64,000 bases of DNA, from the NCBI GenBank assembly GCA_963611155.1, contig CAVDRA010000001.1:590-64589 (forward strand), in the 5' to 3' direction. Made by a program: the position numbers and the translations under genes. Shown piece by piece: positions 1-64,000 of the stretch. The notes beneath the pieces were generated by a model. The model ran no database searches. It worked only from the letters and a program-made list of their open reading frames with translations, and was not told the origin of the DNA. The stretch comes from a bacterium (GTDB taxonomy: Bacteria > Spirochaetota > Spirochaetia > Treponematales > Treponemataceae). Position 1 is the first letter of the stretch, and every line of letters begins with the position of its first letter.

Positions 1-556
1 AAGTGTTTCGATTCGCAAAAATCTTGTCTGAGGCGCAGCCAATGTAATATCCGCCGCTCGCAGCAAGAGAGCCGAAATATGCGTAAACAGGACGTTTAGT
101 TGCCGCCTTGTATTTTTTTAGCGCAAGATAAGCCTCGTCTGATTCGTAAACAGTGCCTCCGGGAGAATCAATCACAAGCAGGATTCCGGCGTTTTTCGCA
201 TCGTTTTCAGCCTTTTTTATCTGGCGCAAAAGCCATTTTTGATTGTAAGTTCTGTTCTCCTCAGAAATCATTCCTGTGATGTAAATCGCTGAAATGTAAA
301 AGCCAGATTTTACTTTCACGTTTTTTTCATCAGAAGATGAATTTCCAAAAATGTAATCAATTATCTTCAATAACGAAACTGAACCGCTGTTTTCATAATC
401 AGATTCAAAATCGGCGTTATCAAAAAATTCTGTCTCGTTTATTTCCGCGGAAACATTCTTTCTGTTTTTAGTGTTCCCTGAAAAAAATCCAGCCGCCAAT
501 GAAATAGCCGCAAGAGCGACAATAACCGCAAAAACATACTTTCCATTCTTTTTCAT
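1..556 (-). CDS. sppA: Signal peptide peptidase SppA (S49 family), 5' part; runs off the window edge
   Basis: Not in the ORF track. Manual translation from ATG at 556: MKKNGKYVFAVIVALAAISLAAG...GILLVIDSPGGTVYESDEAY...PVYAYFGSLAASGGYYIGCASDKIFAN; DSPGG and AASGGYY are S49 motifs. Confidence 0.9.
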   Translation of the reverse strand, partial: MKKNGKYVFAVIVALAAISLAAGFFSGNTKNRKNVSAEINETEFFDNADFESDYENSGSVSLLKIIDYIFGNSSSDEKNVKVKSGFYISAIYITGMISEENRTYNQKWLLRQIKKAENDAKNAGILLVIDSPGGTVYESDEAYLALKKYKAATKRPVYAYFGSLAASGGYYIGCASDKIFANRNT

Positions 557-575
557 TCTTCTTACCCCGTTAAAA

Positions 576-1208
576 TCAGCAAAAATCCGCCGGCTTTAGT
601 TTTCTGCTTTCAAAGCTCATCAGTTTCAAATCAAAATAAGCATTTGCCATTGTTGTTGAAAAATAAGGGCAAAGCCAGATGAATCCGATTCCGCAGGTGG
701 CAATACAAAGCAGAAACCAGCCAAAAAAACTCATGGAAAGGCAAAAAAGCTCTGACTTGTGCCCGGCTGTAATTATCTTGCTTATATTCATCGCTTTTTT
801 AACGCCGATCTCAGGATTTTCCGCAATCACATAGAACATCATCGAGTAGCTTATAGCCTTTACAATTCCCGGAATCAGAAACAAAAGCGACCAGAGCCAA
901 GTCCAAAGAAAAAACCAAAGGGTTCCAAGCAGAGAAGAAAGCCAGATGTCAAATCCGTCTATAAAATCCGAAAAAGGAATTTTTTCATTAGAGCTTGTGG
1001 AAGCGATTTTCAGGTAAATATGAATTTGCGCCACACAGATAATTCCGAAAACGCAGACAGCAAGAATTTCTGCAAAAAAGCTAAGATTTGAAAGAATGTT
1101 AAGCCCCATGACAACAGCCCCGCCAATCAAGACAGCAAGGCAAGGCGTTTTCCACCGTTTTTTTAGCTGTAAAAGAGAATCAATTTTATATTTTTTCCCA
1201 TTGAACAT
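576..1208 (-). CDS. DUF975-family membrane protein
   Basis: LWSLLFLIPGIVKAISYSM...S...GHK.ELF.L.MSFFGW...GIGFIWL.PY pattern; several hydrophobic segments. Confidence 0.75.
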   Translation of the reverse strand: MFNGKKYKIDSLLQLKKRWKTPCLAVLIGGAVVMGLNILSNLSFFAEILAVCVFGIICVAQIHIYLKIASTSSNEKIPFSDFIDGFDIWLSSLLGTLWFFLWTWLWSLLFLIPGIVKAISYSMMFYVIAENPEIGVKKAMNISKIITAGHKSELFCLSMSFFGWFLLCIATCGIGFIWLCPYFSTTMANAYFDLKLMSFESRKLKPADFC

Positions 1209-1383
1209 TGCGACCTCCTATCGCATTCGTTTTTTTCCTCATAAAAAATCGCTTAAGACCGCAGTTTTTCTCGCGTTTCTTACGGCGCTAGCACTTTAGC
1301 GTTTTGACATTGAGATTTTGACAATCTTATCACATCTTCAATTATTCACAAAATCCGGCAAAGACACTAAACTTTATTTCATT

Positions 1384-2310
1384 ATGACAATCACACTTAA
1401 AAATTCAAACTATGAAGTAGTTTTAAACACTCACGGAGCCGAAATCAACGCGTTCCGCTCAGTAAAAGACGGCACAAAATACGTTTTTGAAGGACCTGAA
1501 TCGGTATGGAAATTTCACGCCCCGGTTCTTTTTCCTCACGTCGGAAGAATCAAGGACGGATTTTACACTTGCAACGGCAAGGAATATCATCTCGTAAACA
1601 ACGGAATGAGCCGCGATCTCGAGCATAAAATCATCGAGCAAACACAGACAAGCGCGACTTTCGAGCTCACAGAAAGCGGAGCCACGGCAGACAAATTTCC
1701 ATGGAAATTCAGCCTTAAAACACATTATGAGCTGAAGGACAACGGTCTTATCTTCACAACAACAGTAACAAACACAGACAGCACAACAATGAGCTTCTCG
1801 CTTGGAAGCCACACTGCGTTCTGCTGCCCGAGAAACACAGACCCGAAAGGCACAACGAATTCAGACTACCAGTATGAATTTGAGAAAAGAGAGCCTCTAA
1901 CACAAGTTCTCCTGAATGATGAGGCGCAGCTTGCGACAGATGAAGACGGCACAGCACCAACAACAAAGGCGTACGGCGAAAAAGAGGCCGGCATTGTTCC
2001 GATCAGCGAAAAAGGATTCGGCAACGGACATTTTTTCACAGCTTTCAAATCAAACTGGGTCGGACTCCGCAACAAGAAAGACGGTTCTCTAGTAAAAGTA
2101 AACTGCTTAGGCTATCCATATCTTATGGTATGGCAAGGCGGAAACGGCGGGAAAGGCGCAGAAGGGAACGGCTTCAACTGCATCGAGCCGTGGTACGGAA
2201 CTGCCGACGCTGAAAATACAAACCATGAATGGGAAGAAAAGGCCGCGCTTATCTCGCTTGAGAGCGGAAAATCATTCACAGCAGACCAGTCAATCACAAT
2301 AGAAAAATAA
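1384..2310 (+). CDS. Aldose 1-epimerase family protein (LacX-like)
   Basis: GAEI...W...APVLFPHVGRIKDG, FSLGSHTAF and CIEPWYG motifs; start placed at ATG 1384 (ORF track starts at TTG 1318). Confidence 0.85.
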   Translation: MTITLKNSNYEVVLNTHGAEINAFRSVKDGTKYVFEGPESVWKFHAPVLFPHVGRIKDGFYTCNGKEYHLVNNGMSRDLEHKIIEQTQTSATFELTESGATADKFPWKFSLKTHYELKDNGLIFTTTVTNTDSTTMSFSLGSHTAFCCPRNTDPKGTTNSDYQYEFEKREPLTQVLLNDEAQLATDEDGTAPTTKAYGEKEAGIVPISEKGFGNGHFFTAFKSNWVGLRNKKDGSLVKVNCLGYPYLMVWQGGNGGKGAEGNGFNCIEPWYGTADAENTNHEWEEKAALISLESGKSFTADQSITIEK

Positions 2311-2321
2311 AGAAACAAGCG

Positions 2322-2383
2322 AAAAAAAAAGCCCTGAAGTTCTGCAGCGCAATCAAAACGCGCAGATTTACAGGGCTTTTTTT
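2322..2383. terminator. Bidirectional intrinsic terminator between convergent genes
   Basis: A-run-GCCCTG...CAGGGC-T-run inverted repeat. Confidence 0.7.
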
Positions 2384-2460
2384 ATGCGCCAGAAGATTGC
2401 ATGCAACGTCTTAAAAAAACCGCCTTGCTTTTCATCAGGCAAGACAACAGAAAGTTTTGC

Positions 2461-4806
2461 CTACATCAAAAATTTCCGCTCAAACTCCTCAGCGGAAAGC
2501 GGCCGTGAAAAAAGATACCCTTGAAAGAACTTGCAGCCAAGCTCAAGCAAAAAATTCTTCTGCTCAAACGTCTCGATTCCGACTGTCGCCACTTCAATTT
2601 TCAAGTCTTTTACCATTTCGATGATTGAGCTTAGGATTATTCCAGCCCGGTCAGAAAAATCATTGTTAGAGAAAAAATCCGCAGAAATTTTGATTGCATC
2701 AATGCTGAAATCTTTAAGCATATTAAGCGAGGAATATCCCGATCCAAAATTGTCTATCGCAATCTTGAAGCCGGCATTTCTTATTTTTTCAAAATAATGT
2801 GAGCCGCCCTCATAGTCATCAATAAGAGAATCTTCTTTCATCTCAATTATAATTGAAGACGGCTCAATTCCGTATTTTTCAACCATTTTCTTCAGAAAAG
2901 CTATTGTGTCGAAATAATATTCATTCTTGCTGCACATATTGAACGCGATATTCTCGATTTTATATCCTTTTGATTTCCATTCCGATATTTTCGAAATCGA
3001 TTTCTCTCCAATGTGTTTATCAAGCTTGTAAACAAGGCCTGTTTTGTCGAGGACCTCAATAAATTCGGCTGGATGCATTATTCCGCGCTCTGGACTGTTC
3101 CAGCGCACAAGAGCTTCAGCGCATTTTACATCGCCTTTCTCATCAACAATCGGCTGCAAATACATTTCAAACTGTCCGCTTTCAAGCGCATTCTCAAAAT
3201 TGTTTATTATTTTCTTCTCTGCAAGAAGCCTGTCCATCAGATTTGAGCTGTAAAAAGCAAATGTTTTCTGATAGTCATTCTTGATTGAATCCATGGCAAG
3301 CTTCGCTTTGTCATACATAATCTGAACTTTTTCATTTATGTCCTGAATTTCATACACGCCGATCGAAATAAAAAGATTGTAAGCATTGGTGTCTGAAGAC
3401 TGAGACAATTTTTCGATTTCATGCATAAAAACGCTCTCGTCAAAATTCTCCTTTTCCATAAAAATCGCGAATTTATCGTCATTCAGACGGGCATTAATAT
3501 TTGTCGGATGCGCAAGTTTTTCCATTATGGACGCCTGACGCACAAGAATCTCGTCGCCTGCCTGCTCGCCGAAATTATCATTTATCAGCCTGAAATCTTT
3601 TATATTGGAGCAAATCATCAGAGGATTTCTGAAAACGCCCCTTTTTAGCTGAACTTCAATTCTTTCAAAAAATCCGTCGCGGTTATAAAGCCCCGTAAGC
3701 TCATCATGAGTGGCGACAAATCTTTCTTCTTGATACCGAAGTTTCTCATCAGTTTTATCGCTTAATTTTAAGTACGAGCCGACATTAAGACCGTCAATCA
3801 GAAGCTCCTGATACTCAATCTTGAAATAGCGCAGAGTCTTTTCGTCATCAAGACCAGTGTAAAGCTCGGAATAATTTCCAAAGGGAAGCCCTGGTTTTAT
3901 CTCAGATTTTAATCCAGATTTAACTCCGAATTTCACGGCGATCTCGTTTTCATGAGTTTCAAGATAATAATTCTTGAAATCAACAGGATTCGCGTTTATA
4001 AAGCCTGAATCGGAATCAAAAAGTCTTTTTGCGGCGGCATTCTGATAAATTACCTTGCCTCTAAAGTCAAAATGGATAATCGCATCAGAAACAGCCTCGG
4101 AAACTGTTCCCATCACGTTTCCGACAAGCAGGCTCGGAAATGTATAAATTGAGCACACGGCTATAAACGAAGCAAAAACTCCATAGAGAATAACAGAATA
4201 ATCAACTGTAAGATTTGCCGTATAGCTATGAAAATTTGCGAGAATCACCGCCATATAAGAAACGAGAAACAGAACATATTTCTTCTTGTAGAATTTCGGA
4301 GCAGAAACCGCATTTATGACAAGAGCCACAAATCCGCTCAAGACCATCACATAACAAAAAGCGAGATGAGCATAATGCAGCGGAGAAAAATCGATCCACC
4401 AGAAGCGGACTTCATGAACAGTCATTGAAGAAAGAATATCAAAACTATGCTTTGTGACCGTGTTCATCAGCATCGAAACAGAATCGATTAACGAAAGAGA
4501 AAAAAACACCTTGCATGCGTTTTTCCGCCACGAAGTAAAAGTTGTTCCGGCTGTAAACAAATTAAAAAGCGCAAAGGCAAGCCAGTCCGTGCAGACATAA
4601 TAAATCTCATTGAATACAACCGCCGGCAAGTAAGTTCCGCAAAGCAAAAATCCGCTGTAGCTTAAAACCGCAATAATCGCCACAACGACAGGAAAAATCA
4701 GAAGCTTCTTGTTTTCTACTTTTGACCTTAAAATCTGGGCAATAATAAAAATCATATAGAAGACTGTCATCAAAGAGACAAAAGAATAAACGTAGAACAA
4801 TTTCAT
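2461..4806 (-). CDS. 7TM (HisKA_7TM-like) - degenerate GGDEF - EAL protein
   Basis: N-terminal TM helices, HDELTGLYNR, AEALVRW, IAIDNFGSGYSSL, FQGYLFSRP; the GGDEF site reads RLNDDKF. Confidence 0.85.
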   Translation of the reverse strand: MKLFYVYSFVSLMTVFYMIFIIAQILRSKVENKKLLIFPVVVAIIAVLSYSGFLLCGTYLPAVVFNEIYYVCTDWLAFALFNLFTAGTTFTSWRKNACKVFFSLSLIDSVSMLMNTVTKHSFDILSSMTVHEVRFWWIDFSPLHYAHLAFCYVMVLSGFVALVINAVSAPKFYKKKYVLFLVSYMAVILANFHSYTANLTVDYSVILYGVFASFIAVCSIYTFPSLLVGNVMGTVSEAVSDAIIHFDFRGKVIYQNAAAKRLFDSDSGFINANPVDFKNYYLETHENEIAVKFGVKSGLKSEIKPGLPFGNYSELYTGLDDEKTLRYFKIEYQELLIDGLNVGSYLKLSDKTDEKLRYQEERFVATHDELTGLYNRDGFFERIEVQLKRGVFRNPLMICSNIKDFRLINDNFGEQAGDEILVRQASIMEKLAHPTNINARLNDDKFAIFMEKENFDESVFMHEIEKLSQSSDTNAYNLFISIGVYEIQDINEKVQIMYDKAKLAMDSIKNDYQKTFAFYSSNLMDRLLAEKKIINNFENALESGQFEMYLQPIVDEKGDVKCAEALVRWNSPERGIMHPAEFIEVLDKTGLVYKLDKHIGEKSISKISEWKSKGYKIENIAFNMCSKNEYYFDTIAFLKKMVEKYGIEPSSIIIEMKEDSLIDDYEGGSHYFEKIRNAGFKIAIDNFGSGYSSLNMLKDFSIDAIKISADFFSNNDFSDRAGIILSSIIEMVKDLKIEVATVGIETFEQKNFLLELGCKFFQGYLFSRPLSAEEFERKFLM

Positions 4807-7113
4807 CTATCTTTCCTCGTTTTCCCAAGTGATAAAATTCTTCTCGAAAGCAGACACAGTTACAGGCTTTGAATACAAATATCCCTGAAAATAATCGCAT
4901 CCGGCATTCTTTAAAAATTCCGCGGACTCTTCATCTTCAACGCCTTCTGAAATCACCGTCATATTAAGCTTTTTCGCCATCTTTATGATTTTGCTTAAAA
5001 TAAGCCTGCTTTTTTCAGAATTCTTCGGCTCGCGCAAAAAAAACATGTCAATTTTCAAAATATCTACGGTTATATTCCTGAGCATATTGAGCGACGAGTA
5101 TCCGGAACCAAAGTCATCCATCTCGATTAAAAATCCGTAGTTCTGCAATCTGCTCAAAACCTGCGTGTGAAGATTAATGTCGTGCATAAAGACAGTTTCT
5201 GTGATTTCAAGCTTTAGCTTTTCCGGCTCAATTCCGTACTTTTCAACAAGTCCCGTAAAGACTTTGTATAAATCAAGATGATAAAAATCCTTGACCGAAA
5301 TATTAACCGCAATATGCATTCCGACATTTCTCGCTTTCCATTCGGCAAGTTTTCTCGCGGCAGACTCCCAAATAAAACAGTCCAGCTTGTAAAGAAGACC
5401 GGCCTTTTCAAGCATAGGAACAAATGCGCCTGGTCCTAAAACGCCTTTTTCTGGATGAACCCAACGGACAAGGGCTTCTGCCCCCACAACTTTGCCGTTT
5501 TTGCTTGAGACCTGCGGCTGCAGATACATTTCAAACTGATTTTTGCTTAAGGCGTGCCCAAAGTTCGTTACAACATTTTTCTCCTCAACAAGATTCTCCA
5601 TCATGGATGTGCTGTAGAATGTAAGATTTTTTTCAAGCTCGTTGTTTTTCTGAATCGCAAGATTCGCCTTGTCAAACATGAAATTCGCTTTTTCGTAAGG
5701 ATCCGAAATTTCATAGACACCGGTCTTGAACTGAATTTTGTAGTTGTATCCGTCCAGAAAGCGAGTCAAATTCTCGATTGTAGCCGAAAACTCAGCCGGA
5801 TTAAAAAATTCTTTGCGCGTGAGCATTGCAAAACGGTCGCCAGAAATTCTTCCGATAACAGTATCTTCATGGCATTTTCCGCGGAGAACCTCAACTTCCT
5901 TTTTTAAAAGCGCATCGCCGTTTGAAATTCCGAACAAATCATTCACAAGCTTAAAATTCACAATGTCAGTACAGACAAGATAACGCGGAATATCGGGCTC
6001 TTTTTTCAGTATTCCTTCACATTCCAAAAAGAAATTCGAGCGGTTATAAACGCCTGTAAGCAAATCGTGCGTTGAACGGTATTTTTCACGGCTAACAAGA
6101 TTCAGCTCCTCTGTAATGTCCTCAATAAAAATAAAATACCCGACCACAAGCTGGTTTGAATCCCGCAAAATATAAAATTCCTCGGAAAAACAAGTTTTTT
6201 TTCCGTCCCTGAAAATTTCCCTGTCCCGAAAAACAAAATCTTTTTTTTCCTCAATGAATGTAGCGAGCTCTTTTTCAGCTTCAATATTCTTTTCAAAAAA
6301 AGCTCCCGAAGACTTGTTTGCGTAAATGCACTTTTTATTCACGTCAAAACATAAGACACCATTATTCATGCTCTCCGTAACAAGCCTGAGAATTTTTGAC
6401 TCAACTTTTCTCGGCTGCAAGTAAAAACTATAGTAAGTCGCAACAACAACGAAAGCCCCGTAAAGAAAAACCGAACTGTCAAAATTATCATTAATAGAAA
6501 GCCACACCGCATTCATCACAATGAGGACAAAGAAAATCAAAAACATTGAAAGATAGCTTGAGCGGTAAAATTTCTTTGTCAAAATGATTTTTCTCAAAAA
6601 AAGATAAAAAACAAGCGCGACAAGAAAATAACAGAATGTGAGATGAATAAAAAATCCGAGGTAATAACGATAATTCCAGCAGAAAAATTTTCCGTTCGGC
6701 GAAAAGGGAACCATCGAAAATGCGAATCCCGTAAACACATTCGTCAAAAGAGACAGAGTGTCAAAAATCAGCGCGGCTCCCCAAATATTTCTGAAAAAAA
6801 GCAGATTTTTTGATTTGAAGGAAACCTCTGTAAAAACAAAAATATAGTCAACAAAAAAAATTAAAAGCCAATGAACGCTCGCATAGTAAAGTCCGCTAAA
6901 AAACAGCGAGCCTTTGTTTCCAAAATCAAAAAGAGTTAAAAGCTGAAGAATAAAAACAACCGTTCCGGCGCAGTCAACATTGAAAAGCGCGTTTTTAAGC
7001 TCGGTATCTCGGCAGCGCAGAATAAAGCAGCAGAACACCATGGCGGCTATGATAAAGAATGAAGCAAAGAAAAATAACAGTCTCGTCATGGCTTTTCGGC
7101 GGAGCGCCTCCAC
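4807..7113 (-). CDS. 7TM - degenerate GGDEF - EAL c-di-GMP phosphodiesterase
   Basis: HDLLTGVYNR, GAEALVRW, LEITE, MDDFGSGYSSL, LKID, SEGVE, FQGY; the GGDEF site reads RISGDRF. Start may be ATG 7089. Confidence 0.88.
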   Translation of the reverse strand: MEALRRKAMTRLLFFFASFFIIAAMVFCCFILRCRDTELKNALFNVDCAGTVVFILQLLTLFDFGNKGSLFFSGLYYASVHWLLIFFVDYIFVFTEVSFKSKNLLFFRNIWGAALIFDTLSLLTNVFTGFAFSMVPFSPNGKFFCWNYRYYLGFFIHLTFCYFLVALVFYLFLRKIILTKKFYRSSYLSMFLIFFVLIVMNAVWLSINDNFDSSVFLYGAFVVVATYYSFYLQPRKVESKILRLVTESMNNGVLCFDVNKKCIYANKSSGAFFEKNIEAEKELATFIEEKKDFVFRDREIFRDGKKTCFSEEFYILRDSNQLVVGYFIFIEDITEELNLVSREKYRSTHDLLTGVYNRSNFFLECEGILKKEPDIPRYLVCTDIVNFKLVNDLFGISNGDALLKKEVEVLRGKCHEDTVIGRISGDRFAMLTRKEFFNPAEFSATIENLTRFLDGYNYKIQFKTGVYEISDPYEKANFMFDKANLAIQKNNELEKNLTFYSTSMMENLVEEKNVVTNFGHALSKNQFEMYLQPQVSSKNGKVVGAEALVRWVHPEKGVLGPGAFVPMLEKAGLLYKLDCFIWESAARKLAEWKARNVGMHIAVNISVKDFYHLDLYKVFTGLVEKYGIEPEKLKLEITETVFMHDINLHTQVLSRLQNYGFLIEMDDFGSGYSSLNMLRNITVDILKIDMFFLREPKNSEKSRLILSKIIKMAKKLNMTVISEGVEDEESAEFLKNAGCDYFQGYLYSKPVTVSAFEKNFITWENEER

Positions 7114-7165
7114 ACCAAATTATAAGTCAAAACTCAAAAAAAACTAAAAGAAAATTATTATTGTT

Positions 7166-8242
7166 TCAATAATTTACAGAAAAGATCTTGTCTTCAGGAC
7201 ACTTTTCAAAGTAAAGCCTGACCCGAGCGCGGGCATCATCATTGTCAGAAAGATTTATCATCTGGCTTTGAAAATAATGCCCGAAGCTGAAATTTAAACA
7301 ATAAAACGCAAAAAAACGCTGAAGCCTTGTTTTCCAAAATTCTTGAGGCTGACACTTTTCCACCTCGTCTATAAAATCCAGCGCAAGTTTCTCAGCATCA
7401 AATTTAAAACTTTTTCTGTTCTTAATGCATTCAGTTTTTTCAAGATTTTCGTTTTTTCCCGGCCGCTCTGATTTTTCCGTATTTTCAGCAATTTCAGAAG
7501 AATCTTTAAGCTCCTTAAAAATCCATGGTTTTTGAACAGCGGCAGTCGCAATCATGACTCCCGAGACTTTTGGAGCCGTTTTCAGCGCAAGAGACAAAGT
7601 TTCAAAATCCTTGACATCGCCATTTAAAACCACCGGAAATCCCGGAAATCTCTCACAAAGGCGGGCAACCGCATTCCAGTCAGAATGACGCGAATGTTTC
7701 TGCTTTTGAAAGCGGGCATGCAAAGTTATCGTCTCGACACCCTCGCCAATCAGCATTTCACAGAAGCTCAAAAAACGCTCTTCAGTGTAATTTTCATCTC
7801 CAAGGCGGAGCTTCACAGAAAGCCTCTTTGATTTTTCTCCGTCTTTTGCCGCATTTTCAATCGCAGATTTCACGGAACGAACCATAAATGAAGTTTCTTC
7901 AACCGGCTTGAGCATCCATGCTATTCCGGCTCCAGTCTTTGCAATCTGCGGAGCCGAGCAGCCCATGTTCAAGTCAATTCCCTTCCCGTTTCTTTCAGCA
8001 AGAATTCTAGCCGCGGCAGACATTTTTTCAGCGCTTTTATCGGTCAGCTGCCAGACAAGTTTTTCAGGCTCTGGCCCCTCGCGAAGATAATATTTCTCCC
8101 ACGGGCCGTTATTCAACAAAGAAGAAGCGTTTATCATTTCGTTGAAATACTCGTCACAGCCGCCAAATTTCCCGACAATATTCCTAAATGCCTCATGCGT
8201 TATAGCATCCATCGGCGCAAGAAGAAGATTAAGTTTTTCCAT
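7166..8242 (-). CDS. tRNA-dihydrouridine synthase family protein
   Basis: LAPM, IDLNMGCSAP, SVKLRLG, ITLHAR and NGDV motifs. Confidence 0.88.
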   Translation of the reverse strand: MEKLNLLLAPMDAITHEAFRNIVGKFGGCDEYFNEMINASSLLNNGPWEKYYLREGPEPEKLVWQLTDKSAEKMSAAARILAERNGKGIDLNMGCSAPQIAKTGAGIAWMLKPVEETSFMVRSVKSAIENAAKDGEKSKRLSVKLRLGDENYTEERFLSFCEMLIGEGVETITLHARFQKQKHSRHSDWNAVARLCERFPGFPVVLNGDVKDFETLSLALKTAPKVSGVMIATAAVQKPWIFKELKDSSEIAENTEKSERPGKNENLEKTECIKNRKSFKFDAEKLALDFIDEVEKCQPQEFWKTRLQRFFAFYCLNFSFGHYFQSQMINLSDNDDARARVRLYFEKCPEDKIFSVNY

Positions 8243-8276
8243 TCATGTTCGTCCGCAATTCGTGTCCAGCCTGCTT

Positions 8277-9107
8277 TTATCCGCGGGCAAGCCCCTCGAT
8301 CTGCGAAACTGCCGCATCAAGGAATTCAGAAGCCAGATTTTCAATATCTCCTTCATCAACAGCTTTTGAAATATCCTCTGCGATCGGAATTCTTGCAAGA
8401 ACAGGAATTCCATAATCCTTCGCAATTCCGTTGATATTGCTTTCACCGTAAATTTTTATTTCTTTTCCGCAGTCAGGACATTTTACATAGCTCATATTCT
8501 CAACAAGACCGAGTGTCGGAATTTTCATCATCTCAGCCATTTTCACAGCTTTCTCAACAATCACGCGCACAAGCTGCTGAGGAGACGAGACAACGATGAT
8601 TCCGTCAACAGGGAGACTTTGGAAAACTGTGAGCGGAACATCTCCGGTTCCAGGAGGCATATCGACAAACATATAATCAACGTCATCCCACGCAACATCA
8701 GTCCAGAACTGTTTTACAGCTCCGGCAATCACAGGTCCGCGCCACAAAACAGGATCTGTCTCGTGTTCAAGAAGAAAATTCATGCTCATAAGCTGAATCC
8801 CGGACTTTGTTTTTACCGGATAAATCGTTCCATTCTTATCTCCAAGAGCCTTTTCCTCGCCGACTCCAAAAGAAGTCGGAATTGAAGGGCCTGTAATATC
8901 AGCGTCAAGAACCGCAACATTATAGCCGTGTTTCTGCATTTTTGAGGCAAGGAGAGCCGTTACAAGAGACTTTCCAACGCCGCCTTTTCCCGAAACAATA
9001 CCAATTACTTTTTTTACACAGCTGCCTTTTCTAAGCTGCACTCGCAAATCTTTTGACTTGCAGCTTGAGCCGCATGTCGAGCAGTCGTGGGTACAATTTT
9101 CCGCCAT
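8277..9107 (-). CDS. Mrp/NBP35 (ApbC) Fe-S cluster carrier ATPase
   Basis: N-terminal Cys cluster, SGKGGVGKS, DADITGPS, WRGP, DMPPGTGD, ENMS..CPDC. Confidence 0.92.
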   Translation of the reverse strand: MAENCTHDCSTCGSSCKSKDLRVQLRKGSCVKKVIGIVSGKGGVGKSLVTALLASKMQKHGYNVAVLDADITGPSIPTSFGVGEEKALGDKNGTIYPVKTKSGIQLMSMNFLLEHETDPVLWRGPVIAGAVKQFWTDVAWDDVDYMFVDMPPGTGDVPLTVFQSLPVDGIIVVSSPQQLVRVIVEKAVKMAEMMKIPTLGLVENMSYVKCPDCGKEIKIYGESNINGIAKDYGIPVLARIPIAEDISKAVDEGDIENLASEFLDAAVSQIEGLARG

Positions 9108-9204
9108 ATTTCCACCTCAATTTAAAGATACTCAATTCGCCGCCATAAGTCAAAGATTATGAAGGAATCTCAAACACAAAGAATTTTGAGCCGAAACTAA
9201 AGGC

Positions 9205-10254
9205 ATGAAGCAAAAAACTTACAAGGCCGTCCTGATTGGAGCTGGAAGAATCGGATTCTCGCTCGGATTCGACAAGAAACGCGAGCAGCCGGCAAGCCAC
9301 ACGATGGCGCTCATGAAAAACAAGAAAATCAGCCTGGTTGCCGCTGCCGACAAAAACGGGAAAAATCTTAAAAGCTGGAAAGAGTATGCGCGAAAACATA
9401 AATCCGATGCGCTCACTTACCATTCAAGCGATGAGCTTTACAAAAACATTCATGAAATTGACATCATAACAGTCGCTGTGAACGAGGAAAGCCATCTTGA
9501 AGAATGCGTCAAAGCTATCGCTCAAAAGCCAAGACTTGTTATTCTTGAGAAACCTGTCGCGCTAAATACAGAAGAAGCAAAGCAAATCCTCATGGAATCT
9601 GAAAAACATAAAGTTCCTGTGATGGTAAACCACGAGCGCCGTTTTTCAAGGGATTATATTTTTACAAAAAAACTTCTTCCAGAAATCGGAGAAATTCAGA
9701 CTGTTTCCGCAGAACTCGACTCTGGTCTTAGAGTTTACGCGCCGGAATTTGAAAAAGACGGAAGCTATTCTTTGATTCATGACGGAACGCATCTTGTTGA
9801 CACAGTTAATTTTCTGCTTTCAGGCTTCCTTGAAAAAGAGAAACTTGAAAATCCGGATGTCAAAGGGATCTTCAAAGACGAAAAAAACATCGTGCGGAAT
9901 TTTTGCGCAATTTACAAAACAAAAAAGATTCCGGAAATTCAAATAAAGATGAGCGGAAGAAGCAAATTTTTTGAATTTAGAATTGAGATTTTAGGAACGC
10001 TCGGAAAAATTGTTGTTGGAAACGGAATTCACGAGTTTTATTTAAGAAAGGAATCAAAACTTTATTCAGGATTTTATTCTTTGACACGGCAAAAAGCTGA
10101 TTTTCCAAAAAAGACTGCGTATTTCAGCGGAATGATCAAAAACGCCGCAGATTTTCTAGACGGAAAATCCGCAATTCTTTCGCCGCTAGAAGACGCAGTT
10201 GAAGACTTGCGGATTCTTGAAGAAATAAAGGCCGCCTTAAAAAACAGCCTTTAA
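9205..10254 (+). CDS. Gfo/Idh/MocA family oxidoreductase
   Basis: IGAGRIG Rossmann motif, LEKPVA, VNHERRF, HDGTHLVD. Confidence 0.88.
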   Translation: MKQKTYKAVLIGAGRIGFSLGFDKKREQPASHTMALMKNKKISLVAAADKNGKNLKSWKEYARKHKSDALTYHSSDELYKNIHEIDIITVAVNEESHLEECVKAIAQKPRLVILEKPVALNTEEAKQILMESEKHKVPVMVNHERRFSRDYIFTKKLLPEIGEIQTVSAELDSGLRVYAPEFEKDGSYSLIHDGTHLVDTVNFLLSGFLEKEKLENPDVKGIFKDEKNIVRNFCAIYKTKKIPEIQIKMSGRSKFFEFRIEILGTLGKIVVGNGIHEFYLRKESKLYSGFYSLTRQKADFPKKTAYFSGMIKNAADFLDGKSAILSPLEDAVEDLRILEEIKAALKNSL

Positions 10255-10288
10255 AAATTAAAAAGTTCAGCTGCTGAAAAACAAAAAA

Positions 10289-10837
10289 TTACTCGACAGC
10301 TGAAGTTTTCGCCTTGCCGTCTGAAAAATATTTCTCATAGGCTTCCTGCATTTTCGCCTGGCTTGCAAGATATTCCGCAGAAATTTCATACTGCTCGGCA
10401 GTCTTGTTCAAAGCGTCGACTTCTGTCTTATAGGGAAGAAAAACCTGAATATAAACAGTTCCGTCTTTTCCCTGATAAAAATTCGTCCTTCTTGCGCCTG
10501 TCAGAGTCGCATTTGAAATCTGCAGAGCATTTTCCTCAAATCCTTTGATGGTGTCTGTCTTCGAGCCTGAAACCATCGACTGTGTAACATCTTTTACAAT
10601 CGTTGTGACTTTTCTTGAAAGACTGCTGTAGGCGTTAGCTTCCGCCATTTTCAATGATGTGTCAAAATCAGCCATCAAAGCCTGCCCGGTTCCATAAATT
10701 CCGTCCTTTGACTCAGGCTCAAGAATGTACCAGGAAGGAACATCGCTGCTTGCCGAAGCCACGTTTTTCGTAGAACCGCAACCAGTCACAAAAGCAAAAG
10801 CCATGCACATTTCCAAAACAAAAAGAATTTTTTTCAT
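10289..10837 (-). CDS. LPP20-like lipoprotein
   Basis: MKKILF...FVTGC lipobox, then VPSW...IYGTG.A...A..NA...LS pattern; start at ATG 10837 after GGAG. Confidence 0.7.
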   Translation of the reverse strand: MKKILFVLEMCMAFAFVTGCGSTKNVASASSDVPSWYILEPESKDGIYGTGQALMADFDTSLKMAEANAYSSLSRKVTTIVKDVTQSMVSGSKTDTIKGFEENALQISNATLTGARRTNFYQGKDGTVYIQVFLPYKTEVDALNKTAEQYEISAEYLASQAKMQEAYEKYFSDGKAKTSAVE

Positions 10838-10980
10838 AAAAAAATCTCCTATAATCGAGTTGCTTTGCCTCAAAACAAAAACAACAATTCAAAGAAAGTT
10901 TGCAACGCAAACTTGTGAATAAGAGCTTTTAGTATTTTCTACAAAGCCCTTATTTCATTTTCCAAAATAAAATTTGCTTT

Positions 10981-11667
10981 TCAGTCGCCGCTGCTGTCAA
11001 GACAAACGCCTGCAACAAAACCGATAACATAACTCGGAACCGCAAAAATCACAGAAGTCACGGAGCCGACACAACTTCCAATAAGCGAAGCCTTTTTTGA
11101 AACCTGAGACGCAGATTTTCCGATGCTCGCTTGAACATTAACCGTCTCTGATGCCGATGAAATCACCTTTGTCTCGTCGTTCCAATCAACCTCCTCAATC
11201 AAGTCCTGTTTAGAAATTTCAGCCTTATGAAGAATCTTCCTGTATTTTCTGTATTTGTATAAATCCGAATTCTGATATTCTTTCTGAAAACTAAGGAAAT
11301 CATCTTTCGCCTTTTTGGTGTTCGGCAAGGCAAACGCAATTCCTGTGCCAGAGCCGTTTTTCATAATTGTGTAGGACAATGAGCCAAGAAGCAGATTCAA
11401 AGCAGAATATCCAGCGACGCGCCCAGTCTCACGCGCCGTGCATCCTAGAACAACAAAAGGATAGCCGAGCGTGTAATAAGCAAAAAGCTTGCCGTCAAAA
11501 GTATTTTTTGCCTTTATGTTCTCGGTTTTTCTTACATAATGAATCGAGCCGTCTTCAGGAGAATTGGAAATAACATCAACGTCAACAGTGCTGTAAGTTG
11601 AGACGCAGGAAGAAAACAGCGCAAGAATTAAAAAAACAGCCCCTACTTTCTTAAGTTTTCTTCTCAT
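10981..11667 (-). CDS. Hypothetical lipoprotein/membrane protein
   Basis: 228-aa ORF with a spirochaetal lipobox (LFSSC) and hydrophobic segments. Confidence 0.6.
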   Translation of the reverse strand: MRRKLKKVGAVFLILALFSSCVSTYSTVDVDVISNSPEDGSIHYVRKTENIKAKNTFDGKLFAYYTLGYPFVVLGCTARETGRVAGYSALNLLLGSLSYTIMKNGSGTGIAFALPNTKKAKDDFLSFQKEYQNSDLYKYRKYRKILHKAEISKQDLIEEVDWNDETKVISSASETVNVQASIGKSASQVSKKASLIGSCVGSVTSVIFAVPSYVIGFVAGVCLDSSGD

Positions 11668-11820
11668 TCCGCAATCTCTCCGGCAATTTTCATCATAAAT
11701 AAAAATATAACACGAATTGTCAAGTTACAAAATAAAAACCCCATGACTGCAATTGAAAGCAAAAAGCGCGCAAAACGCACTCTGTAGAGTTTTATCCGAA
11801 ATCAAACTAAAATGTTTGAT

Positions 11821-13948
11821 ATGAAAATATTAATTCTTCAGCCGCCTATTTTGCAATGCAACACAGCCTACCCAAGCGGAGCTTATCTTTCCGCGTTTTT
11901 TAAAACCAAAGGATTTCAAACAGAATGGATGGATCTGAACATAAAACTCTTCTACGAAATTTTCTCAAAAGGCGGACTCGAAAAACTTTTTAGCCTTGCC
12001 TCTGGCAAAGCTCTGAAAATCGCCGAAAAAGCAGAGAAATCAGGTGATGATGCAACAGCCTTCAATCTCAGACGATACGTTTCCGAAAAAAATCTTTGGA
12101 TAAGCTGGATAGAAAAAATCTCTGCAATGCTTCGCGGACAAGGGTTTGAGAATGCTCACAGATTCTGTTTTGGGGCGCATGTTCCGCGTGGCAACTGATC
12201 TTACAACCGACGATACGCGCGCTTTGGCAAGTTTTGCGCTTGCAGACATCGCAGACTTCATAACAATAGCTTTCGATAAAAATTTTTCGCTCATCCGCTA
12301 TGCAGAAAGCCTTACAATCAGCGAATCGTCTTTTCAGGAGATTGAAAAAGGAGCGGAAAGTCCAATCATAAAACACTTTTACATTCCGCTTCTTGAAAAG
12401 ATTTTTCCAAACGGCTCAATATCCCAGAAAACTATGGTCCTAATCTCAGTGCCTTTTCCGGGAACCTTTGCGGCGGCATTGGCTACAGGAAAATTCTTCA
12501 AGGACCGTTTTTATGAAAAAACATATATTTCTTTTGGAGGAGGATTTGTAAACACGGAGCTCCGTGAAACCAAAGAACCTGCTCTCGCAAAATACACAGA
12601 CGCGCTCTGTTTTGACCGCGGATACGCAAGCTACAAAACGCTTCTTGAAAACATAGAAAAAAAAGCGGAAATCTCCCAGGAACAAAGAATATTCCCGCCG
12701 ATTTATAAGCTCAGACAATTTGTCATGCCAAAGACGACAGAGTCCGCAGAGCAAAAAAACGCAATAATAGATGAGGCGAAGCCGTCACAGGAAGACCTTG
12801 CCTTTGAAAAACAGACAACCTCAACGCTTGCTCCGGATTTCACAGACATCGATTTCTCGCTTTACCCGCGCCTTATTGACGACACAAATCCGATGCACAG
12901 GCTATGGTCTGACGGAGCCTGGATAAAAATTTACATGGCGCATGGCTGCTACTGGCATAAATGCGCGTTCTGCGACGTTACACTCGACTATGTTTGCGGA
13001 TTTCAGCCGACAAATGTGAAAAAACTCTATGAAGAAATCTACAGACAATGCAAAGAAAAAAATATCTGGGGAATTCACTTTGTTGACGAGGCCATGCCTC
13101 CCGCGCTTATGATTCAATTCGCAAAAGAGAACATTGCTCACGACTCGCCGATTACATGGTGGGGAAATATCCGCTTTGAAAAATACTTTACGCGTGATGT
13201 CGCAGATTTTCTTGCTTACGGCGGACTTATCGGAGTCAGCGCAGGGCTTGAAAGCGCTACAGGAAACGGTCTGAACGCAATCCACAAAGGCACGGATTTA
13301 GACTCAATAGTCGCCGCATGCTGCGCGTTCAAGGAAGCGGGCGTTTTGGTTCATGCGTATATGATTTACGGCTACTGGTGGGAAAAACCGCAAGATCTAA
13401 TCAATTCAATGGAGACTTTGCGCCAGTTTTACGAAAACGGACTTTTAGACTCAAGTTTCTGGCATAAATTTGTGCTTACCCGGCATTCAAGGGTGTTCAA
13501 GGAATGGGAGCAAGGCCTCATAAAAGATTTGAAGCCGATTCTCGACGGAAAGGACACGCCGCTTTTCGCAAAGAACGGTCTTCACTTTGAAGGCGAAAAA
13601 TCATCTGAAAAATACGGGCCGTCTCTCGATTACTCGCTAAACGAATGGATGCACAACCGCGATTTGAAAAAGCCTGTTCAAAAATGGTTCAATTTTCAAG
13701 TTCCAAAACCTACTGTTCCGCAAGATTTCATAGCAGGTCTGATTGAAAAATACGAAGAGAGCAAAAACAAAAGATTTTCTTCCGCATCGAATTTGCCAGA
13801 GTCAGAAGAAAAAATCTGGCTGGGCGGCGAGAAAATCAGCGTTCCAAAAGGGAAAAATCTCTGGTTTTATATGGGAGAACCATTTGAGGAAAAAGAAAAT
13901 GCGGCTGAATCAAAACTGCGGGGAAAAGGTCTTTGTATTCTAAACTAG
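11821..13948 (+). pseudogene. B12-binding-type radical SAM enzyme, split by a frameshift near 12196
   Basis: N-terminal ORF (PPILQCNTAYPSGAYL) stops at TGA 12196-12198; the +1 frame continues (DLTTDD...) with GCYWHKCAFCD (CxxxCxxC), FVDEAMPP and GLES. Confidence 0.75.
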
Positions 13949-13956
13949 AGGCATAA

Positions 13957-14748
13957 TCAGAGAGGCGTTTTTTTTCTTAAATTCCAGTGGAAGGAAAATC
14001 CGACTTCAGACGAATCCATATTTTTGTGAATTCCGTCAAACAAAGTCCGCCCTTCCTGCCTGAACGCATGCTTGGCATTGTAGAAAAGCGTGAATGACAC
14101 AGGATGAGTTTCCGTGCGCAATTCAAATCCGTAGTTCAAAAACTGAACCATGCTCATGCCCGTTCCGAAAAATGCGAAAGGAGAATAGGAAGCGTATCCG
14201 TGCTGTGAAAAAATTCTTGAAAAATTGAATGAGCCTTGAATCCCGGCAGAAAAAGAATTGTAGATAAAAGTGTCGCCTGAAATTCCGTTCTGCTCGTCAT
14301 CATAAGAAACTTCAAAATACGAGTAAGAGCCGAACAAAGCAAGCGACGCTTTTTTAGTCTGCATAAAAGGAAAAAGCTGCTGGACATCAAGCGTCACCGA
14401 GCGCAAATTTCCGCTTAATCCAATCTCATGCATAAAATCAGGCTGCTCAGTCCATAAAAAATGCTGCTTCTGACTGAATCCGAATGAAATCTGCGCGCTT
14501 GTAAGCAAAATATCCCTGAAAAACGAATGAAATAAAAGCCCGCGCGTCAGCAGAACTTGCTTAGTATAAGTCTCGTTTCCGTCCGCGCTCGCGATAAGAG
14601 ATTTCTCGACATTCTGGTACCCCTCTGTTGTTTCCAGAGTCCATCTTGCGCCGTCAACAGGAATAATCGACTTTATCTCCATCGGGAAAGCGCAAAACGG
14701 GAGAAAAAAGAGAACAAAAACTGACATTTTTTTCAAAAGCCTGTCCAT
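13957..14748 (-). CDS. Hypothetical exported protein, possible outer-membrane beta-barrel
   Basis: Signal peptide, aromatic-rich amphipathic strands, C-terminal VGFSFHW. Confidence 0.5.
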   Translation of the reverse strand: MDRLLKKMSVFVLFFLPFCAFPMEIKSIIPVDGARWTLETTEGYQNVEKSLIASADGNETYTKQVLLTRGLLFHSFFRDILLTSAQISFGFSQKQHFLWTEQPDFMHEIGLSGNLRSVTLDVQQLFPFMQTKKASLALFGSYSYFEVSYDDEQNGISGDTFIYNSFSAGIQGSFNFSRIFSQHGYASYSPFAFFGTGMSMVQFLNYGFELRTETHPVSFTLFYNAKHAFRQEGRTLFDGIHKNMDSSEVGFSFHWNLRKKTPL

Positions 14749-14856
14749 TTTTTCTCCCGCAAAGCCAATGAGGAAAATATATAAAAATGACTATTACAAA
14801 ACAATTTTCCGGTGTTGGGTACTTTTTATCTGCTCTATAAGCAACAAGCCGAGCTT

Positions 14857-16035
14857 TTAGATGCGCGCAAGCCCTGCTTTTTTCGCCTCATCAGCGACCG
14901 CTTTCGCAACAACTTTAGCAACACGCTCATCAAAGGCATCGGGAATTATTTTTTCAGGACAAAGCTCCTCATCAGAAACCAAAGAGGCGAGTCCCCTGCT
15001 TGCGGCAATTTTCATTTCCTCAGTTATTTTTGTCGCGCGGCAATCCAAAGCTCCGCGGAAAAGCCCCGGGAACGCAAGAATGTTATTAATCTGATTCGGA
15101 TAATCCGAGCGTCCAGTTCCGATTATATAAGCTCCGGCCGCTTTCGCTTTTTCATAGGTAATTTCAGGCTCCGGATTCGCCATTGCAAAAATAATAGACT
15201 TCGGAGCCATAGACTTCACCATCTCTTCTGTAACAAGATTCGGAGCGGAGACGCCTATAAATATATCCGCTCCAACAAAAGCTTCCTTCATCGTCATCCG
15301 GCGGTTATCAGGATTTGTAATTTCCGTAAGCTCCTTTGTCAGAAAATCGTATTTTTCATAATCGTCTTTAATCACAATTCCATTGATGTTAAAGCCATAG
15401 ATTTTTCTGATTCCAAAAGCGTGAAGCATGCGGATAATTGAAGAGCCCGCAGCCCCGGTTCCAGAAACAACAAGAGTGCAATCTTCCGCCTTTTTTCCAG
15501 CTACCTTCAGCGCATTCATGACCGCGGCAGTAACCACAATCGCAGTTCCATGCTGATCATCATGGAAAACAGGAATATCAAGTTCTTTTATGAGAGTGCG
15601 CTCAATTTCAACACAACGAGGAGCTGAAATATCCTCAAGATTTATTCCTCCAAAAGTCGGGGCAATCTGTTTACAGAATTCGATGATTTTCTTTGGATCT
15701 TTTGTATCTATGCAAAGCGGAACAGCATCAACACCTGCAAAACGCTTAAACAAATCGCATTTTCCTTCCATTACTGGAAGACCTGCCGCCGGTCCGATGT
15801 CTCCAAGACCAAGAACGGCAGTTCCGTCAGAAACAACGGCAATTGTGTTTCCTTTCCACGTATATTTATAAACATCATCAGGATTTTTATGAATCTGGCG
15901 GCAAGGCTCTGCAACGCCCGGCGTATAAGCGAGCGACAGGTCATCTCTTGTATTCAAAGGCATTTTTAGCTCAGTCGAAATTTTGCCTTTCCATTCACCG
16001 TGTTTTTCAAGTGCTTTTTCGTAAATTGTTGCCAT
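14857..16035 (-). CDS. NAD(P)-dependent malic enzyme
   Basis: LSLAYTPGVAEPC, DGTAVLGLGDIG, MEGK, INLEDI, FHDDQHGTA, ANPEPEI, GRSDYPNQINN. Confidence 0.95.
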   Translation of the reverse strand: MATIYEKALEKHGEWKGKISTELKMPLNTRDDLSLAYTPGVAEPCRQIHKNPDDVYKYTWKGNTIAVVSDGTAVLGLGDIGPAAGLPVMEGKCDLFKRFAGVDAVPLCIDTKDPKKIIEFCKQIAPTFGGINLEDISAPRCVEIERTLIKELDIPVFHDDQHGTAIVVTAAVMNALKVAGKKAEDCTLVVSGTGAAGSSIIRMLHAFGIRKIYGFNINGIVIKDDYEKYDFLTKELTEITNPDNRRMTMKEAFVGADIFIGVSAPNLVTEEMVKSMAPKSIIFAMANPEPEITYEKAKAAGAYIIGTGRSDYPNQINNILAFPGLFRGALDCRATKITEEMKIAASRGLASLVSDEELCPEKIIPDAFDERVAKVVAKAVADEAKKAGLARI

Positions 16036-16141
16036 AATGTTACAAAGTATAGCGATTTTTGACATATTGAGATAGACTTTTCCGTCTAGAAAGTTGTATA
16101 ATCGAAAAATAAACCGTCTAATCTAAAAGGAGCTTTAGAAA

Positions 16142-16912
16142 ATGAAATATTTAGACAAATTGAAAAAAGAAAGATCGATTGACCGCGTAATCTTCCTTGC
16201 TGGCATGGTTCTCGCGTTTATCGGTTTTCTTGTTCCAACAGTTTATGTAAAAATGGCAGTTGCGGAGCCTGTTGACAACACAATCGAGTCTGAGGTCGAA
16301 GAAGGTGACGCTCAGGGTTCAGAAGTAGGCGACGACGACTTTTATGAAGCACTTATCAACGGAACTAGTGCTTCTGATGATAATGATGATGAAAACGATG
16401 TAGCAGTCGATGACGAGTCTGTAATCATCCTTAAAGAAACTGAAACAAATTTCGTTCTTGATAAGAACTATGACAAAATTTTGAATAAAAATGGCGAGCC
16501 TAAGAAAATAACAACAACAGCATATTCTTACGTTGCTCCATACGAAGTTGAAGGACTTCACATCCGCAACAAAGTTCTTAACATTTTCGGACTTGCAGCG
16601 GCATTCAATGTTGCTCCTTACGCATACAATGCTACATTCCTTGTGATTATGTGGATTTGCTCAATCGCGGGAATCGTGCTTTTCTTCATCACAAAGACAA
16701 TCGTAGGAGACATTGTAACAGCTTTAATCGGGCTCGGATTCGCAATCGCTTCTGCTATCATGATTCCTGTCACATTGAAAGTTTTCCCGGTTGTAGGCTA
16801 TATGACAATCGGCGGATATATGGTTCTCGTAGGCTGGATTATTGCAATTGCAGGCTCAATTTTGGGAGCTGCCCATATTCAGCATCCAAGCCAAGTAAAA
16901 TCTGCCGAGTAA
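16142..16912 (+). CDS. Hypothetical membrane protein with an acidic extracytoplasmic loop
   Basis: AGGAG RBS, one N-terminal TM, D/E-rich region, several C-terminal TMs. Confidence 0.7.
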   Translation: MKYLDKLKKERSIDRVIFLAGMVLAFIGFLVPTVYVKMAVAEPVDNTIESEVEEGDAQGSEVGDDDFYEALINGTSASDDNDDENDVAVDDESVIILKETETNFVLDKNYDKILNKNGEPKKITTTAYSYVAPYEVEGLHIRNKVLNIFGLAAAFNVAPYAYNATFLVIMWICSIAGIVLFFITKTIVGDIVTALIGLGFAIASAIMIPVTLKVFPVVGYMTIGGYMVLVGWIIAIAGSILGAAHIQHPSQVKSAE

Positions 16913-16940
16913 TCAGCTCTTTTAGAATCTAATTTCGAAT

Positions 16941-16974
16941 AAAAGGCCGTCCGCTATCAAAGGACGGTCTTTTT
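16941..16974 (+). terminator. Intrinsic terminator
   Basis: AAAAGGCCGTCC-loop-GGACGGTCTTTTT. Confidence 0.7.
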
Positions 16975-17060
16975 ATTTTAAACAGATTCCATAAAAAATC
17001 CCCGTGCCAGCCAAGTGAGCTTATAAGCTTTAGGCAAACCGGGGATTTTCGGCAAGATCT

Positions 17061-18824
17061 CTACCGCGTCAGTTTTCTGTACACAGTCTTATGAGGAATA
17101 TCGTCCGAGATTCCAAGCACATTTTTGCGCCATTCAACATAGTCCGACCAGCCTCCTTCAACAAAATTCACATCCGAGTTATTCTCGAACGCTAAAATAT
17201 GTGTTGCGATTCTATCGAGGAAATAACGGTCGTGGCTAATCACAAGCACGACACCGGCAAAGTCATTTATCGCTTCTTCAAGAGAGCGTGTTGTGGCAAT
17301 ATCAAGATCATTTGTAGGCTCGTCAAGAAGAAGAACGTTGCCGGCTTCCTTGAACATCATTCCCATGTTAAGACGATTCTTTTCACCGCCAGAAAGCACG
17401 CCGACCTTTTTATTCTGCTCAGCAGAATTAAAGTTAAACCATGAGCAATAAGCATGTGCGTTTATCTCGCGGAGAGCACCGTTCACAGCGCGTCCCTTAT
17501 CATCAACAGCTCCGAGCTTTACAAGATCGTTTCCGCCGCTCAAAGTTTCGTAAACAGTCTTTTCCATATCAAGCTTGCCTCTCATCTGGTCAACATAGAC
17601 AAGCTTTACTGTGTTTCCAACTTTTATCTCGCCAGAATCAGGTTTTTCCTCTCCCAAAGTTCCGTCAGGAAGCTCAACTTTCTGGCCCGCCGCAGACGCA
17701 ATCATCTTGAACAGAGTCGTTTTTCCAGCTCCGTTCGGCCCGACTATTCCGACAACGGCTCCGGCAGGAATATGAAAGTCAAGATTTTCGAACAGAAGTT
17801 TGTCATCAAACGATTTTGTGATTTTTTCAGCGTCAATCACAACGCCTCCAAGGCGAGGACCTGCAGGAATAGAAATCTGAGTATCCTTGAGCTTGATTCT
17901 TTTTGACTCCTCTGCAAGAAGCTGCTCATATTTTGTGATATGCTCCTTGTGCTTTGCCTGCCGACCTTTCGTGCCAGCATGAATCCATTCCAGCTCCTCT
18001 TTCATCTCACGCTGACGTGTTGACGCCTGCTTTTCCTCAAGAGCAAGCCTTTTTTCTTTCGCTTCAAGCCAAGCCGAATAATTTCCCTTGAACGGATAGC
18101 CTTCGCCTCTGTCCATCTCCAAAATCCAGCCCGCAACGTTGTCGAGGAAGTAGCGGTCGTGCGTAATCGCAATAACCGTTCCCTTGTACTCATGAAGATG
18201 GCGCTCAAGCCATGCGATTGTTTCTGCGTCAAGATGGTTTGTCGGCTCGTCAAGAAGAAGAATATCCGGTTTTTGAAGGAGAAGACGGCAAAGCGCAACA
18301 CGCCTTCTCTCGCCGCCTGAAAGCACATCGACTTTCTGATCTCCAGGAGGGCAGCGCAGAGCATCCATCGCAAGCTCCAAATTCGCTTCAAGATTCCACG
18401 CGTCAGCCGCATCAAGACGCTCCTGTATTTCTGCCTGGCGTGCGCACAGCTTATCAAAATCAGCGTCCGATTCTCCAAAAGCCTCGTTCACTTTGTCAAA
18501 TTCCGCAAGCAAGTCTGTAATCGGTTTTACTCCCTCTTTTACAACTTCAATTACGGTTTTTCCAGGCTCCAAATAAGGCTCCTGCTCAAGATAGCCCATA
18601 GAATATCCAGGAAGAAGATGAGTTTCGCCTGTATAGTCCTTGTCGATTCCAGCGAAAATCTTAAAAAGCGAAGATTTTCCGGCGCCGTTCTCGCCGATGA
18701 CTCCGATTTTTGCTCCCAAGTAGTAAGAAATCGAAATATCTTTTAATACAACTTTTGTTCCATAAGCACGCGAAACGTGATCCATCGTGTAGATAATTTT
18801 CTTTTCATCAAATGTTTTAGCCAT
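17061..18824 (-). CDS. ettA: Energy-dependent translational throttle protein EttA (ABC-F)
   Basis: Two ABC domains; GAKIGVIGENGAGKS, LSGGERRRVALCRLLL, THDRYFLDNVAGWILE, IPAGPRLG; C-terminal YRKLTR. Confidence 0.92.
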   Translation of the reverse strand: MAKTFDEKKIIYTMDHVSRAYGTKVVLKDISISYYLGAKIGVIGENGAGKSSLFKIFAGIDKDYTGETHLLPGYSMGYLEQEPYLEPGKTVIEVVKEGVKPITDLLAEFDKVNEAFGESDADFDKLCARQAEIQERLDAADAWNLEANLELAMDALRCPPGDQKVDVLSGGERRRVALCRLLLQKPDILLLDEPTNHLDAETIAWLERHLHEYKGTVIAITHDRYFLDNVAGWILEMDRGEGYPFKGNYSAWLEAKEKRLALEEKQASTRQREMKEELEWIHAGTKGRQAKHKEHITKYEQLLAEESKRIKLKDTQISIPAGPRLGGVVIDAEKITKSFDDKLLFENLDFHIPAGAVVGIVGPNGAGKTTLFKMIASAAGQKVELPDGTLGEEKPDSGEIKVGNTVKLVYVDQMRGKLDMEKTVYETLSGGNDLVKLGAVDDKGRAVNGALREINAHAYCSWFNFNSAEQNKKVGVLSGGEKNRLNMGMMFKEAGNVLLLDEPTNDLDIATTRSLEEAINDFAGVVLVISHDRYFLDRIATHILAFENNSDVNFVEGGWSDYVEWRKNVLGISDDIPHKTVYRKLTR

Positions 18825-18917
18825 AATCTCTATTCTAGCAGAAAATCCAGCTTTTTGATATGTTAAAGTCCAGACTGTTTAAAACGACTGTCTTAAAGCC
18901 AAACGAAAGGTTGCTCC

Positions 18918-19736
18918 ATGTTTACAATAATGATGCTTTCAATTCTTGCGCTTTCCATCACTATACTTTGTTTTTGCTTCTCCAAGGCTTTCAGATACAT
19001 AAAAATGCTAGAAGAAGAAAATTCATTTCTAAAACGAAGAATCGACCGCCAGCGCTCAAAAATTCAAAAGAAAAACAAGGACTATATCAAGATGCAGGAG
19101 TCTGTAATCGAGGGAATGGCGACGCTAATCGAATACAGAGACCTGAACACTGGAAATCATATTCAGAACACAAAATTTTATGCCCAGCTTATCACAGACT
19201 ATCTTTATGACAACAATCTCCATAAAGATGAAGTCACAGCCGAATTCAAATGCATGATCGGAAATGCTGCGGCAATGCACGACATCGGAAAAATTTCCAT
19301 AACAGACAGAATTTTGAACAAGCCATCGTCTCTTGACGAAACCGAATATGAGACAATGAAGACTCACACAGTCATCGGAGCAGCGCTTTTAAGGCAAATT
19401 TTCGGAAAAAGCCTTAGCAAAGATGTTCTGCGGCTTTTTATTGACGTTATCCAGTATCATCATGAAAAATGGGACGGCTCAGGCTACCCGCTTGGGCTTA
19501 AAGGAGACGAAATTCCATTAAGCGCGCGGATCACAGCAGTCGCGGATGTTTTTGACGCTCTTGTTTCACCGCGTGTTTATAAGAAAAAAATTCCGGTAGA
19601 CGAAGTATTCAAGACAATAGAAGACAGCAAAGGAACCCATTTTGATCCAGAGCTCACGGAAATTTTTCTGAATTTAAAGCCTCAAATTCTCAACTACTTA
19701 AATTCAAAAATACAAAGCCAGAACAATCTTCTGTAA
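18918..19736 (+). CDS. HD-GYP domain c-di-GMP phosphodiesterase
   Basis: RD..TGNH, MHDIGKI, HHEKWDGSGYP, ADVFDAL. Confidence 0.9.
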   Translation: MFTIMMLSILALSITILCFCFSKAFRYIKMLEEENSFLKRRIDRQRSKIQKKNKDYIKMQESVIEGMATLIEYRDLNTGNHIQNTKFYAQLITDYLYDNNLHKDEVTAEFKCMIGNAAAMHDIGKISITDRILNKPSSLDETEYETMKTHTVIGAALLRQIFGKSLSKDVLRLFIDVIQYHHEKWDGSGYPLGLKGDEIPLSARITAVADVFDALVSPRVYKKKIPVDEVFKTIEDSKGTHFDPELTEIFLNLKPQILNYLNSKIQSQNNLL

Positions 19737-20057
19737 AAAAATCAGCAAGCATTGCAAAAAAAACGCAAACCAAACCGCTGACAAAAAACGGCAAGGCTAT
19801 AAACAAAACCGCTGCATAAAACCAATTTTCCGTAAAGTCTCTTTTTTATCCGGATTTTTTCTTTATCAGATTTTTTATGATTCACAGCTTTTTTCGGCAA
19901 ATTCTCCTGCATATGCGGCGACAACCACAGATTAAAGATTATGTTTTCTCATGTGTAAACCGTGCGCTGCTCAATATGAAGTATTGAAAACTTTTTTTCT
20001 CTTTTGTATACTACTAAAATCTTTTCTGGGACTCCGGATTGAAGGAGGTGAAATTAT

Positions 20058-20264
20058 ATGGCAACAATCGTAGTTGATGACAGCGAGAACCTTGAGAAAG
20101 CAATCAAACGCTTCAAAAGGATGGTTGAAAAAGAAGGAATTATCCGCGAATACAAAAGACGCGAATTCTTCGTAAAGCCTTCTGCAGAACTCCACCAGAA
20201 GAAAACAACGCTCGAGCGTAAGCTTTTGAACAAAAGACGCAAGTCAGAGCGCAAAGATTACTAG
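20058..20264 (+). CDS. rpsU: 30S ribosomal protein S21
   Basis: [33 protein letters not shown]; strong GGAGGTG RBS. Confidence 0.96.
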
Positions 20265-20280
20265 TTTTTTGCTAGAAATA

Positions 20281-20310
20281 AAAAAGGCTGCTAAAAAAAG
20301 CAGCCTTTTT
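20281..20310. terminator. Bidirectional terminator between rpsU and argC
   Basis: AAAAAGGCTGCT-A6-AGCAGCCTTTTT perfect inverted repeat. Confidence 0.8.
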
Positions 20311-20314
20311 CTTT

Positions 20315-21259
20315 TTAAAGTCCTGTCGCTTCGTCGATTCCCATCATTATATTCATGCACTGAACGGCGGCTCCGCTAGCACCTTTTCCAAGATTATCAA
20401 AACGGCTTGTCAAAATAAGGCGCTCATCATTTCCGCATACGAAAATCTGCATATTGTTTGTTCCAGCAAGAGTATTCGCTGGAATAAAGTTTTCAGTCAA
20501 AGTTCCCTCGCCCATAAAATCTGCGCATTTCACGAACTTGCTTGAGTTGTACTGCTCCTTAAAGATTTCAGCAAGCTCTTTCCCGTTTAGCTTCTTTTTC
20601 ATCAGCCTTGCGTGAAGTCCGACCGTAACAGTCATTCCCTCAAAATAATCGCACACATACGGATCAAAAATAGGCTTGTATTCAAGTCCGCTTATTTTCA
20701 TCATCTCAGGAAGATGCTTGTGCTCCTGCGTAAGAGCGTAAAGTCTCGGAGAAGAAAGTTCTGGATTGCGGTTCGGATCCTCGTACTGGGCAATCGCCTT
20801 TTTCCCAGCTCCAGAATATCCGGAAACTGCATGGCAGACAACTGGATAATCTGGCGCAATAATTCCGTTTTTCACAAGCGGATAAACAAGCGAGATAAAT
20901 CCTGAAGCATAGCAGCCCGGAACTGCAACACGGCTTGACTTCTCAATTTTCGCGCGGTGCTCCACAGAAAGCTCCGGAAAGCCATAAGCCCATTCAGGAT
21001 TGACTCTGTGAGCTGTTGAAGCATCGAGAATCCGCGTGTTTGGATTTGTGCAGAGCTTTACGGCTTCAACTGAGGCTGCGTCAGGCAGGCATAAGAAAGT
21101 GAAATCAGACGCATTAATCATTTTCGCTCTTTCAGCCGGATCTTTACGTTTTTCCTCGTCAATCAGAAGAATCTCGATATCACTGCGCTTTTCGAAACGC
21201 TCGTATATTTTCAGTCCAGTTGTCCCCTCTTTTCCGTCAATAAAAACTTTGAAAGCCAT
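20315..21259 (-). CDS. argC: N-acetyl-gamma-glutamyl-phosphate reductase (type 2 ArgC)
   Basis: VFIDGKEGTTGL, DASTAHR, PGCYASG, SGYSGAGK, DNLGKGASGAAVQ. Confidence 0.94.
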   Translation of the reverse strand: MAFKVFIDGKEGTTGLKIYERFEKRSDIEILLIDEEKRKDPAERAKMINASDFTFLCLPDAASVEAVKLCTNPNTRILDASTAHRVNPEWAYGFPELSVEHRAKIEKSSRVAVPGCYASGFISLVYPLVKNGIIAPDYPVVCHAVSGYSGAGKKAIAQYEDPNRNPELSSPRLYALTQEHKHLPEMMKISGLEYKPIFDPYVCDYFEGMTVTVGLHARLMKKKLNGKELAEIFKEQYNSSKFVKCADFMGEGTLTENFIPANTLAGTNNMQIFVCGNDERLILTSRFDNLGKGASGAAVQCMNIMMGIDEATGL

Positions 21260-21542
21260 TAAATTCCTCCCTATAAAGCGCCCGTTAGAACAGGACCGCA
21301 AAGGCAAATCTGACGCCGCATAAAATGAAATTCATTTCCTTATCATGGCATCTGATATTTTATAATAGAATTTTTCCAGATTTATGAGTATCTTTATTCA
21401 AGAAATATTTAGAATTTAGAATGCAAAAAAAATCGAAAGCCAGCGCGTTTTTTTTTATGATAAGCACGCGCTGAATTTTTTCTGCTTAATAAGGCTTACC
21501 GCCGTATCAAAAAAAACATCTAAAAACAAAGTGGAGATTTTT

Positions 21543-21867
21543 ATGGAAATTACTGTCACAACACAAAACTTTGAAGATGAAGTCTTAAAATCAGACAAGC
21601 CTGTTCTTGTTTACTTTTGAGCTTCGTGGTGCGGCCCGCGCAAAATGCTTTCTCCGGTTATAAACGAGATTGCAAAAGCAAAAATCAGCGGCAATAAAAG
21701 TAGGCAAAGTGAATGTTGGCAGCGAGGGAGAACCGGCTCAAAAATTCGGAATCATGAGCATTCCTACCCAAATTTTGTTCAAAAACGGAAAAGCAGAAAA
21801 AACATCCGTCGGATTTATCCCAAAAGAACAAATTCTGTCAAACTTCGGACTTTTATTCAAAATTTAA
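21543..21867 (+). pseudogene. trxA: Thioredoxin pseudogene
   Basis: MEITVTTQNFEDEVLKSDKPVLVYF*ASWCGPRKMLSPVINEIA: in-frame TGA at 21618, WCGPC changed to WCGPR, then a frameshift into KVGKVNV...FGIMSIPTQILFKNGK. Confidence 0.88.
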
Positions 21868-21945
21868 GGCTTGGTCATTGAGCAAAAAGAAATGACTCTT
21901 CACATTTAAGGCGGTTTCTAAAAGCTCGGCCGCCGCTTATAGAAA

Positions 21946-23889
21946 ATGAATATTCTCTCGATTTCAGGCATTTCAAAAATGGGGCGGGAAAAACCGCTTT
22001 TTCAGGATGTTACATTCGGTCTTAATGAAGGCGACAAGGCTGCAATAATCGGCCGTAACGGAACAGGAAAATCAACTCTTCTGAACGTTATTGCAGGAGT
22101 TCTTCAGGCTGATAGCGGACAAATTGTCATTAACAAGAGCGCTGGAGTAAGCTATCTAAGCCAAAATCCCGAATTCGATGCGAACAATACAATCCGCGAG
22201 CATATTTTTAAGTCTCAAAGCCCAAAACTCAAAATCATCACTGAATATGAAGAAATCTGCGAAAAAATGGAAAAAGATCTTTCCAGTTCCCTGCAGACAA
22301 AATTTGACGAGCTTACCCAAAAAATGGAAAACGGAAATCTATGGAACTATGAAGCTCAAATCCGTTCGATACTCGGAGTGCTTGGAATTCATAATCTAAA
22401 CCGCAAGATAGCAGAGCTGAGCGGCGGAATGCTAAAAAAAGTCGCACTTGCCCAGGTTCTCGTAGAAGACACAAAACTTCTTCTGCTTGACGAGCCGACA
22501 AACCATCTAGACATTGAGACTATTTACTGGCTTCAAAATTATCTCGCTGAAACAAAGCGTTCTGTTTTGATGGTCACCCACGACAGATATTTTCTCGATG
22601 CGGTCTGCAACAATATTTACGAGCTGGCGCGCGGAAAACTCAGGCTTTACGAAGGAAACTACTCAGACTATCTTGAAAAAAAAGAAATTGAGGCAGAAAT
22701 CGAGGCAAACACAGAAAGAAGAATAGAGTCTGTTCTAAGATTCGAGCGAGACTGGCTTCAGCGCGGTCCTTGCGCACGGGGAACAAAAGCAAAGGCGAGA
22801 ATTCAGCGCGATATGCAGCTTATAAACCGCGAGAAATTCACAAAAGACAAGGGATTTCAGTTTGAAGTTGCCGGAAGAAGACTCGGCGGAAAAATTCTCG
22901 AGCTTCATTCAATTTGCAAGGATTTCAAAAAGACAAATGACACATCGCCTGTACTAAAAGATTTCAGCTATACATTTTCAAAAGGCGAAAAAATTGGAAT
23001 TTTCGGCGGCAACGGCACCGGAAAGTCAACGCTTCTGAACATAATCACAGGAGTTATCCAGCCAGATTCAGGCACAGTCATAAAAGGCGAGAATACACAT
23101 TTCGGATATTACCAACAAAATCCTCAGTTTAAAAATCTGAGCATGACAGTCCTTGAGTATATCGAAGAAGCCGCTGATGTGGTCAAAATGAACGATGGAA
23201 AAACATTGAGCGCTTCTCTTTTTCTTAAAGAATTTGGATTTGAGGGAAAAATCCAGCATTCAATGCTAAGCACTTTAAGCGGCGGCGAGCGGAAACGGAT
23301 TTTTCTTGTGCGCCTGTTAATTTCAAACCCGAATTTTCTAGTTCTTGACGAGCCGACAAACGATTTTGACATTTTCACAATGAATATTCTTGAGCAGTTT
23401 CTTCTGAATTACCAGGGCTGCCTTCTGATTGTGAGCCACGACCGTTATTTTATGGATAAAGTAGCGGATACTCTTTTCATAATGGAAGATGACGGAAATA
23501 TTTCAGGCTTTGTAGGAAAATGTTCTGAATACATAAACTTCAAAGAAGAAAAATCTAAAGAAGAGCAGACTCACAAGAAAGAGGCTGCTTCATCAAACAT
23601 GGATTCAGCCACACGCAATACTGACAATGCGCATAAAACTCCGTCAGAACAAAAATCAGGCCAAGCGCCTGTAAAAAAAAGAAAACGCACATTCAAAGAA
23701 CAAAAAGAATTCGAGCAGCTTGAAGAAAAAATCATGGAGCTTGAAGAAAGAAAATCCGAGCTTGTATCGACTATGGCTTCAAGTGACTATTCAACAGCAC
23801 AGAAAGCAGGAGAAGAATACAAAAAAAACGAGGAGCTTCTCGCAAAATCGTATGAACGCTGGGAAACGCTTGCAGATTTTGAGGGATAA
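21946..23889 (+). CDS. ABC-F family ATPase (Uup/YfmR-like)
   Basis: Two ABC domains, ARGTKAKARI linker, C-terminal coiled coil ending YERWETLA. Confidence 0.88.
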   Translation: MNILSISGISKMGREKPLFQDVTFGLNEGDKAAIIGRNGTGKSTLLNVIAGVLQADSGQIVINKSAGVSYLSQNPEFDANNTIREHIFKSQSPKLKIITEYEEICEKMEKDLSSSLQTKFDELTQKMENGNLWNYEAQIRSILGVLGIHNLNRKIAELSGGMLKKVALAQVLVEDTKLLLLDEPTNHLDIETIYWLQNYLAETKRSVLMVTHDRYFLDAVCNNIYELARGKLRLYEGNYSDYLEKKEIEAEIEANTERRIESVLRFERDWLQRGPCARGTKAKARIQRDMQLINREKFTKDKGFQFEVAGRRLGGKILELHSICKDFKKTNDTSPVLKDFSYTFSKGEKIGIFGGNGTGKSTLLNIITGVIQPDSGTVIKGENTHFGYYQQNPQFKNLSMTVLEYIEEAADVVKMNDGKTLSASLFLKEFGFEGKIQHSMLSTLSGGERKRIFLVRLLISNPNFLVLDEPTNDFDIFTMNILEQFLLNYQGCLLIVSHDRYFMDKVADTLFIMEDDGNISGFVGKCSEYINFKEEKSKEEQTHKKEAASSNMDSATRNTDNAHKTPSEQKSGQAPVKKRKRTFKEQKEFEQLEEKIMELEERKSELVSTMASSDYSTAQKAGEEYKKNEELLAKSYERWETLADFEG

Positions 23890-24074
23890 ACTCTTCCAGC
23901 TAGGTCAAACAGATATGCTAGAATTTTAATAGGAAATGATTACGCTTTAATTTTCTGACAAGACAATTTTCTGTTTATCTTATTCAAAAGCACATAGACA
24001 TGCCGAAAAAACAGTTTTAAGGCGTTAGAATTTTCTTTAATTTTACAATATCACATGTTAGAATTACCAACATA

Positions 24075-26216
24075 ATGGACTTGATTCATACATCAGCAGG
24101 AAGACCTCTTGAAACTGGAACAATGGTCACATCTAAGGGAGTTTATTTTAGCGTCTACAGCAGAAATGCAACAGCCATCTTTCTTGAGCTTTTCAGCACA
24201 CCAGACGCAGAAAAGCCATCGTATACAATCGAATTAACAGCTGAAAAAAACAGAACCGGAGATGTGTGGCATGTGTTTGTTGAAGGGTTAAAACCAGGCG
24301 CGCTCTACCTTTACCGAGCAAACGGTCCAAATGACATTTCAAAAGGATTCCGTTTCAATAAAAACCAGTATCTTTTTGACCCGTTCGCAAAAGCATTCAC
24401 AGACGGTTCTGTATTCAGATATTTAAAGCCCGGGCGGCAATGGGATTTGTCAAAATCACCAAAATGCGTAGTCGTTGACGATGACGACTACGACTGGGGA
24501 GATGATCATCCACTTAAAATTCCGCTTGAGCGCTCCATAATTTACGAAATGCATGTAAAAGGATTCACAGCCTCGCCTACCTCAAACGTCTGTGAACCTG
24601 GAACCTACAAAGGAGTAATCGAAAAGATTCCTTATCTTCAGTCGCTTGGAATCAGCGCAGTAGAGCTGCTTCCAATTATGGAATTTGACGAGTACGAAAA
24701 CATGAATATAAATCCGCGCACTGGTTCCCCGCTAAAAAATTACTGGGGATACAGCACGATCGGATTTTTCGCGCCAAAAGCAAAATACTCTAGCGACAAG
24801 ACACCTGGCGGCGCCGTTCGGGAATTCAAGGACATGATAAAAGCATTTCACAATGCAGGAATCGAAGTGATTCTCGATGTTGTTTTCAACCATACGGCGG
24901 AAGGAAATGAAAAAGGCGTCACCCTTAATTTCCGAGGCTTCGACAACTCAATCTTCTACCATCTAACAAACGGCGACAAGCAATATTATCAGAACTACAC
25001 AGGATGCGGAAATTCGATAAACGCGAATCATCCTGTCGTGCAGAATTTTATTTTGAACTGCCTCCGATATTGGGTCATAAAAATGCATGTCGACGGTTTT
25101 CGCTTTGATCTGGCAACGGAGCTTACAAGAGACGAAAACGGCTTTGTTTCAACTTCAACTCCGCTAACACGGAGAATTGCAGAGGATCCTGTTCTTTCGA
25201 ACACAAAAATCATTGCCGAACCGTGGGACGCAGACGGAGGCTATCAGATCGGAAATTTCCCGGGCGGAAGATGGTGCGAGTGGAACGACCATTACAGAGA
25301 CGGGATCAGAAAATTTATCCGCGGAGACGAGCATACTTCCACTGAAGCGGCGACAAGAATCTCTGGCTCAAGCGACCTTTACTCGCTAAGCGGGCGCGGC
25401 CCGATTCATTCAATAAACTATATTGACGCGCACGACGGATTCACAATGAACGATCTTGTAACATACAATTTCAAGCACAATGATGACAACGGAGAGGAAA
25501 ACAGAGACGGAAGCGACAACAATCTAAGCTACAACTACGGCTGCGAAGGTCCTGTTATCAATCCTAAAATTGAATGCAAACGAATCCGGCAAATCAAAAA
25601 TTTCTTTACGGCGCTTCTTGTCTCTCAAGGAGTTCCGATGTTTGCAGCAGGAGACGAATCAAGAAGAACTCAAAACGGAAACAATAACGCATACTGCCAA
25701 GACAATGAAGAAAGCTGGCTCAACTGGGATAATGTCAAAAACAACGCGACGCTTTATGAATTCGTACAGACACTAATCACAATGAGAACAAAGCATCCGG
25801 TCTTTCACAGAAGAAATTTCTTCGGCGGAAATTCCACAAGCCAATTCAACAACCCGCCAGACATAAGCTGGTTTGACTCTAACGCAATGGTTCCAAACTG
25901 GGAAAAGCTGAGCCGTTTTCTGGCGTTCAGACTCGGAGGCCGGGCAACAGGCCTAAAAGAGGAAGACAATGATTTTTACATTGCGATGAATATGGATATT
26001 CATGACATGACGCTTACAATCCCTGGAGCTTCGACTGGAAACAAATGGTTCCGGCTCGTTGACACTTCAATCGAAAACAGGAAAGCGGCTCTTCTTTCAA
26101 GCCAGGCGGAAGAGCTTCAAAATCAAAAGCATTATGTTATTCTGGCAAATTCAATTCTGGTTCTAATATCAAAACCGATAGAAAAACAGGAAAACCTTCA
26201 GGAGGAGAAAATATGA
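24075..26216 (+). CDS. glgX: Glycogen debranching enzyme/isoamylase (GH13)
   Basis: NYWGYST, DVVFNHTAEG, DGFRFDLA, IAEPWD, AHDGFT, TQNGNNNAYCQDN. Confidence 0.94.
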   Translation: MDLIHTSAGRPLETGTMVTSKGVYFSVYSRNATAIFLELFSTPDAEKPSYTIELTAEKNRTGDVWHVFVEGLKPGALYLYRANGPNDISKGFRFNKNQYLFDPFAKAFTDGSVFRYLKPGRQWDLSKSPKCVVVDDDDYDWGDDHPLKIPLERSIIYEMHVKGFTASPTSNVCEPGTYKGVIEKIPYLQSLGISAVELLPIMEFDEYENMNINPRTGSPLKNYWGYSTIGFFAPKAKYSSDKTPGGAVREFKDMIKAFHNAGIEVILDVVFNHTAEGNEKGVTLNFRGFDNSIFYHLTNGDKQYYQNYTGCGNSINANHPVVQNFILNCLRYWVIKMHVDGFRFDLATELTRDENGFVSTSTPLTRRIAEDPVLSNTKIIAEPWDADGGYQIGNFPGGRWCEWNDHYRDGIRKFIRGDEHTSTEAATRISGSSDLYSLSGRGPIHSINYIDAHDGFTMNDLVTYNFKHNDDNGEENRDGSDNNLSYNYGCEGPVINPKIECKRIRQIKNFFTALLVSQGVPMFAAGDESRRTQNGNNNAYCQDNEESWLNWDNVKNNATLYEFVQTLITMRTKHPVFHRRNFFGGNSTSQFNNPPDISWFDSNAMVPNWEKLSRFLAFRLGGRATGLKEEDNDFYIAMNMDIHDMTLTIPGASTGNKWFRLVDTSIENRKAALLSSQAEELQNQKHYVILANSILVLISKPIEKQENLQEEKI

Positions 26217-28681
26217 AGTTTGACGCAGAGAAATTCCGAGAAAATCTTGCAGCTAGGCTGAGACGCCAATACGGAAAAGACATATCTCAGGCAAACAGCC
26301 ATGATTTGTTTGACGCAGTTTCAGCGTCCGTGCAGGAGATAATCTTGCCAGCATGGATGGCAACCCGCAACGAATACGAAAAAAAAACGACAAAAAAGGT
26401 CTATTATCTTTCTGCTGAATTTCTGATGGGAAGAGCTTTAAGCAATAATCTTATCAATCTTGGAATAAAGGAAGAAGTCAAAAAAGTTCTCGGCGATATG
26501 AACATTAATTATGATCAGATCGAAGATGAAGAGCCTGACGCAGGACTTGGAAACGGAGGGCTCGGGCGTCTTGCGGCCTGTTTTCTTGACTCGCTTGCAA
26601 CTTTAGACTATCCGGGACACGGATACGGAATCCGCTATGAGTACGGAATGTTCGAGCAAAAAATCCAGAACGGCTATCAAGTTGAATATCCTGACAACTG
26701 GCTAAAACATCGCGACCCGTGGGAAGTAAAACGAAGCGACCTTTCTGTAACCGTAAAATTCGGCGGAGAAATCAAGTATGGAAAGACTCCTGACGGACAA
26801 GACCGGTTCTATCTTGAAAACGCGGAAGAAGTAACCGCAACACCTTATGATATGCCGATTGTCGGATTCGACACGAACACAGTGAATACGCTTCGTCTCT
26901 GGCAGGCTTCTTCTCCAAACGGATTTGACCTGCAGCTTTTCAATGACATGAGATACAATGAAGCTGTCTACAGGCAAAACAACGCAGAAAATATCACCAG
27001 AGTTCTTTATCCGAACGATAACGGTCCGCAGGGAAAAACACTCAGGCTGAAACAACAATATTTCTTCTGCTCAGCATCTCTTCAAGATTTGGTTCATCAT
27101 TTCGTTGCCGATCACGGAACCGATTTCTCAAAATTTCCTGATTATCATGTAATTCAGCTGAACGATACTCACCCAGTTGTCGCTATTCCTGAACTGATGC
27201 GAATTCTCATGGACGAATATGGAATGGGCTGGAATGACTCTTGGTCAATTGTCCAGAAAACATTCGCCTACACAAACCATACAATTCTTGCGGAGGCGCT
27301 TGAAAAATGGGATGTCTCAATATTCCAGGAGCTTCTGCCGCGAATTTATCAGATTGTAGAAGAAATCAACCGCCGCTTCCTGATTGAGCTGCGCGCAAAA
27401 TATCCGAATGATTACGCTAAGCAAACAAGAATGAGCATTATCCACGACGGAAAAGTCTATATGGCATGGCTTGCAATTCATTCCGGCTTCAGTGTAAACG
27501 GAGTAGCGGTGCTTCACACTGAACTTTTAAAAAATGTGGAGCTTCGGGACTGGCACGAGCTTTATCCTGAGAAATTCAACAACAAGACAAATGGAATTAC
27601 TCAGCGCCGGTGGCTCTTAGATTCCAACCCTGAACTTGCCGAATTCATCACAAAAAGAATCGGCCATGGCTGGGAAAAAGATTTGACAAAACTCAAGGAC
27701 CTTGAAAAATACATTGACGATGAAAAATCGCTAGACGAGCTTATTTCAATAAAGGCGCACAACAAAGATGCTCTTGTGGAATATCTCAAGCACAAGCAAA
27801 ATGAGTTCTTAGATCCTGATTCGATTTTTGACGTTCAGGTAAAACGTCTCCACGAATACAAACGGCAGCTCTTGAATATTCTTCACATAATGTATCTCTA
27901 CAACAGAATTATCGAGGATCCGAGTTACAATGCCCCGAACAGAACATTTATCTTCGGAGCAAAGTCAGCATCCGGCTACAGACGGGCAAAATCAATCATC
28001 AAGCTGATTAACACAGTCGCAGAAAGAGTTAACAACGACCGGCGAGTCGGAGGAAAGCTCCGTGTTGTATTCATCGAAAACTACAGGGTTTCAGTCGCAG
28101 AAAAAATCTTCCCGGCAGCCGACGTTTCTGAGCAAATTTCCACAGCAGGCAAAGAGGCGTCTGGAACCTCAAATATGAAATTCATGATAAACGGCGCGCT
28201 CACGCTAGGAACGCTCGACGGCGCAAATATTGAGATTTTCCAGGAAGCAGGAAAAGAAAACAACTTCGTGTTCGGTCTGACAACAGAGGATATCCAGAAA
28301 ATGGAAAACGAACACTCTTATAACCCGCAGCAGTACCTTGAACGAAGCCCGGCTTTAGCAAAAGTTGTCGAACAGCTTATTGACGGCACTTACGACCCGA
28401 GCCATCAGCTATTCAAGGAGCTCCATGACTCTCTCGTCTACGGAGTTGAAGGCCAGCGTCCCGACGTCTACTATGTCCTAGCCGACTTTGATCTTTACCG
28501 CAAAGCTCAGGAAAAAGTTGCAGAAGCATATAAAGACAAGAAAAACTGGGCCAGAAAAACCTTAATCAACATCGCAAACAGCGGAAAATTCTCTTCTGAC
28601 CGGACAATTGAAGAATATGTACGAGACATTTGGCATATAAAGAAAGTAACAGTTCCGGAAGAGGATGTGGAAAGAATCTGA
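26213..28681 (+). CDS. glgP: Glycogen/alpha-glucan phosphorylase
   Basis: GLGNGGLGRLAACFLDS, QLNDTHP, KRLHEYKRQ, EASGTSNMKF; ATGA overlap with glgX. Confidence 0.96.
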   Translation: MKFDAEKFRENLAARLRRQYGKDISQANSHDLFDAVSASVQEIILPAWMATRNEYEKKTTKKVYYLSAEFLMGRALSNNLINLGIKEEVKKVLGDMNINYDQIEDEEPDAGLGNGGLGRLAACFLDSLATLDYPGHGYGIRYEYGMFEQKIQNGYQVEYPDNWLKHRDPWEVKRSDLSVTVKFGGEIKYGKTPDGQDRFYLENAEEVTATPYDMPIVGFDTNTVNTLRLWQASSPNGFDLQLFNDMRYNEAVYRQNNAENITRVLYPNDNGPQGKTLRLKQQYFFCSASLQDLVHHFVADHGTDFSKFPDYHVIQLNDTHPVVAIPELMRILMDEYGMGWNDSWSIVQKTFAYTNHTILAEALEKWDVSIFQELLPRIYQIVEEINRRFLIELRAKYPNDYAKQTRMSIIHDGKVYMAWLAIHSGFSVNGVAVLHTELLKNVELRDWHELYPEKFNNKTNGITQRRWLLDSNPELAEFITKRIGHGWEKDLTKLKDLEKYIDDEKSLDELISIKAHNKDALVEYLKHKQNEFLDPDSIFDVQVKRLHEYKRQLLNILHIMYLYNRIIEDPSYNAPNRTFIFGAKSASGYRRAKSIIKLINTVAERVNNDRRVGGKLRVVFIENYRVSVAEKIFPAADVSEQISTAGKEASGTSNMKFMINGALTLGTLDGANIEIFQEAGKENNFVFGLTTEDIQKMENEHSYNPQQYLERSPALAKVVEQLIDGTYDPSHQLFKELHDSLVYGVEGQRPDVYYVLADFDLYRKAQEKVAEAYKDKKNWARKTLINIANSGKFSSDRTIEEYVRDIWHIKKVTVPEEDVERI

Positions 28682-28957
28682 TAGTTCTGAAAGCCGCAAT
28701 TCATTCTAAAAACGTTTGAGCGAATTGCGGCTTTTTTTGTCTTTCATCAGACATTAAGCATCCAGAGATTTCGTTTCAATTCATTTTAAAAAGAAAAAAG
28801 GGCTGCGGCCTTTATGAAAAATCAAAAATATTAAAATAAGCGGCAACCAACTTAACCGTTGTTGGCAAATCTTTTTTGTTTAGCATTGCCGCTTAACATG
28901 CAAAATGCTAGAAAAGTCTGCAAAAAAACAAGACTCACCCTAGCAAAAGAAGAAGCT

Positions 28958-30517
28958 TTAATCTTCCATTTTTTTATATGCCTCAAATTCGCGGATCATC
29001 TCAGGATCCCGATTCTTGTCTAAAAGCGAAACAGCTACTGTCAAAACAAGGCAAACTAAAAAACCTGGAATAATTTCGTACAAGTCAAAAAATCCTCCGT
29101 GCAGCTGGTGCCAGAGAACAACCACTATTCCGCCGCCGATAAGTCCCGCGATGGCTCCTTTAGCGGTCGTCTTCTTCCAGAAAAGCGCCAGAAGAATCAA
29201 AGGCCCAAAAGTTGCACCGAAACCAGCCCAGGCATACGAGACAAGACCGAAAATTGAACTGTCAGGATTAAGAGAAAGGAAAAACGCTACAAGAGAAATC
29301 AGGAAAATCACAAAGCGGCTCACATTCAAAACTTCCTTTTCGCTCGCATTCTTCTTGAAGATTCCCTTGTATAAATCCTGGCTTACAGCAGACGAGGCCG
29401 CCAACAGCTGAGAATCGGCAGTTGACATTGAAGCCGCAAGGATAGCGCAAAGAAAAAGCCCTGCGATAAACGACGGATACATTGACTGCATTGTCTCTGA
29501 AAAAACAGTTTCCGCATCCCCAAAATGCGAAACTCCGTCAATCAAAATATTTTCTCCGCCTGTTCCAAGAAGAATTCCATGGCGCAGCAAGAAAGACGTT
29601 CCAAGAGTTCCGATCAAAAAAGTTCCAACATAAGAAACTACCATCCATACGGTTCCGATTCTGCGGGCCTTCTTTATCTCGCCGTTTGAGCGGATCCCCA
29701 TAAAGCGCACAATAATATGCGGCATTCCAAAATATCCAAGCCCCCACGCAAGAGCTGAAACAATGCTCATTGCGCTAAAAGAAGAATTTGCGGCAAAAGC
29801 GGCTTTCATTTTTTCACCAAACTCGCCTGCAACAGCACGCGCATCAAACGCCTGAACAGCGCTTATAGCTTCTGCCGGACCGCCCAGCGCAATCACAGCA
29901 ATCGCCCCGGAAAGCACAAACGCGCAGAAAATCAGCGCTCCCTGAACAAAATCCGTGTTGCAAACCGCTGTATATCCGCCGGTAATCGTATAGCAAAGAA
30001 TTACAACAAGTCCGATTGCCAAACCTGCATGATAAGGAAGAGCGAAAACAGAATTAAAAAGCTTCGCGCATGCGACAAATCCCGAAGCCGTATAAATCGT
30101 AAAAAAGAAAACAATAAAAATCACGCACAAGACAGAAAGAACATGGGTTTTATCCTTAAACCTGTTCTGAAAAAACTCAGGAATCGTAATCGAGTCCCCA
30201 AACGCAATCGAACATTTTCTCAAAGGCTTGGCGACAATCAGCCAGTTCAAGTAAGTGCCGATTACAAGCCCCATAGCCGTCCAGAAAGTTTCCTTTATTC
30301 CGCCAAGATAGCAAAGTCCAGGCAATCCCATCAAAAGCCAAGCAGAAGAATCCGAAGCTTCCGCAGAAATAGCCGTAACCCACGGACCGACGCTGCGTCC
30401 GCCCAAAAAGAAGTCCGACGCATTAGAGTTTTTGCTCGCGCTTCTAAGCCCGATATAAACCATAAAGCCAAGATAAAGCACAAAAGCAATAATTTTCGCA
30501 AATGTAGACGAATCCAC
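28958..30517 (-). CDS. putP: Sodium/proline symporter (SSS family)
   Basis: FFLGGRSVGPWVTAISAEASD, WGLGYFGMPHI, AASMSTADSQLL, WAGFGATFGP; probable GTG start at 30517 after GGAGG. Confidence 0.9.
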   Translation of the reverse strand: MDSSTFAKIIAFVLYLGFMVYIGLRSASKNSNASDFFLGGRSVGPWVTAISAEASDSSAWLLMGLPGLCYLGGIKETFWTAMGLVIGTYLNWLIVAKPLRKCSIAFGDSITIPEFFQNRFKDKTHVLSVLCVIFIVFFFTIYTASGFVACAKLFNSVFALPYHAGLAIGLVVILCYTITGGYTAVCNTDFVQGALIFCAFVLSGAIAVIALGGPAEAISAVQAFDARAVAGEFGEKMKAAFAANSSFSAMSIVSALAWGLGYFGMPHIIVRFMGIRSNGEIKKARRIGTVWMVVSYVGTFLIGTLGTSFLLRHGILLGTGGENILIDGVSHFGDAETVFSETMQSMYPSFIAGLFLCAILAASMSTADSQLLAASSAVSQDLYKGIFKKNASEKEVLNVSRFVIFLISLVAFFLSLNPDSSIFGLVSYAWAGFGATFGPLILLALFWKKTTAKGAIAGLIGGGIVVVLWHQLHGGFFDLYEIIPGFLVCLVLTVAVSLLDKNRDPEMIREFEAYKKMED

Positions 30518-30616
30518 TTTTTTACCTCCAATTTTTACCGGAGATTTTAAATTAAAACGGAACTCTCCACAATAAACTAACATATAAACATTCAGGAAAA
30601 TAAATTTTTTGACATA

Positions 30617-30708
30617 AGGGGAGAAGTCTCTCCCCTAGCTCGCACTTCGTTGCTCACATACCCCACTCTGCGGGGCAGCTTTTTTTGCACTTCCGCCCCG
30701 CAACGCCC
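30617..30708. repeat. Dispersed structured palindromic element, family A, copy 1
   Basis: AGGGGAGA-AGTC-TCTCCCCT hairpin...ACCCC...GCGGGGC/GCCCCGC hairpin-AACGCCC; same layout as 55464-55546. Confidence 0.7.
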
Positions 30709-30864
30709 CAGCACACTCATGTCTTTATTGTTCTAATTTCAAAAAAAACAGGATAATTACGTTAAAAAACATTCTGGACAAAGTTTTTATATACGCGTTC
30801 TTAATTGAAATTCGTTTTTATCATCATTAAAATTAAATTTATCATTTGAAAAAGGAGTAACAAA

Positions 30865-32436
30865 ATGAAAAAAATTATCGCCGCTCTTGCAGCAGCAACA
30901 ATTTCTCTTTCTGCATTTGCTCTCGAATCAAACATTGCAAACAACGAAAAAGTTGAAAATGTTGCTGCAATCACAGAAATCGAGAATCCAAAAGGAAAGA
31001 AAATTTTCGTTGTCGGAGACTCAACTCTCAGCGCATTCGAAGATGCTTACTATATGCCGCGCTACGGCTACGGCACCCGTCTTCAGGATTATTTAAACGA
31101 AAAAAAAGTTGAAGTCATAAATCTCGCCATGTCAGGACGCTCGTCAAAGAGCTTCACAACAGAGGCAAACTACCAGACACTCAAAAACAACCTTAAAAAA
31201 GGCGATTTCCTTATCATCGGATTTGGCCATAACGACGAAAAAGCAGAGGAAGCGCGCTACACAAATCCAAACGGCTCAAAAGAAGAAGCCGGCTCTTTCA
31301 AAAATTCACTTTATGAAAACTATGTAAAGCTCGCGCTGGACAAAAAAGCGACACCGATTCTATGCACTCCGATTGTCCGCCGGGCTCCAGGAAAAGCATA
31401 TGAAGGCTCATTTGTCCATGTGACAAGCGATGTTACAGGATTTCCAGGCGGAGACTATCCGAAAGCAATCCGCGAGCTTGGAGAAGAGACAAAAACACTC
31501 GTAATTGATCTTACAAAAATCACAAAGGAGCGCTACGAAAAACTCGGAGACGAGGAAACAGCAAAATTTCATGCCCAGCTGTCACACAAGCCGGCTTCTG
31601 TTGACAATACACATCTGAATTATTATGGAGCGGCTGTTATAGCATATGATGTTGTGCAGGCGACTGCAAAAGGAAACAAAAATTTCGCTAAGCTTGTAGA
31701 AAAGAAAGCCGCTGCTCCAACAGAAGACTTGATCGTTTTGAAAGCAAAAAATCCTGACTATGTAATTCCAAAATACTCAGAATTCAATCCGGCAGAAGAT
31801 TCATCAGCAATCTTCACAACAACGGCTCCGTGGTATGGAACAGTATTTGGAGACTGTGGCGGACAGGAAAAAATCGCTGATCCGGACTGCTTCGAAATTG
31901 TTGAGGCTGGAAATAAAGTCACAATGCATTCAGGAGCAAAAAACGGAAGCAAATCGGTCGGAAAAATCGCTGGTGCTTCTGACGGAATCGCATTCTATTT
32001 CCAGAAAATTGACATCAGCAAAGATTTCACATTAACGGCAACCGCAAAAGTCTTGAACGTCGCAAAAAACAATCAGGTCGCATTCGGCCTTATGGTCCGC
32101 GACGATGTCTACATCGACAAATTCGACAACTCTGTCAATTCTGACTATATTGCAGTCGGCGGATTCAAATTCGCAGCTCCAGCAAATTCTAGCTACTCAA
32201 GAATCGACACCGCAATCACAGCAACAGAGTCATCATTTCCAATCGAAAACGGAACTGTCGTAGACCTTTCAATCACAAAGAAAGGCAATATCTACACTGT
32301 AAAGTGCGGCTCAAACGCAGAAGTTTCATATACAGCAAATCTGAGCAATGTTGACGCAAACAATGTTTACGCAGGACTTTATACAGCGCGGGCAGCTTAC
32401 GTCGAGTTCTCAAACGTGAAATTGACAATGAACTAA
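30865..32436 (+). CDS. Secreted SGNH/GDSL esterase (rhamnogalacturonan/pectin acetylesterase, CE12-like) with a C-terminal beta domain
   Basis: Signal peptide; VGDST, NLAMSGRSSKSF, GFGHNDE, DNTHLNYYGA. Confidence 0.82.
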   Translation: MKKIIAALAAATISLSAFALESNIANNEKVENVAAITEIENPKGKKIFVVGDSTLSAFEDAYYMPRYGYGTRLQDYLNEKKVEVINLAMSGRSSKSFTTEANYQTLKNNLKKGDFLIIGFGHNDEKAEEARYTNPNGSKEEAGSFKNSLYENYVKLALDKKATPILCTPIVRRAPGKAYEGSFVHVTSDVTGFPGGDYPKAIRELGEETKTLVIDLTKITKERYEKLGDEETAKFHAQLSHKPASVDNTHLNYYGAAVIAYDVVQATAKGNKNFAKLVEKKAAAPTEDLIVLKAKNPDYVIPKYSEFNPAEDSSAIFTTTAPWYGTVFGDCGGQEKIADPDCFEIVEAGNKVTMHSGAKNGSKSVGKIAGASDGIAFYFQKIDISKDFTLTATAKVLNVAKNNQVAFGLMVRDDVYIDKFDNSVNSDYIAVGGFKFAAPANSSYSRIDTAITATESSFPIENGTVVDLSITKKGNIYTVKCGSNAEVSYTANLSNVDANNVYAGLYTARAAYVEFSNVKLTMN

Positions 32437-32658
32437 CCTTACACTGCCGTTCAGAATGAACTCAAAACAGCAGTATTTTCATCTTAAAACTGAAAATCCC
32501 GTGCCGGAAAATAAATCTTGGCGCGGGATTTTTTTGCATGCAAATATGATAAAACAGTCTTAATTGAAACGTGTTTTTATTTATGCTACTATTTAATGTA
32601 TTTTTGCACAGAAACGCATTCTAGCGCGGAAAAAGTGCTAATCCATTTTGGGGGCTTT

Positions 32659-33888
32659 ATGAAGGTCGTTGTTATTGGCGCTCAGTGGGGCGACGAAGGA
32701 AAAGGTAAAATCGTAGATTATCTTGCAGAAGATGCTAAGTATGTTGTGCGCTACGCAGGCGGACCGAATGCCGGACACACAATTGTTGTCGACGGAAAAC
32801 AGTTTGCTCTTCATCAGGTTCCAAGCGGAATTCTTTACCCGAACAAATCAGTTTTTCTTGGGGCAGGAATGGTTATTGACCCGGAAGCTCTTTTTAACGA
32901 ACTTAAAATGCTCAAAGACAATGGAATCGACTGGGAAGGACGCGTTTTTATTTCTGATCGCGCTCACATCATTCTTCCACGCTATCGCCAGATGGATAAA
33001 GACCGCGACGCTGCCCGCAAACGCCCGATCGGAACAACTGGGCGCGGAATCGGAATTGCATATTCAGAAAAAGCCCAGCGTGACGGAATCCGCCTTGCAG
33101 ACCTCGACTGGAAACAGAAGATGGAAGAATTTGAAGGCGAAGACCTCGAATACATAAACAAATACAAAGATCAGCTAATTAAGATGCGTGTAGATCTTAC
33201 AGAAAAAATGTACGAATACCGCAATGACAACATTCTATTCGAAGGCGCACAGGGCGCAATGCTCGATATTGATTCAGGAACATATCCTTACGTTTCTTCT
33301 GGTGCTTCTTGTGCAGCCGGAGCTGCAACTGGCTGCGGAATCGGACCTCACGATTTAGACAAAATCTTAGGCGTTTTCAAAGCTTACGAAACACGCGTCG
33401 GAAACGGTCCAATGCCAACAGAATTCAATGATTCTGACGAAGCAGAAAGCGAACTCTGCCGCAAGGTACGCGAAACCGGCCGTGAATACGGAGTTACAAC
33501 AGGACGCGCACGCCGTTGCGGTTACCTCGATTTAGTTGCACTGCGCTATGCCTGCCGCGTAAATTCAATCGACAGCCTTGTTTTAACCCACCTCGACATC
33601 TACGACCCGATGGAACAGATTGAAGCCTGCGTCGCTTACGACATCAACGGAAAGATCATCACGGATTTTCCTGCTGGAGTTGAAGCAATGGAAAAGGCAA
33701 AGCCTGTACTTAAAAAGTTCAAAGGCTGGAAAACTTCTCTAAAGCAGGTTCGCGACTATGAATCGCTTCCAAAAGAAGCTCGTGAATATGTTGAATTCAT
33801 CGAAGATTTCTGCAGTACTCCAGTTGGAATAATTTCGGTAGGTTACGAGCGCGACGAAACATTCATCCGCAATAATCCGTGGAAATAG
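32659..33888 (+). CDS. purA: Adenylosuccinate synthetase
   Basis: GAQWGDEGKGK, GGPNAGHT, EGAQG, TRVGNGP, EYGVTTGRARRCG. Confidence 0.97.
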   Translation: MKVVVIGAQWGDEGKGKIVDYLAEDAKYVVRYAGGPNAGHTIVVDGKQFALHQVPSGILYPNKSVFLGAGMVIDPEALFNELKMLKDNGIDWEGRVFISDRAHIILPRYRQMDKDRDAARKRPIGTTGRGIGIAYSEKAQRDGIRLADLDWKQKMEEFEGEDLEYINKYKDQLIKMRVDLTEKMYEYRNDNILFEGAQGAMLDIDSGTYPYVSSGASCAAGAATGCGIGPHDLDKILGVFKAYETRVGNGPMPTEFNDSDEAESELCRKVRETGREYGVTTGRARRCGYLDLVALRYACRVNSIDSLVLTHLDIYDPMEQIEACVAYDINGKIITDFPAGVEAMEKAKPVLKKFKGWKTSLKQVRDYESLPKEAREYVEFIEDFCSTPVGIISVGYERDETFIRNNPWK

Positions 33889-33985
33889 AACAGAAACAAA
33901 AGGAAGCGGAGAAATAAAAAAACTCCGTTTCCATCTTCCAAACTTGAAAATTCACTTTTGCTAATTTTAACGGTAAAATAAGACT

Positions 33986-34348
33986 ATGCGGCAAAATATC
34001 AGAACAAAGCTATCATTCCTGTTTTTCGCGGCTTTTTTCACAGTTTTCCAAGCAATGTCGCTTTATCGTCAAAACAAAATCGATTACCTCCAGCTTCAAG
34101 ATTCGGGCAAATCTGCATTAAATCAAGGCGACAGCTTTCCTCCAGCGCAAGTCGCAAAATTTGAGAACAGCAGCGAAGCATCTTTTTCATCAAGCCCCAG
34201 GGCAGAAATTCTCTATGCAGAACTTTTACCCTTTTTCATAAAAATTCTTCCACAATCTAAATTTCATACAACGTCAAAATTTGACGAACAAGTTTTCCGC
34301 CTAACGCGCTACCTGCGCTCTGTAATCAAGAAACAAACGCTCCAATAA
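33986..34348 (+). CDS. Hypothetical protein with N-terminal signal/TM segment
   Basis: 120-aa ORF filling the gap between purA and the EIIA gene. Confidence 0.45.
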   Translation: MRQNIRTKLSFLFFAAFFTVFQAMSLYRQNKIDYLQLQDSGKSALNQGDSFPPAQVAKFENSSEASFSSSPRAEILYAELLPFFIKILPQSKFHTTSKFDEQVFRLTRYLRSVIKKQTLQ

Positions 34349-34435
34349 TTTCTTCCGCTAAATTTATCTTCTCTAAAAAACTTCAGCTGTCTGAAATTGC
34401 GGCTGATACAGAAAGCACAGGCAAGGAGCATTTTT

Positions 34436-34867
34436 ATGAATAAGAACAATTTGTGGATTTCACCAGATTCTGTAACAACAGAGCTCAAAGGAAAATCAAG
34501 CAAGGAAATAATAGAAGAGCTTGTCTTGCTCCTTGAAAAAAGCGGCAAGGTAGATGACAGGAATAAAGTTATTTCAGATATTCTAAAAAGAGAAGCGGCC
34601 GCAAGCACATTCATAAGAAAAGAAGTTTCAGTTCCGCATGCGACATCAAAAGGAGTCTCAGCACTTTGCGCCGCGGCAGGAATTTCAAGGCAAAAAGAAA
34701 TTTATGTGGTGGCTGTCTGGCCGGACTGCACACCCCACAATTTGAAATGTATCGCTGCCCTGATAAATTTTCTTAACGAAGACGGAGAACTTCAGAAAAT
34801 TCTTTCATCGAAAAATGATTCTGAACTATACACCATTTTTGAAAAAGGAATAATGAGAAGATTATAA
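34436..34867 (+). CDS. PTS EIIA domain protein (fructose/mannitol/Ntr type)
   Basis: KEIIEELV..L, ILKREAAAST...VSVPHA (phospho-His motif). Confidence 0.75.
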   Translation: MNKNNLWISPDSVTTELKGKSSKEIIEELVLLLEKSGKVDDRNKVISDILKREAAASTFIRKEVSVPHATSKGVSALCAAAGISRQKEIYVVAVWPDCTPHNLKCIAALINFLNEDGELQKILSSKNDSELYTIFEKGIMRRL

Positions 34868-35683
34868 AACCATTTTCTCAATAAAATCTGCCACGCCGTC
34901 CTCGTTGTTGTTTTTATCAGTAACGAAGCCGGCAAGCTTTTTTATCTGCTCATTTCCATTTTTCATAGCGACTCCATACCCGCATTTCGTTATCATGCTT
35001 TCGTCGTTCATGCTGTCGCCAAATGCCATTGTTGTGCCGGAATCTATTCCGACATATCTTGAAAGCCATAAAATAGCCTCTCCTTTTCCGCAATGGGGAG
35101 GAAGAATTTCAAGAAAATACGGCTTGCTTGTAAAAATAACAGCCTTATCGCCAAGCTCCGCTTTCAGTTTTTTCTGAAGATCTAGAAGTTTTTCAGGCTC
35201 GCCAGGAACCAGCATTTTATAGAAATCATTATTCAGAAGCTCATCATAGTTTTCAGCGTCTTTCCCTTTTAGACCGCACATTATAATATCCCGCATAGTC
35301 CAGTCTGTCTTCTTGCTATAAAAAACGGCATCTCCAGAATAAACCTCAGTCTCAAATCCCATTTTTTTCGCTTCAGAATGAACATAATGAAGAATTTCAG
35401 GCTGAACAGTTTTTTTGTATATCTGAAGCCTGTTATGCATATCGAAAATCGAGCAGCCGTTTATTGAAACTACATACCTGCCAGCTTCAAGAGCGGCGAT
35501 ATTCAGCCTGCTGACAAAAGGCCTTATTCCGGCTTCCGCCCGCCCGGAACATAAAACAACATATATTCCGCGCTGAGCACATCGCCTCAAAACTTCAACA
35601 TTTCTGTCGCTTATTTTTCTCTCGTCATCCAAAAGAGTGTCGTCCAAATCAAATGCCATTAAATTTACTTTGAGTTTTTCCAT
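34862..35683 (-). CDS. Cof-type HAD-IIB hydrolase
   Basis: AFDLDDTLL, CSGR, FLEI, FGDSMNDESM, GVAMKNG. Confidence 0.92.
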   Translation of the reverse strand: MEKLKVNLMAFDLDDTLLDDERKISDRNVEVLRRCAQRGIYVVLCSGRAEAGIRPFVSRLNIAALEAGRYVVSINGCSIFDMHNRLQIYKKTVQPEILHYVHSEAKKMGFETEVYSGDAVFYSKKTDWTMRDIIMCGLKGKDAENYDELLNNDFYKMLVPGEPEKLLDLQKKLKAELGDKAVIFTSKPYFLEILPPHCGKGEAILWLSRYVGIDSGTTMAFGDSMNDESMITKCGYGVAMKNGNEQIKKLAGFVTDKNNNEDGVADFIEKMVL

Positions 35684-35704
35684 AATTCTATTATATCATT
35701 TTTT

Positions 35705-36289
35705 ATGCTAAAATCTTTTTCTGTGTGTAGCTTAGAACAAAAAACATCGCAAGGCGAAAATAGAACAAAAATAATAACTTTCTTTTCGGCGCTCTGCCTT
35801 TTTCTTTCTGCAGTTGAATACGCCATTCCAAAACCGCTTCCGTTCCTTCGGCTCGGGCTTACAAATCTTCCAATAATTCTTTCGCTTTCCATCCTTACAA
35901 AAAGTGAAATTGCTCTAGTTGTTTTTTTTAAGATTATTGCCCAGGGAATAATTTCAGGAACAATTTTTTCATATGTATTTATTTTTTCAGCCGCGGGATC
36001 TTTTTCATCTGCGCTTGTCATGGTTCTTGCCTATTCAGTTTTCAAATCAAAAATCAGCTCTGTCGGAATCTGCATTGCAGGAGCGCTGGCAAACAACTGC
36101 GCACAGCTTTTAATCGCAAGATTTTTCCTCTTTGGAAGGAATGCAAAATATATTGCGCCGATTCTTCTTATGACAGGCTTTATAACAGGCGCTGTGCTTG
36201 GAATTTTCACTGAACTTTTCAGGCGAAAAAGCAAATGGCTAAAGATGATTGAAAAAACAGCAAAATCTGCAAAAGGCGGGCATTTATGA
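35705..36289 (+). CDS. Gx transporter family / heptaprenyl diphosphate synthase component I-like membrane protein
   Basis: LSAVEYAIPKPLPFLRLGLTNLP, FSAAGS, GALANN.AQL. Confidence 0.8.
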   Translation: MLKSFSVCSLEQKTSQGENRTKIITFFSALCLFLSAVEYAIPKPLPFLRLGLTNLPIILSLSILTKSEIALVVFFKIIAQGIISGTIFSYVFIFSAAGSFSSALVMVLAYSVFKSKISSVGICIAGALANNCAQLLIARFFLFGRNAKYIAPILLMTGFITGAVLGIFTELFRRKSKWLKMIEKTAKSAKGGHL

Positions 36290-36711
36290 CTTCTATTATC
36301 ATTCTTTGGGGATTTGTAATTCTGTTTTTCATACTTGCGTCTTGTAAAAGGAAGAAAATAAAAATTCTTCCTTCCATTTTTGTTACATTAACAATTGTTT
36401 TTTTTGCAGTTTTATCTCAACACGGAAAAGTCTTATTAACGTTCGGTAGTTTTAGAGTTACTTATGATTCTCTGTTATTAGGTTTGCGACGAAGCGGAAT
36501 CCTAGTCGGAATGGTTTTTCTGTCGCAAATTATAATAAGCCCTAAACTAAAGCTTCCGGGAAAAGCTGGAAATTTTTTAAAACTAGTTTTTTTATGGTTA
36601 GAAAAACTAACAAACGTTAGGTTAAATTTTAAGCCAAGACATATAGTCGAAACAATAGATGAAAGACTCTGTGAAATTTGGCTCCAGGAAGAAAAAACGA
36701 ATGAAAACTGA
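36286..36711 (+). CDS. Hypothetical membrane protein
   Basis: Overlaps both neighbours (ATGA overlap upstream); hydrophobic. Confidence 0.65.
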   Translation: MTSIIILWGFVILFFILASCKRKKIKILPSIFVTLTIVFFAVLSQHGKVLLTFGSFRVTYDSLLLGLRRSGILVGMVFLSQIIISPKLKLPGKAGNFLKLVFLWLEKLTNVRLNFKPRHIVETIDERLCEIWLQEEKTNEN

Positions 36712-39208
36712 AATTGAATCCCTGCCAATCGCTCCGTTTTTAACTAAAATCTGCGAAAATCTGAAAAATTCTCCCTCTCGAGCATTAATCCTTTCTGCGG
36801 AAACAGGAGCTGGAAAATCAACTGCGGTTCCAGTTGCTCTCCTTGAAAATTTCAAAGGGAAAATTCTTATGACTGAACCACGCCGTCTTGCCGCAACAGC
36901 AATCGCAGACAGAGTCTCAAGCCTTATCAACGAGCCGACAGGAAAAACGGCTGGCTACAGGCTTCATCTTGAATCGAAAACAACAAAAGAAACAAGGCTC
37001 GAAATCATAACAGAGGCAATTCTTGTCAGAATGTTGCAGTCAGATCCTCTGCTAGAACAAATCAATGTGGTTGTTCTAGATGAATTTCATGAACGCTCCG
37101 TTTATTCTGATCTTGCGCTCGCTTTTCTAAAAGAAACAATGCAGCTTCGTGATGACCTTTTTATAGTTGTAATGAGCGCGACAATAGACTGCCTAACAGT
37201 AGCGAAATATTTGGGAGCCGATTCCGAGCCTGCAACCATAATGAAAATACCAGGAAGACTTTTTCCAGTTAAAATCGAGTATAATGACAGGGAATCTGTT
37301 TTAGAAGCGATAAAATCAGTCATTAAGGAACTTCCTTCAACTAACGAAGATTTGTTTATAAGAAAAACAAATCCATCGCAATCGGTTCTTGTATTCTTGC
37401 CAGGAATTTATGAAATAAGAAAACTAAAGTCGGCACTTGAAAAAGAAAAACTGCCAGCTGAAATTCTCGCTCTTCACAGTTCGGTTTCCCTGGATGAGCA
37501 AAAAAAAGCTCTTTCACCGTCAAAGACTTCGGGAATAAGGATAATTCTTTCCTCTGCAATAGCTGAAACTTCACTGACAGTTCCTGATGTTTCGGTTGTA
37601 ATAGACGCAGGCTTTTCGCGGATAAATAAAATCGATCTGAACACAGGCATGGAAACACTTGTGACTGAAAAAGAATCAGTTTTCAGCGCAGATCAAAGAG
37701 CTGGACGAGCAGGACGCGTAAAAGAAGGAAAATGTATCCGCCTGTGGAACAAAAACGAGGCGAGAATTCTGCAACCCCCTCCTGAAATTTTGCGATCTGA
37801 CTTAACACGGCTTGTTCTTGAATGTGCGGCATGGGGCGTTACAGAAAAAAAGAAACTCACATGGCTTACAGCCCCTCTAGATTCAGCATGGGAAAATGCG
37901 AAATTTCTGCTTCAAAATCTTGACTGCCTAGATCAAAAAAACGCTCAGATAACAGCGAAGGGAAAAGCAGCCCTTTCACTTGGTCTCAATCCGCGTTTTG
38001 CCTGTGTTGCCTTAAGCGCAGGAATAAAAAATATATCGTCAGTGACTCAGTTTTTGGAATTTAAAGACGCAAGCGAAAGCCGCAGAAAACAATTCGAGCA
38101 AGATTTGTCAAAAAGACTTTTAACCGCATACGAAAAATTAAAAACAACCGAAGCGGAATTCTCATCCGGAAATCCAATGCTCGCAGGATTTCCGGACAGG
38201 CTCGCAAAATTTGAAGCTGAAGAAAAAGAGTTAGCTGTATACCAGTTTCCTTCAGGCCGGAAAGCTATTCTAAAGCGTGAAGACCTTCTGGAAAGAAAAC
38301 TTTCGGCATTTCCAGCCTGGATAATCGGGGTTGACACATCGGCGGCTTATGCAGAGAACATTGCCATAGGAAAAATCCGCGCATTTGAGACAATCGAAAA
38401 AAATGACCTGGAAACTTTCCTTGAGAAACATTCAAATGTCATCACGAAAAATGAAATTAATCTTTCAGAACACAGTCTAGCTGCAAAAAAAAATATTTCT
38501 GTTTATTTTGGCAAAATAATTCTGGCAGAAAAGAATGTATCGCAAGAATATAATGAATCCGCAGTGGCAATATGTGATTTTATAAGAAGAAACAGAATTT
38601 TTGACTTGCCATTTGATAGCCAATATACAAGCGCATTGCTTGATGAAAAGACAAAAAAATTTCTTATTCGGGTTGAATTTTTTATAACGCACTCAACAAA
38701 TGACAAAGTTTCAAACACAAAAAATGAAAAATCTCTTGCCTATAAATACTTGAATTTAAGCAAACTAACGAACGATTGGCTTTTACCTTTTATCAATTTT
38801 TCAAAAATTAATTCAGAAGAAATTTATAATGCCCTTTATTGGTTTTTAGACGGAGCCGCAATAGATGAAAGAGTTCCCTCTGAAATTATTTTACCTAACG
38901 GTCGTAAGGTAAAAATTCTATATTCAAGAGTAAGCACTCCTGATAATTCCGATTTAGGCAAGTCTTTAATTCAGCCATCAATTGAAATTATTATCCAACG
39001 TATTTTCGGTTGCTTTGAAACTCCCCAAATTTTAGGAGAGCCGATACTTTTAAAACTTCTCTCGCCCGCTTCACGTCCGCTTCAAATAACAAATGACTTA
39101 AACAATTTCTGGAAAAACACATGGCCGGAAATCTGCAAGGAGATGAAAGGCAGATACCCAAAGCACAACTGGGATTACAGGCTAACAGAAGACGGAAAAA
39201 AAGAATAA
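36701..39208 (+). CDS. hrpB: ATP-dependent RNA helicase HrpB
   Basis: AETGAGKST, EPRRLAA, DEFHERS, MSAT, AETSLTVP, QRAGRAGR; C-terminal LLSPASRPLQIT...KEMKGRYPKHNW. Confidence 0.9.
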   Translation: MKTEIESLPIAPFLTKICENLKNSPSRALILSAETGAGKSTAVPVALLENFKGKILMTEPRRLAATAIADRVSSLINEPTGKTAGYRLHLESKTTKETRLEIITEAILVRMLQSDPLLEQINVVVLDEFHERSVYSDLALAFLKETMQLRDDLFIVVMSATIDCLTVAKYLGADSEPATIMKIPGRLFPVKIEYNDRESVLEAIKSVIKELPSTNEDLFIRKTNPSQSVLVFLPGIYEIRKLKSALEKEKLPAEILALHSSVSLDEQKKALSPSKTSGIRIILSSAIAETSLTVPDVSVVIDAGFSRINKIDLNTGMETLVTEKESVFSADQRAGRAGRVKEGKCIRLWNKNEARILQPPPEILRSDLTRLVLECAAWGVTEKKKLTWLTAPLDSAWENAKFLLQNLDCLDQKNAQITAKGKAALSLGLNPRFACVALSAGIKNISSVTQFLEFKDASESRRKQFEQDLSKRLLTAYEKLKTTEAEFSSGNPMLAGFPDRLAKFEAEEKELAVYQFPSGRKAILKREDLLERKLSAFPAWIIGVDTSAAYAENIAIGKIRAFETIEKNDLETFLEKHSNVITKNEINLSEHSLAAKKNISVYFGKIILAEKNVSQEYNESAVAICDFIRRNRIFDLPFDSQYTSALLDEKTKKFLIRVEFFITHSTNDKVSNTKNEKSLAYKYLNLSKLTNDWLLPFINFSKINSEEIYNALYWFLDGAAIDERVPSEIILPNGRKVKILYSRVSTPDNSDLGKSLIQPSIEIIIQRIFGCFETPQILGEPILLKLLSPASRPLQITNDLNNFWKNTWPEICKEMKGRYPKHNWDYRLTEDGKKE

Positions 39209-39228
39209 AAAAACGACCGTTAGTCTTT

Positions 39229-39670
39229 TTACAGCAAATATAACTGAGTGTCTTTAAAACTTTCCTGTTTTGCAGTTTTTACTAAATCGCCGGGCAAAGA
39301 TTCTACAATTAAAAACGAGGAATTTGGATTGTGCTTGGCATAATTTTTCTGGACTGTTTTTTCGTCGTAATTTGCGTAGCAGTATTTGCAAAGATGCGGA
39401 CACGAGTTGTAATGTGCAATGTCGCGCATTGGAAGGCAGGCACAATGCTTTCTTAGATTCTGCGCACTGTATTTTAACAAACGTTTGTTAGTTATATTTT
39501 CTATAAGTTCTTTAGAAACACATTCTCGCTTTCTATTCCGTACAGAGAAAGGTCTAATTTTTCTGCGCAGGATTCAATTTTTATGCCGAAACTTAAGGCA
39601 ATTCTCGAAAAACTTCCGGCAATAAATTTCTGGTCGGCTTCGCCTACTTCTTTTAATTCGGGAAAATTCA
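39229..39670 (-). pseudogene. DUF1848-family remnant (C-terminal half, frameshifted)
   Basis: IESCAE, then in another frame CACLPMRDIAHYNSCPHLCKYCYAN...HNPNSSFL; N-terminal half absent. Confidence 0.7.
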
Positions 39671-39745
39671 TTGAAGAATACGCGCCTTGGAGCAACTCAT
39701 CTCAACCACCGGGTTTAGCACTTTTAGACATTTCCATGATATTTT

Positions 39746-40141
39746 TTACCTATAGCCGCATTTTTCGCATTGAACCATTGGCTTTTCTGTTGGTTCACGG
39801 TAAAAAATTCCTGACCATTTGCAGATGCTCTGCAGGATTGGAACAACGGAATTTCCTTTTCCGGTAAGCGAGTATTCACCCCCCGGAGGAATTTTGTCGT
39901 AGGATTTTCTGCATGCAAGCTGGTTTGTAATTAAGCCTTTTAAGGTTGAATCAAGAACGGCGTCTGTAATGTTGCCTATTTTCTGCCTGAGCTCGCTGTA
40001 GCGCAGAGTCTTTTTTGCGGATAACACGCAGATAATTCTTGAATTCCATTTTCCGCCAAAAAGTTCAAGTCCATATTCTAAAGGACAGCGGATGTCTTTT
40101 TCTAATTTTTTCTGATACCAGCGCACAAGTTTGCAGGACAA
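39746..40141 (-). CDS. HxlR-family winged-helix regulator, possibly decaying
   Basis: CPLEYGLELFGGKWNSRII, LRYSEL, YDKIPPGGEYSLT; no clear ATG/RBS at the expected start. Confidence 0.65.
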   Translation of the reverse strand: MSCKLVRWYQKKLEKDIRCPLEYGLELFGGKWNSRIICVLSAKKTLRYSELRQKIGNITDAVLDSTLKGLITNQLACRKSYDKIPPGGEYSLTGKGNSVVPILQSICKWSGIFYREPTEKPMVQCEKCGYR

Positions 40142-40216
40142 CGTTTATTGCGTTTTTAACAAGATGAATGCTGTTTTTTTTGTCTTGAGAATTCCTCTTT
40201 GGTCTTGCACAATTTC

Positions 40217-40540
40217 CTAAATCTTTTCCCGGCAGACTTTTTCAATTTCCTGCGAAACGCGTTCTATCAGTTCAGTTTCGAGCGACTTTTTATATTTGCT
40301 TTTGAATGACTCTGCAATGTTTTCCGGGCAGGAAGTTTTAGAAAACAAAAGTTCTGGCTCAATTTTTAAAATCTTTGAAATTTCATCGATAACCTGCGGA
40401 GGAGGAAAAGACGTGCCGCCTTCAATGCTGTTTATATAGTTGAATCCCTTGTTCAGCATAACCGACAAATCTTTTTGAGAAAATTCTGCCTGCTTTCTAT
40501 AAAACTTTAGATTTTCAATGAATGTTTCCTGCAACCCCAT
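40217..40540 (-). CDS. XRE-family HTH transcriptional regulator
   Basis: FIENLKFYRKQAEFSQKDLS...YINSIEGG.SFPP...IS..L. Confidence 0.85.
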   Translation of the reverse strand: MGLQETFIENLKFYRKQAEFSQKDLSVMLNKGFNYINSIEGGTSFPPPQVIDEISKILKIEPELLFSKTSCPENIAESFKSKYKKSLETELIERVSQEIEKVCREKI

Positions 40541-40725
40541 AGGGAATTTATAGAACTTTTTTTCAATCAAAAAACACGCTTTTAACGAATCAAATTTGAA
40601 TTTCTAATATAAATTCCATAAAATAATGTATTAACTAACGCTAAAACAATGTAAAAGAACAAAAACAGCCTTTTAATTCATTAAAACAGTGTTTTTAACA
40701 GACATTTTTTTTCAGGAGAGATTTC

Positions 40726-41814
40726 ATGCAGAACAAAATTAGTCTATCCACGGTAAAACAAGAACGTTCTTCAAACTTTGAGCTTTTAAGAATTTTTTCA
40801 ATGCTTATGATTGTCGCAAGCCACGCGGCCCAGCACGCAGGAAAAGGCAGTTTTTCTTTAATGGCGGCCGCGCCGGGAATAAATTTGCTGAGCGTAATTC
40901 TCCTTGGAACCTACGGACAGTTAGGAGTTCTTCTTTTTATAATTATTTCAAGCTGGTTTTTGTGCGGCAAACAGGGAATCCGCATTCAAAAGGCCGTTAA
41001 CCTTTATCTGCAGGCAATGCTTTGCTCCGTGGCGATTTTCTTTTTTATAAAGATTTTTAATTTTGAGCCGCTGGGTGCAAAACAGTTTATAAAAGCGCTT
41101 TTAACGCCGGCTTATTCAGGCTACTGGTTTATAAAAACCTATCTGTTCTTTTATATTCTGGTGCCGTTTTTGCAGAATTATTTGCAAAAGACCGAAGAAA
41201 AAGAACTAAAAAAACTTTTTATTGTCCTTACAATTTTGATTCCAGTTTTAAGATTTTTCTTTATATCAGATAATTTTGGCAATGTAGAAGATTTTGTCTA
41301 CGTTTTTATTGCTGTGTTTTATCTAAAAAAACATCCGGATAATTTTATCGAAAAACACGCGCGAGCGCTTACTGCGGTTCTGCTTGTTTTAATGTGGTCT
41401 TCTTTATTTTTGATAAATTTTATCTGCTATAAATTCAATCTGGAAAGTAAAAAACTTGTATTAATGATGCACATTTTTAAAACGAGAAATATTTTTCTGA
41501 TGATTCTTGCAATGTCGATTTTTTATATTTTTAAAAATCATGTAAAAATTGGACACTCAAAAATTATAAACGCAGTTGCAGGAACAACGCTCGGTGTTTA
41601 CATTTTCCACGAAAATCCGCTTTTGTACTCATATGGAGAAAACGGCGTGCGCGAAACAGCCCTTTTATTTGAAGGCTGGCTAAAACTTGGCGGGCATTTT
41701 GAAACCGACAGATTTTTTGCTTTGTATTTTATCGGCTGCGTACTTTTAGTTTTTGCAGTTTGCAGCCTATTGGATTTTGCAAGAAAGGGAATTTGCAGAG
41801 TTTTTAAGAAATAA
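40726..41814 (+). CDS. Acyltransferase family 3 (OafA-like) membrane O-acyltransferase
   Basis: RSSNFELLRIFSMLMIVASH, GVLLFIIIS, YWFIKTY, TLGVYIFHE; about 10 TMs. Confidence 0.85.
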   Translation: MQNKISLSTVKQERSSNFELLRIFSMLMIVASHAAQHAGKGSFSLMAAAPGINLLSVILLGTYGQLGVLLFIIISSWFLCGKQGIRIQKAVNLYLQAMLCSVAIFFFIKIFNFEPLGAKQFIKALLTPAYSGYWFIKTYLFFYILVPFLQNYLQKTEEKELKKLFIVLTILIPVLRFFFISDNFGNVEDFVYVFIAVFYLKKHPDNFIEKHARALTAVLLVLMWSSLFLINFICYKFNLESKKLVLMMHIFKTRNIFLMILAMSIFYIFKNHVKIGHSKIINAVAGTTLGVYIFHENPLLYSYGENGVRETALLFEGWLKLGGHFETDRFFALYFIGCVLLVFAVCSLLDFARKGICRVFKK

Positions 41815-41832
41815 AAGCGGAATTGCGGGCAT

Positions 41833-42063
41833 GCGACATCCTGCCGCGACAAGAAATGCAAAAATGCATTTCTTGCGGTTATGTTACATTTCTGCGCCAT
41901 CCGTGGCGCAAATTATAGAAAAGCGGGAGCGACTGAGATGAGTGCGCATTAGGTGCAAATCAAGCAGTCACAAGAACATATATACCCAGTCTTAACTGGT
42001 GGTTTCGACAGGCTCAACCACCGTGTCAATCGACCGTAAATTTACCTATAATCGCATTTTTCG
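41833..42063. repeat. Dispersed composite palindromic element, family B, copy 1 (inverted homolog at 56551-56692)
   Basis: Three collinear blocks shared with the reverse complement of 56551-56692: 17 bp identical, 35 bp with 1 mismatch, 26 bp with 3 mismatches. Confidence 0.8.
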
Positions 42064-42186
42064 GTGGAGCAAGGGGAAGCCTTTCCCCAGCCGCTTGCTT
42101 ATTAGCTGAGCATTGTTTTAAAATTCTTGAAACGAGCACAGCTATATTCTTTTAGCAGACTTGCTTATACGTCCCTGCTTACGCAT

Positions 42187-43536
42187 TTACCGCAAATTCA
42201 GCCTGAAAAGCTTCGAGCCTCTCTCTGGAGACCACATTTTTTTTCTTTCATCAGGAAGCGTTGAAATATCATTTTGAACAAACCCCAGTTTCTCAAACCA
42301 GTCCGCAGTCTGTGTCGTCATAATGAAAACACTTTCAAGATTTATCGCCTTGCTTTTTTCTATTAAATACTGAATCATTTTTGGACCAATGCCGATATGC
42401 GAGCATGACTCATCGACAGCGACGGCGGCAATTTCAGCCTGTTTTCTGTCATATATATGAAGCGCGGCGCACGCTCTGATAGCCCCGTCAAGCTCATAGA
42501 CAATGTAACTGTTGTATTCTAATTCAAGCTGCTTTTCTGTGCGCGGAAGGAGAATCTCTTTCTTGATAAAAGGTCGCATCACAGCAAGAACTCCAGAAAT
42601 GTCTTCCCGCCGCATTGCCCTTATTTTTCCATAGTTTGAAGAATAAATCATTGTCCCTGAACCGAAATCGCTGAAAATTTCGCATGGAAGAACGCCTTCA
42701 ATCGAGCCGCTAAGAATATGGACCCTAGTAACACCGTCAAGGACTGCTTTTTTTGAAAGCTCCAGCATTGAAAGAATTGCGCGTGTTTTTTCAGCATCCG
42801 AATTTTCCTTTATAAATTTATCGACCTCTTCAATGTTCATGGCCGGAATGTTTCCGTCTGAAGAAAGCCCCAGACCAGACGGAATTTTGAATGTTTTTTT
42901 TGAAATTTCCGCATTAGGCAGAAGAAAAAAAAGCTTGTCAGCATGAATATGAGTCGCAACTTGGGCCGCAAGCTGAGCCGACGAAATGTTGTATGGCTTT
43001 CCATTCAGGCTCCAGCCTATGCATGGAAAAATCGGAATAAATCCATTTTCAAGGACTGTGTTTATAGCCTCATCGTTAAGCTTGTCTATTTCTCCGGCCG
43101 TTCCATAGTCGGTTCCAGCAAGAACGCCTTTTCCCCTTGCCCTCACCCAGTTTCCAATGACGGCTGTAAGATTTTCGCCTGCCAGACTAGTCATCACGAT
43201 GTTTGCCGCGTCAAAAGCGGCGTTTTTTATAAATGAGATTGTCTCTGGATTAGTGATTCTGATTCCGTTTTTGTAAGTCCATGAAATTTTATTTTGCATC
43301 AGAATGTTGTCGATTTTGATTCTTGCCCCTGGAACAATTATGACTTTTAGGCCAGCTTGATGTATCATCGCAATATCTCTGATATGGCTTACAAAAAGAG
43401 GCGAATCTATGATTTCGTTGTCAATATGAATTACAATCGACGCATTTTTAAACCGCTGTATGTAACGGATTACATCTCTGATTCTTTCTGCTTTTTCAAT
43501 TATTACACTTTCTTCCATTTTTGCTCTTTTTGGCAA
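42187..43536 (-). CDS. argA: Amino-acid N-acetyltransferase (N-acetylglutamate synthase; kinase-like plus GNAT domains)
   Basis: AAK domain (VPGAR, GNWVRARGKGV, EIFSDFGSGTM) plus GNAT domain (ACAAL, AEIAAVAV, TTQTADWF). Confidence 0.9.
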   Translation of the reverse strand: MPKRAKMEESVIIEKAERIRDVIRYIQRFKNASIVIHIDNEIIDSPLFVSHIRDIAMIHQAGLKVIIVPGARIKIDNILMQNKISWTYKNGIRITNPETISFIKNAAFDAANIVMTSLAGENLTAVIGNWVRARGKGVLAGTDYGTAGEIDKLNDEAINTVLENGFIPIFPCIGWSLNGKPYNISSAQLAAQVATHIHADKLFFLLPNAEISKKTFKIPSGLGLSSDGNIPAMNIEEVDKFIKENSDAEKTRAILSMLELSKKAVLDGVTRVHILSGSIEGVLPCEIFSDFGSGTMIYSSNYGKIRAMRREDISGVLAVMRPFIKKEILLPRTEKQLELEYNSYIVYELDGAIRACAALHIYDRKQAEIAAVAVDESCSHIGIGPKMIQYLIEKSKAINLESVFIMTTQTADWFEKLGFVQNDISTLPDERKKMWSPERGSKLFRLNLR

Positions 43537-43539
43537 TGC

Positions 43540-44247
43540 CTATTCCCGTTCTTTTTTGCTCTCTAAGTTTTTTCTTGAATATACACAACCGCAGTAATCT
43601 TGGCGCCAAAGACCATATTCTTTGCTCAGCTGAGTGCTTCTTAAAAATCCTCCGCGCTTTTTGAAATCTGCCGGCAAATATTTCGTGAACGCCTGACTTT
43701 CAAGAGTTTTTTCCGGCTCTTCTAATTCTTTTTGAAGATTTTCACCGATTATGTTTATTTTTTCAGCATCTTTATGCGGACTTATGCTTAGCGTTGTCGT
43801 AAACCAGTCAAAAAAATGGTTATTCGCGTATTCAAATGCCTTTTTCATTCTGAATTCATAGCATCGCCTGCATCTTTCGCCTCGTTCTGCCTCAAACTGA
43901 AGTTCAGGTTGCTCAAGCGTTTTTACTGCTGAAAAATATTCTTCCGGATTATAAACTTCCTCTACAAGCTTCACAGAATTTTTTAGAGCATCTGGAAACC
44001 TTGCCAGAAAATTTTTAAGCTCAGACAGCCGCCTGTAATATTCCTCTGACGGATGAATATTCGGATTGTAATAATAGATTGTGATTTCAAAATATCCTGA
44101 AAGATATTCAATTACATATGAGCTGCACGGTCCGCAGCAGGCATGCAGAAGAAGGCGCGGTTTTTTAAACGCAGTGTCATTCTGCATCTGGATTTGAATT
44201 TGTTGAATTGTAAGGTCAAGCTGCTTGTGATAAGGAATTATTTTCAT
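43540..44247 (-). CDS. queH: Epoxyqueuosine reductase QueH
   Basis: LLHACCGPCS, YYNPNIHP..EY..R, ERCRRCY..R, TTTLSISPHK, RQDYCGC. Confidence 0.92.
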   Translation of the reverse strand: MKIIPYHKQLDLTIQQIQIQMQNDTAFKKPRLLLHACCGPCSSYVIEYLSGYFEITIYYYNPNIHPSEEYYRRLSELKNFLARFPDALKNSVKLVEEVYNPEEYFSAVKTLEQPELQFEAERGERCRRCYEFRMKKAFEYANNHFFDWFTTTLSISPHKDAEKINIIGENLQKELEEPEKTLESQAFTKYLPADFKKRGGFLRSTQLSKEYGLWRQDYCGCVYSRKNLESKKERE

Positions 44248-44270
44248 TTTTTTCTCTTTATATTTTTCAA

Positions 44271-44306
44271 AAAAGAGGGCTGCCGATAAAACTTATCAGG
44301 CAGCCC
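44271..44306 (-). terminator. Intrinsic terminator just upstream of queH
   Basis: Minus strand GGGCTGCC-TGATAAGTTTTATC-GGCAGCCC followed by TCTTTTTT. Confidence 0.7.
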
Positions 44307-44471
44307 GAAGTTCTTAAACAGATACTGAATGTCCTTTATTAGGACGAGGGTTTGATTTTTCAGTATCAAAACTTAATTAAAATGATAAAACAGGCTCCGG
44401 AGAATGCAATGGATATACAGCACTTATTTTCAGCCAATTTGCATTGACAACACAAGCACAACCAAAAAAAA

Positions 44472-46805
44472 TCAGCACACTTCGCCGTTGACAGCTTTTA
44501 ATGTTTTAATCTCTCTTCCGTCTGCAAGCGCTTTTTTGCCTGCAATAATCACTGTGCGGTCTGCAACTTTATATTCAACTTTCGCAAATTTCTCAATGTC
44601 GATTTTTGCCGATTTTTCCCCGCAGTAATCGCTGCCTTCAAGTGTTATTACTGTTCCAGGAGCTGCCCATGGAGCTTCAAGAAGCTCTACTTTTTCTTTT
44701 CCGTCTTCTGTGTAATCGCAGGCAAGCAACATTCCGCGGCTTTCTACGCCTTTCATTTTGCGTGGAGCAAGATTTGCGGCGATAATTACATGCTTTCCAA
44801 GTAATTCGTCTTCGCGCAAATACGGACGCAACCCAGACTGAATTATTCTCGGTGTACCAGAACCGTCGTCCATAGTTTCAATATAAAGCTTATCTCCCTG
44901 CGGATTTGTTTCAACTTTTTCGATTTTCGCAACCAAAAGCTGAATATGGCTGTCAAAATATGCAGCAGGATCTGTTTCTGCAGTTTTTTTGTTTCCCGCC
45001 TGCCTCATATTTTCATTTTTTTGCCCGGAAGTTTTTTCAGCAGGCATAAGCTCTTCAATATCAATTTCACCAGCTACACAAGGAACTGTAATTTGCCAGT
45101 TCTCAAGAACCTGCGGATGAATTTCTCCAAACAAGCCGACCTGCTTGCCATTTATAATGATAGCCGCCTGTCTTCCTGAAATAAAGCGAGGATCATTAGC
45201 TTCTTTTACTTCATATTTATGATTTAAATAATAGAGAATCGCAGAAACTTCAGATGCAAGAGTATTGAAATTCGCATTGTTGGCCGCTGTCATAAAGCCG
45301 AGCGACTGAATCGTCTTTGTTCCTGTATTCTGTGTTTCATCAAGAAAAGCGACTTTTCCGATCTCAAAAATTTTGTGAGGAAATATCGCATTCGCCGCAG
45401 CACTTTCTGCTCTTAAAAGAGATGAAATAATTGACGGGCGCACAAACTGATAGTTTTCGCTCATTGGATTCAAAATCTCAATTACCTTGTCAGCTTTTAT
45501 GTTCATCTTTTCAATGTAGTCTCTTTTTGAACCAAGGTAGTTGAAAATCATTTCCTGATAGCCAAGACCAACCATTATTTCCTTTGCCTTACGGCTGAAC
45601 ACTGTAACGTCAGAAAGCTGTCCGACAGTAAAATCACTCGGACGGATCGGCTTAAAGCTGTCGAGTCCGACGCCAATCATTACGTCTTCAATTACGTCAA
45701 CTTCGTGTAAAAAGTCATTTCTGTATGGAGGCGGATTCAAGGTAAATTCAACATCGTTCTTGTTAGCTTTTAAATATCTTGCAGTTTTTTCTGTTGCTTC
45801 AAAATCTTTAGCTTCAACATCGTTGTCCATGCGGGCAAGAGCATCGAGAACTTCTGCCTTTGTAAAGTCGCTTCCAAGTTTCTTGTTGATTGCTGCGAGC
45901 GTTGCCTTTGTTGAAGGCTGGAAATAGAACGGTGCAACGACTTCTTTTCCGAATGCTGTTTCATAAGGATGAACTACTTTTACCGGAAGGATTTCATAGC
46001 CGGCATCGAAGAAGTCACAGGCAACGATATTTGCAGAAAGCATGAGGTTTTCCATGTTGTCGCCAGTAAGTTCTACCATAAGACCTTTGTCGCCGACTTT
46101 TACTGCCCCGAGCGTTGCAGAATTGATTACCGGTGCCATCGACATTATTTCGCCCTTGTCGTCTGTCAAAACAGGGAACTTCTTAAAGTCTTTAATAATC
46201 CAGCCAAAGTCTTTTCCCTTCGGATGTTCCGTAAGAATCTGACGGCAGGTCATCGGCTGTTCGCACTGTAAAGGAACGAAAGATGTCGTATCCGGATCCA
46301 CTGCCTTATAGTGAACCGGGAACTTTATCTCAGAAATTCTGTAAACGCCCATAGAAATTGAACGTCTTTTGCGTCCAAAGTTCCATGCAAGCTTCTCCTG
46401 TGTCTGAATGATGTCCTTTAGCATCGGGTCGTCAATCGGTTTGCCGGAAATTACAAAGCTGACCATATAAGGACGGATTTTTTCGAGTTCCGGGTCAACA
46501 GTTACGATTCTGTCTCCGCAGTCTTTTATGCTGCCTTTTCTGGACATAAACGAAGAATAGTCTGAACGTTTTGCGCCTTCGTGAATTCTCAGCTGACGGG
46601 TTACGCCACCTGTAGACCACAGGTCAGGACGGTTTGTGTCGTTCAATTCAATTTTGATAACTCTTTCATCTTCTCTCTGTGACATATCCGGCTTTTCATC
46701 AAGCTCAGCCTTACCAAAAGTAAGTTTTTTCTCCAGAGTGTCGTAATCATATTTTGTTCCAAGAAGATTAAAAAAAAGTTTCTCGTTTACTTCAATTTTT
46801 GGCAT
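44472..46805 (-). CDS. pheT: Phenylalanine-tRNA ligase beta subunit (archaeal/eukaryote-type) with a fused C-terminal tRNA-binding OB domain
   Basis: NDTNRPDLWS, QEKL..NFGRKR, PPYRNDFLHEVDVIED, GEIHP; C-terminal LLVAKI...DKLY...RIIQSGL...NLAPRKMKGVESRGMLLA. Confidence 0.92.
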   Translation of the reverse strand: MPKIEVNEKLFFNLLGTKYDYDTLEKKLTFGKAELDEKPDMSQREDERVIKIELNDTNRPDLWSTGGVTRQLRIHEGAKRSDYSSFMSRKGSIKDCGDRIVTVDPELEKIRPYMVSFVISGKPIDDPMLKDIIQTQEKLAWNFGRKRRSISMGVYRISEIKFPVHYKAVDPDTTSFVPLQCEQPMTCRQILTEHPKGKDFGWIIKDFKKFPVLTDDKGEIMSMAPVINSATLGAVKVGDKGLMVELTGDNMENLMLSANIVACDFFDAGYEILPVKVVHPYETAFGKEVVAPFYFQPSTKATLAAINKKLGSDFTKAEVLDALARMDNDVEAKDFEATEKTARYLKANKNDVEFTLNPPPYRNDFLHEVDVIEDVMIGVGLDSFKPIRPSDFTVGQLSDVTVFSRKAKEIMVGLGYQEMIFNYLGSKRDYIEKMNIKADKVIEILNPMSENYQFVRPSIISSLLRAESAAANAIFPHKIFEIGKVAFLDETQNTGTKTIQSLGFMTAANNANFNTLASEVSAILYYLNHKYEVKEANDPRFISGRQAAIIINGKQVGLFGEIHPQVLENWQITVPCVAGEIDIEELMPAEKTSGQKNENMRQAGNKKTAETDPAAYFDSHIQLLVAKIEKVETNPQGDKLYIETMDDGSGTPRIIQSGLRPYLREDELLGKHVIIAANLAPRKMKGVESRGMLLACDYTEDGKEKVELLEAPWAAPGTVITLEGSDYCGEKSAKIDIEKFAKVEYKVADRTVIIAGKKALADGREIKTLKAVNGEVC

Positions 46806-46876
46806 AATTTTCCTCGAAAATCGTTACTTTATATAGAAAAATTATATCGAAATGAAATAAATCTAACAACTGAAAA

Positions 46877-47233
46877 CTAATTTTGAAGTTTCGAGTGCGT
46901 TGTTTTAAACGTAATATCTAAATTATCAATCGCTTTATCTATTACTGATTTCAAATCCCGTCTGACTTGGTTCAAGGTATTTTCCCTAATGGAAATATCT
47001 GCCACAGGATTGTCTGAATCATTGAAAAAATCTGTAGCCTTTATTCCTAAAGGTGCCGCCAGCTTTTCAAGAGTGTCTGCGCAAGGCCAGCTAACGCAAG
47101 TTTCTATGTCTGATATGGTGTATTTTGAGACACCGGAAAGCTCTTCAAGGTGATCTTGCGTTATTTTCTTTGCCTGCCTGAATAATTTCAGGTTTCTTGA
47201 CAACGTTTTTTTTAAATATGAATCTTTATTCAT
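46877..47233 (-). CDS. XRE-family HTH transcriptional regulator
   Basis: NLKLFRQAKKITQ..L.ELSGVS..TISDIE...SWP..TLEKLA. Confidence 0.85.
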   Translation of the reverse strand: MNKDSYLKKTLSRNLKLFRQAKKITQDHLEELSGVSKYTISDIETCVSWPCADTLEKLAAPLGIKATDFFNDSDNPVADISIRENTLNQVRRDLKSVIDKAIDNLDITFKTTHSKLQN

Positions 47234-47404
47234 GTTTAAAATGTATAAGCGAGTTATGAATTTTCACACGGAGTTGCAATCCTAAAACCTTTTCAAATTG
47301 CACTTCTGCTACAAGTATGGCAAAAAAAATAAACTCGGCTTTCTTACGTTTTATTGTTTAGTTATGGTTGAGTTTTAAAATCAGAAAATATAAAATCTAA
47401 AAAT

Positions 47405-47758
47405 ATGACAACATTAACATCAAAACAGAGAAAATTTTTAGAAAAAAACGCGCAGGCTCTCAGCTCGCTTGTTCAAGTGGGAGGAGCAGGACTTACAGAA
47501 GAGCAGCTAAAGAATATTTCAAGCGTGATTGATTCTCATGAACTTATAAAAATCAAGTACAATTTTATAAAGTCTCTCGCCGTAGTTTCTGAAAAAGAAG
47601 AGGTAAACGAGAACCGCGATAAACTTGACCGTGAAATATCTGAAAAGACAGGCGCTGTTCATGTGAGAACCATTGGAAATGTCGCAATCTTTTACAAGCC
47701 AGCAAAAGATGAGGAACGCAGACGCTTTGAAAAAGAGCTTAAAAAGCTTGATAAATAA
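47405..47758 (+). CDS. yhbY: YhbY/CRM-domain RNA-binding protein
   Basis: LTSKQRKFL...A..L...VQVG..G, HELIKIK, VRTIGNVAIFY. Confidence 0.88.
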   Translation: MTTLTSKQRKFLEKNAQALSSLVQVGGAGLTEEQLKNISSVIDSHELIKIKYNFIKSLAVVSEKEEVNENRDKLDREISEKTGAVHVRTIGNVAIFYKPAKDEERRRFEKELKKLDK

Positions 47759-48052
47759 ATTTCTGTAAAAATAATAATCAAGCCGGCGGATTCATTTTGC
47801 CGGCCTTTTTTTTCTCACGGCAATTTTTCTTTTTATTTTCACATTTTCTATTGAGTTTTTTCATCAAACTTCACAGTTTCCGCAAAATACTTTTGCTAAA
47901 AAAAACAAATGAATTTCTTCTAAAAAAATGTTCTTTTAGGATCATTGAATTCTATTTTGCTGTTTCATTAAAAAATTTTATTAGGGCTTAAAAAAAATAT
48001 ATGAATCTAATATAATCAGCCTTTCGATTCTTAATTTTCAGGAGGTAATAAA

Positions 48053-49120
48053 ATGAAATTCAGAACGACAAAAAAAATACTATCAAAAATCGCTTTGGGT
48101 TTTGCGGCCAATGTTGCAATACTCACCCTTCTTTCCTGCGAGCAGAAAAGAACCCTAAAAATCTACACATGGACGTATTATACTCCAGAAAAGGTTGTAA
48201 AGGATTTTGAGAAAGAATTCGACTGCAAGGTCGTAGTGACAGAATACGACTCAAACGAGACAATGTACAATAAGCTTGTGAACGGAGGCGCAAAAAGTTT
48301 CGACATGTGCGTTCCGGGACAGGATTACATCTCGATTATGCTAGATAAAGGAATGCTTCAGCCGATAAATCAGGAGCTTTTCACAAACCGCAATCTTATA
48401 AGCCAGAAACTGATTGAAAAAAAATCTGTTGACCGCGAAATGATCTATTCTGTTCCTTATTATTTCGGAGCGTCAGGAATTTGCGTAAACAAGAAAAAAA
48501 TTCCTGGCGGAAACTACGAGAGAACATGGAATATTTTTGCTGATCCTCAATTCAAGGGACACGCCTCTATGATGGATGACTACCGGGAGGTTATTGGAGA
48601 CGCGCTTGCGTACAAAGGATACAGCGTTTCAACAGCAAGCGATGCGGAACTTTCAGAAGCAGAGAAAATCATTAGAAACGACTGGCTTCCTAACATCGTG
48701 AAATTTGACGCCGAAGGCTTTGGAAAAGATTTTGCGCGGGGCGACCTGTGGCTTTGCCAGGGATACGCTGAATGTGTATTTGGAGAAGTTCCAGAAGAAG
48801 AATGGGACGACACAATCGACTTCTTTATTCCTGAAAACGGGGGCCCTTCATATCTTGAGTGCATGGTTATTCTGAAGCATTCTCAAAACACTGACTTAGC
48901 GACAGAATTCATGAATTTTATGCACAGGCCTGAAAACTACGCCCAATTCTTGGATAATTTCCGTTTTCCTTGCTATGTAAACACAGAAGCTGCAAAATAT
49001 ATGACTAAAAAGCCTATGTATTCAGCTGATATTCTTGACAACTGCGAAGCGAAGGTTGATTTGGGTGAAAATCTTGATAAATACTACAAAATCTGGGAAT
49101 CAATCCGAATTTCAAAATAA
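48053..49120 (+). CDS. Polyamine-type ABC substrate-binding lipoprotein (PotD/PotF family)
   Basis: LLSC lipobox, LKIYTW..Y, YDSNETMY.KL, YSVPY..G, MMDDYREVIG; no permease or ATPase genes adjacent. Confidence 0.82.
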   Translation: MKFRTTKKILSKIALGFAANVAILTLLSCEQKRTLKIYTWTYYTPEKVVKDFEKEFDCKVVVTEYDSNETMYNKLVNGGAKSFDMCVPGQDYISIMLDKGMLQPINQELFTNRNLISQKLIEKKSVDREMIYSVPYYFGASGICVNKKKIPGGNYERTWNIFADPQFKGHASMMDDYREVIGDALAYKGYSVSTASDAELSEAEKIIRNDWLPNIVKFDAEGFGKDFARGDLWLCQGYAECVFGEVPEEEWDDTIDFFIPENGGPSYLECMVILKHSQNTDLATEFMNFMHRPENYAQFLDNFRFPCYVNTEAAKYMTKKPMYSADILDNCEAKVDLGENLDKYYKIWESIRISK

Positions 49121-49243
49121 ATTTTCAGCATTTTAAAATCCTGCCGAATAATTCTGCCTGTAATTTTTTTTTGAGAAAATCGTCTAAGCAGGCAGAATTT
49201 TGCTGCCGTTCACGTTTTCTTTTATTTGGCTGTTTAAGTTAGC

Positions 49244-49714
49244 CTAAATTTCTTTGCCGTCAAGAATTTTACTGACCAGCTTCCCTTTTTCATAGACAAG
49301 TTTCAGAGAAAAAAAAGGCGCAGCTGTTCTTAAAAGATGAAGGAAAATTTTGTCTCCTTCCCACAGCTCAAGATTCTCAATTTCTGAAAACGGAATCCAT
49401 TCAAGTATTCCCTCATTGCAGCTGGACAATTCTCCGTCAAAATCATCTGAAGTATAAAGGCACATATATTCCGCAGGCTCATCATCCGAAACAAAAGTCA
49501 CGATTCCGCGGAAAGAAAATCTTTTAAGGGTGAGCCCTGTCTCCTCCTTCACTTCTCTCAACAGGCAATCTTCCGGACTTTCATGAAATTCAAAATGTCC
49601 TCCGACCCCAATCCATTTGTCATGATTTATGTCGTTCTTTTTTGTGACACGATGGAGCATTAAATACGAGCTGTCTTTTTCTATGTAACAAAGCGTTGTA
49701 AGTTGTGATTTCAT
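49244..49714 (-). CDS. Nudix hydrolase (8-oxo-dGTP diphosphatase-like)
   Basis: KWIGVGGHFE..ESPEDCLLREVKEETGL Nudix box; CNEG.LEW, LWEGD. Confidence 0.9.
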   Translation of the reverse strand: MKSQLTTLCYIEKDSSYLMLHRVTKKNDINHDKWIGVGGHFEFHESPEDCLLREVKEETGLTLKRFSFRGIVTFVSDDEPAEYMCLYTSDDFDGELSSCNEGILEWIPFSEIENLELWEGDKIFLHLLRTAAPFFSLKLVYEKGKLVSKILDGKEI

Positions 49715-50094
49715 TTTTCTCCCATAAAAGGTCATGAGGAAATATCAATTTCCGATTTGGCTTTTTAACGCAATTTCGCAACAACGCGAGAAATTGCAAT
49801 TAATAAGAATAATTTTTGACTGAAGTTTTCAAAAAAAATCTCATGCATTTTAAATAGCAAAAAAAATTATGTCGAGAGAATTTAATGGCTCTGAGCTCAG
49901 AAAACCGAACCGCAAATCAGAAGAAAAAAATTGCCATAAGCACGGAACTTCATAAAAAAACATTTTTACGCAAAATTGTCACATAATGCTAAAATAATCC
50001 GAAATTTATAAAAATCTGACAAAAACTGCATTATTATAGCATTTAATGTCAAAAAATTCTAAAATATGCAAAAATTGCAAGGAGAGTTTTACAG

Positions 50095-50424
50095 ATGAAA
50101 AAAATATTAGCGGCTGTTATCCTTTTTGCCGGATTATTTTTCGGATTGAATGCGGAAGAATTTTCAAGCGAGGAGAATCTCGACAATATATACACAATTG
50201 AGTGGACATTGAACACAGACACCAAGTCTCTGGAAATAAGGCTTTTCGCATTGAACACTGACGCCTTCGACGAAAATTTTGGCGACAACTGCATTGACGA
50301 GGAGCTTTCAGGAATTCTTTCTGAGTATGGATATTCTGAAGGCAAGCTTAGTTCTGTAGCAAAAGACGAGAATTTTGACAACGGCAAATACACAATGCTC
50401 AGGAAAAAATATACTCTTCAATAA
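50095..50424 (+). CDS. Hypothetical secreted acidic protein
   Basis: AGGAG RBS and signal peptide MKKILAAVILFAGLFFGLNA. Confidence 0.65.
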   Translation: MKKILAAVILFAGLFFGLNAEEFSSEENLDNIYTIEWTLNTDTKSLEIRLFALNTDAFDENFGDNCIDEELSGILSEYGYSEGKLSSVAKDENFDNGKYTMLRKKYTLQ

Positions 50425-50570
50425 TTTTAGCTGAATCAGAGGATTCTGATTCCTCTTCATTATCCGTGTCCTACGTCTTTTCAAAAAAGCTTAAAATCAA
50501 GCTCAGAATTTAAAACGAAATCGCGCCCTGAAATTCTCGAGAAATTCTAGGGCGCGATTCAACAGCTTTT

Positions 50571-52691
50571 TTAAGATTTCTTTTTTCCTTTTGAAAGCCT
50601 TGCCGCATTAAGAACAGCGATAAAGCAGACTCCAACATCTCCGAAAACAGCAAGCCATAGATTTCCGATTCCTGTCGCGTTCAAAAGCATTATAAAGGCT
50701 TTTATTCCGATTGAGAAAACAATGTTCTGATAAACAACGCCCATTGTTTTTCTTGAGATTTTAATCGCATCAATAAGCCGGCTAGGCTTGTCATCCATAA
50801 TAACAACGTCAGCGGCTTCTATTGCAGCGTCGCTTCCAAAACCGCCCATTGCGACGCCTACATCTGCGCGCGCAAGAACAGGGCTGTCGTTTATTCCGTC
50901 TCCGACAAACATCAGGCTGTTTTTTCTTTTCCCTGATTTTTTTTCAAGAGATGTAATCAGCTCATCAACTTTTGAAACTTTACCTTCCGGAAGCAAGTCC
51001 GCATAAACATTGTCGATACCAAGCCGTTTTCTGACTATTTCAGCAGCAGGTTTCGCGTCTCCGGTAAGCATGACAGTTTCTTTTATATTGAGCTTTTTAA
51101 GCTTTGAAATAGTCTCTTTAGAATCTTCCTTTTCAGTATCGCTGATGATTATGTACCCGGCGTATTTTGAGTCAATCGCGACATGAACCACAGTTCCGAT
51201 TTTTTCAAGAGGAATATCATGAAAATCTCTGACTTCTTCGCTTTGCATTAACTTTGCGTTTCCTGCCAGAATTTTCTGTTTTCCTACCGTCGCTCTTATT
51301 CCTTTTCCGGAGACAACTTCCGCATCAAGAATTTCAAGATTTCCGCAAAGCGGGCACTGATGGGCTTTTCGCAGCGATTTCGAGATAGGATGATCAGAGT
51401 AGCTTTCAGCATGCGCCGCTGCCGCAAGAAGCTCTTCTTTTGAAAAACTTTTTTCAGGGCAGACTTCAGTCACGTTAAAAGTTCCCTTTGTAAGAGTTCC
51501 TGTCTTATCAAAAACAGCTATCTTAACCTTTGACAACGCTTCAATAAAGTTAGAGCCTTTAACAAGAACGCCTGCCACAGAAGCCCTTCCGATTCCGCAG
51601 AAAAACGACAGAGGAATTGATATTACGAGGGCGCAAGGACAAGAAACAACAAGGAACGAAAGCGCGCGGTAGACCCAAACAGGAAATCCGAAATTTCTGT
51701 AGACTTCAGGCGCGAAAAATTTCAGGACGACAGGCGGAATAAACGCCACCGCAAGCGCAAGAACACATACAATCGGAGTATATATTTTTGCGAATTTTGA
51801 TATGAATTTCTCGCTCCGGGCTTTTACAGCGCTTGCCTTCTCTGTGAGGTTCAGAATTCTCACAACTGCGCTTTCTCCGTATTCTTTTGTAACCTGAATT
51901 TTCACAGGGCTTATCCCGTTCACGAATCCGGAAAGAATTTCTGATTTTTCCCCGGCTGAAATTTCACGCGGAACGCTTTCGCCTGTCAGCGCCGATGTCT
52001 CTACAAATGATTTTCCCTCGATAACAAAGCCGTCAAGAGGAACTCTTTCTCCCGGACGAACCTCGATAATCTCTCCGACTTTAACATCTTCCGGACTTAC
52101 AGTCTCGACATTTCCGTTTCTAATTACATTCGCATGGTCAGGCCGAATATCCATAAGAGACCTGATTGAATCGCGAGATTTATCAACCGCGCAGTCCTGA
52201 AAAAATTCTCCGATCTGATAAAAAAGCATTACAGCGACAGCCTCGGGAAACTCGCCGACAAAAATCGCGCCGACGGCCGCAACAGACATCAAGAGCTGCT
52301 CGCCAAAAATGTTTCCCCTTCTGATGTTTTTGATTGCTCCTTTTATGACATCAAGTCCTGCGAGAATAAACGCCAGAAAACAAAACGCCGCGGAAACATA
52401 AGCCATTATTTCCGGAAGACTTTCCGGCAAAGAAGTGTCTTTTGAAAAAAAATCAAAATGCGCAGTAAGAACACCTGCCGCAAACAGCACCGCCGACAAA
52501 ATGATTTTTTTTAAGGAATGCTCTTCCTCCTCATCATTTTCTTCGCCGTCCTCGTCATGGCAGCACGCGCATTTTATTTTTTCCGAGTGTGCATGGTTGC
52601 ATACATGCACGCATGCATGCGTGCGCATTTTCTCTTCATGATTTTCACATTCACAAGTTTCTTCTGATTCATAAATATTCTCTTTCTTCAT
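50571..52691 (-). CDS. Heavy-metal (Zn/Cd) translocating P1B-type ATPase, CadA/ZntA-like
   Basis: His/Cys-rich N-terminus, LTGES, SCPCAL, DKTGTLT, HP, GDGINDSP. Confidence 0.93.
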   Translation of the reverse strand: MKKENIYESEETCECENHEEKMRTHACVHVCNHAHSEKIKCACCHDEDGEENDEEEEHSLKKIILSAVLFAAGVLTAHFDFFSKDTSLPESLPEIMAYVSAAFCFLAFILAGLDVIKGAIKNIRRGNIFGEQLLMSVAAVGAIFVGEFPEAVAVMLFYQIGEFFQDCAVDKSRDSIRSLMDIRPDHANVIRNGNVETVSPEDVKVGEIIEVRPGERVPLDGFVIEGKSFVETSALTGESVPREISAGEKSEILSGFVNGISPVKIQVTKEYGESAVVRILNLTEKASAVKARSEKFISKFAKIYTPIVCVLALAVAFIPPVVLKFFAPEVYRNFGFPVWVYRALSFLVVSCPCALVISIPLSFFCGIGRASVAGVLVKGSNFIEALSKVKIAVFDKTGTLTKGTFNVTEVCPEKSFSKEELLAAAAHAESYSDHPISKSLRKAHQCPLCGNLEILDAEVVSGKGIRATVGKQKILAGNAKLMQSEEVRDFHDIPLEKIGTVVHVAIDSKYAGYIIISDTEKEDSKETISKLKKLNIKETVMLTGDAKPAAEIVRKRLGIDNVYADLLPEGKVSKVDELITSLEKKSGKRKNSLMFVGDGINDSPVLARADVGVAMGGFGSDAAIEAADVVIMDDKPSRLIDAIKISRKTMGVVYQNIVFSIGIKAFIMLLNATGIGNLWLAVFGDVGVCFIAVLNAARLSKGKKKS

Positions 52692-52785
52692 ATTTCCTCC
52701 TTGATGTTTTTTGCAATTCGGCTTTTAAGAATTCTGCCGGTTTTTAAATAAAAAATTCCAAAAACTGCCGTTTCATTTTTTGCGG

Positions 52786-53106
52786 CTATTCTGAAATATG
52801 CTCAAGCCCCATATTCAAGATAGAAACAACATGCCCGTCGCTCAGAGAATAGACATTGCACTTTCCAGCCCGCTCAAATTTCACAAGATGATTTTCCTTT
52901 AAAATTCTTAGCTGATGGGAAATTGCCGACTGCTGAATTCCAAGTATTTCAACCATCTCGCTTACTGAAAGCGAATTGCTAAGCAGGCAAAACAAGATTT
53001 TTATTCTGGTTGAGTCCCCGAAAATCTTAAAAAGCTCGGAAATATCAGCAAGAGTGTCCTCGTCCGGCAATGACTCGAACAACTTGTTTTTCGCATCTTC
53101 TTCCAT
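52786..53106 (-). CDS. ArsR/SmtB-family metalloregulator
   Basis: ELFKIFGDSTRIKIL, QSAISHQLRILK, YSLSDGHV...LEH (alpha5-type site). Confidence 0.92.
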   Translation of the reverse strand: MEEDAKNKLFESLPDEDTLADISELFKIFGDSTRIKILFCLLSNSLSVSEMVEILGIQQSAISHQLRILKENHLVKFERAGKCNVYSLSDGHVVSILNMGLEHISE

Positions 53107-53198
53107 ATTTTCTCCTGTTAAAAATCAAAAATAATTTTTCAGCATGCCTGAGCTTGTTCAGGAACAAGCCCAACATATAAAATTTATACAAATAATAT

Positions 53199-53271
53199 TT
53201 CATATAAACAAAAATTCATATGAAATATTATTCATATGAACGATATTATATTTGTCTGCCATGTTTGTCAA
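53199..53271 (-). promoter_or_regulatory. Promoter with tandem ArsR/SmtB-type operators
   Basis: TTCATATGAA-ATATTA-TTCATATGAA (53215-53240) plus an overlapping imperfect copy (53199-53224), directly downstream of minus-strand TTGACA (53266-53271) and a TATAAT/TAATAT -10. Confidence 0.7.
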
Positions 53272-53455
53272 TTATCCGCTTCTTGAATTTTTCATGCATT
53301 TTTCTGTGATAATTATCTCTGCATAATTTAAAAACCGCTTTAGAAACAAAAATTTGCCGAAAAATAAAAAATTTTATATTTTGATAATATGCAGCCGCAG
53401 ATTTTTTTCATCAGCGGCTGCTTCAAAATTCTTAAATAAATATAGAGGGAAAAAT

Positions 53456-55423
53456 ATGGCTAAATATCAGTTCCAGACAGAAGTCAATCAGCTTCTTAAA
53501 TTGATTATTCATTCGATGTATTCAAACAAGGATATTTTCCTGCGCGAAATTGTTTCTAACGCTTCGGACGCCATCGACAAGCTCAACTACCTGATGGTCA
53601 GCGACGACGCTTACAAAAACGTCAAGACAGAACCGAAAATCGACATCAGTTTTAACGACATTGCAAAAGTGCTCACCGTTCAGGATTCGGGAATCGGCAT
53701 GAACGAAGATGACCTGAACAACAACCTCGGCACGATTGCCCGCTCCGGCACAAAGGCATTCATCGAAAAAATCGCCAGCGAAAAGAACGGCGGAGAATCA
53801 AACTTGATCGGACAGTTCGGCGTCGGTTTCTATTCCGCTTTCATGGCTGCAAAGGAAATCAACGTTTACACGCGCAAGGCAGCGACAGACAAAATCTACA
53901 AGTGGTCGAGCGACGGCACGAATTCCTACACAATCGAGGAAGTCAAGGCAGATTCCGACGAAGCTAAAAAATTCGGCTTTGACGCGGAAGGCGCACACGG
54001 AACTGCAATTGAAATGGTCCTGAACGACGACAGCAAAGATTACGCTTCACGCTGGAAGATTGAAGAACTCATCAAACGCTATTCAGACCACATCGCATTC
54101 CCGATTTACCTTCACTACACACAGAACAAATACGACGACAAAGGCAACGTTACCGGCAGCGAAAACAAGGTTGACCAGGTAAACAGCGCATCTGCCCTCT
54201 GGAAGCGCCCGAAATCTGAGCTCAAGGAAGAAGACTACAACGCTTTCTATAAAACAATCAGCCACGACGGACAGGATCCGCTGCACTACGTTCACACGCA
54301 CGCAGAAGGAACCCAGGAATACACGACGCTTTTCTATGTTCCGCAGCAGGCTCCATTCGACATGTATCAGGCAGACTACCAGAGCGGCGTAAAACTCTAC
54401 GTTAAGCGCGTATTCATCACGGACGACGACCGCGAACTCCTGCCGTCTTACCTGCGCTTCGTACGCGGAATCATCGACTCTGAAGACCTTCCTCTGAACG
54501 TAAGCCGCGAAATCCTCCAGCAGAACAGAATCCTCGACAGCATCAAGTCCGCTTCCGTTAAAAAACTCCTGAGCGAATTCAAGAAGATGGGAGAAGAAGC
54601 AGACAAGGCACGCAAGGCAGAAAAACCGACAGACGACGAAAAGAAAGCAATCGAAAAATGGAACAAATTTGTAGAAAACTTTAACCGCCCGATGAAGGAG
54701 GGACTTTATTCTGACTACGCAAACCGCGACGAAATCGCAGAAATCGTAAGATTCAAGTCAACCGACGACAGCGGCAACGGCGACGGAAAATGGACAAGCT
54801 TTAAAGACTATGTTTCAAGAATGAAGCCTGAACAGAAAGCAATCTACTACATCACCGGCAACAACGAGAAAAACCTCCGCGCAAGCCCGCTCCTCGAAGC
54901 CTACAAAAACAAGGGCTTTGAAGTCTTAATCATGGCAGACGACATTGACGACGTTGTAATTCCAAGCCTGATGAAATACAAGGACTATGAGCTCAAAGGC
55001 GTAAACCGCGCAGGTTCAGACGAAGAACTCGGAATTGACAAGGAAGAAGCCAAAAAGAGGGAAGAAGCCTTCAAGCCGGTTCAGGAAAAAATCAAGAAAG
55101 CGCTCGGCGAACGCATCAAGGACGCAGTGCTTTCAAAACGCCTGAGCGACAGCCCGTCATGCGTTGTAGTCGACGAAAACGATCCTGGAATCCAGATGGC
55201 AAGAATGATGCGCGCAATGGGACAGCCGGCTCCGGAAGTAAAGCCGATTCTCGAAATCAACGCAGAACATCCGATTGTAAAAACGCTCGAAACATCGGAC
55301 GATGAAAAATACATTGCCGATGTGTGCGAAGTCCTTCTCGACCAGGCATTGCTCGCAAGCGGCGCAGAACTTTCAAGCCCGACCGACTTCATCAAGGCAA
55401 TGAACAAGCTGATTGTAAAGTAA
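53456..55423 (+). CDS. htpG: Molecular chaperone HtpG (Hsp90)
   Basis: FQTEVNQLL, YSNKDIFLRE..SNASDA, NLGTIARSGT, IGQFGVGFYSAF, DLPLNVSREILQ, LEINAEHP. Confidence 0.97.
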   Translation: MAKYQFQTEVNQLLKLIIHSMYSNKDIFLREIVSNASDAIDKLNYLMVSDDAYKNVKTEPKIDISFNDIAKVLTVQDSGIGMNEDDLNNNLGTIARSGTKAFIEKIASEKNGGESNLIGQFGVGFYSAFMAAKEINVYTRKAATDKIYKWSSDGTNSYTIEEVKADSDEAKKFGFDAEGAHGTAIEMVLNDDSKDYASRWKIEELIKRYSDHIAFPIYLHYTQNKYDDKGNVTGSENKVDQVNSASALWKRPKSELKEEDYNAFYKTISHDGQDPLHYVHTHAEGTQEYTTLFYVPQQAPFDMYQADYQSGVKLYVKRVFITDDDRELLPSYLRFVRGIIDSEDLPLNVSREILQQNRILDSIKSASVKKLLSEFKKMGEEADKARKAEKPTDDEKKAIEKWNKFVENFNRPMKEGLYSDYANRDEIAEIVRFKSTDDSGNGDGKWTSFKDYVSRMKPEQKAIYYITGNNEKNLRASPLLEAYKNKGFEVLIMADDIDDVVIPSLMKYKDYELKGVNRAGSDEELGIDKEEAKKREEAFKPVQEKIKKALGERIKDAVLSKRLSDSPSCVVVDENDPGIQMARMMRAMGQPAPEVKPILEINAEHPIVKTLETSDDEKYIADVCEVLLDQALLASGAELSSPTDFIKAMNKLIVK

Positions 55424-55463
55424 GTTTATTTTTTGTTTTTAGCGGTCTGGAGAAACTCAAGGA

Positions 55464-55546
55464 GGGGAAAGACTTCCCCCCGCTCCAGCCGCTGTCGCGT
55501 CTTACGCTACCCCTTCTAGCGGGCTCAATCGCCGCCCGCAACGCCC
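55464..55546. repeat. Dispersed structured palindromic element, family A, copy 2
   Basis: GGGGAA-AGAC-TTCCCC...ACCCC...GCGGGC/GCCCGC-AACGCCC; same layout as 30617-30708. Confidence 0.7.
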
Positions 55547-55606
55547 GCTTTTGTGCTATTTTCTGTCCTACCTTCCAAATTTTATGATAAAATGTTTCCG
55601 TTTTTT

Positions 55607-55915
55607 TTACACTGGGACAGGAATCATATTATTAAAACGCAACGTTCCGTAAAGTTTTTTATCATTTCGCATATAAATTGTAAGTATGCTGCTTTTTTTA
55701 TTTTTCCAGTCTTAGGATCAAAATCTTTATCTTTAGGAGAAGACATGGGAATAAAAAAATTGTGACCGTTTATATTCTGAATTAAACCAAGATATTTTCT
55801 GCGATAAGTTCTGTCGGGTAATTCTTTATTCATCATAACATGAGGTTCTGTTTTTCTAAGATAGTTAATGTACTTGTCTGAAATAATGCTGAATCTATAG
55901 TCTATATTTTTCCAT
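55607..55915 (-). pseudogene. Type III toxin-antitoxin ToxN/AbiQ-family toxin, two frameshifts and C-terminally truncated
   Basis: Stitched translation: ME/NIDYRFSIISDKYINYLRKTEPHVMMNKELPDRTYRRKYLGLIQNINGHNFFIPMSSPKDKD...KIKK/SSILTIYMRNDKKLYGTLRFNNMIPVPV*. YINYLR, RKYLG, IPMSSPK and NNMIPVP are ToxN/AbiQ hallmarks. Confidence 0.85.
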
Positions 55916-55946
55916 AAAACAAGGCGACCTTATGAGCCGCCTTGTT
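55916..55946 (-). terminator. Intrinsic terminator between antitoxin repeats and toxin ORF
   Basis: Minus strand AACAAGGCGGCT-CATAA-GGTCGCCTTGTT-TT directly before the toxin ATG. Confidence 0.8.
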
Positions 55947-56051
55947 AAGTTCTCCAGTTGATGGTCGGAGTTTACCCAATTTTAAATTCTCCAGTTAGAG
56001 CCGGAGCTTGCTCAATTTAAGTTTTCCAGTTATGGCCGGAACTTACCCGCT
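55945..56051 (-). ncRNA. Type III antitoxin RNA (ToxI/AntiQ-like), about 3 pseudoknot repeats of 35-37 nt
   Basis: Repeat units start (plus-strand) at 55945, 55982 and 56017; core GGGT/GAGC-AAR-YTCCG-RCC/GCTC-..AACTGGARAAYTTAA; lies between promoter and terminator. Confidence 0.82.
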
Positions 56052-56057
56052 GACTAA

Positions 56058-56086
56058 AATATAGCAAGGATAGACAAAATCGCCAA
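56058..56086 (-). promoter_or_regulatory. Putative sigma70 promoter of the type III TA cassette
   Basis: Minus strand TTGGCG-17 nt-TATATT with an extended -10 TG, 6-7 nt before the first repeat. Confidence 0.6.
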
Positions 56087-56102
56087 ATAATCTGCTTATA
56101 AT

Positions 56103-56308
56103 CCGGACGATTTTTTTAAGCAGAAAATTGTATGGATTCGATTAATGAGGCTTTCAAAAAATGATATAGAAAATTTTCCTCGCTTTTGTTTTACGGAGTC
56201 GAAGTTTTTTGTTGTAGACAGCCTGTGCTCTTCTCTAATGAAGAAATATCTTTTATCAGAGAAGTTATCAAAAATAAACAGCAAGAGGTTCTAAATTCAA
56301 TAAAATAG
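56103..56308 (+). pseudogene. Remnant resembling a type IIG R-M / TaqI-like C-terminal specificity domain
   Basis: PDDFFKQKIVWIRLMRLSKNDIENFPRFCFTESKFFVVDSLC, then in another frame FSNEEISFIREVIKNKQQEVLNSIK*; no start codon. Confidence 0.5.
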
Positions 56309-56377
56309 CTATTTTATTTCAATATAACCAATTATATCTCGTTCCTGTTCGGTCAGTTTATACAAATCAAAAATCAT
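56309..56377 (-). pseudogene. Extreme C-terminal remnant of a convergent R-M methyltransferase/specificity gene
   Basis: MIFDLYKLTEQERDIIGYIEIK* matches the LY.LT..E...I tail typical of N6-methylase/type IIG proteins. Confidence 0.45.
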
Positions 56378-56550
56378 AGGGGTTCGTTTGCTTTTGCAGA
56401 AAATCGCCACAGTGCAGGGCAAGGAATAAAGGAAAGTGAGAATAGAAAAAAGAAACCGGTAAAAAAGTATTTTCTCCATTAAATGCAAAAGACACTCTGC
56501 TTGCCATTGATGACGAAACCAAAGAAAGTAAAATTTGAAAAAGTTCAATG

Positions 56551-56692
56551 CGAAAAATGCGATTACAGATAAGTTTAACACACTCAGTGATTGAGAGAGC
56601 CGCCCGAAGGCGCGCATTCTTCAATATGCTCTTTCTATAATTTGCGCCGCGGATGGCGCAGAAATGCAAGTTGACTCGCGGCAGGATGTCGC
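56551..56692. repeat. Dispersed composite palindromic element, family B, copy 2 (inverted)
   Basis: Reverse complement shares GCGACATCCTGCCGCGA, CATTTCTGCGCCATCCGYGGCGCAAATTATAGAAA and AAAYTTAYCTRTAATCGCATTTTTCG with 41833-42063. Confidence 0.8.
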
Positions 56693-56718
56693 CGCCGCCT
56701 TTGAACACTGCAATCTTT

Positions 56719-56872
56719 AAACATTTCGTTTACCGCCGACAAACGTTTTATTTAGCGGCGGTAATTTTTTTGTTTGCAGGCGATAAATCTTTTGTTTGCC
56801 GAAAGCAAACATTTTATTTGCTGTGTAAATTCCTTTTGTTTAGCCTCGGCAAAGTTTCCGTTTAACAGCTAA
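56719..56872. repeat. Degenerate 22-bp tandem repeat array (7 units)
   Basis: Units start at 56719, 56741, 56763, 56785, 56807, 56829 and 56851; RTTT at unit positions 10-13 in every unit. Confidence 0.75.
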
Positions 56873-57055
56873 ATTTATTTTATAAAAAAAATGTCTTTTT
56901 ATACTAAAACAATTCACAAAATTGTAAATTTCTACCATAAAATATATTGACAATTTTATAAAACGTTATTATTTTTTACTTAGATGCAATTTTCAGGAGA
57001 CGCGGAAATGCTCGCCGCGCAAAAAGAGAGTTTTTTTGTAAACGAGGTAAAACAA

Positions 57056-57463
57056 ATGGGAGTAACTGCTTTTGGAAAGGAACTAAGAAAGATGAGGATT
57101 GACGCTTCTGAAGTTCTCGGAACAATGGCAACAAAAATCGGAGTAAGTTCTGCTTACCTTTCTTCTATAGAAAACGGACAAAGAGACATACCCGACAGTC
57201 TTATTCCGGCACTGGCAAAAGCCTACGGCCTTTCTAAGGAAAAACAGGAAGAGCTGGAAGAGCTTAAGGCTCAGGTAAAGGGGGCGGTAGATGTAGATTT
57301 TAAGGATAAAAAGGATAATGCGGACTATGTAGAAACAGCCGTAATGTTCGCAAGAGATTTTTCAAAACTATCTGAAGAGCAAATTTTGATAATGAAAGGA
57401 CTGCTGGAAAAATTTAAGGCTGAGCAGTCGGGAGTTAATATTGCAGACAGAACAGGCGCATAA
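57056..57463 (+). CDS. XRE-family HTH regulator (ImmR-like)
   Basis: TAFGKELRKMRID...L..MA.KIGVSSAYLSSIENGQR.IP; GAGGT RBS before ATG 57056. Confidence 0.88.
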   Translation: MGVTAFGKELRKMRIDASEVLGTMATKIGVSSAYLSSIENGQRDIPDSLIPALAKAYGLSKEKQEELEELKAQVKGAVDVDFKDKKDNADYVETAVMFARDFSKLSEEQILIMKGLLEKFKAEQSGVNIADRTGA

Positions 57464-58088
57464 AAACAACACAGCGGAAAATATTAAAAATGAAGCGGAA
57501 GCTATTGTTCTTACGGACGACGGAATGCGTCTTGCCGCATTCTGGTCGAGGATTTTAAGCGGGTGCGGTTTTGACGGCAATTTTAATCCGCTGCATGTAA
57601 TGGAAAATGTAATTCCGATAATCGACAAGAGTTTCAACTATTGTGTCATAGAAAAAGAAACATGGATTTATGGAGAGCTCCTTCCCGCCTTCTATAGTCC
57701 AAACGAAAACACGATTTTCTTAAGATCTGATATTTACAGCAAAGCTCTTGCGAACGATGCATTTTCCTTGATTACGGTTACCCACGAGGTTACTCACAGC
57801 ATCCAGTCAATAATAATGCGCTTTTTGCGCTCTCTCGAATGTATCGAATTAAAGACAGAGTTCTGCAAAAACAATAGCCCAGAAATGCGCCGGCATGAGC
57901 ACCAGACCGACAGGCTCATGAATCTTGTGCTGAGCCCGGAAAGTCTTTTAAAAAACAAAAGCGATGAGGATATTGCTATGGAATATCTTGTAAAACCGCT
58001 CATGGGTTTTATGTGCTCAGTCATAAAATATTCTGGAAAAATGCTTCTTGAAGTTTTGAACGAAATTCAAATCCAAAAGAGCGCATAA
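57441..58088 (+). CDS. ImmA/IrrE-family metallopeptidase-like protein
   Basis: Y.P.ENTIFLRSDIY..A......ITVTHEVTH (HExxH) and a downstream EHQTD; overlaps the XRE gene. Confidence 0.72.
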   Translation: MQTEQAHKNNTAENIKNEAEAIVLTDDGMRLAAFWSRILSGCGFDGNFNPLHVMENVIPIIDKSFNYCVIEKETWIYGELLPAFYSPNENTIFLRSDIYSKALANDAFSLITVTHEVTHSIQSIIMRFLRSLECIELKTEFCKNNSPEMRRHEHQTDRLMNLVLSPESLLKNKSDEDIAMEYLVKPLMGFMCSVIKYSGKMLLEVLNEIQIQKSA

Positions 58089-58344
58089 GAATAAAGCTAA
58101 AAATATAAAAGGAGGAAGCGAATGCACGTCAGAATTGTATGCGGCTTGCAAAAAAAAAGAACCTAAAATCAACGGCAATTGATTTTAAGCCCTTGCAGAT
58201 AGAAACTAGATATTTCTAAACTAACAACAGCATTATCCTACTTTCTATCTGCGCTTTTTGCAAGCGTAACAAACATCAGTTTATTGATTTTTCTAAAAAT
58301 TTAATGCGCTACCGGTTAAAACAGGTAGAAGGAAGATAAGATAT

Positions 58345-59121
58345 ATGTCAACAACTTTGGAAAACATCTCCACTCTGGAAAACAGCTCATCTAAAGTGAG
58401 CGTAACTCTCCGGAAAAACAACCTTTCCGGCAAGCAGACGTTCTGCGCAACGGTTACAAGAAACGTAGCCAGTTTCAGGAATATTCTTTCAGAAATTGCC
58501 GAGGACAACAAAGGAATGGATCCTTATATGCTCCAGTTTGCGTCAATTTTAATGCAGAAAAAAATCTTAAAACTTCTTGAGCAGGGAAAAGCGGTAAATA
58601 TTCTTGACCTTGGAGTTATGTACATTGCGGCAAAATGCAATGCGCAGACAAAGACAGAAGCCGCCGCGACAGCAGAGTTCTGCATAAGATTTTCGCCTAC
58701 GGCTCTTGCAGAAACAGCAATAGAGAATATTTCTCTCGACAAAATTGTGTTTTCCGACACTTCACCGGAAATAACAGGCATAGAAACACTGGCAGAAGCA
58801 GAGGACAAGTCTAAACTTATTACCGGCCAGCCTGCAAAAGTTTCCGGCTCAAGACTCAAAATCGGCGGGGAAGAAAGCGGTGTGTTCTTTGCGCCATGCG
58901 ATGAATCCGGAAACGCTGCCGCTGATGAATCATTATGGAAACAAGTTCCTGAAGGACAGATTTTCCGAAACAAGCCTACGGAACTGAACTTTTTTGTTCC
59001 GTCTCTTGAAGAAGGCGAATTCAGGATAGTTTTAAGAACACGTTATCTAAGCAGCACCACAACAAGAAAAGACTTGCTTGAAACAATAAGCGGCAAGATA
59101 ACTGTAATAAAAAACACCTGA
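58345..59121 (+). CDS. HU-like DNA-binding domain protein with C-terminal Ig-like DUF4469 domain
   Basis: N-terminal HU-like fold (LLEQGKAVNILDLG...IRFSP); C-terminal GSRLKIGG...GVFF...NKPTELNFFVP.L..GEF.I..RTRY. Confidence 0.7.
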   Translation: MSTTLENISTLENSSSKVSVTLRKNNLSGKQTFCATVTRNVASFRNILSEIAEDNKGMDPYMLQFASILMQKKILKLLEQGKAVNILDLGVMYIAAKCNAQTKTEAAATAEFCIRFSPTALAETAIENISLDKIVFSDTSPEITGIETLAEAEDKSKLITGQPAKVSGSRLKIGGEESGVFFAPCDESGNAAADESLWKQVPEGQIFRNKPTELNFFVPSLEEGEFRIVLRTRYLSSTTTRKDLLETISGKITVIKNT

Positions 59122-59136
59122 CAAAAGCGTAAACTG

Positions 59137-59190
59137 AATAAAAGCGGTGTTTAGAGCATCATAAAAAATGCCCGCAACACCGCTTTTATT
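59137..59190 (+). terminator. Intrinsic terminator-like long hairpin
   Basis: AATAAAAGCGGTGTT...AACACCGCTTTTATT. Confidence 0.65.
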
Positions 59191-59428
59191 TTCTAAAAAA
59201 ACTCTGCAAATTCATTTTCTTGTTCTTGTAAAATCTTACAGGCTACAAACCGCAAAAAATAAAACTACGCTGCCGATAAAATACATAGCAAAAAAGCTTT
59301 ATAAATGACAATCGTTAGTTATAAAACACAGCAAAATCTTAAATTTTACATTGCCAATCATTTTTTTTTAACAAACCTTAGTTAGATTAATCACAAACGA
59401 ACGCTTGTCAGTTTAAAAATTAAAAATA

Positions 59429-59444
59429 TGTTTCATATGAAACA
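59429..59444. promoter_or_regulatory. parS site 1
   Basis: TGTTTCATATGAAACA, 14/16 match to consensus TGTTTCACGTGAAACA, inside a 30-bp perfect palindrome (59422-59451). Confidence 0.75.
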
Positions 59445-59447
59445 TAT

Positions 59448-59496
59448 TTTTCCACATTTTGTTTAAAAAATGTGGAAAAATAAAAAGTTTTCCACA
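59448..59496. promoter_or_regulatory. Three DnaA-box-like 9-mers (TTTTCCACA)
   Basis: 59448-59456 (+), 59471-59479 (-), 59488-59496 (+); each one mismatch from TTATCCACA. Confidence 0.55.
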
Positions 59497-59497
59497 T

Positions 59498-59513
59498 TGT
59501 TTCATGAGAAACA
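59498..59513. promoter_or_regulatory. parS site 2
   Basis: TGTTTCATGAGAAACA, 14/16 match to consensus. Confidence 0.65.
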
Positions 59514-59793
59514 ATGTATATGGCAATCAAATAAAAACATTTATTGAAATTCACAAAAAATCAGGCAGGATATTCAGCTTTAATAAAAAACAATTCAAAC
59601 AGTATCTTGCTCAATCCCCTTTCAAGGACCGCACGTGTTAGAATAAATGCAAACGAAATCTTTAGATATGCCTCTCTGCTATTCATATTTGACATTTCCC
59701 ATAAAAAAAACATCCGGGTATTTATTGAAAACTCGAATTTAATTCTAATAAAATTTTCTTTGATAAAAATATACAGATAGAAGACAATATTGC

Positions 59794-59809
59794 TGTTTCA
59801 TGTGAAACG
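59794..59809. promoter_or_regulatory. parS site 3
   Basis: TGTTTCATGTGAAACG, 14/16 match to consensus. Confidence 0.75.
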
Positions 59810-60083
59810 GTTTTTACGCAGACAGACAAAAATTATAATTTTTGGTCATATAAATAATAGCAGAATAGGAAAAAAGTTTTTTAATCGAAAATAAAAAAAG
59901 AATAAAAGGTTTCAGATACGAATAAATAAAAAAAACCGGAAAAATCGCTTTGATTTTCCCGGTTTATAATGGATTAACTAAAATTCTCTGCAATATTTTA
60001 TTTTGCAAACTTCACATGATAAACAGACAAGCTACAACCTTTTGAATGACGCACAATCAATTCAAGGAATCCGAAAAAGCATA

Positions 60084-62612
60084 TCAGCTATTTTCTTTTT
60101 CATCTGAATTATCCTGGGCAACGCTGTCAAATCCCACAAGATAATCTGGAGAATCAACATTTATCACTCTCGCTCCAGAAGAATTTCTTCCCTGTTTTGA
60201 AATTGTGTCAGCTTTAACACGGAGCGTTTTCCCCTGCCCTGTCATGCAGATAACCTCATCCTGTTCAGCTACAGCAATAGCGCCGATTATCTCTCCTTTG
60301 CCGTCAATATTTCCGAAGATCCGCTGTCCTGAAGTTCCGCGCCCGTGCTGACCGAATTCATTGAATTCAACACGCTTGCCGTATCCCTTCTCAGTTAAAA
60401 TCAGCGCATCTTTTGAGTTTTCGACTCTTATTGCAGCCGCAAGCTCATCTCCAGAGGAAAGACGAATTCCTGTTATTCCTCCGCTTGCCCTTCCCATCTG
60501 TCTTACCTCGGCCTCGTTTATACGCAAAGCTTGTCCTCTACGCGTTACAAGCATAATTTCATCTTGACCACTAGACAAAATAGAAGACACCAATTCATCA
60601 TCATCTTTAAGCTTTATAGCAATAACACCGCGGGTCTTAGCATTTGCGAATTCAGTTGTCGCGCATTTCTTCACAAAACCTTTTGCAGTCGCCATGAAAA
60701 TATACTGCTGATCAGTATAATCTTTCATTGTTACAATAGTCGTTATTTCCTCATCAGCTGAGAGCTGCAGCAAAGATTTTACGCTTGATCCACGGCTAGA
60801 GCGGCTTGCCTCCGGAATTTCGTGAACCTTTATCCAATATGCTTTTCCCTCGTTTGTAAGGAACGTTATGTAAGACTTTGTAGTTGCTATGAAAATCTGA
60901 TTGATATAGTCACCATCAACAAGATTTGCGCTGAGGCTTCCCTTTCCGCCACGGCTCTGAGCCTTATACTGCGTCAGAGGAACACGTTTGATATAGCCAA
61001 GCTTGGAAATCATAACAACGACTTCCTCTTCCTTAATCATATCCTCTGTGTTAATCTGCTCGACTTCATCCGCAACAATATCGGTTTTACGGTCATCACC
61101 ATATTTTTCAGCAAGCTCACTGGTCTCGTCTTTTATTATCTGGCGAATTTTCTCGTGATGGGCAAGCAAATCCTCAAGGTGCTCTATCAAAGCCTGAAGC
61201 TCTTTTATCTGGTTCTGCAGATCCTCCACAAGAAGATGCGTGAGACGCTTAAGAGGCATATCGACAATTGCCTGAGCCTGCTCCTCATCAAAGTCAAACC
61301 GCTTCTCAAGACGGAGCTTAGCCTCTTCTGTGTCACGGCTTGATTTTATGATTTGAATAACCTCGTCGATATTGTTGATTGCCGTAATCAAAGCCTGAAG
61401 AATCTTCATCTTGTGCTTTGCGACTTTCAAATCATAAATAGTCCTGCGGGTTATAACCTCATCACGATGATCAACAAAATACTGGATCAGCTGCTTTAAT
61501 GAAAGAATTTGCGGCTTAAGATAAATCTGCGGAAGCTGAAGCTGCGGCTCGTCATAGCGCAAACCAGAATCTTTTTTGACAGGAACGAGCGCAAGGTTTA
61601 TGACACCGAAATTTGACTGCAGGTCAGTTTTTGCGAAAAGCTGATTCAAGACAATCTTTGTGATCGCGTTCTTCTTCAAGTCAACAACAAGCCTCATTCC
61701 AACGCGGTCAGAAGTCTCATCATTCGCATCAGCAATTCCCTCGATAACCTTGTTGTCTTTAAGCTCGTTTATTCTCTTGATGATATTTGTCGTATTCACA
61801 CCGTAAGGAACCTCGGTGAATACGATTTTTTCATGTCCGCGCTTGTCGGTTTCGATCGTGAATTTAGAGCGGATTGTTATTTTCCCGCGGCCAGTCCTAT
61901 AAGCCTTTTTAATTCCCTCCCGCCCGTAAATTATTCCGCCTGTAGGAAAATCAGGACCTTTTATATGAGTCATTAGCTCATCAATGGAAATCTCAGGATT
62001 GTCGATATATGCGCTTATCGCCGCGGAAACCTCACGCAGGTTGTGTGTCGGCATATTGGTCGCCATTCCGACAGCGATTCCTGTAGTACCGTTGCAAAGA
62101 AGGAAAGGAAACTTCGCCGGCAACGCCGAAGGCTCGACTGTCGTATCATCAAAGTTAGGAATCATATCGACGGTTTCCTTATTGATGTCCGCCGTCATCT
62201 CCTCTGTTATTTTAGACATTTTTGCCTCAGTGTAACGGTAAGCGGCAGGCGGGTCGCCTGCAATTGTACCGAAATTTCCCTGAGGAGTTACTGTCGTATA
62301 ACGCTGCGCAAAATCCTGACCGAGACGAACCAAAGCATCATAAACAGAAGCATCTCCATGAGGATGATAATGTCCCAAGACTTCGCCGACAATAGTCGCG
62401 CATTTTTTTGTTTTTCCGCCGCTTGAAAGATTCAGCTTGTCCATCGCATACATAATTCTGCGGTGAACCGGCTTCAATCCGTCACGGACATCCGGCAAAG
62501 CACGCTGGACAATCACCGACATCGAATAGTCAATATAAGCCTGTTTTACTTCGTCCTCTATAGGAATTTTTATAACTATTCCGCCTTCTGGCGTTTTCTC
62601 TTCTTCCTGCAT
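60084..62612 (-). CDS. gyrA: DNA gyrase subunit A
   Basis: RALPDVRDGLKPVHRR, YHPHGD, AAYRYTEAK, GIAVGMAT, GyrA-box QSRGGKG and beta-pinwheel repeats. Confidence 0.96.
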   Translation of the reverse strand: MQEEEKTPEGGIVIKIPIEDEVKQAYIDYSMSVIVQRALPDVRDGLKPVHRRIMYAMDKLNLSSGGKTKKCATIVGEVLGHYHPHGDASVYDALVRLGQDFAQRYTTVTPQGNFGTIAGDPPAAYRYTEAKMSKITEEMTADINKETVDMIPNFDDTTVEPSALPAKFPFLLCNGTTGIAVGMATNMPTHNLREVSAAISAYIDNPEISIDELMTHIKGPDFPTGGIIYGREGIKKAYRTGRGKITIRSKFTIETDKRGHEKIVFTEVPYGVNTTNIIKRINELKDNKVIEGIADANDETSDRVGMRLVVDLKKNAITKIVLNQLFAKTDLQSNFGVINLALVPVKKDSGLRYDEPQLQLPQIYLKPQILSLKQLIQYFVDHRDEVITRRTIYDLKVAKHKMKILQALITAINNIDEVIQIIKSSRDTEEAKLRLEKRFDFDEEQAQAIVDMPLKRLTHLLVEDLQNQIKELQALIEHLEDLLAHHEKIRQIIKDETSELAEKYGDDRKTDIVADEVEQINTEDMIKEEEVVVMISKLGYIKRVPLTQYKAQSRGGKGSLSANLVDGDYINQIFIATTKSYITFLTNEGKAYWIKVHEIPEASRSSRGSSVKSLLQLSADEEITTIVTMKDYTDQQYIFMATAKGFVKKCATTEFANAKTRGVIAIKLKDDDELVSSILSSGQDEIMLVTRRGQALRINEAEVRQMGRASGGITGIRLSSGDELAAAIRVENSKDALILTEKGYGKRVEFNEFGQHGRGTSGQRIFGNIDGKGEIIGAIAVAEQDEVICMTGQGKTLRVKADTISKQGRNSSGARVINVDSPDYLVGFDSVAQDNSDEKENS

Positions 62613-62703
62613 TTATATTTCCCAAAAAAAACACGATGGCATGAGCCTGCAAAACCATCAGATTGCAAAAAAACCATCACGCAAGCTTAATGGCCATATG
62701 AAA

Positions 62704-64000
62704 TTAAATATCCAAATTTGCGTAGCTTGAGTTTGCCTCGATAAATTCACGCCGGGGCTCAACTTCCTCACCCATGCATACTGTGAAAATTTTATCGGCA
62801 GCTTCCGCATCAGGAACTGTGACAACCCTCATTCTCCGCCTTGCAGGATCCATTGTAGTCTCCCAAAGCTGCTCTCCATCCATCTCGCCAAGACCTTTAT
62901 ACCGCTGAACATCAGCCTTGTCACGCTGATCGCCAAGAGCAGCAAGAGCAGAATCCCGCTCCGCGTCAGAATAGCAATACACAGGCTCTTTCTTTCCAAG
63001 CTGAACCTTAAACAACGGAGGCATGGCAAGATACACATATCCGTGAGTGATAAGCTCAGGCATATATCTAAAAAAGAACGTCAGAAGCAGCGTGCGGATA
63101 TGAGAGCCGTCGACATCAGCATCCGCCATTATTATGATTTTATGGTAGCGAAGCTTTTCGATATTAAATTCTTTTCCGAATCCAGCTCCAAGAGTTCTTA
63201 TCACAGGATCAAGCTTGTCGTTTCCGATGACTTTAGACGCGTCAACTTTCTCGACGTTGAGCATTTTTCCCCACAATGGAAGAATTGCCTGAGTTTTTGA
63301 GTCTCTGCCCTTCTTCGCCGAACCGCCAGCCGAGTCTCCCTCAACAATGTACACTTCGCAGATCTCAGGATTATCTTTTATGGAGCAGTCAGAAAGCTTT
63401 TCCGGCTTTACAAAAGATCCTCCTATGGTCTTTTTCCTTGTGTTTTCTTTCGCCTTTCTGGCTGCAACACGCGCCTGGGCTTCTCCAAGCGCCTTTTCAA
63501 GAACCTTCTCCAAAACATTGGGATTCAGCTCAAAGAAGATTGTCAGCTTTTCCTTTACGAGAGAATCCACAATTCCGCGGACCTCTGGATTTCCAAGCTT
63601 ATCCTTTGTCTGGCCGACAAATTCCGGCTCTGGAACTTTCATCGAAAGAACAGCTACAAGACCTGCCCTTACATCATCTCCGGTCAAAGTCTCGTCTTTA
63701 TCAAGCTTCTTTTTTATTTTTTCATTAGCCTCAAAAGCTTTTTTCAGGACATAAAGCAAAGCAGACTTGAATCCGTCAAGATGAGTTCCTCCGTCGCCTG
63801 TGTGAATATCATTTACATAGGTATAGACAGATTCCGAATACTTGTCGTTGTACTGGAAAGCAAGCTCTGTAACAACTCCGTCTTTCTCGCCTGTGATATA
63901 GATAGGCTCTTCAGGATAATAAAATTTGCTTTTGACAGACTCATTCAGCTCTTTCACATAATGAACGATTCCGCCCTCATATTTCAGGATCTGCTCTTTA
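62704..64000 (-). CDS. gyrB: DNA gyrase subunit B, 3' part (5' end outside the window)
   Basis: GGTHLDGF, IVEGDSAGGSAK, PLWGKMLNV, IMADADVDGSHI, QRYKGLGEM..EQLWETTMDP. Confidence 0.95.
   Translation of the reverse strand, partial: KEQILKYEGGIVHYVKELNESVKSKFYYPEEPIYITGEKDGVVTELAFQYNDKYSESVYTYVNDIHTGDGGTHLDGFKSALLYVLKKAFEANEKIKKKLDKDETLTGDDVRAGLVAVLSMKVPEPEFVGQTKDKLGNPEVRGIVDSLVKEKLTIFFELNPNVLEKVLEKALGEAQARVAARKAKENTRKKTIGGSFVKPEKLSDCSIKDNPEICEVYIVEGDSAGGSAKKGRDSKTQAILPLWGKMLNVEKVDASKVIGNDKLDPVIRTLGAGFGKEFNIEKLRYHKIIIMADADVDGSHIRTLLLTFFFRYMPELITHGYVYLAMPPLFKVQLGKKEPVYCYSDAERDSALAALGDQRDKADVQRYKGLGEMDGEQLWETTMDPARRRMRVVTVPDAEAADKIFTVCMGEEVEPRREFIEANSSYANLDI

Follow-up and report, generated by a model that had tools for sequence, protein, structure and literature searches.

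The locus at positions 55607 to 56086 of the window (the whole 64,000-nucleotide stretch of DNA analysed here) is very probably the decayed relic of a Treponema ToxIN system, a type III toxin-antitoxin, whose intact orthologs most likely work like other ToxIN. An active cassette in the source genome, as the initial annotation could be taken to mean, is not supported. The toxin is dead, with toxN having lost its start, shifted frame and been truncated. On the minus strand the elements run promoter, tandem repeats, terminator-like hairpin and toxN, which is the ordering expected of ToxIN (PMC8860590). The features of the locus and its flank are as follows.

56058..56086, minus strand: predicted sigma-70-type promoter; -35 TTGGCG at 56086-56081, 17 nt, extended -10 TATATT at 56063-56058.
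56017..56050, minus strand: ToxI-like repeat R1; core 56048-56024, tail 56023-56017; outer stem-1 pair G-A.
55982..56016, minus strand: ToxI-like repeat R2; core 56013-55989; nine of nine pairs standard.
55945..55981, minus strand: ToxI-like repeat R3; core 55977-55952; outer stem-1 pair G-A.
55910..55946, minus strand: terminator-like hairpin; arms 55946-55936 and 55928-55918; U-tract weak and interrupted.
55692..55905, minus strand: toxN pseudogene, piece 1; start lost at 55905-55903; catalytic-motif residues retained; ends at a 1-nt frameshift.
55607..55691, minus strand: toxN pseudogene, piece 2; homology to about 55612, stop at 55609-55607; residues ~99-176 missing.
55452..55556, no strand assigned: dispersed palindromic GC-rich REP-like element, flanked by the truncated toxN and by htpG, which is convergent with it; five further copies in the genome.

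The ToxIN/AbiQ layout and identity proposed in the initial annotation held up. The ToxN model PF13958 matched piece 1 with 44.4 bits, above its cut-off of 25 (model positions 4-61 of 159), and piece 2 with 21.6 bits, below the cut-off (positions 66-88). Both pieces matched PADLOC AbiQ, and neither was matched by NCBIfam. Membership of the TenpIN and CptIN families was examined via Pfam, PADLOC and repeat length and rejected, as ToxN was the sole Pfam match and AbiQ the sole PADLOC match of both pieces, and the repeats measure 35-37 nt. The predicted promoter lies where it had been placed, and its -10 occurs at the equivalent position in every clade ortholog whose upstream DNA is present. It is this position that carries the call, since the scan found six promoter-like sites against 4.9 expected, numbers that alone say little. 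The hairpin at 55946-55918 folds strongly (-17.9 kcal/mol, z -5.0, none of 200 shuffles as stable), although a terminator scan of the window did not call it, likely due to its weak U-tract. We considered this U-tract as a sign of decay particular to the window and dropped the idea, the tail being identical in the related locus L235.

Three repeats had been read at 56050-56017, 56016-55982 and 55981-55945, and their letters proved right. TRF described the array (56050-55945) with a period of 35, 2.9 copies, 76% matches and a score of 129, and no second repeat array was found elsewhere in the genome. The repeats share 78-88% identity among themselves, with 4-7 differences per 32 aligned positions. 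The window thus lacks the near-identity that the available text of PMC12283969 and PMC13682666 presents as typical, a trait that was no criterion in 2012. Same-slot identity with the intact ortholog L044 is 0.91-0.94, and the R2 core differs from R2 of L044 and L048 at one loop base. Standard tools gave little on single units. ViennaRNA, in which pseudoknots are impossible, folded them into either stem 2 alone or a different hairpin (z -1.0 to -1.6), and the Rfam ToxI model RF02519 had no match at gathering score in the window, nor a match in L044 or L039. As this model scored weakly even on the near-identical array L227 (26.7 bits), it is too narrow to decide the membership of the window repeats.

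We then turned to orthologs for the fold. Repeat units were extracted by a sequence-only profile from 44 loci with a toxin at least 50% identical to L044, the register of group D arrays being set by their own 38-nt period, and 37 distinct units were aligned with MAFFT without use of structure. The model tested has nine pairs, namely four in stem 1, four in stem 2 and a junction pair. Of 333 cells, 94.6% were paired, compared with 83.9% in shuffled alignments. Two-sided changes occurred at six of the nine pairs and in 44 cells (12.3 shuffled), and the covariation score was 0.398 (0.184 shuffled), with none of 500 shuffles reaching the observed share of paired cells, number of two-sided cells or score. 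Controls with a slid register gave at most 64.3% paired cells and a score of at most 0.180. Further pair types numbered 11 against 12.8 in shuffles and so showed no excess, and the 44 two-sided cells amount by eye to perhaps ten independent events, relatedness being ignored by the shuffles. The structure was also picked from the same sequences, and the support is for these reasons strong rather than a formal probability. The predicted H-type pseudoknot is nevertheless well supported in each repeat, in line with the covariation that had been claimed: both stems covary two-sidedly, and the orthologs keep the pairings.

Both stems described earlier are present, but their extent needed revision. 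Stem 1 is 4 bp in the orthologs and stem 2 likely includes a fifth, junction pair (across the 37 units, G-U in 17, G-C in 9, A-U in 1 and non-standard in 10). The statement that differences between the window repeats preserve pairing applies to three of the four variable paired sites. It fails at the outer stem-1 pair, which is G-C or A-U in 35 of the 37 units and G-A in R1 and R3, the sole two units that break it. The 25-nt core and 7-nt tail agree with the numbering of E. coli ToxI, given in the accessible part of PMC8860590 as core 1-25 and tail 26-32 with a cut after A32. By sequence comparison, the repeats also have the loop pattern reported for ToxI in the available portion of PMC3401426, with a loop of 3-4 nt, a short one and a variable one. 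In group A, the junction U and UAAGU loop end of R1 fit U12 and U18-U22 of the E. coli ToxI U:U:G triple. Applied to the window, the E. coli register predicts cuts at 56017/16, 55982/81 and 55945/44, behind UAA. These are the unit borders of the initial annotation, and its choice of the A-rich junctions as candidate cut sites is borne out to this extent. UAA is the usual tail end (43 of 49 internal linkers, on a rough reading of motifs).

Heterogeneity within arrays was assessed in 43 loci minus 11 duplicates, leaving out L004, which is cut by a contig end. Three units were present in 22 arrays, two in 7 and one in 2. Repeats in the same slot of different genomes were more alike than repeats within one array, with identities of 0.97 and 0.75 in group A, 0.93 and 0.81 in B, 0.99 and 0.75 in D, and 0.85 and 0.80 in C. 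Same-slot stems reached 100% conservation in A and D. Within arrays, stems were less alike than the remaining positions (A 0.70/0.82, B 0.74/0.90, D 0.65/0.88), the reverse holding for group C (stems 0.87, rest 0.70), whilst the predicted toxin-binding tails were nearly invariant. The window repeats group with B, as do those of L232. The stem conservation seen in A and D fits slow compensatory change and equally fits selection per slot.

The second of these, specialised slots, is possible though doubtful. Each repeat would have its own stability or binding, and the mix would tune ToxN release or hinder cross-pairing and recombination, so that difference itself is selected. The same-slot conservation of the 11 group A loci speaks for it, as it persists despite toxins 87% identical, four-fold sites at 0.53 and promoter spacers at 0.37. 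So does the middle repeat, which has a GAG:CUC stem 1 in group A, group B and the window though the toxins are 55% identical, and abortive infection is known to be tuned by repeat number and complex stability (available text of PMC5086642 and PMC5772629). By contrast, intact toxins of the same clade also follow near-identical arrays of two or three repeats (L042, L049-L052, L055, L059) or a single repeat (L054, before a 174-aa frame), suggesting that mixing is likely not required. The unit matrix of groups A and B is not diagonal either, with R1 nearer R3, and purifying selection on pairing without gene conversion predicts the same pattern.

Single units were also observed more widely: L054, L021, L026, L030, L171 and L220 have open toxN frames after one recognisable repeat, which suggests natural single-unit antitoxins. 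Another set of loci (L173, L184, L192, L032-L038) carries ToxI-like units with an extra loop hairpin, ~49-52 nt long and often single.

Heterogeneous repeats are not special to the window locus. We surveyed PF13958-linked arrays in Treponema loci, the family of G398 (L008, Roseburia; PF13958 in 35 of 251 genomes), the order of G400 (small genomes, with a label inferred to be probably Bacilli; 30 of 201 positive), and metagenome and viral contigs, taking 30 loci per search from genome searches and drawing the contig sets with a Treponema query. From 230 loci, 210 were usable and formed 101 toxin clusters at 80% identity. At least two units were found by a pseudoknot descriptor in 67 clusters (6 of 101 in shuffles); as units were found by pairing, their pairing is not independent evidence. 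Arrays were called heterogeneous if some pair of units differed at five or more columns, and the script returned 49 heterogeneous, 16 near-identical and 2 intermediate. Four of the 49 were removed because one of their units was false or wrongly placed (L035, L102, L217, L230), leaving 45 of 67, a share inflated by the descriptor missing some uniform arrays (L196, L197). By source, heterogeneous arrays made up 11 of 14 in Treponema, 10 of 21 in the order of G400, 4 of 6 in the family of G398, 13 of 17 in metagenomes, 7 of 7 in viral contigs and 0 of 2 elsewhere. Diverged repeats are not the rarity they had been thought, being found in viral contigs as well as in Treponema and Bacillota; some arrays (L022, L157, L179) are far more diverged than that of the window, at ~55-60% identity. 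In the metagenome contigs, an exact 33-nt pattern gave no matches and a protein scan found nothing closer than 65% to L044. We also asked whether TRF blindness could be the sole reason for the literature view. This idea was weakened, since TRF finds 30 of the 45 heterogeneous arrays on strict and 42 on relaxed settings, compared with 19 and 20 of the 21 other arrays.

Two further observations came from the survey. The Treponema loci L022-L024 and L036 and L179 from the family of G398 have three-unit arrays of similar design that are ~55% identical internally, possibly by transfer between phyla. Of these, L022 and L179 are missed by strict TRF, and the set offers the best test cases for slot specialisation. 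ToxN was also found on 14 viral contigs (L157-L170), the source of the seven multi-unit viral clusters.

A stronger proposal would hold that heterogeneous ToxI is the majority state in these lineages and that its slots are specialised, with three different pseudoknots, their order maintained over long periods, building mixed 3:3 complexes tuned for phage-triggered release. We consider this unlikely. If true, the array would be a small RNA code rather than a copy-number device.

Broader specificity, as raised in the initial annotation, fared worse still and is very improbable. Diverged monomers would neutralise several ToxN, and an orphan array would be retained for protection against ToxIN elements that enter the cell. 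ToxN is indeed common in the genus and often multi-copy: PF13958 matches 41 of the 90 genomes searched from the genus, several of which encode two or more full-length copies, and 0 of 60 other relatives, whilst the L044 protein was matched in 44 of 337 same-genus genomes (E <= 1e-25). The array and promoter also remain recognisable after toxin loss. However, the repeats differ mostly in their stems whilst the predicted toxin-binding tails are nearly constant, which argues against the idea. In the accessible part of PMC3475682 on Pectobacterium ToxI, a compensatory U9C/A25G swap of the end stem pair keeps antitoxicity, but tail bases 27-28 are essential and neither C27G nor U28A is tolerated. 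Antitoxins of the ToxI type act selectively on their cognate toxin (PMC5086642, as available), and the pair-breaking changes of the window array are absent from 35 of 37 units. Orphaned or collapsed copies with cut toxins at L235 and L242 are what plain decay predicts.

The toxin itself is beyond repair in the window. Its start and lesions were placed by alignment to L044, L048, L235 and the proteins P0003-P0005. The ATG at 55915, taken earlier for the toxin start, is out of frame and encodes six residues; the start of orthologous toxN aligns to 55905-55903, where the window codon is a non-start. One base is missing around 55698-55691, and reading stops at 55609-55607, equivalent to residue 98 of 176, with the last 44% absent. 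An HMM check of a stitched protein had been proposed, and both pieces do match the family, but no stitching of window DNA yields a whole toxin. A family search of the assembly, which is 96.9% complete, returned just these two pieces and no second ToxN copy. Intact frames are found in L044 and L048. The full-length relatives P0003-P0005 are 80-89% identical to piece 1, and PF13958 scores 118 bits for P0003 and for L044. L044 matches PDB 4ATO (E 2.7e-24), 2XD0, 7D8O and 4GLK, and its Arg, Ser, Ser and Lys align with Lys33, Thr52, Ser53 and Lys55 of the Pectobacterium toxin. Arg at position 33 also occurs in two E. coli clusters (PMC8860590, in its available text). Among broken relatives, P0006 has a frameshift where the window has one, and P0007 begins at a downstream Met. 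In L235 (genome G374) the array has two units, the first resembling a hybrid of R1 and R2, and the toxin ends after ~13 codons; in L242 (G073) the array is gone and the toxin cut.

A locus that is intact in the living organism, with lesions that are errors of the 305-contig assembly, is extremely unlikely, for although the frameshift falls in or beside an A run, the lesions are three and separate, one of them truncates the gene and is followed by unrelated DNA, and the independent public protein P0006 has a frameshift at the equivalent position, with P0007, L235 and L242 also broken.

Several elements adjoin the relic. The REP-like element at 55452-55556 has ~90-nt matches in many genomes of the genus and no match in Rfam. 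At 56709-56863, five to seven partly palindromic units with 22-nt periodicity lie upstream of an HTH gene and are possibly an operator array or a second repeat element. At 56984-58088 on the plus strand, this XRE-type HTH gene (HTH_31; PADLOC capH, E 4.5e-9) overlaps a 215-aa ORF with an HExxH motif, which had no family match. We take these two to resemble a repressor and ImmA/IrrE-type protease pair. Together with a DUF4469 gene, the pair points to a small accessory island flanked by htpG and gyrA.

For intact orthologs we propose a mechanism in which the observed layout, ToxN homology, three lesions of the window, two-sided covariation and slot-by-slot conservation are joined to what solved ToxIN systems suggest. 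One transcript would span array and toxN, with the hairpin holding RNA in excess of toxin. ToxN would cut after each 7-nt tail to give monomers of 35-37 nt, which would assemble with it, probably 3:3, so that each diverged repeat is cut out by, and likely neutralises, one ToxN. Phage infection would lead to loss of the labile RNA and free the RNase; by analogy, an anti-phage role is likely for the intact locus. Heterogeneity may have arisen by ancient duplication and drift through compensatory changes in the stems, tolerated by the toxin, with single-stranded contacts kept and repeats not homogenised. In some lineages a single unit would later have been re-amplified, or the array would have shrunk to one or two units. 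In the source genome, with the toxin dead, the RNA is likely an orphan beginning to decay.

Much of this had precedents. According to the available text of PMC3401426 (Blower 2012), T. succinifaciens and T. vincentii carry toxIN (entries 122 and 125) with 3.1-3.2 repeats of 34 nt; the T. vincentii array is noted there as 'more variable', and a Clostridium phage D-1873 entry has a central repeat with multiple mismatches. The parts available of PMC12283969 and PMC13682666 call ToxI and CptI near-identical and describe non-identical TenpI repeats that are both functional, with rescue by each of two such repeats reported in PMC13682666. Covarying candidates upstream of toxN have been listed for Clostridiales and Leptotrichia (PMC8040213, in part). 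Treponema ToxIN, variable ToxI repeats and functional non-identical TenpI repeats were thus known. The accessible portions of PMC8860590, PMC4627078 and a 2026 preprint hold nothing on heterogeneity, and no paper describing heterogeneous ToxI arrays conserved slot by slot turned up in a search that left subscription literature mostly outside and beyond which supplements may list some. Our addition is a modest correction to two recent papers that describe ToxI repeats as near-identical: arrays are often heterogeneous, and about two thirds of those with several repeats in our survey were. Natural compensatory variants within one array separate the bases that ToxN recognises from those to which it is indifferent, and the heterogeneous units, which Rfam misses, could be used to build better ToxI models. 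Ready pairs for testing whether repeat identity tunes abortive infection exist among close relatives, in which the repeats are mixed, uniform or single.

Compared with known systems, the locus is like TenpIN in that non-identical repeats keep a pseudoknot and covary in stem 2. It differs in that TenpIN has a toxin of the TenpN family, longer repeats and a 2:2 complex, and its papers, as far as available, contrast it with near-identical ToxI. The T. succinifaciens and T. vincentii toxIN share genus and family with the window locus, but their toxins belong to another lineage, resembling L028, L029 and L031 and ~27-32% identical to L044, and only consensus repeats were analysed in the available 2012 text. 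Unlike characterised ToxIN, the window toxin is a pseudogene; its repeats differ at 4-7 of 32 positions rather than the one or two seen in published ToxI (as available), and the junction pair of Treponema units is mostly G-U or G-C in place of U-U. With the ToxIN family as a whole (B. thuringiensis 4ATO, Pectobacterium 2XD0, E. coli 7D8O and AbiQ 4GLK), the locus shares the layout, ToxN homology with the catalytic motif, about three repeats of 35-37 nt, two 4-bp stems in a 25-nt core and A-rich linkers.
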